From Epithemia pelagica (lineage: Eukaryota; Protista; Bacillariophyta), in contig OX337239.1 of the NCBI GenBank assembly GCA_946965045.2, positions 1,178,001 to 1,242,000 on the forward strand: a stretch of 64,000 bases of DNA. Reading direction: 5' to 3'. Shown in pieces: positions 1 through 64,000 of the stretch. Position 1 is the stretch's first letter. The number at the start of each line of letters is the position of its first letter. The notes beneath the pieces were generated by a model that was not told where the DNA came from, did not search any database, and saw only the letters and a program-made list of their open reading frames with translations. Both the position numbers and the translations under genes were made by a program.

Positions 1-1942
1 AAAAATGATTCGAGTCATAATCCGTCCAGAACCATGGAAAGGTTGTGCTTGGTTTTGCAGTGGATGCTGATGAACTGGCCGTTTTGGACGACGAAGAGGT
101 CGACACATGCTTGTCCGAAGGAGTCTTGGTGGAAGATCGTCGACTTCGTCGGCGGGACGATGACAAAGAACTCGGTTTGGTGGAAGATATTGATTCTTGT
201 TCTTGCGAGGATGGTCGTCGTTTCTGCCTCCATTGCGTTGGCAAAAAGGCACCATCAGCATCTTCAACGTAATTGCGCAATCGATAATTCTTTTGCGGAT
301 GTCTCAATTTGTTCAACGCTCTAGCTTCCACCAACCGTACCCGATCTCGCGACATGTTCAAGGCCCGTGCGGTATCTGCCACAGTAGTACCCAAACTAAA
401 CGGACCAGGCGTTTTGTGTGATGGTTGCTGTTGTTGCAAGCCTCCGGTCGACTGACAAAATCCAAAACGATGCCATATCACTTGGCGTTCGATCGGGGAC
501 AGTTCGGTTTCCATGACGTGCCAAATATCTTGTTGCATGGCATCGTATTGGGCCGCTTCTTCGGGTGTAGGACAATCACTGGCCACCAGGTCACCCAGTG
601 TCGTGGTCGTCGTACTACTAGACGCAGTGGCACTGGCGGATGTGGAACTGCTGCTTGAAGTCGCCGAGCTACCACGTACAGCACCGGAACTGCTGCCACC
701 ACCACTGCTTGACTGTTTCGGTCCAGCAGGAAGTGGAGCTTCGAGGGACACAACATTGCGGGACGATTCTTGGTACCGACGAAGACGTTCTTCAGATAAT
801 CCAACACGTTGGGCCACAAGAGCCGAAAAAGACTCCGCCGAATGTTCATTCTTGTTGTCGTTGTTTTTCGGGCCGCGCCGAGAGGATTGTTGTTGCTCTT
901 GCAAGAGTTCCAATCGAGCGCGTCGAACTTTGCGCAACAACCCATGAACATGAGCGGGTAACCGAATGGCCCTTCCAATATCGCAGGCGGCTCGTCCAAT
1001 GCGTTGTCGAATCCAGTAGACGGCATAGGTGGAAAATCGAACGCCCTTGGTCGGACAAAACCGTTCGGCCGCTTCCAGTATACCGAGATTGCCCTCCTGA
1101 ATCAAATCGTGAACCGTCAAAATGGTTCCGACACTACCGGGTTCCATGCGCATGGCGTGTTGGAGATTGGAATAATGCTTCTTGGCCAAACTGGTGACCA
1201 ATCCGCCATTGGCAGTACACAAGGCCGTTCGGGCCGCTTGTCCCTTGTGCAAGACCAAGCGCAACTGGATAACCAAGGCGCGGTCCGTCGGGGTTGTCGA
1301 GGACGTCAAGGTGGCATTCGCCTCTTGCGCTCGTCGCCAGGCCTGAGCCCATTGTAACTCTGAAAGAGTTGTCATTGGTTTTTCTTGTTGCTGGACCAAC
1401 TCGTCACGCAGCCGAATGGCTTGTCGCATGGTTCTCAAATCTAAAACATATTGCACTTCTTGCTCACGTGTCAAAAATTTGGTCTTCTTCTGTGTCCTTG
1501 CTTTCTTTTGATTAATGCTGTTGGATGACAAGGATTGGACGCGCATGGTTTGCTTCTTCTTCCTCAAAGAACTTGATGACACCGCACTTTTCGTCGTAGT
1601 TCTTCTTGGTCTTGTTGTCGTGGTCCACTCTGGACTGGAAGAAAACTGGGAGGACGGTCGCGATTGTCCCGGTTGCAAGGGTTGAATTTGTCGAATCACC
1701 TGCACATCTCCAGCATCGTCGATCGGAGAGGTAGGCGAAGTCTTGGTTGTGGGAGAAGAAGAAGAACAAGATGACGGATCAATCAAGACATTGTTTGCCA
1801 AGAGAGGTGTCGTTTGAGGCGATTGAAAAGCAAGACTGGAGCTCGCCAGTAGGTGCAGTAGAAACAAGGAAATAGCCAAGCTTTTACCAGGACGGATATT
1901 GATTGCTATGGTTTGGGAGACTCTTGCTTGACAGGAAGTCAT
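1..1942 (-). CDS. Plastid-targeted RNA polymerase sigma-70 factor (3' end runs off the window start)
   Basis: Hand translation of an uninterrupted minus frame from ATG 1942 to the window edge; it has no stop, which is why it is absent from the ORF track. Region 1.2 FLTREQEVQY, region 2 DLIQEGNLGILEAAERFCPTKGVRFSTYAVYWIRQRI, region 3 AIRLPAHV...VVSLEAP, region 4 VADTARALNMSRDRVRLVEARALNKLRHP. N-terminus SLAISLFLLHLLASSSLAF-QSP is a signal peptide plus ASAF-type transit motif. Confidence 0.92.
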   Translation of the reverse strand, partial: MTSCQARVSQTIAINIRPGKSLAISLFLLHLLASSSLAFQSPQTTPLLANNVLIDPSSCSSSSPTTKTSPTSPIDDAGDVQVIRQIQPLQPGQSRPSSQFSSSPEWTTTTRPRRTTTKSAVSSSSLRKKKQTMRVQSLSSNSINQKKARTQKKTKFLTREQEVQYVLDLRTMRQAIRLRDELVQQQEKPMTTLSELQWAQAWRRAQEANATLTSSTTPTDRALVIQLRLVLHKGQAARTALCTANGGLVTSLAKKHYSNLQHAMRMEPGSVGTILTVHDLIQEGNLGILEAAERFCPTKGVRFSTYAVYWIRQRIGRAACDIGRAIRLPAHVHGLLRKVRRARLELLQEQQQSSRRGPKNNDNKNEHSAESFSALVAQRVGLSEERLRRYQESSRNVVSLEAPLPAGPKQSSSGGGSSSGAVRGSSATSSSSSTSASATASSSTTTTTLGDLVASDCPTPEEAAQYDAMQQDIWHVMETELSPIERQVIWHRFGFCQSTGGLQQQQPSHKTPGPFSLGTTVADTARALNMSRDRVRLVEARALNKLRHPQKNYRLRNYVEDADGAFLPTQWRQKRRPSSQEQESISSTKPSSLSSSRRRSRRSSTKTPSDKHVSTSSSSKTASSSASTAKPSTTFPWFWTDYDSNHF

Positions 1943-2662
1943 TGTAGTGATAATTTCTGCTTGATGCAATAATGTGAAACAGATATGTGAAGTCAAGAAA
2001 GGAAAGCGATTCAGAGACTTTAGAATGAGACCGGATCAATACTCTTGAAACGTAGCAGCAACTGTCAATGTGGGTACACGATGCGTGTTCCTTGTTCCTT
2101 GCGGTTGTCGGTTGCGTGCCAGAATGTGCAAGCCAAGAGACCTGTCTGCTTGTTTTTTTGGATGCTGGGGATGGGTGTATTTGCGAAGCAAGAGTTACTG
2201 TGATGGTGCCACTACGGGGCAATCAACTTGATTGGTCCGAGGCGAAAAACTACGTACGCGACGACGAATCTCGTGAGCTTGGGAGAATCTTTCTGTTCAG
2301 AGTGCCTGTTGTTGCTGCGTGTTTGTCGCAGGGGATGTTTGATTGGTCCAACAAGAGATACGTAAGAGGGGACTACAGTCGATCCAAGAGTACCCCGTTC
2401 GTTGCAGTTCGTTCTGGTCGCACTTTCCCTTGGACACGTGGGTCTGTGCGTGCCACTTCCACTCCACGTCGTGACTCGTGACATTCATGTTTCGCGTGGT
2501 GGCCAGGGGCCGTGGCCAGTGGCCACCGACTCACGTCTGTCTGTATGACGGGTACCCATCCCAGGTGGGGCTACCTCTACTTCCAATCCGAGATGGCCTA
2601 CAATAGGGTAGCCTTAACGCCATTCGCCTTGAGGCCGTGTTAGCACTTTTCGAGGACCATCT

Positions 2663-2718
2663 GTGCACCTCGATTTGACATACCTCGAGGTGCAATGATC
2701 CTCGTTTGGTGCACCTCG
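2663..2718. repeat. Element 1 left subterminal motif array (GTGCACCTCG x3, mixed orientation)
   Basis: GTGCACCTCG at 2663-2672 and 2709-2718; reverse copy CGAGGTGCA at 2686-2694. Confidence 0.85.
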
Positions 2719-2820
2719 CTGCTTATATCAAAATTAAAACCACACTTCGTTAGAGTTAACCAATCTGTCATTTTTTTCTCGTCACGTTGTCTTACGTCTC
2801 ATTCATTGCAGAACTTCAGC

Positions 2821-3384
2821 ATGTCATTCTCTGCTCCTGATTGCATTTCATCCACCTCCATGCCGGATGCCATCCCTGTTTACTCCAGTGCTCCGGAGTT
2901 TTACGAGGAAACTCGCGGCGAATGCGAGGCAGTTTGCCTCATGATGTCATCGGACGATGTCTGCATCGTCACCCCCGAAGGTGTTGTTTCCGACAAGCTT
3001 GATCGAGTGTACAAGACGCGTTTTGTGAAAGAAGACTGTTGCTTCGACAATGAACAAGCCGTGTTCGAAGCTGTCTCAAAGAATCTTGGATCAAAACACG
3101 AAGGCCGCCCTGTGTTTTGGCAACAAGTCTGCGCGGAATGCAAGCAAGACCCATGTGTGATCTTCCAGCATGGGTCTTTTATATATTCCATCCACATGCA
3201 TCTCCAGAAGCGCAACAAAACGAATCGCGAAATTCGTTTTCAGTTGTATCGCCGTCTCTCTCGAACTCTCCATGGAGAGCTTGGCCGTGGAAACCGCCGG
3301 CCTCTTCCTCCCTGTCTAGTTCGATTCGTCCGTGACATTCTACCGAATGAAGACGGAGAGGCTTATGTTGGTTTTCGTGCGTAA
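2821..3384 (+). CDS. piggyBac element 1 accessory protein (187 aa), C-terminal P2X7-ballast-like Cys/His domain
   Basis: ATG at 2821. C-terminus CAECKQDPC...TNREIRFQLYRRLSRTLHGELGRGNRRPLPPCLVRFVRDILPNEDGEAYVGF. About 44 of 88 residues are identical to the accessory ORF of element 2. Confidence 0.85.
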   Translation: MSFSAPDCISSTSMPDAIPVYSSAPEFYEETRGECEAVCLMMSSDDVCIVTPEGVVSDKLDRVYKTRFVKEDCCFDNEQAVFEAVSKNLGSKHEGRPVFWQQVCAECKQDPCVIFQHGSFIYSIHMHLQKRNKTNREIRFQLYRRLSRTLHGELGRGNRRPLPPCLVRFVRDILPNEDGEAYVGFRA

Positions 3385-3426
3385 ATATAGACCATGACTC
3401 TACATTGATACTTAGTCAAACTATTC

Positions 3427-6400
3427 TTACATTTCCACAATCTCATTTTCTTCGTCATCATCGTCATCATCATCACTTCGTCCTGATTGTAATTGTCGCT
3501 CATTATTCGCTGTGCCATTTCGACTACCTTGTTGACTGACATTTTGTCCTGATTGTGATTGTCCCTCATTATTTGTTGTGCCATTTTCACTACCTTCTTG
3601 GCTGGCCTCACGGTTGTCTACGATGTCGGACAGATCGTCAGTACTCTCCGACCGCTTCCGTCTCCTTGCTCCCAATCTCCCCACTTCCTTCAAACCGTGC
3701 GCCCTGCGAATTTCAGAGATTACAGGATGTCCCCTGTTGATAGTATAATCATATCGTCCACTAGCGTTGGTCATGAAACATTGCCGACCTGTTTCAGAAT
3801 GTAAAATTTCGAAACAGGTCATGCCATCAAATACCGGATGGCTGTGTATCTTCCACCCCTTTGCAGCTCTATCCTTCGAATGTGCTAGATGGGCCACTAG
3901 GCCACATTTCGCGCATCTACCAACGTTGGAGTACATCCCACCCATTGGCAGCTTCCCCTTCAACCATCGATATTCCATCATACAAACGTTGCATCTTGCC
4001 CGGCCTTTAATCTCTATCGGAACATGACCATCCGAACACTGTTGGTTGTTGTGAATTGTGGGATTCCTAGGGATGTAATCGACCACTGGTTCGTAGTCCA
4101 ACATACTTTGGGCAATTATTGTGTAGAAGCCGTGTCTTGTCAAGCGCTTTCTCCTTCCCCGTACTGGCTGCTCATCGCATGACAAATTCCATGCGATGTA
4201 GGCATTCAAAAGTGTAACGTCGGCAATTCCAAGGTAGACCTTTTTGTACCATTTCTTGTAGTGGCTTCGTTGTGAGAATCCCCCTCCATGACCCCTCATC
4301 TGGTCTCCCTTGTCTACGGATCCCATGTTCATTTGGTATCGGATCAATGGGTTGGGGCAATTCAATTCCTTTTTTTGTGAACCGACTTGTCTGCGAACAA
4401 CAGAGTGGCCAGTATCTTCTACACTCGACACAAAAGAAACGACCTTGCTGTCGACCCACTGCCCACAAACAATCCCATTTACAGCATCATGGACCACCTT
4501 GAAGGAACCGCGATTGTTCTTGGACTTGGACAAGTTCATATGTGTCTTGTCCCAACCTTTTCTATTTGACCGACAAGTTCCTGTTGAGAAGCAGTTAAAT
4601 CTCTCCCTGAGTATAACAGCAAGTTGGGGTGACATATACCTGTTGTCCATGCTTATATGATGCATCCCCTCTGTCTCTTTATGCAAACCTAGGGCATAAG
4701 CCGCATTGAGAACAGCCTTCATAGTCGTAGGAAATCGGTGTATACTGGGCCGGATGTACGAATTTGTCGCGTTCTTCCCCTGGTACACGTCCAAGTGTAG
4801 GATCGCATAATTGGCCGACGACGCCATGATGAAGAAGTCGACTCTAAACTTTTGGGGCTTATCTTTGTTGAACTGTCTGACCGGGCATTGTCGTGACCGA
4901 CAACCGATCCCCCCTTCGTCGAATGCAAGATCAGTTGGTACGTAGAAAGTCTTGCGTGCCGTCTCATTCAGTTGGTTTATGAGTAGTCGTAGTTGGTAGC
5001 ACTTGTCTCCCCCAGCTGCCGCTACCATTTTGTTTTCTGGATGGAATGCTCCCCTTATCTGCCTAAATCGATTGAGACTCATGTACTTCACGGCAAAACC
5101 TTTCGTTCCTTCGATTTCTATCGGAGGTACGTCCGGAGAAACATTGTACGTTTGATTGGTGGTTTGAAAGTAGGCAGTGTAGCCCCCACCATCTACCGGT
5201 TTCAGGGACATCATAAGTAGGATCCCCAAAAACCGATACATCTCTTGGATTGTCACGTCAGTCCACTTTTGCGAGTGGTAGTATCCATTCCGAGAAGCCT
5301 GTCTTAGCTTCAAGTGCGAATGATAATACTCATTCGTCGAGGCCGTAAGCTTTCTTATTATCGCGTCATTCAGCCCCCCACACCGTTGAAAGCATTCAAA
5401 CGGAGTGGAAAACGTATTCGATACTCCGGGCCGCAGGTTTTTCCCACCAGTATACATTGATTTATGACGTTGGTCGGTCCCAATGAAATTGTAACCCGGT
5501 GGGCTATCACGTTCCACGTACTTGAACACCAGACTCTGCAGAGTTTCAAGCAATGTTGTTCGGTCGTCGCTCGTTGATCCGTCGCCATTGTTTTCTTGTG
5601 CATTGTTTGTGTCGGCTTGGTTGGAATTCCCAGCAACAGGAGGTGGGTCCTCGTCTTCAGATACACCGCTGTCATCTTCGAAAACATCACCCGGTCGACT
5701 GTCATCATCACTTTTTTCATCGTATGCTTCCTCGTCGGAAGTATCCGATAGTACCTCTCCTTCATCGGCTCGCAGTGCACGTCGTGTCGTCCGGCGGTCG
5801 ACATGTTGCTGCGGTTGGATTGTTGCCTGGTTTTCTTGTGTCGCAAGGGGCGACTCATCAGGAATCATTGTTCGCAGTGTCGCTCTGCCTTGGGCGCGCA
5901 CAGTCTCCGATGGGGTGTCTTCGTTGTTGTTATGGTCTCCATTCGATTGTCGTCGGGCAGACAATCCGGTGGTTTGTGTTAATGGACTACGGACTTGGAC
6001 TTGGTTACCAACCACGGTGGGAATGCCTGGAGGGTTGTTGCTCTGTGGTTGCTGTGTCGTTGAAAAAGATTTCCAGTCAGCGATATACTTTTTCAAAAGA
6101 TTTTTCGTGGACTCTGTCGAAGTAAAGGAGGTGGACGACCATTCTAAGGGAATGTGTTCGTCCTGATGCCACTCAATCAGGAACATATAGTTGTTGCGTT
6201 TAGCCGGACAAGACACAATTCTTCCCGACAGCATATAAGGATTGGAAGAGGATCGGTCTGGAAATTTCGAAAGCAAGGAGTTCAAGAACTCGGACCTCAG
6301 CCAAAAGGTATGTGGCGCTCGTATTTTTTGCTTGGCGAATGAAAACCGATTCCTGCTCTGTTTCTGTCTGTTTTCTTGTTCAGGAGGACTTGGTTGTGCA

Positions 6401-6528
6401 GGACGACAATGTTGCTCTGGAGGGCGTTCTTCTGACGGGGGTTGCAGTGTAGGAGGACGAGTTTCGTCTTGAGTAATAACGACAGGGGTCTCATTTTGAG
6501 ATTCGTCTGGACCAGCGGCAGCAGACAT
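3427..6528 (-). CDS. piggyBac transposase (DDE_Tnp_1_7/PGBD-type), 1033 aa
   Basis: Catalytic motifs LAFDEGG, SMDNRYMSP, GSVDKGDQM. Also KPQKFRVDFF, WVDSKVV, KWYKKVYLGIADVTLLNAYI and a C-terminal Cys-rich CNVC...CAKC...H. ATG at 6528; no stops. Confidence 0.95.
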   Translation of the reverse strand: MSAAAGPDESQNETPVVITQDETRPPTLQPPSEERPPEQHCRPAQPSPPEQENRQKQSRNRFSFAKQKIRAPHTFWLRSEFLNSLLSKFPDRSSSNPYMLSGRIVSCPAKRNNYMFLIEWHQDEHIPLEWSSTSFTSTESTKNLLKKYIADWKSFSTTQQPQSNNPPGIPTVVGNQVQVRSPLTQTTGLSARRQSNGDHNNNEDTPSETVRAQGRATLRTMIPDESPLATQENQATIQPQQHVDRRTTRRALRADEGEVLSDTSDEEAYDEKSDDDSRPGDVFEDDSGVSEDEDPPPVAGNSNQADTNNAQENNGDGSTSDDRTTLLETLQSLVFKYVERDSPPGYNFIGTDQRHKSMYTGGKNLRPGVSNTFSTPFECFQRCGGLNDAIIRKLTASTNEYYHSHLKLRQASRNGYYHSQKWTDVTIQEMYRFLGILLMMSLKPVDGGGYTAYFQTTNQTYNVSPDVPPIEIEGTKGFAVKYMSLNRFRQIRGAFHPENKMVAAAGGDKCYQLRLLINQLNETARKTFYVPTDLAFDEGGIGCRSRQCPVRQFNKDKPQKFRVDFFIMASSANYAILHLDVYQGKNATNSYIRPSIHRFPTTMKAVLNAAYALGLHKETEGMHHISMDNRYMSPQLAVILRERFNCFSTGTCRSNRKGWDKTHMNLSKSKNNRGSFKVVHDAVNGIVCGQWVDSKVVSFVSSVEDTGHSVVRRQVGSQKKELNCPNPLIRYQMNMGSVDKGDQMRGHGGGFSQRSHYKKWYKKVYLGIADVTLLNAYIAWNLSCDEQPVRGRRKRLTRHGFYTIIAQSMLDYEPVVDYIPRNPTIHNNQQCSDGHVPIEIKGRARCNVCMMEYRWLKGKLPMGGMYSNVGRCAKCGLVAHLAHSKDRAAKGWKIHSHPVFDGMTCFEILHSETGRQCFMTNASGRYDYTINRGHPVISEIRRAHGLKEVGRLGARRRKRSESTDDLSDIVDNREASQEGSENGTTNNEGQSQSGQNVSQQGSRNGTANNERQLQSGRSDDDDDDDEENEIVEM

Positions 6529-6830
6529 TGGCGAACGATCAGTTACAACACTGTACAAATCGAATATTGGTTGTTGAAGACAACTAGTGGGTGGTACTTC
6601 TGCTTGGTCAGGTACAACGCAATGTCGAGACAGTCGTCGGGGTCTGAAACGAGGGACGAAAACTGAGGCAAGATGCCGATTCTTTTCTGGGAAATTTCAC
6701 GATGATGCAGTCAGAATTCAACTATAGTGTCTTAGAGTAAAATTTTCGTAATTTCATGCTCTATCGTTTGGAATGAGTCTTTGTCATGATAAGGAGGTAT
6801 AGAAAGAGATATGGATGATAATATGAGAGG

Positions 6831-6882
6831 GAGGTGCGTATGTGCACCTCGTTTTGTTTGGGAGGTGCATATGTGCACCTCG
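6831..6882. repeat. Element 1 right subterminal array: two quasi-palindromes GAGGTGC(G/A)TATGTGCACCTC, 31-bp period
   Basis: Units at 6831-6850 and 6862-6881; same core motif as the left end. Confidence 0.85.
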
Positions 6883-6988
6883 ATGTTGTATGGCGTTAAC
6901 GTTATGATCCTACTCCCTCTGGACCGTAATTGTGTAGCGCGCGACCAACAAGTAAAATTAGTCGCCTTAACGCCATTCGTAATCGGGC

Positions 6989-7036
6989 AGTAAATACACT
7001 ACTCGCATAATTTTGAGTAGTAAATACACTACTCGC
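6989..7036. repeat. Element 2 subterminal direct repeat AGTAAATACACTACTCGC x2 (30-bp period), with an inverted copy at the other end
   Basis: Copies at 6989-7006 and 7019-7036. ACTACTCGCATAA (6998-7010) is inverted at 11557-11569. Confidence 0.85.
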
Positions 7037-7325
7037 TTAATTTCCTTTCCACCCTACGTCGTCAATATCCACGTCATCTCTTTTTTGACCCGTCATTCTG
7101 ATAGATCTCGTCATTTGGAGCGTTTTGGTATATGACACCCTACACTAATTCTCAAGTTGTGATGGTCGTTTCCTCGTTCAAAAAATCGCTACTTTCCCTC
7201 ATTTTTCTTCCTTGACGATAGAGGTCCGACTTTGACCATAACTCCTACATTCTAAAAGTCGTTTCGAGTGTCGGCAATCTCCATTCAAGTCCATAATAAC
7301 ATCAAGAAGTGGTGTACGGAAGGAT

Positions 7326-10300
7326 ATGTCGTCAACCTCGACCAATTCGGCCGGAGAGACCCAAACGTCACAGAGTGCATACTCTCAGTCGTTACTCGAT
7401 TCATCTCAAGAAGCCAACGAATCAAGTCAAGCATCCTCCAGACCAGTTTCTGTTCCTACGCGACGACAGCCACAACAACGCAATCGGTTCTCCTACGCAA
7501 GAAGAAAGTTGATCGCTCCACATTCATTCTGGCTCGATCGGAATTTTCTCAACCGGTTCACTGCCACATTTCCTGGTCGAACAGTGAGCGCGCCGTTGTT
7601 GCTTCAGGGACAGATCCAAGCCTGTCCAACGAACAAGAATGGAAACGTTTATGTTGTATTTTGGAACCAAGCTGACCACCCAAATCTTGATCCAGCTTGG
7701 GTATGCCGTCATTACCCGTCGACCCAGTATTTCAAGGATCTCCTCAAAGACTACATCTCTGCCTACGACGATTGCAAACGTCGTCAGGATTCGACGGGAA
7801 ATACCTCTACGACCAACAACAACAACGCCGCTCCGGATTCTCGTCGTAACCAATTGTCTCCAACCGCCAATAATACACAACAAACTTCCACCACCTTGAC
7901 CCAGACCGACAATACACAGCCAACTTTGAACCAAGTCACGCAGACAAACAATACACAGCAGCTTTCGATGTCTTCGACCCGTGGCAATAATCGGGAAAGT
8001 GAAACCCCACTTTCGCACGATTCCAATGAACCTGATTTGCCTTCTCCCCAAGATGACGACAATTCTGATAACCAAGACATCCCATCGACAATTGAAAGGG
8101 CCCAACGTCGCGCTCAACTCCGAACTGCAGCTGCAGAAGATGGGTCACCTGCTCTGTCCAATCTCACAGACAACCAGCCAAGTCAAGGCATTACAGGCAA
8201 CACACCTCCAACCAATCCTGACTCTCGTCCCATACGCCTTTTTGGGAGCGGCAGTACTGTCACTAATGGAGAATCTGGTACCGCGACAGAGAACGCGTCA
8301 ATGCCTAGTCGGCGACTTCGACGACGACCCAATGACACAGAGGACTCAAGTGATTCTGAATCGGACGAAGATGGAGCGGACCCAGACGACGATTTGGAAC
8401 AAGACGAACAAGTTCCACGCCCAGACAATCCACTGGAGGACCAGAATGATTCGGACGATGAGGATGAAGAGGAAACTGAAGAAACACCCCCTCCCGTGCC
8501 CCCTCCACAACAAAACACAAATGCAGCACAACAAAACACAAATGAGACGAATGAGAACAACCAACCAGAACAAACCATTCGTCAACTCATGGATGCGTTG
8601 GTATTTTCATATCAAGAGACAGAACTTTCGGCTGAACCTACCGAATGGATTGGAAAAGACGCGAATCATCGTTCCATGTACAGTGGACCAGATGGTCTCA
8701 GGAATGGAGTTAGTGACAACTTTACCAATCCATACCAATGTTTCCAGTTTGTTGGTGGCCTGTCAAACTCGCTGATAGCAGATATGGCAACTGCTACGAA
8801 TGTTTATTTCCACGAGAAGATAAAACCAAACCTGGTGTCTCGTCGTGGATACTACCACTCACAAAAGTGGCAGAATGTCACTCTCGAAGAGATGACGAGA
8901 TTTCTAGGGATCATCCTGATGATGTCCCTTCGTCCCGTCGACGGAGGAGGATACGGTGCATATTTTCAAACTACAAATCGCATGTATAATGTCGGGGCCG
9001 GCCAACCGGCTATTGAAATCAAAGATAGCGCAGGATGGGCCAGTCAATATATGAAGTTAGCACGTTTCCGTCAGATTCGGGGGGCTTTCCACTTCGAGGA
9101 GAGTCCAAGCAGGCGTGGTGGTGACAAATGCCATCAGTTACGGAAGTTGATCACAGCCCTCAACGCAGCTTCAAAACGTAGCTTCCGGATCCCCAAAGAC
9201 ATGGCGTTCGACGAAGGTGGCATTGGATGCAGGTCACGGTACTGTCCGGTGAGACAGTATAACAAAGATAAACCCCAGAAGTTTCGGGTTGATTTTTTTA
9301 TATTGTCTTCTTCTTCCACCTACGCAATTCTTCATCTGGACGTTTATCAAGGAAAAAACACGTCCAATGCCTACATACGGCCGGAAGCTAAACAGCTCCC
9401 TACTACCATGAAGGCAGTCGTCAACGCCTGTTACGCATTGGGCATCCACAAGTTGACAGATGGTTACCGGCATCTGTCGATGGACAATCGATACGCTGCT
9501 CCGAAGTTGGCGGTCATCCTCCGCGACCGGCTCCGTCTTTTTTCCACTGGGACATGTCGGGCCAATAGGATTGGTTGGAATCGAACCAAGTTGAATTTGA
9601 AGCGGACAAAGACAAATCGGGGTAATTGCATCTTGTTTCATGACCCGGTGAATGGGCTCATCTTCGGGCAGTGGGTGGATTCGAAAACGGTGAACTTCGT
9701 AAGTTCCTACGAAGATTCTGGAAGTGGGATCGTCCTCCGCCAAGTGGGCAGTCAAAAAGTGGAGTTTGTTTGCCCTGTACCGCTTATACGGTACCAAATG
9801 AATATGGGCGGCGTTGATAATGGTGACCAGATGAGGTTTCAGTTCGGAGGATTTGCAACCCATTCACACTTCAAGAAATGGTATAAGAAATCTGGCTTCG
9901 CTGTGATTGATTGTATGCTACTCAACAGTTATATTGCTTGGAACCTTGCAGCAGGCAATCGTCCTCGTTCCCGTAAAACGAAGTTGTCGCGGCATGCATT
10001 TTACACAATCATTGCCCAAACAATGTGCAGCTACGTCGCTCCTCAGGAAGTAGATGCTTTGGCTCGTCGGACAAGAAACAACAACGAATCAACATGTAAC
10101 GATGGGCACTACCCAGTGGCGGTAGAAAGCAACAAACAAGTTGGATGTGCTGTGTGTATGCTGGAATATAGATGGAAGAAGCAAGAACTTAAGATGGGTG
10201 GGTTATTCAAGAACGTTGGGAGATGCGTCAAGTGTGGGATTGCGGCCCACACGGTGGCTTGCCAACACAAAGGAGAAGAAGGCTGGAAAATCCACAACCG

Positions 10301-10613
10301 GCCTGAGTTTCAGAACAAGACGTGCTTCGAAATCTTGCACTCATCAACAGGAAAAGAGATTTTCGTGGAGGCAGACGAGGGGTCTCGGTACACATACACG
10401 GTGAGAAAGAACCATCCCGTTGTGGCGGAACTACGGGAAGCACAAGGCTTGACATCAACGTTGACTCGGAAAAGAACACGCCAAGGAGCCGGAGAAACGC
10501 AACCACGTAGACGAAGACGACAAAATGAGAATGAAGAGTCGGATGCATCAAATACAGACAATGAGAACAACGAAGATAACGACGAAGATGATGAAGAGTT
10601 TGAGGCAGTGTAG
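7326..10613 (+). CDS. piggyBac transposase, 1095 aa
   Basis: MAFDEGG, SMDNRYAAP, GGVDNGDQM catalytic motifs. Also KPQKFRVDFF, KWYKK...IDCMLLNSYI and a Cys-rich CAVC...CVKC...H tail. Clearly homologous to the element 1 transposase. Confidence 0.95.
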   Translation: MSSTSTNSAGETQTSQSAYSQSLLDSSQEANESSQASSRPVSVPTRRQPQQRNRFSYARRKLIAPHSFWLDRNFLNRFTATFPGRTVSAPLLLQGQIQACPTNKNGNVYVVFWNQADHPNLDPAWVCRHYPSTQYFKDLLKDYISAYDDCKRRQDSTGNTSTTNNNNAAPDSRRNQLSPTANNTQQTSTTLTQTDNTQPTLNQVTQTNNTQQLSMSSTRGNNRESETPLSHDSNEPDLPSPQDDDNSDNQDIPSTIERAQRRAQLRTAAAEDGSPALSNLTDNQPSQGITGNTPPTNPDSRPIRLFGSGSTVTNGESGTATENASMPSRRLRRRPNDTEDSSDSESDEDGADPDDDLEQDEQVPRPDNPLEDQNDSDDEDEEETEETPPPVPPPQQNTNAAQQNTNETNENNQPEQTIRQLMDALVFSYQETELSAEPTEWIGKDANHRSMYSGPDGLRNGVSDNFTNPYQCFQFVGGLSNSLIADMATATNVYFHEKIKPNLVSRRGYYHSQKWQNVTLEEMTRFLGIILMMSLRPVDGGGYGAYFQTTNRMYNVGAGQPAIEIKDSAGWASQYMKLARFRQIRGAFHFEESPSRRGGDKCHQLRKLITALNAASKRSFRIPKDMAFDEGGIGCRSRYCPVRQYNKDKPQKFRVDFFILSSSSTYAILHLDVYQGKNTSNAYIRPEAKQLPTTMKAVVNACYALGIHKLTDGYRHLSMDNRYAAPKLAVILRDRLRLFSTGTCRANRIGWNRTKLNLKRTKTNRGNCILFHDPVNGLIFGQWVDSKTVNFVSSYEDSGSGIVLRQVGSQKVEFVCPVPLIRYQMNMGGVDNGDQMRFQFGGFATHSHFKKWYKKSGFAVIDCMLLNSYIAWNLAAGNRPRSRKTKLSRHAFYTIIAQTMCSYVAPQEVDALARRTRNNNESTCNDGHYPVAVESNKQVGCAVCMLEYRWKKQELKMGGLFKNVGRCVKCGIAAHTVACQHKGEEGWKIHNRPEFQNKTCFEILHSSTGKEIFVEADEGSRYTYTVRKNHPVVAELREAQGLTSTLTRKRTRQGAGETQPRRRRRQNENEESDASNTDNENNEDNDEDDEEFEAV

Positions 10614-10696
10614 TAAAAAACAGATCAACATATCAAATTGACATTCTAAGCAATATTCAGTTACTACTACGAGGATGTATTGACTCCCTGTGTTGC

Positions 10697-11363
10697 CTAA
10701 TGGTCAGTAGGAGCAGGAATGAAACCAGTATAAGGGTCGTCTGTGTTTTCATTCGGGAAATTTTCACGGACAAAGTCCACTAGGCAAGGAGGTAGTTCAA
10801 CACGGTTGCCCTTCCCCAGTGTGCCATAGAGCTTGTTGGTAAGGCGGCGGTACAAATGGTAGCGTATGGAACGGTTAGGCTTACCAAGGCCCTTGAGGTG
10901 CGTCGCAATATCGTGCATGTAAGGGAGGTGCTCAACAACTTGGCACGGGTTGAGTTTGCAAACGGGGCAAACATTCTCCCAAAACATGTATCCATGTTTA
11001 TTGCTAGAAGACTGTTGAGTATTGTTCAATTCATGAAGGATGCGGTCAATGCTTTCCATCGTCGCGTATTCTTCAGGAATAAAGCGGGTTTCAGTGCGTT
11101 CTTTGGCTTGGTGAACTACGTTGCCGTCCTGATTTGTTGTCATGACAAGAGACTTCTGCAGGGTAAAGGGCACAAACACTCCACTTGATGAACAGTTGTT
11201 GTCGGGGAGGTGGGTTTCTGCAATGTCGACAGATTCGCTGAATGCTAAAAGACAAAACAAAAATGAGGTGAGGATCATTTGCGCACCGTGAATGGGTGCG
11301 ATAACAACTTTTGGTATAATCGTTCCGTACAAACACACCTTCCATCATACCCGGGTCATCCAT
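10697..11363 (-). CDS. piggyBac element 2 accessory protein (~190 aa, 2 predicted exons), C-terminal P2X7-ballast-like Cys/His domain
   Basis: Exon 1 11363-11339 (MDDPGMME), GT-AG intron 11338-11245 (94 bp), exon 2 11244-10697 in frame. C-terminus CPVCKLNPC...PNRSIRYHLYRRLTNKLYGTLGKGNRVELPPCLVDFVRENFPNENTDDPYTGF. Confidence 0.82.
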
Positions 11364-11795
11364 GGTTGCGTTGTGGTTTGGTTTGACAATTCAATGACCC
11401 CAATGACATAGTGCAATGAGATCAGTCAATGCATTGGATACTACAGCGCGATGAAAGCAACAAAAATGATGCTGGCGGAGAGTTAAAACGATCTGTTTTC
11501 AAACACGGTTAAGGCGCGAGCAGTATAAGCGAGCATAACCACTAATCCCATAAATTTTATGCGAGTAGTAAATTGGTTGCTCGCTAGTGCTTAAAACGCG
11601 TTCCTTACGAATGGCGTTAATACATCACGTAGACCCTGGTACAAACCTACGGGGAACTGGCCGGCTCATTCGGAGTCGAATTTTAGAGATGAACATTCCA
11701 CGACACACGTGCCTTCAAATAAGTAGAAAAACTATTTAACGTCAAATATAACGACTAAGGACTGATAGATAAGCTTTTTTCCGCGCCTGCATGCT

Positions 11796-12059
11796 TTAGG
11801 CCAAATATCTGGTGAGTTGATTAAGCACTGAAGCACGACTGAGCATGGCACGCGCCAACAGATTACTTATGGAGGCTCTGCTAGCACCAAATTTTTTGGC
11901 GACTTGTGCAATGGCACCATGGGAAAGTCTGCCATTTTTAGCCAGCGCCAGCAGAAGCACTATGGCACGTCCACGGTCTTGTGGATGCATATCCCTCCTC
12001 TATGGACCCCTCTGGGCCTCCCCTAAATGGGCCGGGTCTTGAGAAGGGTCAGGGGGCAT
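11796..12059 (-). pseudogene. Mariner transposase N-terminal HTH fragment
   Basis: MPPDPSQDPAHLGEAQRGP*RRDMHPQDRGRAIVLLLALAKNGRLSHGAIAQVAKKFGASRASISNLLARA resembles the N-terminal HTH of plant/oomycete-type mariners. In-frame stop; no DDD domain downstream. Confidence 0.7.
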
Positions 12060-12708
12060 GAACCGGTACGGCAAAGTTAGACATTTATTTTTGCTACGCT
12101 TTAGTTCCCTCTCATGGCCCCAAAAATGAGAGATGGAACATATAAATTATACATGAAAATGTAGATCTTGGAAAGACCGACCGATCTATATAATTTTTAG
12201 TACAAACGGAGATATGCCCATGAAGTTACAGTATTTTTTTGCAATTCGCTACACAATTTCGGTCCAGAGGGAGTATGACCTATGATGTATTCTTCTCTCG
12301 ATTGACCATGGTATTTGGAAAAGCAATTGATTTCCGTCTGACGTGACAGGATTGAGATAGTGACTGACATTCCATCTCCTTAGGTGCTCCCATTTCATAG
12401 AAAATCACTTATGCTGTCAAGACAGGTATTCACTTCGTCCCAAAGTTCCGCTCTTTCATGTTTCGTTCAGCTGGCGACAACTTGTTCCAACAGATGGTAT
12501 GATGCTGTCGGTAGTCGATTCGCAACAATGATCTCCCTCGAAAAGGGCCTATGATCCTACGTATTTGGATCATTCTGAGCATCATCCTATACAACAATAA
12601 TCTGAAATTACTCGTCTTTTGGTCATAACCTTCATGTGTCAAGGCCTTGCTACGTCGTACAGAGCAACACTTCCATTGCAGGAGTCTGTTTGCTCTTCTT
12701 TATTTCTT

Positions 12709-14037
12709 CTATCCCTTGTAGGGTTGCAAATAGCAACTGGCCAGAAAGAAGAACAAGTTTTGAATCGAATACATGAGCAGTGGTTCCCATCGTTGTCCCT
12801 TGACAAAGCTGGGCATACCGGCATAGAGGACCAGGGATCCTACGGCCCAAATACCAAAGCCCAAGGCAAAGGCCACCTTGCGATGTCCTTTGCCACTAAT
12901 GCCTCCACCACCACCAAAATTCAAACCCATGCCACCTCGTTCCCGTTCTTCTTCGGGCATGCCGCGATAAATTAATTGGGCGACACAGATCAACCAATTG
13001 AATTTGCCCATGTAGGGAATCACGGGTGGCAATCCCAAACCCAACACCGTCAAAAAACCCCACAATTTGCTTTGATATTGCAAGTGTTTTTCGTCTGGTT
13101 TCACGACCAGCCCCTGCGTCCATTGTGGAGGCGTCCAGGCCTCATTCATGGCCTTTTTGCGAGCCTCTTCGTCCGCCAATTCGTCACTGTATCACGTAGT
13201 GAGGCATTGTCATGAGAAAAGAAAGTGTTAGAATGCGACTCGCATGGGTTATACACAATGTGCCGTTCCAGAAACTCAACCCCCACACCAGAGAACACTC
13301 CACCGCCAGACATTCTTTAATTCGGGAAGAGACGAGCTCGACGGCATGTCAAGGAACGACATGTCGAGCCCAAGAAACAAATATCCAAAGCGATCATACG
13401 AGTATCTGCAACACAACTACAATCACCACCACCTCCACCCTCACAAGAGCACAGAGAAACCACGAACGCTTCAAAGCGTTGTCGCTCATGAATTCGCGTC
13501 CCACAATTCTAAAACGTACCCTTGACTGGATTCATAGTTGGATTGCGCTCGCGCCTCCTTGGTCAAGAGCTGTGTGTTCGCAATTCGCTCTTGCAATCGC
13601 AACTGCAAGATCTGATCCTTGGCCATTTCAATCTTGACCTTTTGTTTCAAGTCGGAACCAGCAGCAGCAATCAAGTTGTTGGTCGCCGCCACAATGTCTT
13701 CGTAACTGGCATCTTCCACAATGCCCAATTGTCGGTACAACGCATTTCGTTCCTTCTGCAATTGCCGCGCTTGACGAGCCTGCTCCTTCTGCACATTCCA
13801 GGGCAATTGTCGAAACAAGTTGGTGATGGGATTGCTGGATGATTTACTTCCGTTCAAGCCATTGACCGTCGACGAAGCCGCCAACCGAGGACAGAACAGC
13901 GACGACTTTCTGGCTGGAATAGAAATCGAAGGGGACGACGGTGAAAAGGCGTTGGCAGACAACAACCAACTCGAAAAAAGGCCAGCCAAAAGGACCAATC
14001 TTTGAAATACCGTGTTGTAACTTTTGGCATACATCAT
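12709..14037 (-). CDS. Plastid CPP1-like (chaperone-like protein of POR1, J-like domain) membrane protein, 2 exons
   Basis: Signal peptide plus ANAF-SPS motif. J-like segment LYRQLGIVEDASYEDIVAATNNL...KVKIEMAKDQILQLRLQER. Intron 13519-13187 joins SQG|DELADEE in frame. C-terminal TM helices. Confidence 0.75.
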
Positions 14038-14752
14038 GTTCCAGAGTTTGTACGTATGTTTGGATTCGATGGACAAGTTCTAGTTGTCAATAAAGAGTCC
14101 TTTGGTGTAGACGTTGAACCGCAAACTTGTACACTTCTTGGTGTTTTGAGAATGAGAGACGTCTTATGGGATCCAACCAAAGCTTCGTGGTGGTTGATCT
14201 TTTGTTGTTGTCTTGTCGAAAATTGCTGAAAACAATCAGCTTCGATGGGGATGGAGTGAGAGGCGAAAGGTTGAAGTGCCTTCTTGTCAACAAAAATGAG
14301 ATAATGTTCCACCTGGAAGACCTACTAATGGCCACTGACGCATCGTTTGCCCCTGCAGGTGGAGCGTTCCTCTTCCGAATCATTACCAAAAGTCACTCTC
14401 CGCCCCACCACACGGGCAGATGATGATTGGATCGCATGTAGATCGCCCTGAAACAAGCTCAGAACCTGATAGTCGACCACCCCACATTAAGCGCCTCTTC
14501 AACACCTTCAACTCATCATCGCTATCCAACAGGGAGATAGATACAGATACAGGGGAGGGAAGAAGCCAAGCAAAGACATATCGGCTTCACAGGTCAACAA
14601 GACGGAAACGAGATTGCGCGAAACGACAATCGAATAGCCGGCGTTGGACCAAAATCCAGTCCAATCTGCAAAACTAAAGCACACCTTCGCCACTTACACA
14701 GCACTCGTTCTACCTCTACAAAAGCAACAACTTAACACTAAACAGAACCATC

Positions 14753-16957
14753 ATGGCACCGCAGGACAAGGATCCGCAAGAAGACGAAGACGAGGAAAAC
14801 GAAGAGGAAGAAGAGCAGGAAGAGGAGGAGAAGGAAGAAGTAACCGATCTTTCCAATAGGTGAGTTCAGAATGATCAAGAAAGATAGCCAATCGCTTGTC
14901 GATGGTTCGTCCTTCAGTCTGCTCATTTCTTTCTTGCCTTGATTCCGTCATTATCCGTTGTCGCCTCTCTTTCCGATTGTGTGCTTTTCCTACAACCACC
15001 ACCACCAATTCAAACTCATGTATCTTTCTCATATGTATACTACCATCGATTCCGATACTACAGTGATGTTTGTACAAAATATCAAGAGGCGGCTAAAATT
15101 GTGAATTTAGCCTTGCAGGGATTGGTGGGACAATGCAAGGTCGGGGCCAAGGTTTTGGATTTGTGCGAGTTTGGTCATTCCGTTATTACCACAGCGGCCC
15201 AAAAATTGTTTACCAAGAAGAAGCCTGATGGCAGTGTAGTGGAACGTGGTGTTGCCTTTCCCGTGTGTATTTCCGTCAATGACGTCGTGTGCAATTACTC
15301 GCCACTGGCCCAAGAAGAGCGAGTAAGTTTCCTTTTGCGTTTAGAAAGAGTCATGAGAGTGTGCCAGCGACTGTTGCGTGATTGGTGAATGTTTTGATGC
15401 GTTGTCATGGTGACTGTTTGGTCGTGCTCCTTTACCAGGGAAACCAATAAGCAAACATTGTTTCCACATTCGCCGCACTGGAACGTCCACTACGGATCAC
15501 GACAATGGTTTCGAGCAACACTATTGCCCTGTCTTGGTCATTCCAAGTGTTTCCCGATTGTATGCAATTCAACAGTCTCTCGTTTCACGACGGGATTGGG
15601 TATACCTTGACGGAAATGCAGACCACATTGGAAACGATAGGAAGAAGAAAAGCACAGGCGCAAAGATCCGGCGTGTAACGGTTGTTCGTCTTTGTCGAGA
15701 AAGTTGAACGTGTATCCCACGGACCTTTTTCCAAAATGGACAATTGCGTTAGTGTATCTTTGTTGCTTGTGTATGAATCATAATGTTTTGGGATGGCATT
15801 CAACGAATCGTCGCTGGTGCGATGTTTGTTTTGGGACCCTCTGTGCTCATGGTCTCGTGCCTCTCCGGAAACGGCGATGGTTCAACAATCGTCATTTGTG
15901 TCTTGATTGTCAATGTGTCTTGCTTCTTTATAAGTTTCTCACTTTTCCTCATATGCTGCGCATTGCTGTGTGTTGCTCTTGCTACGCCCTTTCTTCTCTG
16001 GGTAAACCCACTGCAAACTTGCCATGGATTTAACATCTGTGCACATTCTCTGTACCCAACACCAAATGACAGGAACCACTCAAGGCGGGAGATATTGTCA
16101 AGATGGATTTGGGATGTCACATTGACGGCTACATTTCGGTAGCGGCGCATACAGTCATTGTCCCACCGGAACCCCAAGCCGAGGGAGAAGAAGTAAAGGT
16201 GGATGTAGACGAAGAAATGGGGACGGTTGCCGTGGCGGCCTACAATACCATGTTGGTGGCGGCCAAAACGATTGCCACAGGTGCTAAAAATACCGATGTA
16301 ACCAAGGCGGTCGAACGTGTGGCGGCATCGTATGGTGTCAAACCCATTACCTCGGCTCGAATGCATCAAATGAAGCGATATGTATTGGATGGGATCAAAG
16401 AAATCGCTTTGAAAACACCCACGACAGAAGAAACGGATCGAGGAGAGGCCCTGCCGGAATGTGAATTTGAAGCCAATGAAGTGTACGCCGTTGACGTTGC
16501 CCTTAGTGCTGGTGATGGGAACGCCCGTCCTCAAGATTTGCGGGTCACTGTATACAAGCGCAATGTGGAAACCCAATACTTGCTCAAAATGAAAGCCTCC
16601 CGGTCATTGTTGGGTGAAGTGGACAAGAAATTTCCTACCTTGCCATTTACCTTGCGGCATCTGGACGACGTCCGACAAGCTCGATTGGGTTTGAACGAAT
16701 GTGTCACGCATGGGTTGTTGCAGCCCTATCCCTGTTTGCACGACCACTCGGGTAAGGTGGCTCATTTCAAATGCACCGTCCTCTTGTTGCCTTCGGGCAC
16801 GACAAGAATTACCGGATTGGAGCTTCCACCATATTTTGTAACCACCAAAGAGCCCGATGAAGAAACAGCGCGTATTTTGAAGGAATTGGAAGAAGAAGCT
16901 GCCAAAAAGGCAGCTCGCAAAGCGGCAAAGAAAAACAAGAAGAAGAAAAAGACTTGA
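14753..16957 (+). CDS. PA2G4: Proliferation-associated protein 2G4 / EBP1 (M24 fold, ribosome-associated), 3 exons
   Basis: Exons 14753-14859, 15064-15322 and 16073-16957. Motifs KYQEAAKIVN, GVAFPVCISVNDVVCNYSP, GDIVKMDLGCHIDGYISVAAHT, EVYAVDV, LKMKASR, FPTLPFTLR; Lys-rich tail. Confidence 0.93.
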
Positions 16958-17970
16958 ACAAGATGAAAATGACTAGGAAACGCGACAGATACCTTTGTAC
17001 GACTTCCTCTTTCCATTAGTAACATGATTCTCGAATTAGAACAATGGCATACGCAGAAAGCAAGTTAGGCAGGTTGGGTCAACCCATTTTGCTGTTATTC
17101 CCGTCTCCTAGGAGTAGGACCTATACCGGTAACTAGGAGTACCTTTGTTACTCTACCTACCTACATAGTAAATGATAGGTAGATGCCCTGTCGCAGATAA
17201 AGCCTGTCCGTCGTACGCATATAGGAGTGTTCGTCTGAGTTCAGTATGAACGGGACGGGTGGGCCGGAAGGCTTGGGGTCTGGGGTGGGAATTTCCAGAA
17301 AGACCAGCTGTTCCGAAAACGGACGGACACTAGAGTAAAAAGTACAATTGAGCAAACATGGCGGTTGATAAAACGGTTAAATATATATGGCAATGACATA
17401 GCAATGAATATTTTAATGGTCAGTCATGGTATGATTTGGAGGTGCACCTCCAACCGCGTAAAATGTGAGTGGGGACTTACCCTTGACGAATCTCTACAAG
17501 TAATGTAAGACGCCCAACCGTTCTGGAATGACTGAAACAAGACTTTTTGTTTGAAAGCTCGTAGGAACAGGTAGCAAGACGTTAGAGAGAATTGCTGTGT
17601 TCGATAACGGGCATGAATCGCTACAACGGCAGAGTTAAATTCATATTATCATCATACAGCAACAAAGAATTATAAATTGACTAGGAAAGCATATATTATG
17701 AATTTTGTTTTTCTTCGTTCGTTCTGCTGACCAGGATGCATGTGGTATTGATAATAGCATATTGGTATACGATAAAAGCAGAAGCCCTTATATCTCTCGA
17801 TTGGCACTCATATTGTATTTCAGTACACATATCACAATCGCTCAATTCTCAGGGGTCGTTTCTTCGGACTCCTTCTCGTCGACTTTGTTGTCTTGGAGCC
17901 TACCAGTCGGGTATTTCCAGCGATTCACTGCACTTCTGGACTGGGATCTGTAATCGACCTTATTTCGCCT

Positions 17971-18180
17971 AGAGTACTAGTATCGAGTACAGCCCTAATG
18001 TGAGAGTACGAGTATCGAGTACCTACTTCTGTACTCATACATGTTCGAGTACGAGTACCCAGCCACTCCTGACTGTACGAGTACGAGTATCAATGATTAC
18101 TCGTCCATCGAATGTATAGAGAGTACGAGTATCGAGTATTGTATATACTCGCAAGTATTCCACTATACTCGAGTATTACT
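17971..18180. repeat. GAGTAC/GAGTAT(C) low-complexity motif array
   Basis: Repeated GAGTACGAGTATCGAGTA-type units, reversing to TACTCG toward the right side. Confidence 0.7.
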
Positions 18181-18256
18181 TGCACGAATCCCGCTATGGT
18201 AGTCACGAGTCGTACTACGTGCTAGGCCGGCTAGTTTTTCATTTTAGCCGTGCCGA

Positions 18257-18420
18257 TTTGTCCCCACTTTTCCTGCTCTTTTTCCTTCACATGCAATTCG
18301 TCCCCACTTTTCTCGCTCTCTGCTTCATCCTATTTTGTCCTCACTTTTCCTGCTCTTTCCTTCACATGCACTTCGTCCCCACTTTTCTTTCTATCCTTTT
18401 CATCGCCATTTGTCCCCACC
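18257..18420. repeat. Pyrimidine-rich tandem repeat (~75-bp unit built of TTGTCCCCACTTTTC subunits)
   Basis: TTTGTCC(C/T)CACTTTTCCTGCTC...CCTTCACATGCA.TTCGTCCCCACTTTTCT occurs twice, plus a partial third copy. Confidence 0.75.
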
Positions 18421-18788
18421 TAGCCTGCTCCTTTTGTCACTCAGGGATCAGGGAATCTACGTACAAGCCACTTTTCACAACTAAACATCTACCTAAAATC
18501 CAAGTATATCGTCTTCTTCTTACAACATGATCCACCTCCTCTCATTTACAGCTAGGTTTACGTCCTCTTCATTGTTTTTGGTCTTGGGAGAAACCAGAGT
18601 GTTACAGGGCATAGCATTGTTCAATACATTGTTGCGACGAGGTCATGTGGACGTGAGTCTTTATTGACAATCCATGTCAAATGTCAAGGCAAGTTCTTCC
18701 ATGGAAGAGGTGGAGAGATCTTGGGTGGGGTATCGCAACTAAGTTTCCACTCAAGTTTGATTCCGCTGAAGAACCATCAAGGCCACCA

Positions 18789-19027
18789 TTTTGTGGGTCC
18801 ATCAAAGGAGCCGCCGATGTGCTTGGTGCTGTACTACTGGGAACTGGGTGTCGGGACAGGTAAGAGTGCCCTGCATGGTATCAGTGAATGGTGTTGGTTG
18901 GTCAGGTCTACAGTTGTTTTTGTTGGTCACCTTTTGTGGGTCCATCGAAGGAGCCGCCGATGTGCTTGTTGTACCACTGGGTACACAGGTACTCGTGTTG
19001 AGCGTGTCCTGCATGGTATCAGTGAAT
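18789..19027. repeat. ~140-bp imperfect direct duplication inside the Helentron
   Basis: TTTTGTGGGTCCATC.AAGGAGCCGCCGATGTGCTTG at 18789 and 18932; CTGCATGGTATCAGTGAAT at 18871 and 19009. Confidence 0.75.
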
Positions 19028-19041
19028 AATGGAGGAGTGCA

Positions 19042-21546
19042 GTGTTCAAGGAACACCCTTCAAAAGACCATCTTGGTGTAACAGCCGCAAAACATACAAA
19101 GATACCACTTGTGACTTACAAAGATTTTGTTGACACCAAATATTTTGGGAATCGAAACGTTGAAACAGAAGAAATGCCGGATGATATCTTGCACGAGGAA
19201 CATCATTACATGGAACTTTATGCAAAAAAAGCAAACATCTTGTTCCATTCATTCAGATCCTTTCCAGGAGATTTGACAAAGGATGGTTCATTTGTTTAAT
19301 GTTTCCAAGCAGCACTTCGGAGTGGAATGATCACAGCTGAGCATCGGCAAATTCTTGCTAACATTCAAGATTGTCGGAACAGTCTAAATTCTGGAAGACC
19401 AGTGGATCCTCTGGAAAAAGAAACACAAAAGCCAACTGACAACTGTTGTGTCCATGATGAATATGATAATGAAAATGATGAGGATAGTGCTCTTCACAAA
19501 GATTTTGACAGTGCCTTTGAGGAGCTTATTGAGACGGTCAATGACATGAATGAGACAGGACTTGACTTGAGGTCGCCAACCAACATTTATCAGATTCCAT
19601 CATGTATCATTCGCAAATGTGGAACGTCAAACTGTGGCATTCAAAACATTGTTACACCTGTTATAGATGAAGACAACGGCTTTACAGGAAATGTTCTACA
19701 GCTCCTGGAAGACACCTCAGCTTCACATGTGGGTCTTGAGTCCACCCCTGAAACGTCCTTTTCTCATCATGTAACCAAAGCAGCTCTTCATGAATTGGCA
19801 ATTTCACGGACAGAGAGAATTACAGCTGGTGATGGACAGCAAGATATCAAAGCGATTGGGACATTGAAAAATATACGCGAATATGCAGCCCACCATTTCA
19901 GAGACGATATGGATCAGCGCTATGCATTCGAAGCAATCATTTCTGCTTTTATATTGCGTTTGCATGATGAGGCAAACCGAAATTCAAATACAAATCCTGA
20001 AGCAATGCCTACACGGAAACGACGGAAACTTGACAACATTCAAAAGACATTGCAAAAAGTCAACAGGGGAAACCAATTCATTGCATTTCTATCAGGAGCA
20101 GGGGGATCTGGGAAAAGCCACGTTATCAAAACAATTGTACGATACGCCAAAAATTTGTGCTACAACCTCCACATCAGGTATGACAAGAGAACTATTGTCG
20201 TTACTGCTCTTACAGGTGCTGCAGCAGTTGGGATAAACGGAGAAACAACTGCTATGGCTTGTGCACTAAACAGAGCAATTACCGAGGAACCAGAGCAATA
20301 GAAAAATGCTTATCTGTTGATCGTTGATGAAATTTCATTTGCCTCAAAAGAAGTCGTTGATACTCTTGATCACAAATTGCAACAAATATTGCAGCCAGAT
20401 GTAGCCTTTGGTGGAATTGCTCTTGTCTTTGCAGGTGATTTCACACAACTGAAACCAGTCAAAGCCCAACCATTATTCCTTTTTAAGGACTTCGTGAAAT
20501 GGTATGACTGGGTACACACATTCCTTGAACTTAAGACAAATCACAGGATTCGCCTTGATCCACCATGGGGGACAATTCTTGAGACATTTCGAGATGAGGG
20601 ACCAAGCAATGGTGATGTGGCGACAATCAATACTCGTGTTGTTGGATCTAAACATGGACCAACAGAGAAAGACATTCCTCCAAATGTGGTTTATGCAACG
20701 AAAACTAATCTTGATCGAGCAGCAATCAATGATGCCATTTTTGCTAAACATCTGGAAAATACCCATTCAAAAGATCCTAATGTTGACCCTCCCATGCACA
20801 CAATCTGTATCAAAGCGTCCAACTTGAAGTGGAAAAAAGCGGGAACAAGAAATGACTATGTTGATTTCAACAAGGCAAGTGAAGATATCCTATATGCCAC
20901 CTGTGGTGAGGGTCACTTGCAAGGACGAGACAACAAGAGATATGATCCACTTTTGAAACTGTATTATGGAAGACCGTTGTGTATCAATGAAAACAAAGAC
21001 GTTGAGTCATGTATTGCTAATGGTGCCATGTGTGAATTCAATGGCGTTCTCCTTAAGCAAGGGGTGACATTAACTGATTTGGAGAAAATATTGATTGATG
21101 GATATTATGTTTGGAGTCTTAAGGTCACTCAAATCGAGGGAATCAAGGTGAAAATGGTTGATGGAAACCAGAACCATGTTGTTCTTTTGAAGCCTCAGAC
21201 TGTTACTCAACAAGTGCAGTTCCCACTCCCCATGTTTGGCATGAAACGAGTGAGGAAAACGATGAAAATGACGCAGCTTCCTCTCAATGTGTCCAATGCA
21301 AGGACTGTTCATAAGCTACAAGGGAGATCAATCGAATTTCTTTACATATCGAACTGGGACTACACGGGCAATTGGAACTATGTTTGTTTGTCGAGAGTTT
21401 GCCAGCTCAAAGGCCTTTTCCTTGCAAAACCACTTATAGCCGACAAATGTCGTGGAATGTCTGCTTAATGTAAAGAGTTTCATGTACATTTCCGGACAAC
21501 TAAACGTCCGCCACCCGCGGTTCAGCTCGATGAAAGACATAATTAA
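19042..21546 (+). pseudogene. Helitron-type PIF1 helicase (RepHel C-terminal part) with three in-frame stops
   Basis: One frame with stops at 19297, 20299 and 21466. Motifs GAGGSGKS, ALTGAAA, IVDEISF, GDFTQLKPV, LKTNHR, ARTVHKLQGRS, YVCLSRV; upstream ILFHSFRSFPGDL linker motif. No HUH Rep motifs seen. Confidence 0.88.
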
Positions 21547-21983
21547 CTTTCATTTCTAGGAAGTGCTGCCAAGGATAAATAGAATAGTCCTGTCCACTGT
21601 ACTACTGATACTGAACTCAGCCGTCCTTTACCGCCTTGGCGGTTTCAATCTGGCCTTGTCCCGTTAAGCCGGGTCGCCATTCATTCTTCTGGGGGAAACA
21701 AGTACGAACCAAACAAGATTCATCAACAGCTTACTCGTACTGACCTGCTTCCGCGAATTCGTAATGGTGTGAAAGACGATTCGGAAGGCGAACGACAATC
21801 GATAGACCGATACGAGAATATGATCCGAGTGTTTGCAAAAGCCCATAAAAACAGTAACAAACAAACAAGCAGTAGAGTCGAACCGCGACCAGCAGTCTCC
21901 TGCCCAAGCAGAACAAAACCAACAAAAGCTTCGTGAACAAAGGAACCAAAGCCTTCTAAGAAAGACTCGTTGTTATAACAATA

Positions 21984-22367
21984 ATGCCGCATATTATTCT
22001 CAAGAAAACATTCAAGATCAAGGCCGGTCAATATGCAAATGAAAAGAATTTTTCCTTGCATGGTACCGCATTGACCAAGTCCATGATTGAGACCATAAAT
22101 CATGGCTTGGCTATGAACATTCGACCCTTGGGTCGTGCCAATTCACTCGTCTTCATTCCAAGCACCAAGAATGGCCATTTCACGGCCGAAATGAATCACG
22201 ATTTCCAAAAGTACAATGAAGAGGATGCCATGTGTGTCATTTTGGATGCGATGGAACAAATGGGCTGGACCTTTCGATTTCAATATGATTCAGAAACATA
22301 TTCGGCAAAATTCTCCGGTTCTTCCATGACTTCTCGAGAATTGTTTCTTTTTTCCAAAGCTTCATAG
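21984..22367 (+). CDS. Small hypothetical protein (127 aa)
   Basis: Clean ATG-to-stop ORF with globular composition, not overlapping a better ORF. Motif ILDAMEQMGWTFRFQYD...RELFLFSK. Confidence 0.55.
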   Translation: MPHIILKKTFKIKAGQYANEKNFSLHGTALTKSMIETINHGLAMNIRPLGRANSLVFIPSTKNGHFTAEMNHDFQKYNEEDAMCVILDAMEQMGWTFRFQYDSETYSAKFSGSSMTSRELFLFSKAS

Positions 22368-23123
22368 TGGGCTGTTGTGATGCGTTCCTGGACACAAATT
22401 GATCAATTTCGACACGACCGCGTTATTGACGGACACTGTATTCCAAGTCTCACAACCGCAGGGCCATATCATCGCCAGTACCAGACGATGGGACCATAAT
22501 GTAATGTTACATAGATCGATGTGTTTTGTATTGCCCATTGTACCCTGCACCAGCATGCTTCTACGGTCAGAAATTCGTATTCGTATGAAATCGTTCTTCG
22601 TCGGTTGCATTTGTCGACGTCCCAAACCATTTCAGTTTCAGTTGTGCCTTTTGCTCTCTCAGCACTTGAGACCTTCCCCAGCTGTATGGGAATAAATCGT
22701 CATGACATGTAAGTGCCATTTTTGATGTCGTTTTTTCATTCCCGAGTCCCCCAACAGATCCTTCCGTCCTTCCGTCCATCCGTCCGCAGTGGATCTTTGT
22801 TGCACTCGCCTCCAAGCTCCAAGTGGAAGAAAGAAAGATTTGATACAAACGCACCCAACAACACGCTCCATCTCTGGAAGCCTGTGTTTGAAGAAACTAA
22901 AACAAAAAAGGGAGACACCCCAGGATCTCTGAGGATCCTGCATCCATCACATCATCGACAAGCATCGCTCTCCTCATTAGGGCTTTCAATACCACTTCTC
23001 CTCCATCTGGAATCGTTGGCATTTGAACATCAATAAAAAGAAACAAACTTTGGTGGGCTGTGGAGATTTGTACCACAAGCCCTATATTCTACTGAAACAG
23101 GAAACAAACACCTTCCAAGCAAA

Positions 23124-24938
23124 ATGATTGGTCCAAGTGTATATCTCGTCGTTCCAGTACTGTTATTGATCGGTTCGGATATTTCAACCACCACGATAAC
23201 TGCAGCGGCGGCATCTTCGCCTTTTCTAGTGCACAGCTCCAAAGGTCGTTTGCCATCCAGTTTTGTATCGGTCTGGAATACCTTACAGCAACAACAGCAA
23301 TCCCAGCAAAAGCCAACATCAGAAACGCAGTCCGATGAGGAAGATGACGATACACCAAAAGGCGGAGAAGAGGAGACACCATCCGTCGCCTCCTCGGCGG
23401 CTGCTTGTCTGTTGGGGAGTCAAACGTTGACCCAACTGGAGCAAAATAGCATTCGACAAGGCTTGTTGCTCTTGTCCGAAAGTCAAGACGAGGATGACGA
23501 CGACAAGACCATGTTGTCTGTTTCGGAAACTGTATCGGTGGCTGGTTTTTGTCGAGACGCAGCAGCAACATCTAGTGACGATCCACTGGCACACGTTGCG
23601 TGTCTCGTGTTGCCCCGTCGCGATCAGTTGGTCGAAGTGGTGAGCAGTGTCGTGGCCACACAGGGACGCCTCGTCTTGGCGGTTTCGGCAATGGACTGGG
23701 CGCGTGGAGAAGGCTTTGTCACTCCTGCCCTCGCTGCGGCCTTGCAAACCTTGGTGGTCCATCAACCCAGTTTGCAAGAATCGGCCCAGTTGACCATTGT
23801 TGTCCCAGAGGATAGCGACATGAAACGACAACAAGCTTTGGAAACAGTACTCAACAACTTTTTGAAAACGCTTGGTTCTTTCACTAAGCCTATTAGCTTG
23901 ACATCCGTCTTTGGACAAGGTGTCGACTTTGTTTCGGCGTCTCAAGCACCTCAGGTGGTCTGGAAGACCCAAACCACATTGCCCAGTCCAGTGACAGACA
24001 TGTCTGTCTTGAATCAAGCGACTCAAGGCATGACTTTGGCGACGACCGCCCAGTCGTTGGACAAGGATCCGAAAGAGGTGGCAGCGGCACGAGTGCTGAC
24101 ACCTCACGTGTCGCGTCTCGTCCAACAAAGTGTCGCTACGGTCCAACGGACCATGGGGATGCCGTCGTCCCAAAAGGAGGAGGATGAAACCATGGCGGTC
24201 ACGACAACGACCGAGAAGGAGGAAGGGATTTCATTGGTTCCAGCCTTTGGTGAATTGTGTACGGCGACCGTGCAGTCTGCCACGTCCGAATTCCAACAAT
24301 TGTTGAAGCAACCGCAGTATACCGACTTGGCCTCTTGTCAAACCACCAAACGATTGCAACAACAATTGGTCGATCGCATTTCGGCCGCATTATATGGACT
24401 TATTCCCATTCAATTGGAACTCCAAAAAGTAGAGTCCATGCAAGAGTTGTCGAGCCGTTTGTCCAAATTGTTGTTGGGACCCAACTTGGCTCGTGATATG
24501 AAGTCGACGGCGCGGACCGTGATTGCGGAATTTACCAAGGCGACACAACGTCTGACCTCGTTTGTCGGGTTGGATGTCGATATGGGGACTGTGGCTCGCA
24601 TGGAATTTTCCAATCAGGTACAAGAACGCATTTCCAACGCGTTGCTCAATGCCCGTGCCTCGGGCAAGTTTCGTCCCTTACCGCGAAAGGGGATTACGGT
24701 AGGTATGCATTGGTTGTTGCCCAAACCCTTTGGCAATGATTATCGACAAGAACCGTGGATGGTTCATGCGACGGACAATCTCGTCTATGTACCGAAAGCG
24801 TCCAAACTTGTCGATGTGGCAGATGGTGGCGCTACGACTACAACGGCCGGAGACGGGGCGGCACCAGTCGCAGACGATTGGCGATCGCAAATCATTCCCC
24901 ATCCTGCGGGCAATGAATTGATTTACACACAACAATAA
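23124..24938 (+). CDS. Hypothetical protein with N-terminal signal peptide (604 aa)
   Basis: Long ORF, hydrophobic N-terminus VYLVVPVLLLIG, helical central region, followed by an A-rich 3' UTR-like segment. Confidence 0.75.
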   Translation: MIGPSVYLVVPVLLLIGSDISTTTITAAAASSPFLVHSSKGRLPSSFVSVWNTLQQQQQSQQKPTSETQSDEEDDDTPKGGEEETPSVASSAAACLLGSQTLTQLEQNSIRQGLLLLSESQDEDDDDKTMLSVSETVSVAGFCRDAAATSSDDPLAHVACLVLPRRDQLVEVVSSVVATQGRLVLAVSAMDWARGEGFVTPALAAALQTLVVHQPSLQESAQLTIVVPEDSDMKRQQALETVLNNFLKTLGSFTKPISLTSVFGQGVDFVSASQAPQVVWKTQTTLPSPVTDMSVLNQATQGMTLATTAQSLDKDPKEVAAARVLTPHVSRLVQQSVATVQRTMGMPSSQKEEDETMAVTTTTEKEEGISLVPAFGELCTATVQSATSEFQQLLKQPQYTDLASCQTTKRLQQQLVDRISAALYGLIPIQLELQKVESMQELSSRLSKLLLGPNLARDMKSTARTVIAEFTKATQRLTSFVGLDVDMGTVARMEFSNQVQERISNALLNARASGKFRPLPRKGITVGMHWLLPKPFGNDYRQEPWMVHATDNLVYVPKASKLVDVADGGATTTTAGDGAAPVADDWRSQIIPHPAGNELIYTQQ

Positions 24939-26995
24939 AAAGAGCAAAACAAAGAAACAAATGATGGTACAACAAGAGCAACTAAAAGACTCGGAAGACA
25001 AAACGCTCTGTACACAACATTTCGAAACACATAACTCAAAGAAAAACTAAAAACTCCACATTGAACCATAAATCTATGCGTACATTGATTCATCAAACAA
25101 CCGTGTATTGTCAAGTGACCACAAGCAATTCTTGGTTGCTGGAGCGTGGTCCAGGTTGCTCTTCTAGAAGGAAATTCTTTGTTCTTCCATTCAACACTAC
25201 AATGATAACAACGAATAGTTGTGATGCAAATTATTGGAAAAAGGCCTTCCCTATTGGTTCGTTCAAGGGGTGACCAAGAAAATCTCGAAATGTTCAATCT
25301 TGCCTCGTCAAAACCCTCATTAGATGAAACAAAGACGTCTAAAGCTGATGATGAGTTGGGCATTAATTGTGCTTGAATCGGCACATGGGTCATGTGTTGT
25401 TCATTCGAAGGCATGCCCGGAGCAGTCGTTCAGGGTCCAGGTGTCTGCGAGCGCTTACGGGGAGCGCTAAGGGTAATGGTTTACGGCAAAGACAGGGCAC
25501 TGTAGCTTCTCTAGCACGTGAAACGTGGACAGAGTGTCAACACCAATTGAGGATTGAGGATTGCGAATGCACAACATGAATCTTGTCCGCGTTTTGCTTT
25601 TAGCATCCAACATCCAATGAGTGCGAATTGCGAATGCTGCACCATCTCTGATAGTCATTCTTCATTCGTCATGCTTACGAGTAATATCATTATTGAAAAT
25701 TGAAAATGTTTTTTCCCATAATAGTGTACTTCTGCGTAATACATAAGCCTCTTCAACCCGGCAAGATTTCTGATGTTCTGGTGCATTCCAGATTTTCATG
25801 TATTGGCCTGTGCGATGCAGGATTTTGGAGAGAAATCGTCGACAACATTCTCGTCGTGTGATCCACCACATCATTGTTGTCATTCGCTCCATGGACCATG
25901 TATGCAGTAGCGAAGACAAAGGCAAAATAACATTAAGAACAAATCACACTTGTGTATGCATCAAAGGAGCGATGAATACGATGACGAAAACTCCTAGTTG
26001 TCATGAATAATACAACTCAAACGGCCGTTCGACACGGGTCTAATCCTTCCTGCTCTGCGATTTGAGCCTTTCGAGAACAATACACCAAGGGACGGTAGAT
26101 TCATACACAGAGAAGACTAATGGGATTGATTCCTCATACAGATTGCACAAGAAGAACTTTCCCACTTGCCAAGGACGCTTCGATCTGTCGTGGCTAATCT
26201 CTCGAGCTGAGTGGTTTGCTCATCCCGACAAGGCACGGAGAACAACATGGATTGGCTTCATACAGAAAAAGAGTTTGAGGACTGATTGGATGGGTGCTCG
26301 AGCGTCACATTCCTGACCATCAATCATGTGTTTCCATTCCGACTTGCTGTTGTTGGCAAGAAAGGGAGTCAGCAGAGAATACTAGGTAGAAGCTCATCGT
26401 AAGTGTCTCGCGGTCAATTTTCTCATTACCGCTGGTACACTTCTTGTCGTAAGAGTAGGGTGTATAAAACCATTTTGAAGAATACCACCTTTTACGAAGT
26501 AGGATGGATACGTGGTACAACTAATAGCGCTACACGTAGGTGAAAAGGACTGTTTGTGCTTCTCGCTGTTTCAATTTTCTGGATCATGAACCACGTCGCT
26601 GTTTTGACAAGAGCGAAAGTACACACATGATAGAGACCAAAGCTTAGGCGAGGTATTTGTTTGGGCTGTTTTAAAGGAATTTCTACTGATCAAAAGGCTC
26701 GCAAACGACGATGATAATAATACTATCAACAACCGTATTCTCGTGGAGAACCTTTGATATTTGCTTGAATGACAGGATAATTGGAAGGACATTAAGACTT
26801 TGCGTATTCCTTGTAGCCTATAGCAACCCTCTGTCCTCTGGCAACCAAGGCCCAAGGCGACTGGTACGATACACTTGCCAAAGAGGTAAAAAACTGAACG
26901 CCAGTCTCTCCCCGCCCCTGCTGCCGAGTCATGTCGGCACATGCCGGGTGCCGGGACGTTTGTCCATCAGCAGCCGTACGTTTGACCTCTACCTA

Positions 26996-27838
26996 GTGTC
27001 TATTCTACCCCGGTCCTCATATGAGGACAAATCCTCATATGAGGCCACTTTTCAACGTAGCATGTCAAATCAATCATGTACTCCTAAGTGGTTTTTAAGT
27101 TCAGATTTGTAATCTCCATACTTGAAAACGTACCCCATGATATTCTCATGGTTTAATTGTGATGAGTAGTGACGATACAGTATCAAAAACAGAATTCATC
27201 CATGTTGGAGCGATGGTGATTTTCTAAACTGAGTGTTTGGAGGGGATAAAACAGAAGACAATCAACCTGATGAGTGTTATTATCCCTAGTGATGATGACC
27301 AGTTGTCCTTTGCCTGATTGAGGCATCAGATTGAGAGAATTCAGCCAAAACAAGCCTCCATCACCACAGAGGAAAATTCTGAGACCGTAACAGCATTCGA
27401 CACCAATACAGGGTCAAATGCGGCGTCTGAGCCTCCTGCACCCCAACAGTTCATGTACAGGAAGCACAGACACCTTCAGGGAACCAGGAAAGGCCAGTGG
27501 GAGACTCAAATCCGCCAATGTATGTGAAGACAGTTGATTTCCCTCGACAAAATGGTTGGATTTGCCCTACATAAACTGGATGGATGCATTTTCCAACACA
27601 CATAGTGTCTTGCCACATAAACATAGAACATAATGGTTGATTGTGGTCTATTACTTTTCTATTTTAGGTGTTCATTTTTTTGGTAGAACGGTAGATTCCC
27701 ATGGTTGGGTTACATTTTTTGTCGATAGCTTCGTACAAAAGCTACTGTGGTCTACGTAGATATGATTTTAGTAGGATTGTCCTCATATGAGGACAAGCGC
27801 TGTCCTCATATGAGGACAAACCGGGGTAGAATAGACAC
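26996..27838. mobile_element. Non-autonomous TIR element (MITE-like, 843 bp)
   Basis: Perfect 19-bp TIR GTGTCTATTCTACCCCGGT at 26996-27014 / 27820-27838. Flanked by TA on both sides (symmetric context CTAG). Two (TG)TCCTCATATGAGGA(CA) palindromes at each end. Confidence 0.88.
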
Positions 27839-28375
27839 TAGAAGCACCGCGAACCACGGACCGTGACTCCTATGAGTGATTTTGAATTGTGACTGTTGTT
27901 GAGTGTATGTTGTTAAAACGTGTTGTTATTCGTCCCTCCTGTGCGGTCTTTGAGGATCCAGAAACAGCTTGGAAGTTGAAATTGCTTCGCCATGTTGTTG
28001 AGCGGATTATGATGAACGAAGAGACTTCCCAAGCAACAATCTCAGCGACATCCTCATTCTCAATATTCTGAATTGCGAACAAGGAGCAGATCATACTGTT
28101 AATAGTGCACGTCGTCGTAAAAACTTCGGAATGATGACAAGAAAAGAACTCTCCATCGATCGAAATCTTTATTTTTTATATCTCCATCATTGCAGACTAT
28201 GCTACACCAGCTGGAGAGTACTGGCTTCCATAGTCAAGGTAGCTACAATAGAATCCAGATCCGGTAGTTCCTATCGCTCTCCTATCCAAACCTCAATAGA
28301 AAAATTAGAAACCAAGCGATTGCTCCCGCTTGAGGTACAATTCTGAGTTAAAGAAGACTTGTATATTCATATATC

Positions 28376-28780
28376 CTAACGGGATAACGGATAACGGACC
28401 ATGACCCATGACCTTCAAGGTCATTGACACAAATTTCATGATCGGCAGGTGGCAGTAGTTCGAGGAAACTTATAACTTCGAACTTCGAACTTCGAACATC
28501 GACTACAATATACTCTATACCGGGGTGTTTGCAACGTAACGCGAAACATTCACCATTCATCATAGTCTACTAGGTAGCTAGATGTAGTAGCTAGTAGCTA
28601 TCCGTAGATTCTACGTAAAAACGTAGGAGTAGATGGATCATGAATCATGATGTTTGATGCTGTCTCAAATCTCAAAGTTCCGGCTTTTGACTTTTGAACT
28701 TTGGACCTTTTGATATATTGCTGTAAAGTTATGGTGGACCTACTACGTACTACGTTGCCGGGTGTCGGGTGTCGGGTGCC
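28376..28780. repeat. Intergenic tract saturated with different 7-bp tandem duplications
   Basis: ATAACGG x2, CCATGAC x2, AACTTCG x3-4 (28474-28501), GTAGCTA x2, ATCATGA x2, TCTCAAA x2, CTTTTGA x2, TACTACG x2 (28741-28754), GTCGGGT x2-3 (28757-28777). Confidence 0.8.
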
Positions 28781-29200
28781 ATCCTACAATATGAGCTATT
28801 CTGTAGCGTCAAGACTTCTAGAAAGGGGCTATAATCTTTCTTGGAGTAAACGGTACATTAACTATTAACTATTGATGGCTCGCCGTTCTTGACAGTACAC
28901 ACTGGGACCGGTCGCGAGTCGCGACACCAAATACATTGTTAATTGTTACTGACCACAGACCCACGTCGCACGTGTCGGTGGGAATGGGAGTGCTGTGTTG
29001 AGTGTTGAGGCGACTACAATAATTCTGGACCTCAATTTCTTCATGCATTTCTGGAGCAACTGCCCACAAAAACCCCACCTAACACGAACTTTTGGTGACT
29101 ACTACTTCTATCTATCTTTGGTGCGTGCTGTTTGAACAAGAACAAGAAAGGAGACCACATCATAGAGAGTTTTCTTTCTCCTCTCACTGTTACAGCAATC

Positions 29201-31311
29201 ATGATGGTTAAATTGATGAATCAATCTGCAGAACGTAAACTCATCATGACACATGCCAAACATATTTCCAAAAACAAAAGTCCACATCGAGGTAGAAATA
29301 AAACATACCACCTTATCAATATAAGGGAGGCCCACCTACATGCCAATCACGACGGTGGTAGCAGCTCTGTAAGCACCAATCATTCAAAGGAAAGCCGCAG
29401 TGACGACGGAAAAGAGATTGCTCTTCTTGGTAAATCTGCTTTGTCCATGACCGACACAAGGAGACTGTTACCGAGCGCTCCAGACAATGAATCAACTATT
29501 AGTCTTGGCGAGAACTATCATCCCTCCCCACATGATGTCATTTGTGGTCGGGGAAGACGAGCTTGGGTTCACCAAGGTAACGCCCGCTTTCGATCATTGT
29601 TGGAATCGAGGATGGATGAGTACAAAGACGCAAAAACCAAACTCGACAAGACACTGCTGGTTTCACAGGTCATGGAGGAAATCGAAGAAGCTAACCCACC
29701 GGGTCGCTTCATCAAACAGGAAGAGCGTGGTGGACAGTGGTCAATGGTGTCATTGGCAACGGCCAGGGAAAAGGTCGGCCAAGGGTAAGAAACTTTGCAG
29801 CAGCCGCCCAGTACACGTTGAATTGTAGAGACAGTGCTGTTGCCACATTACATCACACTCATCCCATGCATTATTCTTTCAATCACCGATGTCACTACAG
29901 GTTTCGAGACTTGTTGCATTCGAAATACAGATCCAGTTCCACCGCCAAGAAACAGCGAAAGAACTATGAATCACAATCATCGGGAACCGATCCCACAGGT
30001 AGTCCGAGTAACTCTGAGACTGCCCTGTCACGAAGCCTCCATAGTGCGAGTGTGGGCGAATCCACGCTGTCGAGAGAATCAAGCGATGCCTCGTTTAGCG
30101 AACATCATGAAGATGCATCAGCAGCGCACGTACGAAAGGTTCCTCGACGGGGCAATCCAGAACGATTGCTTCATCGAGCCCATTCCGAGCGTCTCGGACA
30201 AATCGCCGAAACCAACGAGAGTTCTAAGCAGTCACCACCAGACATGAAAATGTTTGCTTCCGACAGTGCCTTGCCTGCACCATCTTCCTTTATGAATAGC
30301 GAACAAGAACGGGCGGAGACTTCCAATGACATGAATGTAGAACCAATCCGGTTTGAAGAGGCTTTTGGTAATTCGACTGCACACCTCCAAGAACTACCAC
30401 GTGACAGCAACACTTTGCACTTTTTTCAAGATTTTGCATCATCCTCAATCCTACGCCAACAGCAACCACGTTCGCCCAAGTCTCCAAGAAACGCTGGCCA
30501 ACAACAACAAGAACGGTACTTGAATCAAGAACACGGCCATCAGCTTTCCTTAGGTAGCCTGGAACGCTCGCAACACCAAGATTCTTTAGTAAGCTCCGCA
30601 AGTATCCTTCCCATGTTTTCCTCAAGAAGATTGTCTCCCACAGCTGCTACGTCAAGTAACACAACCCTCCAGGCCCTTGAACCCACGGAACAGTTACAGC
30701 AACAGCATCGACGACGTATGGAGCCACCGATGATTCGCCCTACGCCCAGTCGGCTTGGTACATCTTCCGCATTTAGCGGCTTTGCTTCGCCGAGAACAAC
30801 ATCAGCATCTCAGCAATTGCGGTGGATGAGTGCTACACAGCAACACACACCTGTGTCACATCCTGAGACCATTCAAGTTCCAGCGGGAAGTTCTCGACAG
30901 AGAATGACGATGCCGCTATTGCACAGCAACACAAATACTAATTCCCCATCATCGTCCTCATTGACGATGTCACCTCCCCTACCAACGAGTAGAGGTATGA
31001 TGATGAACTCGGCAGCACCATACATGTCGAATCAGCAGCAACAATGGCAGCCTCCCACAGCATCCACGTCTTCTTCCCATGGTGTAGCTCGTCAGGAACA
31101 GATACTTCCAGCAGGAACTAACTCGATGCCAAACCATTTTCCCAACGTTCCATGGCCTGAGGAATGGCCGTTTGACGACGATGAGGATGAAGCGACCATG
31201 ATTGCCCCTCCTCCTGTTGCTTCTGCCACAGCTCCAGAAGAATCGGATCACTTCCAACAAAGACGAAGTGACGGCCAGCCCGATGATAAGGATCCATCGT
31301 CGCAGCCGTAA
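29201..31311 (+). CDS. DUF6824-type domain protein (diatom-expanded family) with low-complexity S/Q tail, 2 exons; start uncertain
   Basis: PHDVICGRG...HQGNARFRSLL...YKDAKTKLDKTLLVSQV...PGRFIKQ...W..VS...AREKVGQ|GFRD. Intron 29785-29900 restores the frame. Confidence 0.8.
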
Positions 31312-32791
31312 CATGACAGGTCCCAAACAAACCCACTGGCGTTAAAACCAGTTCTTGGTCCCCTTCAAGTTCCTAATTTTGCTTTCAACCGAGGCCAATA
31401 TGCTAGACTGTACACCGACAGCAAAAAATGTCCCTCGTGTAGACGAAGGATTGCCTGGCTTCAAAAAAGTTTTCAAGAAGACAGCGGGGTTCGCGCTGTA
31501 TTTCTCTTCTCAGTTCATGTCGTAGCACTCGATTACATATAATCCTGAATTATTTTTCACCCTTCAAATAGAGTCTGAAAGGAACATTCAATTGTCCTTG
31601 TAGTGACAACCAAACATGATCGACGCGTAACAAACCCTCCCCTTTCAGTCAGTTCGTCAGGAAAGGAGAGCCTTATTATCCCCGGCTAAAATGAATGAGA
31701 CATCTGTAAGCGAATGCGAGACGATATGACAAAAACGGCAGACATGTAATCGATTGGCATCGGAAAACTCACATACCTTGCAAGTCTGATTCTGTTCAAT
31801 GTGATAGACGACATACGGTCTTTGTCTCTTGTCTTAGGCACGAGTTTGCGAGTCTCGGTCATTTTGTGTTACAATGGCAATGTTTTGATGGAGTTTGGTG
31901 ACAACACAAGTTTCAAATTATGCGCTCCAAGCGCCAATAGCAAACCAGATTTTCGATGCGCCAATAGACTTGGTCCGTCTAATGGCGCATGGATGTGTGA
32001 TTTGTGAGGATGCAACAATCCGTATTTGAGCCCGACCATAATATCTTCTATGCGTCTGCCCCTCGTGTTCCGGTGATGCTTCATCCTACTCCTTGCAAAA
32101 CAATGAAGACAATTCTGGGGTAAGAAGTATCATTGTCGGCGTCGTATCGTCTCTCATTTTCTGTTGTTTGTTTCTTGTCCGCTCTTGGCCGAGTTTCCTT
32201 CCGGCTCTCATTCCCGTTTTTCGCGCAGGGCAATAGTAGCATTACCCGCGACCAAATTGCCGTAACTTCTTCTCTTGAGCAATCTCAGGCGCTCACATTT
32301 TGTTATCTGAATTTTACGGTGCTGTTTTTAAAACGTTTACTCGCCTGGGAGTCTTATTCGATTGGCCCAAGCATTTCTTATCACCGTTTATTCGATTGGC
32401 CCAAGCATTTTTGTTCGATCTCTCTCCGTCTGGGTTCCGGGCTGTTCTGGGTAGTCATTTTTTGCGCGACCACGTTTTGAAGACAACTCTACCTACTCCA
32501 ACTCCAAACGTAGCCGCTAGAGTAGAGGAAGAGATGGAGGCGTATCGTGTGCTGGCCTAGAGGTTAGAATTAGAGGTACATATGGAATGAGGCATGATGG
32601 ACTTGCCGCTCACCGTATCCTGGAACATCCAACGACGACCATGTGCATGAATTCACGGTATCAGGAAGGAGGAACTACTCCGATATTACTAAGGGTCTCC
32701 TAAAAATGAATCAGCAAAGAAAGATTTATGGATATGGAAAAGCATTACCTGCGACAGGCATTATCACAAACGGTAAGTTAGGCCCCGTTGC

Positions 32792-33917
32792 TTAGACAAA
32801 CACAGCGGCAGGAAGCACAACAGCTAAGAGGGCAACCAACATGGCCATGGTGGGACCGGCAGGGGCAGCAGAAGGAGCGGCGGTGGGGGCAGACGAAGGA
32901 GCGGCGGTGGGGGCAGACGGAGGAGCGGTGGTGGGGGCAGACGAAGCGGGAGGCATCAAGACAGCGTCAATGACGTGGATGATACCATTGTTGGCCAAAA
33001 CATCAGCGACAATAACATTGGCATCGTTGACCATGACGGCACCAGTTTCGGCGTTCTTGTTGATATCCAAGTCACTGCCTTGCAAGGTAGAGAGGGTGGA
33101 GTCACCATCGGGGATGGCGGCAGATGCCACAACACCTTGGTGGACGTGGTAGGTCAAGATATCAACCAACATGTCCTTGCCTTCATCAGTCTTCAACGTA
33201 GCCAATGTTGCGGCTGGCAAGGCGGCAAAGGCTTCTTCGGAGGGAGCAAAGACAGTCAATCCATCAGTTGTGGAGAGGGTACCATCCAAATCAGCAGTCA
33301 CCACCAATTCGGCCAAAGTAGGGAGTTGGACCAAGGCAACGTCGACAATACTAGTGGACAAGAAGGTGGGTTGCAAGACAGTATCAATGACGTGGACGAT
33401 ACCATTGGAGGCGGTCAAATCTACTGTCGTGATGGTCGAGTCGCCATTGATGACGACATTGCCGTTATCCACAGCAAAGGAAATGGTTTCCCCGTTCAAC
33501 ATTTCCAAAGGAGTGGTTCGTGCGATAACGTCCGAGGAAGGCAAGTTGACATTGGCCACATGGTACGTCAAAATGTCGGTCAAATGCAAGGTCCAGGGAT
33601 CGGTAACGAGCTTGTCCACCAATCCGGCGGGCAAGGCGGCAAAGGCATCGTCGTCGGGAGCAAAGACACTGTAGAACGCGAAACAGGACGGTGAGGAGGA
33701 TCCAATTGTCGGGTGCAAAACACACATGCTCAAGACGAGATATGAGTGCCACGTACGTAAAGGGTCCAGCGCCACCAAGAGCTTCTTCCAATCCGGCGGC
33801 CAAGACGGCCGTTTCCAAAGTGGTCAAGTCGGCTCTGTTGACCACAGTTGTGACCACAGTGGCCGAAGAAGTCGCGGCCATCAAGGCGGCCGTCAAGGCA
33901 GAGGCAGAGAAACGCAT
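32792..33917 (-). CDS. Fasciclin (two FAS1 domains) cell-surface protein with PTAAP repeats and hydrophobic GPI-type tail, 2 exons
   Basis: GPFT|VFAPDDDAF, ILTYHV, NGIVHVIDTVL, then TVFAPSEEAF, ILTYHV, NGIIHVIDAVLMP. Intron 33756-33669. Signal peptide. Confidence 0.93.
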
Positions 33918-34114
33918 ACTTGAAATGAGTAGTTGTGGTCAAACAAGAACGTTCTATGAGGGAGTCGGTTCCAAAAATTGTGATACCAACGAGCAAGGCA
34001 AGAGAGGGATGTGAGAAAGAGATGTGTGTGATGGATCCTGGATTTGATCGCTGTCATTCTCATTGTTTTAGTTTGTCTTGGAGATTCCGTTGGATTCCAA
34101 ATCCTGGAAACAGG

Positions 34115-34666
34115 GCCATTGTCATGGTCGCGGAGAGGAATCGTACCAAATCTTCATTTAACAGTATCTTACGTGACGTATGACGTCAATCGTCCAAATC
34201 CCGTGCGCCGTCCAGGACACGTCAGGGCGACTCGTCTGACTCCGAACTGTGTCATTGTCCCAGAGTGAACCAACAACGACCACTCCCGGGAACGAATGGC
34301 CTCGTTCGCACCTCGCACGCGTGACGCGTACCTCCTCGGAGAGAACTGGAAGCAGATTGCTCTTAGAGCATCTGAGAAACGTCAAGCTATGCCATTGTCA
34401 TGGTCGCGGAGAGGAATCGTACCAAATATTCATTTAACAGTATCTTACGTGACGTATGACGTCAATCGTCCAAATCCCGTGCGCCGTCCAGGACACGTCA
34501 GGGCGACGCTTCTGACTCCGAACTATGTCATTGTCCCAGAGTTAACCAACAACGACCACTCCGGGGAACGAATGGCCTCGTTCGCACCTCGCACGCGTGA
34601 CGCGTACCTCCTCGGAGAGAACTGGAAGCAGATTGCTCTTAGAGCATCTGAGAAACGTCAAGCTAT
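34115..34666. repeat. 276-bp tandem duplication (~98% identical) in a divergent intergenic region
   Basis: Units 34115-34390 and 34391-34666 differ by about six substitutions. Confidence 0.95.
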
Positions 34667-35149
34667 GTATAATAAAAACAGTACGAGTACTGTATCGTAC
34701 TGGTACTCGTACGTACGTGGACGTGGTCCAGTCATTCGGGTCGTCCGAGGGCTATACAACTGCGTTATTCCTTATTCTCAAGCTTGCACATGAAAAAATA
34801 ATGGGACTTCCCTTTTATTTTGAAGTTTTGGTCTTGGCCTTCCGTTGTGGGACTCTGCAATAAGCACATTGAAATTATTAAATTAGACAACAAGACCGGC
34901 TGGCGAAACATTTACTGGTCCAATACCCGTCGATCGTCCATGCTCGACGTTTCATTGAAGCGACCTAAGAGCTTTACTTTTATAATTTGGGTCGCTCTTA
35001 GGTTCGGTCAATCACAAAGATTCGGATTCGCTGCTCCCTCCGTCCGTTCCATTTCCATCGTGGACCTTGGATGCAGCCGCAGCGACAGTCGAGAAGAAGA
35101 ATCGAAATTGGTAGACATTCATCATACACGGGGAAAACCTTTCGCAATC

Positions 35150-38100
35150 ATGGATCCATCCTCCTCCGCCAAAGAAGCGGTCACCGAAACGGGTGATAAG
35201 GTGATTCATGTATCCCAACCACCACCCACCACCAAACCAATGGATCCTCCATCCGCTCCATCTACTACGACTACGACTACGACTACTACCACATTGCCAG
35301 TGGTGGAATCCAAACCCTTGACGGCTACTGCTGCACCTGCGGCGAATGAGGAAACGGCTCCTCCTCCGACCAGCCAGAAAGATTCCACACCCTCTGTGCC
35401 ACCCAAAGCGAACAAGGAAGACAAGAATGAAACACAAGAGAAACACTCAACGCACGACGACGACAAGGACGTGAATAAAGCAAAATCAGTAGAACTAACA
35501 GAGAGTGACAAACAGAAGGAGTCTGTGGCTGTGGCAAGTAAAGAACCGGAGAAGGAAATGGCAGCCACATCACCCAAACAGGGAGAAGAGAAGAAGGGAA
35601 ACACAAAGGATGACGGTGAACCATCTACTACGGACAATCCTTCCACGCAAGACAAAGAACAACCAGATCAGGAACCGGCCCAATCCAGTCCCAAAAAGCA
35701 AACCGAACGTGATCCAGAAGAAGAAGAAACCGAAACGACGTCTGCCGCTCTTCCATCATCATCAAGTCCCAAGAAATTCACCTTTCCCTCGGCGACAACG
35801 ACAGCGGCCAATCCATTCTCGCCATCCTCCTTGAGCCAGCACTTGACCAAGACAGGGAATGCGAATCCAGAAGCAACGACAGCTGCCTCGACAGCCAACA
35901 CGGCCACGGCCACCTCGGATCCTGGTACACCCAAGAAGGATGATGCGGGTGGTGGGAACAAGGAGGACCCTCCGGGCGATACGGCAGAGGCTACCAGTGA
36001 GACCATCACCACCACCACCACCAAGACCCAAACGGTCGACTCTACATCGACCGAAACCAACAAGAACAAGAAAGGCGGAGATTCCTCCAAAACAACCAAA
36101 CCATCAGGCCGTAAGAGTAGTAGTAAGAACAATGCAAGTCAATCGAAACCACCCCATTCGGTCAAACGCGATGACAAGGTGGAAGTTCGATGGAACTTGG
36201 CACGTCCCTCGGGACGGAAGAAGGTGGAAGAATTGGTGTGGTGGGCGGCCAAGATTGTTTCCAAGTCGTCGTCTTCCAAAGAGGAATGGACCTTGCATTA
36301 CGAGCCCCTACCGGATTGGGGGTTTTCCGAGTCCTCGACACACAAGGTAATCTTTCTCACCGATTCCACCCTCAAGGACGTAGAATCCAAGGCCATCTTG
36401 ACGTATCGCAAGGCGGCAAAAGGCCCCGAACAACGACCCAATTGTGTGTACAATTCCACTGTATCCCCCATTAGCTTGAGCAAGAACCGTCCTATGGAGT
36501 CGTCGCCACAGGTTGTCCGCAAAAAGAAACCCAAGGCGACGCCCAAAACCGCCACCACCAAACCAAAAACACCACCTGCGAAAAAACGCCCTTCCCCCAA
36601 GGTACGCCGTGCTCAGTCCACGGAGCGAAAAAAGGCGGCAGTTGCCAAGAAAAAGAAAAGTCCTCAAAAGATGAAAAAGAAGAAACCGGAAGATGAGGAC
36701 TATACTGCCCAACAAGAAGAAGAAGAGGAAGAGGAGGAGAAACTCACGTCTCGGACGTCTCGACGAAGTACACCCCGACAAAACTCGAAGCAACGATCGT
36801 CGTCTCGGTCCCAATCACCGGCCAAAAAGCCAAGGGTGGCAGCGGTGGTCTTGTCTCCTTCACCACGCAAAGCTGCGGCAACCAAGAAAACCAGCAACAA
36901 AGCCACCACTCGTACGGCACGAGCATCGTCACCCAAAAAGCAAGCGCCACCAACCAAACCAGAACCGCCCAAACGTTGGTTGCGATCGTCGTTGGAAGCA
37001 CCACCCGCCGTAGAACCCTTGGGACCGACACGACGTTCGTCGACAAGTAAATCACCCCGTCGCAAGACCACACAGGACACTGTGGCCAAACGAACACGCC
37101 AAAGCAAATCCAACCAAGAAGAAGAGGAAGAAGAAGATGTCATTCTACCCTTGTCCAAACGGCCTCGTAAAAGTCCTAGCAAAGATGCCAAGAAAAACCA
37201 AGAAAAGGAAGAAGCGACCTCTCTTGCTGACCAGGTTGCCAAGATTCAACAAGAAAATGAAGCACTCAAGGCACAAGTCGAACAATTGCGTGTGGGTGGT
37301 ACGGCCGCAATGGTGGCGGCTCCAGCAATTCCCAATGCACAGCAACAACAACATCAACAACGACAGGCTACTCTTCAGCTTTTGTTGCAAAATATCATGC
37401 TTCGACCAGCACCAGTGACTGTGGAGGATCAAAATATGAGGGGTAGGGCCATGCAGGAACTCTTGCGAGAAATGCAGCAACCACCGTCGAGTACAAATCA
37501 AATCATACTTCCTCCCCTTCCCATGACAACTGCCGTCATTTCACAACCGACCGCGCCGCAACAACAATGGCCTTTACAGCCACAACAAGTCTTTCCTCAA
37601 ATGACGCAGCCTCTGCTTTTGCCTAATCAAACCCAACAAACAGTCGCAGGACAACAACAGGCACAGGCTCTACTTCTGCCAAACCAAACCCAAATAGCAG
37701 CAGGACAACAACAGCAACAAGTGCCCAATCAACTGCTTACCAATGTGGCTAATACCATGGCGTGGCAACCACAAGCTCAGATGGCACCTGTGCAGCAACA
37801 GCAACAACAGCAAACCCTCAACAACCCCGCTTTGCAACAAACACAAACACAGAATCAAGTGAACCAGACCAGGAATACATTGCCAAATGCACAACAACCG
37901 TCACAGGGCAATCGGGCTGGAAAAGCTACAACTGCGCCTGTTGCGGCTCAGCCGCAAAGACAACAACGGTCGGTACAAGCCAAAACGCAAACACAACAAG
38001 CAGTTCAAACCAAGCAATTGCAGCAGCAACGACAGGTACTAAATCAACAGCAACAAGTCCGGAATCCCAATGTCGCGGGATTTATTCAACAGACTACACA

Positions 38101-38326
38101 GCAAGGATCGCGCCCTCAGCAGCAAATGTATCAACAATCATTCCAAAATACCAATCAGCAACGACCTCAACTGCCTGGACCAAACAGTGGAAGGGGAATC
38201 ATGCAGACTCGGCCGTACGTGGCGGCCCAACAACAGCGGCAACAAGCGTCCTCAACCAACACGCGAACTCCTGCTCAACAAAGTCCAAGGTCCAAGAACA
38301 AGACCACTCATATGACAACTTTGTAA
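35150..38326 (+). CDS. Large low-complexity nuclear-type protein with a Tudor-like domain and Q-rich C-terminus (start uncertain)
   Basis: Open frame of more than 1000 codons. Globular island VKRDDKVEVRW...VWWAAKIV...WTLHYEP (~36160-36420). Basic K/R/S-P tracts and a poly-Q region. Confidence 0.75.
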   Translation: MDPSSSAKEAVTETGDKVIHVSQPPPTTKPMDPPSAPSTTTTTTTTTTLPVVESKPLTATAAPAANEETAPPPTSQKDSTPSVPPKANKEDKNETQEKHSTHDDDKDVNKAKSVELTESDKQKESVAVASKEPEKEMAATSPKQGEEKKGNTKDDGEPSTTDNPSTQDKEQPDQEPAQSSPKKQTERDPEEEETETTSAALPSSSSPKKFTFPSATTTAANPFSPSSLSQHLTKTGNANPEATTAASTANTATATSDPGTPKKDDAGGGNKEDPPGDTAEATSETITTTTTKTQTVDSTSTETNKNKKGGDSSKTTKPSGRKSSSKNNASQSKPPHSVKRDDKVEVRWNLARPSGRKKVEELVWWAAKIVSKSSSSKEEWTLHYEPLPDWGFSESSTHKVIFLTDSTLKDVESKAILTYRKAAKGPEQRPNCVYNSTVSPISLSKNRPMESSPQVVRKKKPKATPKTATTKPKTPPAKKRPSPKVRRAQSTERKKAAVAKKKKSPQKMKKKKPEDEDYTAQQEEEEEEEEKLTSRTSRRSTPRQNSKQRSSSRSQSPAKKPRVAAVVLSPSPRKAAATKKTSNKATTRTARASSPKKQAPPTKPEPPKRWLRSSLEAPPAVEPLGPTRRSSTSKSPRRKTTQDTVAKRTRQSKSNQEEEEEEDVILPLSKRPRKSPSKDAKKNQEKEEATSLADQVAKIQQENEALKAQVEQLRVGGTAAMVAAPAIPNAQQQQHQQRQATLQLLLQNIMLRPAPVTVEDQNMRGRAMQELLREMQQPPSSTNQIILPPLPMTTAVISQPTAPQQQWPLQPQQVFPQMTQPLLLPNQTQQTVAGQQQAQALLLPNQTQIAAGQQQQQVPNQLLTNVANTMAWQPQAQMAPVQQQQQQQTLNNPALQQTQTQNQVNQTRNTLPNAQQPSQGNRAGKATTAPVAAQPQRQQRSVQAKTQTQQAVQTKQLQQQRQVLNQQQQVRNPNVAGFIQQTTQQGSRPQQQMYQQSFQNTNQQRPQLPGPNSGRGIMQTRPYVAAQQQRQQASSTNTRTPAQQSPRSKNKTTHMTTL

Positions 38327-38515
38327 AAAGTCACCGACCATATTATATTACGGTTAACTTGTCCAGCTTCCATGCATTCAAACTTTCTCATTTGAACCCA
38401 GGTTTCCATGTTTCAGTTAATGATCTAATCTTTCATGTACACGCACAGTGAGTTTGTGATGAGGAGTTTTTATTTCTAGAGAGTTTGTGATGAGTTTTAT
38501 TTTCTACACACAAGT

Positions 38516-41101
38516 TTACGTCCAAATATCCAATAAGAAGCGACCCTCTTGTTTCATGAGATTCAAATATTCCCATCCATTGTCATTGTCGTCATTGACC
38601 AACACTTTGGTGGCCAGTACCGATTGGACATCTTTGGCCATTTGATTGCCATCGCCACACACGTACAAATATCCTTGTTGGTCGCGCAACAAGTCTTGCA
38701 ACACGGATTTGGTGGACTCCTCTTGCATCATATCTTGAACATACTTGATGCGTTTCCCGTCCTTGTCATCTAAATCACGAGAAAAGGCGGTATATAATTT
38801 GGCAATGTACCCGTCTTGAACAAACTGTGCCAATTCGTCTCGATACAGGTGATCGTGATTGGCGTGGCGACATCCAAAAAAGACATGAATGGGGGGCAAC
38901 AATTGCGAAGCGGTTTGGGCAGGAACCAAGGCTTGGAGGTGACGCAAAAATCCCACAAAGGGTGCAATTCCAGTACCAGGTCCCACCAAAACCAAGGGTG
39001 GTGAGGTTTCGGTGGTGGTTTTGCTTGTCAAGCGGTCCAGGAGCGCCTTGGGAAGCCCGAAGTCCAAGGAAGGTTTGGGGAAAATGCGCACTTGGGGAGG
39101 ACCATTGATTATGTTCGAATCATTCTTGTCTTGAACCAACAAGGGGGACGCCAAACCTTCCAGATAGGTGGTAGCCAAACCATGAATACGACGACTGCGT
39201 CCAAACCCAGCTTGTCCTTCCGGTGGTGTTGGAATTGTAGGTGCGGTCGTCTTTGCTGATTCAAAGAGAATGGGAGTTTGATAATCCACCACGGCAAAGG
39301 CAACCGTCAAGGTCCGACAATCCTCTGTCTTGTTGTTATTGGTGATAGGACTCGAACTCACGGAATAATACCGTGGCACCAAGGCGGGTAGGACGGCAAA
39401 AACAGTGTCAATCGAACTCAGTAATTTGGTTTGCAAAGTGGGAAAGGCTTGGAGCAGATCCACAATGGACCACCGTTGTTGAACAATCAACGAGTCAAAC
39501 ATGCTGGCATACAATTCCTTGGTGGTCTTGGTCTCGTCCTTGTCTTGTTGTTTCTGGTGGTTGCAACATTCCTTGCCATACCACAAGGCCTGCAAGGCTT
39601 GCAATTCCGTTTTCTCTGGTTCGGTCATCTCGTCGACATTAGGAGTGGAATACAAGGCCACGAGTCGTTTCCAAACCCGTGTCGATTGCAAGGGTTGCGG
39701 CGACGACAGGTCCACATGCCACAAGAGAGCTTGTCGCAACGTCCCTCGGAAAAAGGGTTGTGCTGGCGCTTGTTTGGACAAGGCCACCGACGACGCATCC
39801 GTAATCGATGCCAGGGTTTGCAACTGTTGCATCATCCAATCCACATCCTTGGCAAAATTGGGCACGAGCAAACCCAACGAGTCACCGGGCTGAAACTTCC
39901 ATTGATCCTCTTTAGAGGGCAAGGACAAGGTGAGTTCCAGGACTCGCTTGCCATGTTGCTCCGACAATGCGGCATTTTCCAAGTCAAAGTGTTGATTGTA
40001 AATCTCACGAACACGTGGAACTGGCACGACGTCATCCAACGAGTGGACAGTGGCCGGTGCATTTTCTTCGGTTGCGACTTGTTGCGCAGCCTCGGTCGAG
40101 GTTTGTAGGGTCAAGTACCGTGCTGCACACAGGGTCGACGCAAATGGACGACTGGCGGAATAATACTCCTCATCCTCATCGTCGTTGTCGTCACTGACTT
40201 GGGAAGGAGTCGAGACCACCGGCAGGTGGGACGTGGTCGCATCCAAAAGGGTACAATACGTGACTGGCGCAGTGGGTGGATTGGTCGAAGCCGTCTTATT
40301 TCGCCACGATTGAAAGTCGTCATCATTCGGGGGCAACGAGGTCTGTTGTACCTGCGCTTGCCAACACGCCACACCCCAACCAAGGGTGGACGGATCCTTG
40401 CTGGATGATTCGGCTGTTTCACTGGAAGATGCTTTCGAGTGGGATGGTTCTGGTGCTGGTTCCAGTTCCTGGTCCTTCTCTCCGTTGGCGACTTGTTGTT
40501 CCGTTTCGTCGTCGGCCTTTTGGCCCGAAACCAAGTGTTGCTGCAAGGTTTTCCAAATGTCGGCCGTCCAGGGATCGACCACACCTTCGAGATTGCCCGT
40601 CCCTTCATCGGCACACACGAGCGGTTGGACCATGGTGGCACCCAAATCGCGTAATTTTCGATCCACCAATATGCCACAGGCACAAAATTGATCGTAATTG
40701 GTATCGCCCAAGGCCAAGACGGCACACAAGGATTTTTGAAAGAGTGTCGTGGGAGATTTGGTGCGTTTCAAGTAGCGGACAAACCGACTAATGTTTTCGG
40801 GGGCATCGCCATTGCCTGTCGTGGATGTGACCACCAAGACCACATTGGTCATGCCGCCATTCGTCGACGTGTCGTCGGCCGATGCTTCCCAAGTCGGCAG
40901 GCACTGCTTTTTGAATTGATTGCCTTCCCCACAAAAGACTTGGTCTTCGTTACAGTTGTACCACAAACTGTCTGGATTGGTTCGTGCTTGCTGTGCCAAC
41001 GATTTGGCAATGTCTTCGGCATTTCCGGTCGCCGAACCATAGAGGACAAACAAGGTTGGCACCGAAGCAGAATCAGGGGAGGTGGTGGTGGAAGAACACA
41101 T
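38516..41101 (-). CDS. MTRR: Diflavin (FMN/FAD/NADPH) oxidoreductase, most similar in character to methionine synthase reductase
   Basis: LYGSATGNAEDIA, STTGNGDAPEN, LALGDTNYDQFC, PRYYSVSSSP, VGPGTGIAPF, FFGCRH, YVCGDG, C-terminal FLLDIWT. No N-terminal membrane anchor, which argues against cytochrome P450 reductase. Confidence 0.72.
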   Translation of the reverse strand: MCSSTTTSPDSASVPTLFVLYGSATGNAEDIAKSLAQQARTNPDSLWYNCNEDQVFCGEGNQFKKQCLPTWEASADDTSTNGGMTNVVLVVTSTTGNGDAPENISRFVRYLKRTKSPTTLFQKSLCAVLALGDTNYDQFCACGILVDRKLRDLGATMVQPLVCADEGTGNLEGVVDPWTADIWKTLQQHLVSGQKADDETEQQVANGEKDQELEPAPEPSHSKASSSETAESSSKDPSTLGWGVACWQAQVQQTSLPPNDDDFQSWRNKTASTNPPTAPVTYCTLLDATTSHLPVVSTPSQVSDDNDDEDEEYYSASRPFASTLCAARYLTLQTSTEAAQQVATEENAPATVHSLDDVVPVPRVREIYNQHFDLENAALSEQHGKRVLELTLSLPSKEDQWKFQPGDSLGLLVPNFAKDVDWMMQQLQTLASITDASSVALSKQAPAQPFFRGTLRQALLWHVDLSSPQPLQSTRVWKRLVALYSTPNVDEMTEPEKTELQALQALWYGKECCNHQKQQDKDETKTTKELYASMFDSLIVQQRWSIVDLLQAFPTLQTKLLSSIDTVFAVLPALVPRYYSVSSSPITNNNKTEDCRTLTVAFAVVDYQTPILFESAKTTAPTIPTPPEGQAGFGRSRRIHGLATTYLEGLASPLLVQDKNDSNIINGPPQVRIFPKPSLDFGLPKALLDRLTSKTTTETSPPLVLVGPGTGIAPFVGFLRHLQALVPAQTASQLLPPIHVFFGCRHANHDHLYRDELAQFVQDGYIAKLYTAFSRDLDDKDGKRIKYVQDMMQEESTKSVLQDLLRDQQGYLYVCGDGNQMAKDVQSVLATKVLVNDDNDNGWEYLNLMKQEGRFLLDIWT

Positions 41102-41512
41102 GATGCTTTGCTTGGCAGGGTCGTCAATGTTCTGTGGAAAAGGAATCTATTGCGTTGTCCAAAACAGAGAACAAGCTTGTTGCAATGACAACAGGGATGA
41201 CGAGAATGGAAACAGTAGGGTTAGCAACACAACAAAAGTCCTTCTGCGAGAAAGAGGACGAGACACGAGACACGAGACACGAGGTTGATTTTTGTGAGAA
41301 GATGGGGGAACACCCTCTAGCACGTTCGTGCGTGAGTGCGTGGCACGGAACGTAGCACGTTCTAGCGACGATCGATGGGGAGGTTTGTGCTGTCGCTTTC
41401 GGGCCGCTTTAGATATCGGCGACTCCGTGAGGCGAAGGAGCGCATAGAGTGGGTAGCTGTTCCATAGTTCTATTGAGAGAAGAAACAATGGATGCATAGA
41501 CGTTGACGGACC

Positions 41513-43660
41513 ATGTCATCATGGCCGTCCTCCTCCTCCTCCTCTTCCGTCGAATGGTCGGATCATACGGTTGCACTTCGCAAAGCCTTACAGTATAGTC
41601 AAGTGGAATGGCAGCAGAAACTCTCTACTTGTCATTTACCAACTCCACCGCGTGGAGGAGTAGATTGTAGTGGCTCTCGACGAGATTCTCCCATCGACAA
41701 CGACGCCTCAAGATCGCCAACCAGTCGTCCTCGTCGTCAGCGACACAGGCCAGAGTCCAAACAGATCCATCCTCCTCCACCACCATCTTGGTTGATTCAT
41801 GTCCAAGACCATGAAGATGGTTATACCATTCTCGAGTTTCTACCACAACAACCACACGAGCATCCAAACGATCCACCACTGGATGCAGCACCCACATTGG
41901 AGAAAGACTTGGAAGGAACCACCACGACACTCCACAACCGTCCTCTGGACTGGACACAACTACAGCAATTGTTGTCTTGTTGGTTTGTCCATTCCTATCA
42001 ACGAACCAATGATCGACCGGTATTGATTCGAGGATTGGTGGTAGTACCGAAACGAGAAACAGGAACAGGAGGGGGATCCTCCACTACGAATACCACGACC
42101 ACAAGACCCAATGATGGTGCTCCCCCCAGTTTTGATCGATTGATGCAAACCTGGTCAACCGGTTCCCAGGTACGGCAGTGGATGTCCGCACAATTTCACC
42201 GATTGCGGTTGTTGTGTCCCCTGCTTCCAGTTGTACACTGGGAATCATCACCAGACTCCTGCCACCAGTATGACAAAGACAAAGACAATGCCACCACCAG
42301 CAACACTATTGCTACTACTCGTTGGATACCGTGGTCGGAATGGATCGACTATTTAAACAAACAAGAAGAAGCAGCAGCAGGAGCGTCGGTCGTGGACGAT
42401 TGCACTACCCATGAGAACCACCAATCTACAGACCAGCGGCACAACCACGAGCCTTGCAAGGATTATCTCAAGGATTGGCATTTGGAACAATGGCTGGAAG
42501 ATGCCGCCATCTCGGATCAGAACAGTGACAATAGTACCAACGACGACGACAACGAGAAGAATGTCTCATTATTGTCTGACTTGTATCAGGTACCGGATTG
42601 GGTAGCAGGCAATGACTTGTGGAATCCCTTTTTGCAACAATTTTATACCCAACCAACCCCTGTCGTCACCAAGTCATCCTCTTCCCTGCATTGCGCTCGC
42701 AAGAGCCACCAAGCCTCCCACACCCACCGTGCTCCTCGGGTCGATCGACCCGATTATCGATTCGTCTATTGGGGACCTGCGCACAGTTCCACACCGTGGC
42801 ATGTCGATGTCTTGCAGTCCTTTTCCTGGTCCTGGAATGTCTATGGAACCAAACAATGGACCTTTGAATGTCCGCAAAACAACCGGTACGAAGACAATGA
42901 GAAGGGCAACTCTCGACAGTTTTCCTTGCTGCAACAGGCGGGGGAATTGGTCTGGGTTCCCTCCACCTGGCGACACCAAGTCGTCAATCTGGTGGAAACC
43001 TTGTCCATCAATCGTAATTGGATTACCTGGACGCAACTCGAACCTGTTTGGTCGTGTTTGCAACAGGAAATCAAAGAAATTGACAAGGAATTGCAATCCT
43101 GGCAACAACCGCAAGCAGACGATACATGGAGGATGGGGTCCTTGTCGTTGGGACGACGACAACAACCACGATACAACAGCCAACCAAACAATGCCGTTTC
43201 CAATCAGCATCAAGTGGATCACCAACACAACAACGACAAGAACAATAGGGACTATTGGCGAATTCGAGAATCCATGTTGCGAGGATGTACCGGCATGGAT
43301 TTGACCACTTTTGTGCTGATTCTTGTCGTTCGTTTGTTACGTGTTCTAGAAAAGATGGACAAGGAAGAAACAAACCAAACTTCGCAGTGGAAAGACGAGA
43401 AATGGCAAGCGAACGAAATCCTGGTGTGGAGGCGTTGTCAACATCAAATGGAAGTGCAAACCTTGTCTTGCATGTTACAACGGCTTACAATGGCAGGGTC
43501 GTCATATGGTGAACCAAATGATACAGACAACAATGGTTGTACGGACAGGATTTGCTTGCAGAAACGCATGGCGGCCATCCTGGAATCCTCTGGCTTGGCA
43601 CAAGAAGCCATGGATTTGATTCACTCCATTGTGGACCGTGTCCTTGATGAGGATGAATAA
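41513..43660 (+). CDS. JMJD4: JmjC-domain 2-oxoglutarate oxygenase, JMJD4-like
   Basis: YLKDWHL, DYRFVYWGPAHSSTPWHVDVLQSFSWSWNVYGTKQW, QQAGELVWVPSTWRHQVVNLVETLSINRNW (H-x-D...H iron triad). Confidence 0.85.
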   Translation: MSSWPSSSSSSSVEWSDHTVALRKALQYSQVEWQQKLSTCHLPTPPRGGVDCSGSRRDSPIDNDASRSPTSRPRRQRHRPESKQIHPPPPPSWLIHVQDHEDGYTILEFLPQQPHEHPNDPPLDAAPTLEKDLEGTTTTLHNRPLDWTQLQQLLSCWFVHSYQRTNDRPVLIRGLVVVPKRETGTGGGSSTTNTTTTRPNDGAPPSFDRLMQTWSTGSQVRQWMSAQFHRLRLLCPLLPVVHWESSPDSCHQYDKDKDNATTSNTIATTRWIPWSEWIDYLNKQEEAAAGASVVDDCTTHENHQSTDQRHNHEPCKDYLKDWHLEQWLEDAAISDQNSDNSTNDDDNEKNVSLLSDLYQVPDWVAGNDLWNPFLQQFYTQPTPVVTKSSSSLHCARKSHQASHTHRAPRVDRPDYRFVYWGPAHSSTPWHVDVLQSFSWSWNVYGTKQWTFECPQNNRYEDNEKGNSRQFSLLQQAGELVWVPSTWRHQVVNLVETLSINRNWITWTQLEPVWSCLQQEIKEIDKELQSWQQPQADDTWRMGSLSLGRRQQPRYNSQPNNAVSNQHQVDHQHNNDKNNRDYWRIRESMLRGCTGMDLTTFVLILVVRLLRVLEKMDKEETNQTSQWKDEKWQANEILVWRRCQHQMEVQTLSCMLQRLTMAGSSYGEPNDTDNNGCTDRICLQKRMAAILESSGLAQEAMDLIHSIVDRVLDEDE

Positions 43661-45082
43661 AACGTAGGGGAAAGTGCAGATATTGAAACATTGTAAAGTA
43701 TGGAGGGAGAGGGGAAATAGAATAGGCAGGATGATTCCATCCCTCAAGACATGAAGCCTTTACCTAGTCCGACGGCGGAATGGCATTTCGGTGTAGCGGG
43801 TTCTTCCCATCGGCTATTTTTAGCTTCGTTGTTTGGTCCTATCCTCCCACCAACAACCAACCGACCGTAGGCACCAAGCTGTACTCCTAACAGTTAAAAC
43901 AATGCTTGGGTCGTTGGCTAGCTTTGCTAGGAGTGCTATGTCATTGCATCATCTACAACCTCGCAGAGTGGCCCTTTTCATTGATTTAGTCACGAATCAT
44001 ACTCGATGGGACAATATGAGAATACGAGTACGAATAATAAGGAAGTTCTTCTAGGACGCTGAATTACTCTCCATTTCAGTCAAGAATGCATCTCTTATCT
44101 CTTTACGATGACTGCTTTGGGGTTCAAGTTGGCACTTGGTCAAAGATCAAATCCGAACTCGAAAAAAAGAAGGAGAGTCTGGTTTCTGCCTCGGGAATTC
44201 GACATAGACAACTCGTATCAATTATTCCCGTTTTAAAGTGCGTCGACTTATCTACTCTTCACTTATTCCTCTCAGTCTATTACTTCCATGTAGCGAACAA
44301 GATGAGAGTGACCGCCGGTTCGAAGAACAACATCCGAAGGAGAACCTACGTAGCTACCTGCTCTTGTGGGAATGAGCTCTCGTCGCAACAATGACATTCC
44401 AGATTGAGACATCCCCTACATTTGGTTGTCTCTCTTTCATTGCAGGCAAACAACAAATCCAGGAAGGGGGAGCGAATCATCTTTGTGCAAGAGATTCAAC
44501 TAGCATGTAGTCATTGCAATCTGTATTCCCGAGATAGCAACATAGGAAGTGAGGTGCTAGGAGCAGTAGAAAAGTCCATGTCTATAAGGATTCCTTAGAA
44601 GTAGTTTGTACAAAAGGACTGCAAGTTTGCTCCAGAAGACAACACAAATAATCATGAAATTAGAGAAAGTGTTGTGCATGCGGGGATTTGTATCTTTACC
44701 AATGTCAATGAATAGCATCCAATCTTGTTCTCTCCGACGAATCTGTGTCAGTCGATTTCAACACCACACAACAAAGCGCAAGAGGATGTGAAGTTGTAGT
44801 CATGCTCCAAGATTCCAAATCTTTGGAGCGTTACTATTGCGGAGACCAGGAATTGAGCAGACGTGCCCAATTATACATTTTGGGAATTGGCCAACAATCG
44901 AAGAGTCTGTTTGTGCGTGGGAGCAAACTATCGTCCCATGAACTCCTGATCCCTCTGTTTGACCTTGTCAAACTCGCCACACAGGTAACGATCCAGTAGT
45001 AGACCGGATACGGGTTTGGCCTGTACCATTCTCATCTGGTTCGTCTTGGGTTTTAGTCGTGGAACACTCATTCCCCTTTCGT

Positions 45083-46192
45083 CTATGCGTTGTTTGCATT
45101 CTCGTCTTGATTCTCCTCCACCTGAGCGTCCTCTTCCTTATCGATCGAAGCTTGATTCTTTGTAGTATTGCTATAGACGGCATTGATGCGCTTTCCCGAT
45201 GAACGTTGAATGTTGGAGAGTTTGAGCCGCCCTTGATGCGGTACAATGACAGCCGTCCAGGTACAAAAATCTTCTTCCTTGCATCCCTTGTAGATGAATT
45301 CTTGTTCGGATTTGAAAATCACCACTGCCACCACACCATTGCCAAAGACTTGAACGGATTCTACCATCACGACTTGATCGGAAAAGTTGACAATGTCTCC
45401 CGATTCAAACATGGTCCGTAATCCCACTTGATCCAACGTATTTCCGGAAGGACGGACGAGCAAGTAATCAGGAGTATGATAATCGTTCCAAAAGGCACTC
45501 CAAGCCTCCAAACTGGAACCAGTACCATTGCAATAGGAAGCCGTTTCCGTAAACTGATCCGTATAGTTCCAGACAAAGTCGTAGGCGGCTCGTTCGGTGA
45601 GCAAGGGACTGCATGAGCTGCTACTGCCATTCGAAGTACCAGTTGTTGTGGCCGTCACAACTTCCGTCGTAACACTGCTGTTTTGACTACTCTCCTCTTC
45701 GGGAGAGAGTGGTTGTTGTGGCCCGGACGAGGAAGACATTCTCTTGCCTTTGCTTCCTCCTTTGGTTTTGACTACTTCCACCACATTGTGTGACCTTTGT
45801 TTGTTTCGACTCGAATTGCTTCCTCGACTGTTTCCACTATTACTTCGAAGACCCTTCTTATTGTTGTTGTGAATGCCAAGATGCCGCGACAAGGGTGTAG
45901 TGGTTTGGGGTTCCATTTGGGTTGTTCCCTTTTTGGTTTTGGACGTCAACGAAGACGAATCGTTGGAATGAGTAGTGAGAAGGGACAATCGACGGCCACT
46001 ACTGGGAGCCGTGGACAAACTGGATGTGCTTCGGCACGAGTGGGAAGGACCGCCATGATGAGTGGGGGCTTTCAGTTTGCCGGTACTGGTACTACTGTGG
46101 CGGGAAGAAAACAAGGACTGCTCATGACTAGGGTCCTCTTCACTGGATCCCATACTACAGGAAGCTCGTCGAAATCTTCGCGTCCACATCAT
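45083..46192 (-). CDS. Protein with Ser-rich N-terminus and C-terminal SnoaL/NTF2-like (DUF3804-type) domain
   Basis: LLVRPSGNTLDQVGLRTMFESGDIV...FKSEQEFIYKGCKEEDFCTWTAVI...LSNIQRSSG matches the RPSGN...F.YKG...D...QRS.G pattern as I recall it. Confidence 0.7.
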   Translation of the reverse strand: MMWTRRFRRASCSMGSSEEDPSHEQSLFSSRHSSTSTGKLKAPTHHGGPSHSCRSTSSLSTAPSSGRRLSLLTTHSNDSSSLTSKTKKGTTQMEPQTTTPLSRHLGIHNNNKKGLRSNSGNSRGSNSSRNKQRSHNVVEVVKTKGGSKGKRMSSSSGPQQPLSPEEESSQNSSVTTEVVTATTTGTSNGSSSSCSPLLTERAAYDFVWNYTDQFTETASYCNGTGSSLEAWSAFWNDYHTPDYLLVRPSGNTLDQVGLRTMFESGDIVNFSDQVVMVESVQVFGNGVVAVVIFKSEQEFIYKGCKEEDFCTWTAVIVPHQGRLKLSNIQRSSGKRINAVYSNTTKNQASIDKEEDAQVEENQDENANNA

Positions 46193-48237
46193 CCTTCTAG
46201 GCAGTGTTGTTGCTTTGGTTTCTTTTGACGCAAGGATTGCGTTTACTGATGATGACAAGAGCAAAACTACTATCTCAATTGGCGAAACCGCAGAATCTCT
46301 GGTTTGAACTCTTGCTTTGCTTCCAACGAACTCTCACACAGACGACCCTTCCCGACTCCGATACAACTACTTCTATTGCGGTGTTCAGTTTGTTGTTATG
46401 GTTGTGATTTCCTTGGTTGGGTTTTTCTGTTGTCTCTCTCTTGTCGCTTTCAAGACGAGCGGGTTTGTTACGGAGAGACGGAAGACGAGAAGGAGAAGTG
46501 TGTCGCCTCTTTGTCTGTGTGATATGCACAGTACACGGGGGGCTCTATCGAAAGCTTAAAATATGAGGAATGCGTTGGAAGTACTAATTTGTTCTTAGTC
46601 TTATCCTACAAAACATTAGAAGACCATGTACATGGAAAATGCCAGGGGGGTACAGGACTCCGGGGGATACAGGACACCGCAAATTACGGTAGCTAGTTTG
46701 GAGCAGTAGTGATCAGTAAAAAAGACAAAAATTGCTCTTGCAATGAGAGGACGGGAATTCCTTAGGAGCCTTATTTTTTTATTTGTTTCGGACGCTGAAC
46801 GTTGACGGCTCACGGCAATTGTTGTATTCTTCCAATGTCACGGGTCACGGGTCACGGGAGCACGGAGTATTTTTTTCCTTGTGGTTTGACGATTGACGAT
46901 CGAACGATTGAATGGACTCATTCACCCCGGTCAAGGGTCTATGAATGACGTATCGACGAAGTTTCGTCGTTTAGTACTTGGTTGTGACCTCTTCTAGTCT
47001 AGGAGTAAGTTCTAAGACTACCTAGGTTAGATAGCATGAAATAGTTCCGCTCAATAACAAGAAGCAATAGCAAGCGTTGATCAGCTGCTCAGAAACAACA
47101 CAAACAGAAGGAAGATTACGAGTACCGGTAGGTAGGACGAAAATGAGATCAAGATTCAATCTAAGCGCCATCGATCGACACTATGGAAATTCTCCTAAAC
47201 TATTCCTGAGGTCGATCATCTCAGGCGAGAACGAACCAACCGCGTCAAAAGTGGTCAGATCACAGATCAGTCAATCGTCATCTGCCATGATGGATCCCTC
47301 AGTCTCAGTCCTCAGTATGGGTCGGAGCAAATAATAATTACCCCCAAAGCCCAAAGTGTGTAATACCACTCAAGAAATCCGGTAAGAAATGAAACGAACG
47401 TCGGAGAAGACGCAGCTGCCAACCACCAAATGGCCGAAACACACTTGTATGTTGTATGGTCCCTTTCCTGCTTGGAGCAATACTCATAAAATACCTCTAG
47501 CTAGAGGACCTACCTTCTTTCTCCATTCTACCTAGCTAAAGTCTCTCCGTGACAGAAAATAGACGCTAGAGGAGTAGATTTTAAAGGAGTAGCTTTAAGT
47601 TCTTCTTGGTCGCAGAAACAGCTCCGCCTATTGCTGTTGCCTCTATAGAGAGAAGAGTACAAAGTAGGAGTAACCTTGCGAATATGTGCCGGGTCAACAG
47701 GAGCCCGAAGCCCGAAGCCCCCCATCACCATCAAGGACTTCGAAAGACTGCACAGGATCCCATGACACATCGAATCTCGAATCTAGCTACCAGGTGTAAT
47801 AATAACAATAGGAGAAGTGGGCGGAGGAGTAGTACGTACTTCAGGGACTGCAATGTACGCAAGACTCGATGTATCGGATAGAAAATCAAGGATTGAGAAT
47901 TGAGACTGGTATTTCCAGTCACGTATGTTGAATACATCGAGGTCGACGCCAAGGAGTAGTCGAGAGTAGAGAGTAGAGAGACAAAATGACAATAATGGCG
48001 ACTTGGAATGATGTAAACTAGTCAGGTCATATTGGTCTACTCACACAACTCGTCCATTAGTCCTTCTCTTCGAAGCTACTCCTATGAGGTGGATGGCTCT
48101 ATGATTGACTAGGTAGGTAGGTAGGAAGGTAGGTATCTTCATTTTCGAAGCAGTGCTTAGTAACAATAGTGGCTGGAAAGAAACAAGGCTACCTAAAAAT
48201 CCTTGCTCGAATGCAACATCCTAAGCAGTGCTACTAC

Positions 48238-49239
48238 CTAGGACGATTGGTCTTCTTTTTCTTGCGCTCGTTGCATCATCGCCAGAGCGGTATACTTGAG
48301 TCCACCCCCATTCTTTGAATCAGCCAATAATTGTGCCTTGCGTTGCTGTCGTTGACGTTTGGTTTGTTGCATCTCAATTTCCCGTTGGGCAAATTGTGCC
48401 GCCTGTGCGGCCCGTCGTTGCAAAAAGTTGCCACCACCATCGTCGTCCGAATCGGAATCGGAATCCAATTCACTCGCATCGCCACGCTCTTCCTGCTGCT
48501 GCTTGAGAGCCAAGCGCCGTTGTCTTTCCCATTCCACCAGGACCAGCAAATGATGGACGAACATGTTGGTTTCGTCCGAAGACACGGGTACAAACGAGGA
48601 CGGGTCGTTGCTGTCATCACTTTGTGCCTGTTGCAATTCCAATGTGACCAATACCTTGGGTGTATTGGGGGTATCATCGTTATTCGAATCAAAGGAGGAT
48701 TGTCGTTGAGAGCGCCGTACTGGTTTTGCTTTTTTCTTCTTTCGTTGTTTCGCCAAAATCAGAATACGTTTAGTAGCGGGATCCACTTGGACCGTTCCAA
48801 TCCGTCTCAAGGCAATGGCCAGTTGAAATCCCACTGATGCATTTGGATTATTCTTGTTGAGTTTGGTTGGATCCAGGGATAACTGTGGCAACATCCCTTG
48901 ATCTCGAATTTCAAAGTGCGCCAAGACAGACTCCGCCATGGTGTTGTTATTGTTGGAAGCCGATGGCTCGTCTCGAAAGGATCCGTCGTCTTGATCGTCA
49001 TGGTCTGACAAGGAGGGTTGTTTGGAAAAAGCTGATCGAAACAGGTTCACGACATTGCTTTTGACCGAAGCAGCGGCTTCTTTCAAGGAATTCGAATTGT
49101 TGGTAGTGCCTCGAGGATACCACAAGACGACATTTTGTTCTTGCAACGCTTGGAGGGCTTGTCGAGCATGTCGATTCGATTCGCCTTCCAGACAGGGACA
49201 CAGTCGACCCTTCCACTGCAACGTAGAAATGGGACCCAT
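48238..49239 (-). CDS. Hypothetical protein with coiled-coil C-terminus
   Basis: ORF with ATG at 49239. Possible split PH-like core, acidic DSDSDD tract, helical QRAAQAAQFAQREIEMQ...KYTALAMM end. Confidence 0.7.
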   Translation of the reverse strand: MGPISTLQWKGRLCPCLEGESNRHARQALQALQEQNVVLWYPRGTTNNSNSLKEAAASVKSNVVNLFRSAFSKQPSLSDHDDQDDGSFRDEPSASNNNNTMAESVLAHFEIRDQGMLPQLSLDPTKLNKNNPNASVGFQLAIALRRIGTVQVDPATKRILILAKQRKKKKAKPVRRSQRQSSFDSNNDDTPNTPKVLVTLELQQAQSDDSNDPSSFVPVSSDETNMFVHHLLVLVEWERQRRLALKQQQEERGDASELDSDSDSDDDGGGNFLQRRAAQAAQFAQREIEMQQTKRQRQQRKAQLLADSKNGGGLKYTALAMMQRAQEKEDQSS

Positions 49240-49788
49240 AGCCAATGGATTCAACTCGGATAAGGAAATGATACTGCGGTCAAATTGTAATAGATCGTTT
49301 GACTTGTGACTTCGATCGATTTGTGACTTCAATAGTAATCGATAGGTAGGGCACGGTCGGCGGATGGACGTGTCATAGTTACTTTTCGCCGTGACTGGAT
49401 CGATGGCTCTTTCCTCGGGACTACTCTACCTCTACGAGTCAGTACCTTGGCGTAGCTTGGCATTGGCATGGCATCGAATATCGAATAGGAGTACTACTCC
49501 TAGTACCAAGTGCTTTGGCTGAAGACTATATGGATTCCATGAAGGGTATGGCAAGAACTTAATTGTGAATTGGTATCTGCTGTACACTATTAATTGAGTT
49601 TGAACTAGCAGGAACGTTCAAGCCGGTTGGCTTGAGGGGTGGCGCGGGATCAAAACCAGATCCGTGGTCGTGCCTCCCTAGACTTTGTGTCGTTGATCTC
49701 TCTCTCTCTCTCTTACGGTGGTTCATTCATTGAATGAGATGATAAAAATTCGACTGGAACAAACAGTCCACACCATGATTGCTTTTGT

Positions 49789-50579
<791 letters not shown>

Positions 50580-51166
50580 GATGACAATGACAACTGATGG
50601 AATCGCCTGGTCTGTGGAAGTACTTCACTCTCTTGGGTTTGATCTGGGTCGTGCTAGTTGTCGCCTCCTTGCCTTTGTGCTTGTTGTCATCAGTGTGTGT
50701 TCGGTGTTCGGTTCCTTTTGGGGTAGCGTTGTTCTGTCGCTGCTGTCGGCCTGTGTTGTATTCGGCGCGCTCGTCGTACTTGAATTCGAATGGAACTACT
50801 CCCGCCAAACCCGACGCGCGCGCGTACGGCGGGTGGAAGCGAAATTCGCTCATGAGTCGCTGGAAATGCATGTCGGTTTTGGTGTCGGTGGAATGTGGAA
50901 TGTATTGTAAGTTGGCTTTTTTTGTTTACGGAGGGACGGATAGCTCTAACTCTAACCCAACCCAATGAGAATACACGGGCTAGCAGCTAGCACGCGCCAG
51001 GAGCATGTTCCCGTGCATCGACAATCGACAACCCTATCTTATTACTCCTATCCCATGTCCGAAAGCTTTCTTCTTCTCCAGCTGACACTGACACCGCCCT
51101 ATTAGATCCAAGATTGTGAACAGAACATTGAGTCTCATAGTCTTTGGTAAAGATTAGGATTTAACC

Positions 51167-52036
51167 ATGAAGCTTTTTTTCTTGTCAACCTTGCTTCTCG
51201 CTACGGGCACGACTGCCAAGGAATGTGCCTGTCCACTCCTGAACCGCCCAAAGTACATGGACAAGGAGGTCTCTGCTCGTTGGATGGTCCATACCCTGGA
51301 TTGGGGTGTCCTTAGTACTAGTAGCACTCGTCTCGAAGACAGTCCCCCGTTTGGCAATGTCTATTCCTTTGTCGATGGACCCTGTGACGAATCCACGGGA
51401 ATCCCGTACTTTTACGGAAGTCACATGGACCAGTCCTTCATTGACTTTGGCAAAAGCAAGGCCGTCTCTTTCACCATGAGTGAAGCCGCCCTCCCGTTTA
51501 CCTGCAACGCGCCCAATCTCAAGGAATGTGCCATTTCGTCCCAGGGCGGAGACCCGGAAAACCCCATGTGCGCCCGATTGACTATCACGGGCAAAATGGT
51601 TGAACTGAATCCCGCCTCGGAAGAATTCAAGACGGTACGATCGTGGTTCTTTAAACGCCATTCGGCTATGGCTTCGTGGCCGGAAGACCATGAATGGGTT
51701 ATTGGCAAGCTCGAGATTGAAGATATCTGGTTCATTGACTTTTTTGGTGGAGCGAGTGTCCTTAAGGCGGAGGACTTTTTGGGAGCCAAACTCGACTTCA
51801 CAGACATCATGGAGGAAACCCACATGATGGTTAGCAGCACCGGCAAAAACGAGGTCGCAGCTATGGACTACCAGCATTCGACCAGCAGCATGCTCTTTCA
51901 CTGGACTATCCTTTTCGTCACTGTTTGCGCTGGAAGCATGCTTGGTACCTTCCTCATGACGTCTCGTTTGAACAAAGGAAGAAATAGCGGTGGTGCCTAT
52001 GAGCAGGTGAAGAGCGTTGCCACCGCTTCTGCCTAG
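51167..52036 (+). CDS. CREG1: CREG-like (pyridoxamine 5'-phosphate oxidase-like split barrel) secretory protein with C-terminal TM helix
   Basis: Signal peptide; ARWMVHTLDWGVLST, PFGNVYSFVDG, TGIPYFY, DPENPMCARLTITG, FKRHSAMASWPEDHEW, IWFIDFFGGA. Confidence 0.85.
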   Translation: MKLFFLSTLLLATGTTAKECACPLLNRPKYMDKEVSARWMVHTLDWGVLSTSSTRLEDSPPFGNVYSFVDGPCDESTGIPYFYGSHMDQSFIDFGKSKAVSFTMSEAALPFTCNAPNLKECAISSQGGDPENPMCARLTITGKMVELNPASEEFKTVRSWFFKRHSAMASWPEDHEWVIGKLEIEDIWFIDFFGGASVLKAEDFLGAKLDFTDIMEETHMMVSSTGKNEVAAMDYQHSTSSMLFHWTILFVTVCAGSMLGTFLMTSRLNKGRNSGGAYEQVKSVATASA

Positions 52037-52317
52037 AAGCAACACACACAGCCATCTAATAGTTTAGGAGTACTCCTAGTTAACACTATAAGGAAAAGGT
52101 ATTCTCAAGTTTCTATCCTCTCCCGTGTTTCCAACAATAGCGGTAATGGGAGGGTGTAAGGTACACATGTAACTCATACTCTACTTGAGCGGATGTTCTT
52201 CTAATACATATCATATTTGTATTAGACCTATGAATTATACTCTCAGCTTGACATGGTATAACTTCATCACTAATAACTAGACTTTCAATATGCACTTAGG
52301 GCATGTCACCCGGGAAA

Positions 52318-53316
52318 CTAAACAATTGCTGGCTTTTCATCCGACTCCTCTGTCCCATCCGACGACTCCAAATTCATTTCATTAGATCCCACCGTCTTTT
52401 GATCGGACACAACCTCAGCAGGGTCTTGCTTGGTACTCCGTCCCCGCAGGCGGAGACCGAGGAACACCAGAGCGATCATGATCACGGCGCCCAAGATGGA
52501 CGCAATAATTATTCCAACCACAGGTTTGTCCTCCTTTTCAATCGCGTCGATACCATCGGAGTTAAGTGTCGAGGATGTCGCGTCACTTGGCTGGCAGAGT
52601 CGGCAGCTCTCTCCATGCTTCTTTTTCAAGGAGACAGGTCCAAAATATTCTGAGTTCACGCAGTTTTCAGCCGTCACTGCACATGTACTACCCGAATAAG
52701 AAGTGAAGCCACCAACACATCCTCCTGTACGGACAAGGTCGCAAGTACATTGAGTACCAAGATCAGCGAATGTATCTTCTGGTTGGACCCAATAGTAACC
52801 ACTCTCGCAATCGTCCCTCGCATAGGCACAGAAGTATTCGTTAGGATTGTCCCAGCTTCGACAAGCACCATACATGGTCGGGGCTACCACGTTATCAGCT
52901 TTATCACGAACAGCCTGGCATGTGCAAGAGATATCATCATCGAGATCCAGTCCAAAGATACTTCCATTCGAAACATCACACTGAGATACATCGGAAACAC
53001 ACTTCTTCGTGTACAAGGACGGGTTGTCGTCCCTTGGAGTTAGGCACAAAAATGATGGCGTGTTTTCACATGTGCATCCACTGTCATTCCCTTGGATCTT
53101 CTGTTGATGGGCGGTGACAAACCTTTCACCTTCTGCGGCTTTCAGTCCGTTGATGTGAGAAGGATTGCAAAAGGCTGGTTGCATAACACATCGACGCTCT
53201 TTGGTATCCACTTTTTCACAAACGCCAAATTGAGCAATCTGATCCTGAAGCCCTCCCTGGCATGACAGCGGCGACAAAAGCCACAAGAATGCAACGAAGG
53301 TATGTAGAGCGCTCAT
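52318..53316 (-). CDS. Cys-rich type I membrane protein
   Basis: Signal peptide from ATG 53316; repeated C-x-C...G-x-C modules; single TM VVGIIIASILGAVIMIALVFLGL followed by basic residues. Confidence 0.75.
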   Translation of the reverse strand: MSALHTFVAFLWLLSPLSCQGGLQDQIAQFGVCEKVDTKERRCVMQPAFCNPSHINGLKAAEGERFVTAHQQKIQGNDSGCTCENTPSFLCLTPRDDNPSLYTKKCVSDVSQCDVSNGSIFGLDLDDDISCTCQAVRDKADNVVAPTMYGACRSWDNPNEYFCAYARDDCESGYYWVQPEDTFADLGTQCTCDLVRTGGCVGGFTSYSGSTCAVTAENCVNSEYFGPVSLKKKHGESCRLCQPSDATSSTLNSDGIDAIEKEDKPVVGIIIASILGAVIMIALVFLGLRLRGRSTKQDPAEVVSDQKTVGSNEMNLESSDGTEESDEKPAIV

Positions 53317-54320
53317 GACGAAATCGATGAAGATCGAACTGGATAATATCAAAATGAGGGGCAACTGAATGAGGACCAATTTGAGGCACCCAGCGAAATG
53401 AAATCTTTCCGTAGGAGCCACAACCTGTTTAGAGTTAAGAGCTGTAAAGTGCGACTGGTCATCGCATAGAAGCTCGCACCAGCGCAATCCCTACACGAGC
53501 CAACTTCATTAGTTCACAGTTGGCATATCACAGACTTGCGATCTTTCTGATTATAGGATACAGGAAGTGAGACAAGGCCTCATTGTCATTCATTGAATTT
53601 TTACTGGAAGCTGGAGGGTGACTCATCGGTTCTCTGTTGTTCTTATTTCACATATGGTTGAAAGTTCTGAACGAGTGTTCTCGGTTCTCCATACTTCTTG
53701 GTGTTTCTGCAGAGCAAACCAGACGGTAACCCTGCGACGCCGCGATGATCGCACGAGCTTGCACGCGCCAATATTCACTGCACCTTACGACGGACACCTT
53801 TCTGTTTTGTGTTGTATGTTGTATAAAACATCCCTTCAAAACCGCTTCAAACACCGTGTGGTCAAGCAAGTGACGAGAAGCCATGGTTTGTTGTTCGGGA
53901 AGTGTCGGCCTGCTGGTGAGAAAAAATTGGAACGTGTGCCGGATCTTGCCAAATAACGAATCTTTTCTCCTAAAAATCCGGTTGTACTGAAAGGATGACT
54001 GTAAATCCAGATTCGGAAGCTCCTCAGACGTGTGTGTTGTGCGTGCTGGGACGGGCTCAAGCTAGGAACCATCCTCCAGTTTCTCAAAGAGGCGTAGACC
54101 CCGTGCCAAGACCGTGCCTTTGTATCTTTTGCCTTTCTTCTCCACATGGTACAGAATAAAGAGGATCTTTTTGAGAGGCTGAGAAAGTCGTGTCGTAGTA
54201 TCCGGTTTCTAGTTGTCGCTCAAATCAGGAAGATGACAATCTTTCGGAAGATAGCGATCGCTTGCATGCTCATTAATTTCGCTTTCCCCTAGTCGTCAGG
54301 TCCACAGAAAAGTTAACATC

Positions 54321-55585
54321 ATGATGTTTCAAAGATCTGCTCTCCTTGCATCCTTGTCGCTCGTTACAGGAGCGTCTGCCGTGTGCAATGTAGACGATCA
54401 TCATCCCGAAAATGGAGGCTACTTTTACGTTGGCGCTGCCGGAGTCAGTTCCGACATCAACTTGGACTCTGCTCACGGACAGAAGCTTCCAAATAACACT
54501 TGGGCCGTAGGAATGTAAGTTTCTTGTCGAGCCGAACACTTCTTTTGATTGAGATTGATCAAAGCCCTTTTAACTCATCCACTGGATTGCTCATGCGCAC
54601 TCTCATTCGATTCAGCGAATATCCCTACGGCCAACCCCGTGTAACGTCAAGAGCTCCCTGTGATCAAGCACCGGGTTGTCCATTTGTCTTGAGCTCCTAC
54701 ACGTGCTCCATTCTTCGCTTTTGTCCTCCCGATGGGGCCACCGCCGCTGATGCACAAGAAGTCTTCCTCATGCAGAACGAAGCCGCCATGAATACCTGTA
54801 ACTTTGCCTCGGCGACCTCGATTGGCCGTACTCTCGAAGTGGGTTCTCTCATCAACGGATGTGTCGAATACGTCTTTGAAGAAGACCACGAGCAAACCAT
54901 GTACTACTTTTCCAGTCCAGAGGGTTGCCAACAAGGTCAAAAACTAGCGGTTGATGTGGATGATTTTACCGAAACTGCGGACCAATGCGCAGCCATTGGC
55001 AACAATTCTCCGCGCATCCGCAACTGCGACTGTCGCTTTGATATCAAGGAGTCAGTCCTGGGAGAGCCATGCCGTACAGCCTTTAGCGACCAGTGTGAAG
55101 CCATGACAATCAAGGAAGGCAACTGTTGCGCTACAGGCACTTGTCTCTCCCGCTTCGAAAGCTTTAGCGATCCCATTGGAAGAGCTGCTGAACTTGAACG
55201 GCGATCCGAGTGCGACGACGCTGTTCCTGGTCTCTGCTACAATGAAGATGGACAGGGAACGGATACGAACCGTCAAGGATCCACCAACTGCTGTACTCAA
55301 ACTTGCACTGCCTGTGGAATTGAAGAAAATCCTTTTGCGCAATGGAAGACTTGTACCTCCGGCGACGTGGAAAGCTCCACGGCCAACTGTGGCTTCTTGT
55401 CGCGCTATGACGACGAAGCGTTTGTGTGCGACTTTTCTCTCTGTAAGGAGGGAGATCATTGGCATCCGGATGGCGAAGCGTTCAAGCAGTTCTTCGGTGA
55501 TCGACCGTCTGGAGCGGGATTGCAACAAAGTGGATTTGCCCTCATGCTCATTTTTGCATCTCTCGTTTCGCTCCGTCTTGTGTGA
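54321..55585 (+). CDS. Secreted/GPI-type Cys-rich protein with a phytocyanin (cupredoxin)-like domain, 2 exons
   Basis: Signal peptide; intron 54515-54615 joins in frame; EVFLMQNEAAMNTCNF...YYFSSPEGCQQGQKLAVDV; Cys-rich C-terminal half; hydrophobic tail. Confidence 0.72.
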
Positions 55586-56418
55586 GAAATATCAATCCTG
55601 TGCTGGACCAAAAGTTATGTCGTCTTTGTCGATCATTTTCACATAAGAGATATGTAGTACCACTAAGTAGTTGATACCAAGTTTTCATTCACACAGCCTT
55701 CAAAGACTGACGGTTCGACTGTTCCTTCCCATCATCCCTTGCGACTGTACATGAGTGTTGTCGAGTGCATGAGCTTGAAACTGTGCGCGTTCCACGTGCA
55801 CCATCATGTTCCCAGTCTTTTGTCAGGTTCTCTCTTTTTAGCGTGCATTGGATATCGTCTTCCTCCTTCACTATTGATCTGTTCCGGGGTTGCTTCCGTG
55901 CGTTGCATTGCAAACCGGGCAAACGTCAAAGTCGTACTACAGCCAGGTGTTGGGTCGATGATCCACGGAATTGTTTGGAGAGAGAACTATATACGCGTTC
56001 GTTTCACAACGAGATTCTTCATCTTGTTCACCAACACAGACTACCGCAAACCATGCCCTCCCATGTTCATGACATTCTCCAGATTGCTTACTATGCATCA
56101 TGGGACAATCATCACATTGTTGTGGATCACAAATCATACTGTAAGCGGTTGTCGGCACACAATCGAAACGTGAAATCTATCCGTGTCTTTCCAAACACAA
56201 GCTTTTGCTTGATGAATCATTGGTCCGTTCTTCCAACTCAAACTGTGTTGGTCCGTCTCGATCGGTGGAGATAGATGGTGTTTCTTTCCGGCACAACAAC
56301 TGTTTCGTACGGAGTCTTGTCCGAGGACTGGGTGGACGAGAGAGGTCAGCGTTGCATATCGTAGTTTCCCGTTCCTAGGTAGTACAGTCCCCGTTCCAAC
56401 AACGAGAAGGACTCCTAC

Positions 56419-57819
56419 CTACTCCCAATGCTGGGAAAGGGACTCCGCATGAACCTGTCCCAGAACAAGTTGTCCCGAGACGGCATCCTGCCACAGCAAC
56501 CAGGCTTGCGTGTCCGTCACAGTATCATTCTCATTTTCTTTCTTGGTTTCGTTTGTCTCTTGGTCGTGCGCTGTGGCATCTAGGTGTTCCCCTTTGGGGA
56601 AGGGTCGTCGCCGCCATATCGAGCGATGCTTGTGCTTGTCCTGGCCTGGTTCATTGGGAACCTTGTTGTTGTTGTTGTTTCCCAAGGCGTCCTCTTGTTC
56701 GGTTGTTGAAGCGGCATCTTGGAAGGACGATTCGGCGGCCTCATGAAGAATGAAACGCCAGGCTTGACCAATGGCCTGCAGAGCTTGCGACGGTGACAGG
56801 GTATTACCGTGTGAATCGTCGTCCTTGTCATCCGTAGTTTCATTCTCGTCCTTGTCTTGGTCGTCGTGGGGTTCTTCGAGTCGTATGAGGGACTGGGCCA
56901 AGGCGCGACGAAGGGGAGCTGCCATTCTACCCACGACGGCCAATCCTCCATTCCACGACCACGTCGTGCCCGAAGGATCCAAGGTATACAATCGCCAGCA
57001 TGCGGGCGGTTCCGACAAGGAACAAGAAGACCATGATGGTGGGTGCCATCCCACCACCAAGGTTTGAACTGCCAAGGGACGAGTGGTTCGATCCAAATAC
57101 TTTCGGGACACGCGTCCCAATCGTTCGACCAACTGCGACGTTCGCAAGTCGAACATTCCGTTCGTTTCGGTGGAGTCCTTGTCATTGGGATTGTCCTTGT
57201 ATGGGGGATAGAGGTAGTCGTGCACTTGAATCCAATGGGCACACTGTCGTTGCAAATAGTCGACATCGGGTCGAAAACCCATCATGGCACACACCACCGT
57301 CGGCGACAAGACGTTCCACGCCGCTCTGCTGGGAGTTGTAGTGGTGGTGGAACCCAAACCACCACCACCACCATTCGTCATCATGGTCGTCATGGGAAAA
57401 CTGTCTTGAATCTGCAATCCTCCCTGCGTCGTCGTCTTGGTCGCCGGTCCATTCGCAGAGTGGCGGTTCCTTGAGGTGGGACGTTGTGGTTGGGTGGGAG
57501 AGTGCGAAACCAGCAACACGGCCGGTTGGTGTGACGACGAAAAAGGTACCTGACATTCCATGGCAATCAAGGTGGATCCTTGTCCCAAGGATGCAATATA
57601 AGATGGTAACCAATTGGCATGCGGAGTTCTTATTGTTGGAGTAGCAACTATCGACGGAGAACTATCGGTTGCCGAGGCCGTCGTCCGGAAAAACCCAACA
57701 AGTAGCAGCAGCAGCATCCCGAAACGTTGCGGAATCCCTAGAATCAATCCAAACTGTCGGTTCCAGTTCCATCCTCCTCCTTCTTGTGGACAACGTTTGT
57801 GGTCCTGTCGTCGTCCCAT
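56419..57819 (-). CDS. Divergent 20S proteasome alpha-like (Ntn-hydrolase fold) protein with hydrophobic N-terminal signal (start 57819 or 57717)
   Basis: GQGSTLIAMEC, VLSPTVVCAMMGFRPDVDYL, TRPLAVQTLVVGW, LYTLDPSGTTWSW...AVVGR. MLLLLLVGFFRTTASA signal-like segment from 57717. Confidence 0.7.
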   Translation of the reverse strand: MGRRQDHKRCPQEGGGWNWNRQFGLILGIPQRFGMLLLLLVGFFRTTASATDSSPSIVATPTIRTPHANWLPSYIASLGQGSTLIAMECQVPFSSSHQPAVLLVSHSPTQPQRPTSRNRHSANGPATKTTTQGGLQIQDSFPMTTMMTNGGGGGLGSTTTTTPSRAAWNVLSPTVVCAMMGFRPDVDYLQRQCAHWIQVHDYLYPPYKDNPNDKDSTETNGMFDLRTSQLVERLGRVSRKYLDRTTRPLAVQTLVVGWHPPSWSSCSLSEPPACWRLYTLDPSGTTWSWNGGLAVVGRMAAPLRRALAQSLIRLEEPHDDQDKDENETTDDKDDDSHGNTLSPSQALQAIGQAWRFILHEAAESSFQDAASTTEQEDALGNNNNNKVPNEPGQDKHKHRSIWRRRPFPKGEHLDATAHDQETNETKKENENDTVTDTQAWLLWQDAVSGQLVLGQVHAESLSQHWE

Positions 57820-58233
57820 GAGGAGAGTCTCGTTTGTTTGTTGTTCTTGTGTGGTGGTTCTGCTGGTACCGTATGGGCTTGCGGTACGGTAAGTTCCTTT
57901 TGACAATCAGTGGCAATCCTGGAATGGTGTTGTGGTGTGACAGATTTTTTTTTCGGGAAGATCTTCTGCGAAGTGGAACCGCCCATGGGTCGCTCTTGAA
58001 CCCGCGAACCCGGGGAGCCCAAGGAGTTTTTGTATTCGGCCCCTACCATTGTCTGGAATCGTCGTTCGCCTTGCCCGCATCGGCACTCTCTCTCGGTTTG
58101 TGGGGGTGTCGGCACAGCGAGACGAGAAACCACCACCAAGACGACCACGACACCACCAGTGTGTTGTTTGGTTGTTGTTCTTACCAAACCAGCCACCAGA
58201 GACGAGGAAAAAGCCTCCACAAACACACAGGCC

Positions 58234-60228
58234 ATGGGCGGCACATCCATTCCAACGACCGTGACACGGACCACAACGACGACAACGACAAGGCCACTCT
58301 GGAGGCACCCTCGTCGGTCCACTGCCAGCCACCACTCGACCAGTCGCAACCACACGAACAAGAACGATGTGGAACAAGGACTGGCCGTCGTCGTCGATGT
58401 GTGGACTCCCACCAAGACCAAGGACATGGCCATTGGTAGTTCCTTCACGAATCCAGACCACCACAACCACAAAAATGACGACAACAACGACAACGACAAG
58501 ACGACTCCCAACAAGGACCATTTTCCTCCCAACACGACGTTCGTATCATCCCCACAAAACACACAAGTCTCCTCCAACCACGATTCTACAACGACTGGCC
58601 CCAAAAAGGGAACCGCTGTCGTTGCGGTGCCCCGTCATGTTTATGTGGTATTGTGTGGTTCCACCATTTCCTTATCGGCCATTGGTCCCCTGTTGGAATT
58701 GCAACAGACAGTCGTTTCGCCACTCTTGCAAGTCGTATGGCGCATGACGGCCACGGCCATGGTCTTGACACCATTTGTCGTGACGCAGTGGATGTACCAA
58801 AGCTGGGACCGGCAGTCTTGTTGGTTTCACCAAGGGTCGTGGTCCTTGTCGTCCTTCGTATCATCCTTCTTCTTCTTGTTGCCCAAACGAGCCCGACGCA
58901 CTAGGACCATCACCAGGAATCCTAGTAGTTCCGAACGCAGGCCTCCCACTCGGACCGTGTCACGGTCGTCGACTTTTGCTTCTTCTTCTTCTTCTTGTTC
59001 ATGGCGGACCTTGGTATCCCAATTGCTGCAAACGGCGGTTTGTTACATGGTCTTGTGTCATGGATTTGTCGTGGCCTTGCAATCCACCAGTGTGGGTACG
59101 GCTGTGACCTTGAGCAATTCGCAATCGCTGTGGTTGCTTCTGGCCAAAGTGGTGTGGATGCGACACGCCGTCTCCCGGGCCGAACTGGTGGGGGCCCTCG
59201 TGGCCTTTTGCGGTGTCCTCGTCTTGTGCAGGGGTAGTGATGGGACATCCTCCTCCACAGTATCATCGTCGTCCTTGTCCTTTCCGTGGTGGCCGCAACA
59301 ACACGACTGGATCCCCCACCCCAATGGTTCCACTCCAGACGACGCACAATCGCCAAACAAGGCAGTGTCATTCTCGACACACGTGCTGGACTCAATGGAC
59401 GATTGGTCCTCCATTCTCTGGTCCACATCGTCCTCTTGGATGGAGGAACCATGGTGGTGGTGGACCCAGGATTCGTATTCCCTGTCTTCCTGGATGGACC
59501 TGGTGGGAACCACGGACACGACTAGTAGTAGTAGTCCCCTGCGAGGCAATCTCTATGCACTGGCCTCGGCCTTGGGAGGTGTGGGATATTTACTCAATGC
59601 CCAAGCCGTTCGACGACACGTGCCTCGTGTCGCCGACTTTTTGTGCAGTCTCATGATCTTGAGCAGTCTTGGTTCCATCCTTGTCTTGTATGGAATGGGA
59701 TGGTGGTCCACAAGCACAAGTACGACCACACCTTCTTTTTTGTCGTCGTCGTCGTCGTCCGTGGTGGTGGTGACGTGGAATACTCATGTGGATCATGGCT
59801 TGTTTGGATGGATGACAGTGGACCGTTGGGATCGATTGCCCTTGGAATTGCTCATGGTCGTGGTGTGCAATGTCTGTGGTGTCATGGGCTATGCCTATTG
59901 TTTGCAGTATTTGGATGCCTTGGTCATTGCCGTGGCCGCCTTGTGTGAACCCGTTGTGGCTCAAGCCCTGTCGTCGTCCTTGTGGACCGCGAGTCATTCG
60001 TCCATGTCCATGTTGTCCTTGTCGTCGTCGTGGGATCCCTGGATCTGGCTGGGCAATGCCATGGTCCTGGTGGGAACCTACATCACCTTGGTCACCGCAT
60101 CGTCGTCATCCTCCTCATCGTCGTCCTTGGCACAACAACACACGAGCAAGACGACGACGACAACAACAACAAGACCCCCCACCACCACAACCACACCAAC
60201 GACGACCAGCACCACCATCACCCTGTGA
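58234..60228 (+). CDS. EamA/DMT-superfamily transporter with Ser/Thr-rich insertions
   Basis: About 10 hydrophobic helices in two repeats; WRMTATAMVL, STSVGTAVTLSNSQSLW, GALVAFCGV, GNLYALASALG, YAYCLQYLDALVIAVAALCEPVVA. Confidence 0.82.
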   Translation: MGGTSIPTTVTRTTTTTTTRPLWRHPRRSTASHHSTSRNHTNKNDVEQGLAVVVDVWTPTKTKDMAIGSSFTNPDHHNHKNDDNNDNDKTTPNKDHFPPNTTFVSSPQNTQVSSNHDSTTTGPKKGTAVVAVPRHVYVVLCGSTISLSAIGPLLELQQTVVSPLLQVVWRMTATAMVLTPFVVTQWMYQSWDRQSCWFHQGSWSLSSFVSSFFFLLPKRARRTRTITRNPSSSERRPPTRTVSRSSTFASSSSSCSWRTLVSQLLQTAVCYMVLCHGFVVALQSTSVGTAVTLSNSQSLWLLLAKVVWMRHAVSRAELVGALVAFCGVLVLCRGSDGTSSSTVSSSSLSFPWWPQQHDWIPHPNGSTPDDAQSPNKAVSFSTHVLDSMDDWSSILWSTSSSWMEEPWWWWTQDSYSLSSWMDLVGTTDTTSSSSPLRGNLYALASALGGVGYLLNAQAVRRHVPRVADFLCSLMILSSLGSILVLYGMGWWSTSTSTTTPSFLSSSSSSVVVVTWNTHVDHGLFGWMTVDRWDRLPLELLMVVVCNVCGVMGYAYCLQYLDALVIAVAALCEPVVAQALSSSLWTASHSSMSMLSLSSSWDPWIWLGNAMVLVGTYITLVTASSSSSSSSSLAQQHTSKTTTTTTTRPPTTTTTPTTTSTTITL

Positions 60229-61176
60229 CCCATCACCGCGTGGGAACCAATAGATTGATCCACCAACCCAAAAAAACCCAACCACCATTGGGACAAGAGG
60301 ACGACGACCATCCAAACGACTCTCGCAAAAAGCAATGGTCGATTCGTCCAAGAACCAAACAAATTCTCCGACACAAAATGTGTGGGTGGCACACAAGTGT
60401 CATGTCCGAGGCATGCACTCGTTCTAGATCCGTTCGGTTGTCGCCGCCTTGGGATGGAACCCATTGTCGTGGTCCAACGCTTGGCCTGTCTCCTGGGTTC
60501 CAGTGCCTTTTGGAGGGGCAATGCTGCCTTGCATATGTTGGCCCTTGTGTGTACCAACCCACCCTGTCGCGCGCGGCAGAGCTAAAATAGACACTGTTTT
60601 TTCCCTCCTCGCCTCCCAAACCGAGAGACAAGGATATCGATAGAGCTTCTGTACCATTACAAATTGGTGGAATAGAACGGACAAGAACTTGATGATTTGG
60701 AGAAGGGCCGATACTCGATAAAGTGTGGGCCGTTTTGCCGGACCGTTTTTGCAGAGGCGGAAACTGCGCCAAAGAATTCAAGTGTCCAAAGGTCCTCGGC
60801 TTAGAAGACAGCGGTATGAACCAAGGATGCAACTTTGACGTGTGCCACCGAGGTAACCACATGCTACAAGTGGGTGAACTTGATCGCGAAGGAACTATTG
60901 TCTCCTCCCCGGATGTTGTCTTTTCTACAGTTTTGTACAGGACTACAAGGATCATCATGGTCCAAGGTAAATAGTGATCAAATACGCCATTTCAAGTTGA
61001 TACTTGCTCTGCTGTTAGTCATGTGAACAAATGAAAAGTCCTATGATTTCGGAGGAAACAAAAAGTGCATGAAGTAACTCAAAAGATATGGTACATACGC
61101 AATGCTAACTATTCGTACACACAAGACCAGCCACTAGAAAGGTTTCAGGCCACAGTTTTTAACAATGAGCTCGGCT

Positions 61177-63636
61177 TCATCCAGATGCTGACGATATTGT
61201 TGTCCAGGAAGAAGAAACGGAAGACAAATTGCTGTGCGTCAAGGGGACCATCCCATGGTTCCCAATCCCACTTGACAAGATGGAAATCGTCTCTGGGGCA
61301 ACCAGTTCTTCAACTTCTTGGTCTTCATCATCATCATCATCATCGTCGTCGTCGTCTTCCTCTTCTTCATTTTCCATTTCTTTCTTCTCTTTCTCGTCGA
61401 TTTTGTCGTCTTCCTCCTCGTGTGCTGGTAAATGCTCAGCGACACTGGTCTGTTCGAAGTCTGGTCCGTTCCGGTCCGAATGAACGTTACCCAAGGATTC
61501 GCCATTGTTTCGGGAAGAATGTTCATCCCAAGGAATCGAATCAAGAGTATTCGGCAGAGTAGCTGTGCTCTCGTCGCCCTTTTTGTCCGTGGCAGTCAAG
61601 TTGATCGAGGTGACGTCATCCGACACCACCGCAGAACTTGTTGTGCTTTTCTCGTCTTTCTTTTTCTCCATTATCGTCAAGTCGATCGAAGTGGCAGAAC
61701 TTGCTGCTGTGGTCGAACCAGCGGCAGTTGTAGCAGTCGAAGAAGCATCTGATGCTTTATCGATGGATGGAGTTGTTCGAATCATCAAGCTCATGGAGTC
61801 CAAAGCCCTATTCCAGAACAATGTGGACCTGGTGACAAAGTCATCCATGGGTTCGAGCCAGACTTCATCAACAATACTATCCAACAATGGATTGATGGCA
61901 GTGACGGACAAGGAGTCATCATCGTCAGCCGTCGCAACAGTTGTACCATCCAGGGTTTCAAATGAGTTGGAAAAGTCAAATGACAAATTTGTCTCAGACA
62001 TGAAAACACCCTCGTCGTCGTATTCCAATTCATCACTGTTGTTGCTGCTATCTTGGGAGTCCTTTTGGTCTGAGACTGGGACAGAGCGACTCTTAAGGAA
62101 CCTTGACAACCCTTCCGATGATTCATCCTCTGGTCCGTCTTTTTCGACAGACAGCGAGTCGCGATCCTCCGGTGTCAAAACGGCAACTGTCATCAGCCCT
62201 CCATGATCCACCCTCCACAGGTTGGTCCGACAGTCAGGCATTTCAATTCCCGGTGTTGGTCCATTCATCTTTGTCCGGAGAACGGAAACAAGGGGAAATT
62301 GAGACGCTTCCTGATCCTGCTCTTGTCGATCGAATGAATCGCTGCGGTCAAGTATTGCTGCCATCGAACCGAGACACTCAACGCGCAATTGGCGGTCTTC
62401 GAGCAATTCTTGTTCCGAAGGGATGAATGGCATGTAACCACTATTCCGTCGTCCTTCATTGTCTCTCAAACTCCAACGACGTGCGCTGGTCATGTTGTCT
62501 TTCATAAGTTTTCGTGCACTAAGTTTGGCTTTATTGGCGGTGGCAATCCAACGACGTAGCTTGTTTTGCTTCACGTTCTTTGCTTCTGATCCTTTGGAAA
62601 CGGAATCCACTGACCGTTCCTTGTTGTTGTCCATCCGCATCTCCTCCTCCTGGCGAGCAGGACGTCGATTGTCTTTCTGTTTCATCATCTTCTTATCGTC
62701 CAACAATCGTACACTTATTGTCGAATCGTTTGCAGTGTCATACGAAATCGACGAGAATGTCATGGAACGAGCAGGGTTTACAACGTCCAGTTGACTCTTG
62801 TCGTCATCTAACACAGCAGACAAATCCCTGTCTTCGTCACGGTCCTCTGTTGGTACGACGACAATGGGAGGACATTCATTTTCATCCCTCTCCTCGTACT
62901 CCTCCTCCTGGTCCATATCTTGGTCAAGGTCTACCGATGTTTGTGTCAGATCGTCTTGTTCACTGATTTTGGATGTAGCGGGGTGCATGAACTCAATTTC
63001 AATTTCGTCCTCCACCAAGAACGACGCGTTGAAGAGATCCGGCGTAGACTGGATTGTCGTCATTTGGTCGTTGTAGCCGTCATCCTCTTCCATGGACGTC
63101 ACTACGACATTAGGGACCTGGACGACCTCACAGGCTTCTCCGGACATGACAATTTTCACCGACGACGACAACAACAACCCAACGGAGCGAGCATCGTCGC
63201 TGTCGTCTTTATTTTTTTTGTCATGATCAGTCTCAACACCTGACTGGATTGTAATCGCATCCACCATGTCATCAATATCTGCATGTTGACCCGTTGTGTT
63301 TGGGTCCGATCGAGGAGATTCGTGGTCCGATACGGATCTTGTCGATCTCTCGTCTTGCATCGTCATTGATGGTTTGTTGCAAAGAGCCGGTAATTCCTTG
63401 GTACTTTCAAGGAGAATGAGTTCGACACAATCTGCTTCAGCAGAACAAAGAATATGAACCATTGGTTCCTCAACAAGAACCGTATCCTTCTTCTCACTGT
63501 TCATCTCATGGTCGTCTTGTTCTTCACGTCGATAGATCTCGGCTGCATCTACGATGGAAAGGCTCAGGTCCTCACTGGTCATTGCCGACCCAAGAGGAGA
63601 CGAATCACTATTAGTTCCTCTGCTGGCTATTGTCAT
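61177..63636 (-). CDS. Hypothetical acidic low-complexity protein (start uncertain)
   Basis: Open frame of ~820 codons, D/E/S-rich, with no recognisable domain. Confidence 0.65.
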   Translation of the reverse strand: MTIASRGTNSDSSPLGSAMTSEDLSLSIVDAAEIYRREEQDDHEMNSEKKDTVLVEEPMVHILCSAEADCVELILLESTKELPALCNKPSMTMQDERSTRSVSDHESPRSDPNTTGQHADIDDMVDAITIQSGVETDHDKKNKDDSDDARSVGLLLSSSVKIVMSGEACEVVQVPNVVVTSMEEDDGYNDQMTTIQSTPDLFNASFLVEDEIEIEFMHPATSKISEQDDLTQTSVDLDQDMDQEEEYEERDENECPPIVVVPTEDRDEDRDLSAVLDDDKSQLDVVNPARSMTFSSISYDTANDSTISVRLLDDKKMMKQKDNRRPARQEEEMRMDNNKERSVDSVSKGSEAKNVKQNKLRRWIATANKAKLSARKLMKDNMTSARRWSLRDNEGRRNSGYMPFIPSEQELLEDRQLRVECLGSMAAILDRSDSFDRQEQDQEASQFPLVSVLRTKMNGPTPGIEMPDCRTNLWRVDHGGLMTVAVLTPEDRDSLSVEKDGPEDESSEGLSRFLKSRSVPVSDQKDSQDSSNNSDELEYDDEGVFMSETNLSFDFSNSFETLDGTTVATADDDDSLSVTAINPLLDSIVDEVWLEPMDDFVTRSTLFWNRALDSMSLMIRTTPSIDKASDASSTATTAAGSTTAASSATSIDLTIMEKKKDEKSTTSSAVVSDDVTSINLTATDKKGDESTATLPNTLDSIPWDEHSSRNNGESLGNVHSDRNGPDFEQTSVAEHLPAHEEEDDKIDEKEKKEMENEEEEDDDDDDDDDDEDQEVEELVAPETISILSSGIGNHGMVPLTHSNLSSVSSSWTTISSASG

Positions 63637-64000
63637 GAGAGAAGATGGTCCAACCTTTCTTGTATGCGAATACACAATGATGATGTATCGAAATCAACAA
63701 GGACTTTATGACCCAAAGAAACAACACAGTATTGCGGATATCTCACCGACTGAGCTTCTGGGTATGGCGGATGAGGAATCCACAAACTCTCACACAAGCA
63801 CGCACATACACACAACGAGAGTAATTCTGAGCGCCAACGGTGGCTCGACGACAGTGCTTGAGAGGGGCGATACCGTGATGATATGGAGAGAGTTTGTCGC
63901 CCCTCATCACCGAGTGTGCGCACATGAGTCTGTCTGCATTCCAAGACATGGTGGAAGGCTGTTTTTTTGTTCTTTTGTCTGTTGGGAAGGAGCCGCGCAA

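Follow-up and report, generated by a model that had tools for sequence, protein, structure and literature searches.

Most piggyBac transposons move by means of their transposase alone. In Harbinger elements the partner of the transposase is a Myb/SANT DNA-binding protein that has been shown to act in nuclear import and in binding to the ends. The ballast domain of P2X7 has a solved structure but an obscure function, and we know of no functional study of KolX-like proteins. Kojima & Bao 2022 (Mob DNA 13:24, PMC9587614, Data S6) reported that KolX, a protein of Kolobok transposons, adopts the ballast fold, and that KolX-like proteins without most of the conserved cysteines are encoded by a few families of piggyBac, for which they name piggyBac-2_GrCh (2p) and piggyBac-14_PI (2p). 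The ballast domain (Pfam P2RX7_C) also goes by the name of ZCD, and ZCD proteins occur also as apparently free-standing animal genes (PMC7016195).

The window, that is the whole stretch of 64,000 nucleotides of Epithemia pelagica DNA analysed here, carries two elements that can be compared with these systems (Table 1). The first-pass annotation implied that a two-gene piggyBac with a ballast-like protein was new, whereas such elements already appear in Kojima & Bao 2022 (PMC9587614). They are therefore of a kind already known and briefly mentioned, and the picture is unchanged in kind. The best explanation overall, to which we give a little better than an even chance, is that both elements are autonomous, were mobile in recent times and belong to a two-gene piggyBac lineage with a ballast-like cofactor.

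Table 1. Positions of the two elements and their parts in the window.
Feature	Position	Strand	Remarks
Element 1	2618-6895		complete two-gene piggyBac, 4,278 bp, single copy, hemizygous
Element 2	6971-11616		complete two-gene piggyBac, 4,646 bp
TTAA target-site duplication, left, element 1	2614-2617		direct reading
TTAA target-site duplication, right, element 1	6896-6899		direct reading
TTAA target-site duplication, left, element 2	6967-6970		direct reading
TTAA target-site duplication, right, element 2	11617-11620		direct reading
Spacer between elements 1 and 2	6900-6966		67 bp, part of repeated sequence (depth)
Left subterminal repeats, element 1	2663-2718	+	GTGCACCTCG at 2663 and 2709 (motif scan)
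Right subterminal repeats, element 1	6842-6882	+	GTGCACCTCG at 6842 and 6873 (motif scan)
Transposase 1	3427-6558	-	DDE_Tnp_1_7, ORF 1,043 aa; ~1,033 aa from first ATG
Transposase 2	7326-10613	+	DDE_Tnp_1_7, 1,095 aa
Accessory gene 1	2821-3384	+	187 aa, KolX-like / P2RX7_C-like; frame also open from ATG 2695
Accessory gene 2, firm body	10697-11278	-	193 aa from ATG 11278; open to GTG 11338
Ballast-like C-terminal domain, accessory 1	3094-3381	+	alignments, column conservation
Ballast-like C-terminal domain, accessory 2	10721-10981	-	residues 120-206 of GTG-started ORF

Both elements sit where they had been placed on first reading, and their borders are backed by TTAA flanks and by empty-site contigs in publicly available assemblies of this organism, which are separate from the window's own sequence. 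For element 1 a contig joins 2613 to 6896 with one TTAA left, and its depth is 88 in one DNA assembly and 71 in another. Depth over the element itself is ~88, while its unique left flank reaches ~180-190; the element is hemizygous, and the other haplotype keeps an intact empty TTAA site. For element 2 loose contig ends lie at 6970 and 11617 with a single TTAA, and the empty-site contigs pass from 6970 directly into TACATCACGT, which in the window comes after 11620. The depth of element 2, ~421, compares with a haploid depth of ~88, and the haploid genome has about five copies of it that are nearly identical. The short spacer has a depth of ~900-1,200, against 88 for element 1 and 421 for element 2. 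Precise empty sites and the half-flank depth of element 1 show that both elements were recently mobile. Their ends, as had been noted, are unlike. Element 1 has terminal repeats of 8 bp (CGCCATTC / CGCCATAC, 7/8 matching), and element 2 a perfect repeat, CGCCATTCGTAA (12/12 bp). In both cases the repeats begin with CGCC; those of canonical piggyBacs begin with CCC. The subterminal repeats, 10-11-mers that do not change orientation from one end to the other, also differ between the elements: GTGCACCTCG is found in four copies in element 1 and GAGTAGTAAAT in two copies in element 2.

Both transposases cover the full Pfam profile DDE_Tnp_1_7 (PF13843), with E 7.5e-45 for transposase 1 and 1.7e-42 for transposase 2, and are 52% identical across 713 aa. 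TTAA duplications, empty sites, this domain and the short end repeats assign elements 1 and 2 to the piggyBac superfamily. The second gene of each (~190 aa) lies tail-to-tail with the transposase and reads inward from the opposite element end, the convergent stop codons being 42 bp apart in element 1 and 83 bp in element 2; the ORF list has both frames at the places first given for them. The two accessory proteins share 38% identity across 148 aa (E 3e-32). Between their C-terminal domains identity is 46%, close to the 44 of 88 residues counted previously. The N-terminal halves of the family proteins vary strongly across lineages while the C-terminal domain is constant; the window proteins have a conserved beta-rich N-terminal region common only to close relatives. 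In accessory 1 the domain motif reads C-x2-C-x3-PC ... IR-x2-LYR ... G-x-LG-x-GNR-x2-LP-x-C ... FP ... Y-x-GF, and in accessory 2 the domain cysteines are Cys124, Cys127, Cys132 and Cys185 of the GTG-started ORF. The ATG at 2821 of accessory gene 1 and the next residues are kept in a relative with 76% identity (L005). Accessory 2 is 55-61% identical to its relatives P0001-P0004. The ATG at 11363, noted earlier as its start, is out of frame with the body of the gene and could be used only with a short intron; this start (MDD...) is conserved in L001, L002 and L004. The 5' end of the gene may be ATG 11363 with a short intron or ATG 11551 with a 252-nt intron. The accessory gene was absent from the labelled RNA runs looked at, and in run X3 the depth on accessory gene 2 was 10-20 times that on its transposase.

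A profile-to-sequence search, Pfam matches of relatives and three structure searches show homology between the C-terminal ~90 aa of the accessory proteins and the final ~117 residues of the ballast of P2X7 (Pfam P2RX7_C). The domain is homologous as well to the KolX proteins of Kolobok. Likeness to the P2X7 C-terminus, first noticed as a motif, is therefore true homology. A profile of 142 family members matched P2X7 chains only, aligned at P2X7 residues 537-593 (9e3q_A, E 6.6e-6; 9e3m_A, 6e-5; 6u9v_A, 3e-3). PF20478 (P2RX7_C) was matched by 78 of the 142 relatives at E <= 0.01, the best at 5.6e-8, and the accessory protein of a piggyBac-linked relative (L015) scored 36.1 bits, above the curated gathering threshold of 23.5 bits. 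The expected Pfam match held for these relatives but not for the window proteins: in the Pfam search accessory 2 stayed under the threshold (14.9 bits, E 0.025) and accessory 1 gave no PF20478 match. Since relatives reach the threshold and they do not, the window proteins are divergent P2RX7_C members by transitive homology. The structural comparison was likewise divided. The AlphaFold model of the accessory 2 domain (pLDDT 85.2, pTM 0.73) had no match with Foldseek against PDB, while a Foldseek-independent search ranked rat P2X7 6u9v_A first of 48,161 PDB chains, residues 479-595 being matched over 84 residues with rmsd 3.4 and a Z of 6.0, which is a modest value where a domain is helical. 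By shape, the two best matches in the ESM Atlas were P2RX7_C clusters (TM 0.64 and 0.62). AlphaFold DB cluster matches were mostly 'P2X purinoreceptor 7 intracellular domain' proteins, and several of the matches had accessions that we take to be of Phytophthora style; the best match was an uncharacterised protein of the piggyBac KolX-like type (TM 0.69, 28% identity).

Only a part of the ballast is represented, however: its first ~85 residues (395-478) have no counterpart in the accessory domain. ZCD Cys cluster 3, with the pattern (L/I/V)PSC(C/S)-x3-IR-x2-(F/Y)P-x5-Y(S/T)G (Rump et al. 2020), is present in the window proteins as LPPCLVDFVRENFPNENTDDPYTG and LPPCLVRFVRDILPNEDGEAYVG, its P, C, P, Y and G positions being 91-100% conserved in 141 sequences. 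Clusters 1 (PxWCxCx2C) and 2 (LCCRx3GxC) are not found in the accessory family alignment, where the cluster 3 cysteine is accompanied by one upstream cluster, C-x2-C-x3-PC, with three Cys. Over the 141 sequences the four Cys are conserved to 99-100%, R159 to 95%, Y163 to 98%, R179 to 97%, G172 to 99% and G175 to 96%. Among the GDP ligands of rat P2X7, the equivalent of R546 is R in 95% of these sequences and that of R578 is R, H or K in 93%; at the H547 position F, Y or H is found, and conservation is lacking at the positions of R574 and K583. Invertebrate ZCDs have the same guanine-ligand conservation pattern (Rump et al. 2020, PMC7016195). The binding of two Zn and GDP/GTP, ascribed to the ballast in the first-pass annotation, is thus not simply transferable, with four of 7-8 Zn cysteines and, of five guanine ligands, only the R546 and R578 equivalents. 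A dinuclear Zn site is unlikely because the N-terminal half of the ballast with cysteine clusters 1 and 2 is largely missing. As modelled, the domain is a compact three-helix unit that probably holds one zinc ion, and judging from these residues its GDP binding is uncertain.

At E <= 1e-3 the family comprises 1,286 cluster representatives. Its gene adjoins a piggyBac transposase in the same position and orientation in 15 of the 17 informative cases, the tail-to-tail arrangement with DDE_Tnp_1_7 being seen in both window elements and at L001-L007, L013-L015, L061 and L072, even though the transposases of linked relatives share just 36-63% identity with the two window transposases. Two accessory-type loci (L046 and L016) had no transposase within the sequence available. 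Accessory and transposase distances are congruent (Mantel r 0.84, p 1e-4), and sister pairs agree between the two genes. Non-synonymous difference of the accessory gene is 0.14-0.32 against a saturated synonymous difference of 0.70-0.83; dN/dS, computable for one pair only, is 0.10 and thus indicates purifying selection rather than a value near 1. A few piggyBac-type members bear an N-terminal OB fold of RPA70N or BRCA2 type. Because of transposase linkage, co-divergence and purifying selection the accessory gene is a retained functional module and not a random capture, as had been argued at first reading, and the small gene has been inherited alongside the transposase since before the families split. 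The suggestion that the ballast fold travels on transposons also stands, both for KolX of Kolobok (PMC9587614) and for the piggyBac elements described here.

We infer, tentatively and with somewhat less than even confidence, that the accessory protein is an element-encoded transposition cofactor. It would work together with the transposase or on the ends of the element, in a role that may be compared with that of the second protein of PIF/Harbinger elements. Its four invariant cysteines would bind one Zn. The invariant surface, basic and rich in glycine, comprises an R-x3-Y helix, a G-x-L-G-[KR]-G-N-R loop and, where P2X7 has R578, a basic residue; it would take up a ligand that bears phosphate, be it nucleic acid or, as in P2X7, a guanine nucleotide. 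Such a cofactor would not be mechanistically required, because in most piggyBacs the transposase suffices for transposition. The occurrence of the domain on the unrelated DDE superfamily Kolobok (PMC9587614) and the OB folds of a few members suggest a link to DNA transactions.

The accessory protein could instead be directed at the host, as an anti-silencing or regulatory factor like VANC of VANDAL elements, or could regulate transposase dosage or self-inhibition. It is conserved and co-inherited though piggyBac chemistry normally needs the transposase alone, and variable N-terminal halves joined to a constant C-terminal domain are expected of a module docking on changing partners. The excess in X3 would mean that accessory gene 2 is expressed far above the transposase, but it counts only if X3 is RNA. 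As the protein resembles no known silencing suppressor, and as its domain on two unrelated DDE superfamilies together with the OB folds points to DNA transactions rather than to chromatin, we regard this reading as unlikely. It is quite improbable that the element carries the small gene as a passenger, whether captured from the cell or kept as selfish cargo for reasons apart from mobility. The free-standing animal ZCD genes (PMC7016195) and the lack of an adjoining transposase in the sequence available for L046 and L016 speak for it, but neutral carriage after a single capture would not yield constant position and orientation across such diverged transposases, congruent divergence of the two genes and strong purifying selection despite the multicopy state of the element. 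That the frames are open by chance and the P2X7 likeness is a motif coincidence, as the weak direct Pfam match of accessory 2 and the missing one of accessory 1 might suggest, is refuted by the E value of the accessory pair, the number of cluster representatives, the agreement of sequence and structure searches and a pN far under pS.

A real function of the accessory protein is very likely because of 1,286 clusters, co-divergence and strong purifying selection. The two elements are small, intact and evidently mobile to this day, so that the role of a ballast-like protein can be approached in them. The piggyBac-linked form is a deep lineage, widespread in marine eukaryote sequence data and extending beyond 'a few families', which sharpens the case for acquisition of the P2X7 tail from a mobile element. 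A further reading, which we consider possible though rather doubtful, is that transposition requires the ballast-like protein as its second, portable subunit, which would have been exchanged between Kolobok and piggyBac and would couple transposition to guanine nucleotide or DNA-repair factors, so that the P2X7 ballast function would descend from a transposon cofactor. If so, that function could be worked out in small active algal elements.

Closest to the window elements are piggyBac-2_GrCh and piggyBac-14_PI, in which a small second protein likewise lies inside a piggyBac element and is without most of the seven KolX cysteines; piggyBac-2_GrCh_2p shares the motif C-x2-C-x3-PC ... Y ... G-x-LGKG-x-R-x2-(I/L)P-x-C ... 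P ... Y-x-GF. The conserved beta-rich N-terminal region sets the window proteins apart from both. Hosts of the 2022 families are a red alga and an oomycete, those found here are this alga and many marine-metagenome contigs. The earlier coverage of piggyBac consists of one sentence and two sequences (PMC9587614), whereas linkage statistics, selection, co-divergence, a structure model and activity evidence are given here. KolX (Kol0 lineage) is also the accessory protein of a DDE cut-and-paste transposon (PMC9587614), though of Kolobok and not piggyBac, and shares (L/I)P-x-C ... R ... (F/Y)P ... Y-x-G and the G-x-(L/M)G-x-GNR loop, which is present in invertebrate member P0092. KolX has all seven Zn cysteines and spans Pfam positions 45-192 (e.g. 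L039, 96.9 bits), while the piggyBac type is shorter, with four cysteines and roughly positions 120-192. With the cytoplasmic ballast domain of vertebrate P2X7 (PDB 6u9v/6u9w) the window family probably shares the fold of residues 479-595, and it has in common with it cysteine cluster 3 with its flanking motif and equivalents of R546, Y550, P570, C572, R578 and F581-P582, positions conserved across invertebrate ZCDs (Rump et al. 2020, PMC7016195). The window family differs in standing outside an ion channel, in having four Zn cysteines instead of 7-8, hence probably one Zn and not a dinuclear site, in its GNR loop, which is replaced in P2X7, and in lacking equivalents of H547, R574 and K583. 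PIF/Harbinger, finally, is likewise a cut-and-paste element stably carrying a small, non-catalytic, co-evolving second gene; the fold of its partner protein is unrelated to that of the window accessory, and the likeness concerns a possible way of working, not family membership.

Two complete piggyBac elements, arranged head to head, are separated by 67 bp. Both large ORFs matched the Pfam family DDE_Tnp_1_7 over its full length (E 7.5e-45 and 1.7e-42), being 52% identical to each other over 713 aa, and in each element a ~190-aa ORF converges with the transposase gene, leaving stop-to-stop gaps of 42 and 83 bp. The two accessory proteins share 38% identity over 148 aa (E 3e-32), rising to 46% in the C-terminal domain. 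The two-gene organization proposed by the first-pass annotation was thus confirmed in all essentials: TTAA duplications, terminal repeats, DDE_Tnp_1_7 transposases and convergent ~190-aa ORFs. No additional copies were found elsewhere within the 64-kb window.

Features of the two piggyBac elements (window-relative positions)
Feature	Position	Strand	Length, sequence or match
Element 1	2618-6895		4,278 bp
Element 2	6971-11616		4,646 bp
TTAA duplication, element 1	2614-2617; 6896-6899		
TTAA duplication, element 2	6967-6970; 11617-11620		
Terminal repeat, element 1			CGCCATTC / CGCCATAC, 7/8 match
Terminal repeat, element 2			CGCCATTCGTAA, 12/12 match
Subterminal repeat, element 1	2663; 2709; 6842; 6873		GTGCACCTCG, four copies
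Subterminal repeat, element 2	7015; 11563		GAGTAGTAAAT, two copies
Transposase 1	3427-6558	minus	
Transposase 2	7326-10613	plus	
Accessory gene 1	2821-3384	plus	
Accessory gene 2	10697-11278/11338	minus	

In both elements the 10-11-bp subterminal repeats point the same way at either end instead of being inverted, an unusual layout if the transposase binds them as symmetric sites. Near the N-termini of the transposases lies a block of ~100 aa, 43% identical between the two proteins (7464-7766, residues 47-147 of transposase 2; 6073-6369, residues 64-162 of transposase 1) and followed by an unconserved acidic region of low complexity. The block had no Pfam match and is a candidate DNA-binding or partner-binding domain.

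Logan contigs of three sequencing runs of the same organism (X1, X2 and X3), two of them evidently genome assemblies whose longest contigs reach 440-510 kb, were aligned to the region. Element 1 was covered at a depth of ~88, half the value of ~180-190 in its unique left flank, and a contig (depth 88 and 71) connects position 2613 directly with 6896; the intervening 4,282 bp are missing from it, and a single TTAA is left. Element 1 is hence hemizygous and present as one copy, and the other haplotype carries an intact empty site. The depth of element 2 (~421) corresponds to about five near-identical haploid copies. Since the spacer (6900-6966) and the right flank of element 2 (11621-11700) have depths of ~900-6,000 versus ~88 per haploid copy, this element resides within another, more abundant repeat. 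Contigs at depth ~900 pass from ...AGTCGCCTTAA directly into TACATCACGT, which lies past position 11620; element 2 is thus inserted in a ~10-copy repeat, the other copies of which are unoccupied. Both are discrete elements that moved recently.

Three candidate 5' ends were considered for accessory gene 2: an unspliced ATG at 11278; the start of the first-pass annotation, an ATG at 11363 (MDD...), combined with a short intron; and an ATG at 11551, for which a canonical GT..AG intron of 252 nt would restore the frame. Similar MD(D/A) starts are found upstream in the related loci L001, L002 and L004. Enumeration of splice sites gave too many combinations to discriminate, and the lone contig joint (11235 to 11490), confined to run X3, omits 254 nt instead of the 252 of the predicted intron. 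Coverage in X3 reaches 5,000-9,400 over 10603-11246, exactly at accessory gene 2 and with several variant contigs, compared with ~418 for the neighbouring transposase gene; coverage of this segment is flat in X1 and X2. X1, a DNA run, and X3 derive from one sample and have equal background depths. RNA may be present in X3; accessory gene 2 would then be strongly expressed and have a 5' intron. None of the runs labelled as RNA contained the accessory gene; the three runs with the elements are unlabelled, two of them clearly being DNA assemblies.

Word-indexed searches gave six close relatives of the accessory proteins (55-76% identical), all from one ENA assembly, and an exhaustive profile search registered 1,286 cluster representatives at E <= 1e-3, with 172 remaining at E <= 1e-10. 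Each of the six close relatives has a DDE_Tnp_1_7 gene tail-to-tail with it, and the same arrangement was found at distant loci (L007, L013/L014, L015, L061 and L072; 25-40% identical), while two accessory-type loci, L046 and L016, had no transposase within the 3.4 and 0.9 kb of downstream sequence available. The two gene types are consistently paired, accessory-1-like genes having transposase-1-like partners and accessory-2-like genes transposase-2-like partners. For ten loci, a small sample lacking phylogenetic independence, distance matrices of accessory proteins and transposases were congruent (Mantel r 0.84, p 1e-4), with matching sister pairs. Nonsynonymous divergence (pN 0.14-0.32) was far below the saturated synonymous one (pS 0.70-0.83); because of this saturation dN/dS was computable for a single pair, giving 0.10, not a value near 1. 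Judged from these comparisons, the accessory gene is kept together with the transposase and was not captured at random, as had been supposed from its retention in two families. Decay is also seen: at L005, a relative of element 1, the accessory gene (8121-8684) has one in-frame stop, being otherwise 76% identical, and the transposase is broken into several ORFs. A scan of metagenome loci retrieved ZCD/KolX genes that were mostly of the canonical seven-Cys type, located on short contigs with no piggyBac nearby and presumably from animal-associated samples; these loci are uninformative on the piggyBac-type subfamily.

Common to the family are the C-terminal ~90 residues with the motif order C-x2-C-x3-PC, ~20 residues, N-x2-IR-x2-LYR, G-x-LG-[KR]-GNR-x2-LP-x-C, (F/Y)P and Y-x-GF. 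Over 141 sequences the four cysteines are conserved at 99-100%, G172 at 99%, Y163 and P183 at 98%, R179, P195 and G205 at 97%, G175 at 96% and R159 at 95% (numbering of the GTG-started accessory 2 ORF). The G-x-(L/M)G-[KR]-GNR-x2-LP-x-C loop is kept in piggyBac-type proteins and also in P0092, a canonical many-Cys invertebrate ZCD protein (950-aa Cyprideis torosa entry) carrying the domain twice. In some piggyBac-linked accessory proteins, such as L015 (370-1083), P0147 and P0150, an RPA70N-type OB fold precedes the ballast-like domain (Rep-A_N in L015, 33.4 bits versus a cut-off of 26.7), and one further family member weakly matched BRCA-2_OB1. For the window proteins, a divergent fold of this type in the N-terminal beta region was rejected (hhalign probability 1.5%). 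A full-length AlphaFold model built on 6 sequences was poor (pLDDT 59); its weak Foldseek matches to IHF/HU-like and coat proteins, confined to this beta region, were treated as noise.

The proposed likeness to the P2X7 ballast (ZCD, Pfam PF20478) stood in part. Directly, accessory 2 reached P2RX7_C below the threshold (14.9 bits, E 0.025), and accessory 1 did not match it. Among family members 78 of 142 matched PF20478 at E <= 0.01 (best 5.6e-8), piggyBac-linked L015 exceeding the curated cut-off with 36.1 bits. Of the searches against all PDB sequences, neither phmmer with single proteins nor the 6-sequence profile gave anything, and only the 142-sequence profile reached P2X7, which was essentially its sole target (E 6.6e-6, 6e-5, 3e-3 and 6e-3; residues 537-593 aligned). 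A domain model built on 141 sequences (pLDDT 85.2, pTM 0.73) has three helices. Foldseek found no match for it in the PDB, and a protein language-model search was uninformative. When the model was compared with 48,161 PDB chains by a method independent of Foldseek, rat P2X7 ranked first (6u9v_A, Z 6.0; 20% identity and rmsd 3.4 over 84 residues, model 13-99 on chain 479-595). In the ESM Atlas, P2RX7_C clusters took the first two places by shape (TM 0.64 and 0.62), and AlphaFold DB cluster matches were mostly "P2X purinoreceptor 7 intracellular domain" proteins. On the strength of these profiles and models, the resemblance is a real, though partial, homology.

As to its function, our best guess, a tentative one, is that the accessory protein serves as a transposition cofactor. 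Stable co-inheritance of the module with the transposase and its association with two unrelated DDE superfamilies would fit this role, and OB folds of RPA70N and BRCA2 types on a few piggyBac-type members may point to DNA transactions. The invariant surface, composed of Arg-x3-Tyr, the Gly-rich GNR loop and a basic residue equivalent to R578, is predicted to suit phosphate groups, which could belong to a nucleotide or to nucleic acid. A host-directed or regulatory protein seems rather unlikely, and a mere passenger gene, a reading that the joint retention with the transposase disfavors, is improbable. Chance origin of the ORFs or of the resemblance is excluded.

Compared with the ZCD, for which the domain definition and ligand residues of Rump et al. 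2020 (PMC7016195) were used, the putative cofactor lacks a counterpart of the first ~85 ballast residues. It retains cysteine cluster 3 and the flanking motif nearly letter for letter, but clusters 1 and 2 are shrunk to one C-x2-C-x3-PC. Four cysteines instead of seven or eight suggest one Zn rather than a dinuclear site. Vertebrate P2X7 has FGSQDMADFAILPSC in place of the GNR-containing loop. Of the rat P2X7 GDP ligands, equivalents of R546 (95% R) and R578 (93% basic) are kept, whereas those of H547, R574 and K583 are not, so that the anticipated binding of two Zn and GDP/GTP may not carry over; the same ligand pattern was described for invertebrate ZCDs (PMC7016195). According to Kojima & Bao 2022 (Mob DNA 13:24, PMC9587614), KolX, the ballast-fold accessory protein of Kolobok transposons, is the probable source of both the P2X7 tail and zebrafish Nanor. 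We found no other paper using "KolX" in this sense or dealing with two-gene piggyBacs in diatoms. Kojima & Bao also reported that a few piggyBac families encode a KolX-like protein without most of the conserved cysteines, and they give two such sequences, piggyBac-2_GrCh_2p and piggyBac-14_PI_2p, the first of which has the motif string in common with the window proteins. The two-gene elements are therefore further, and numerous, members of a kind already briefly described there.
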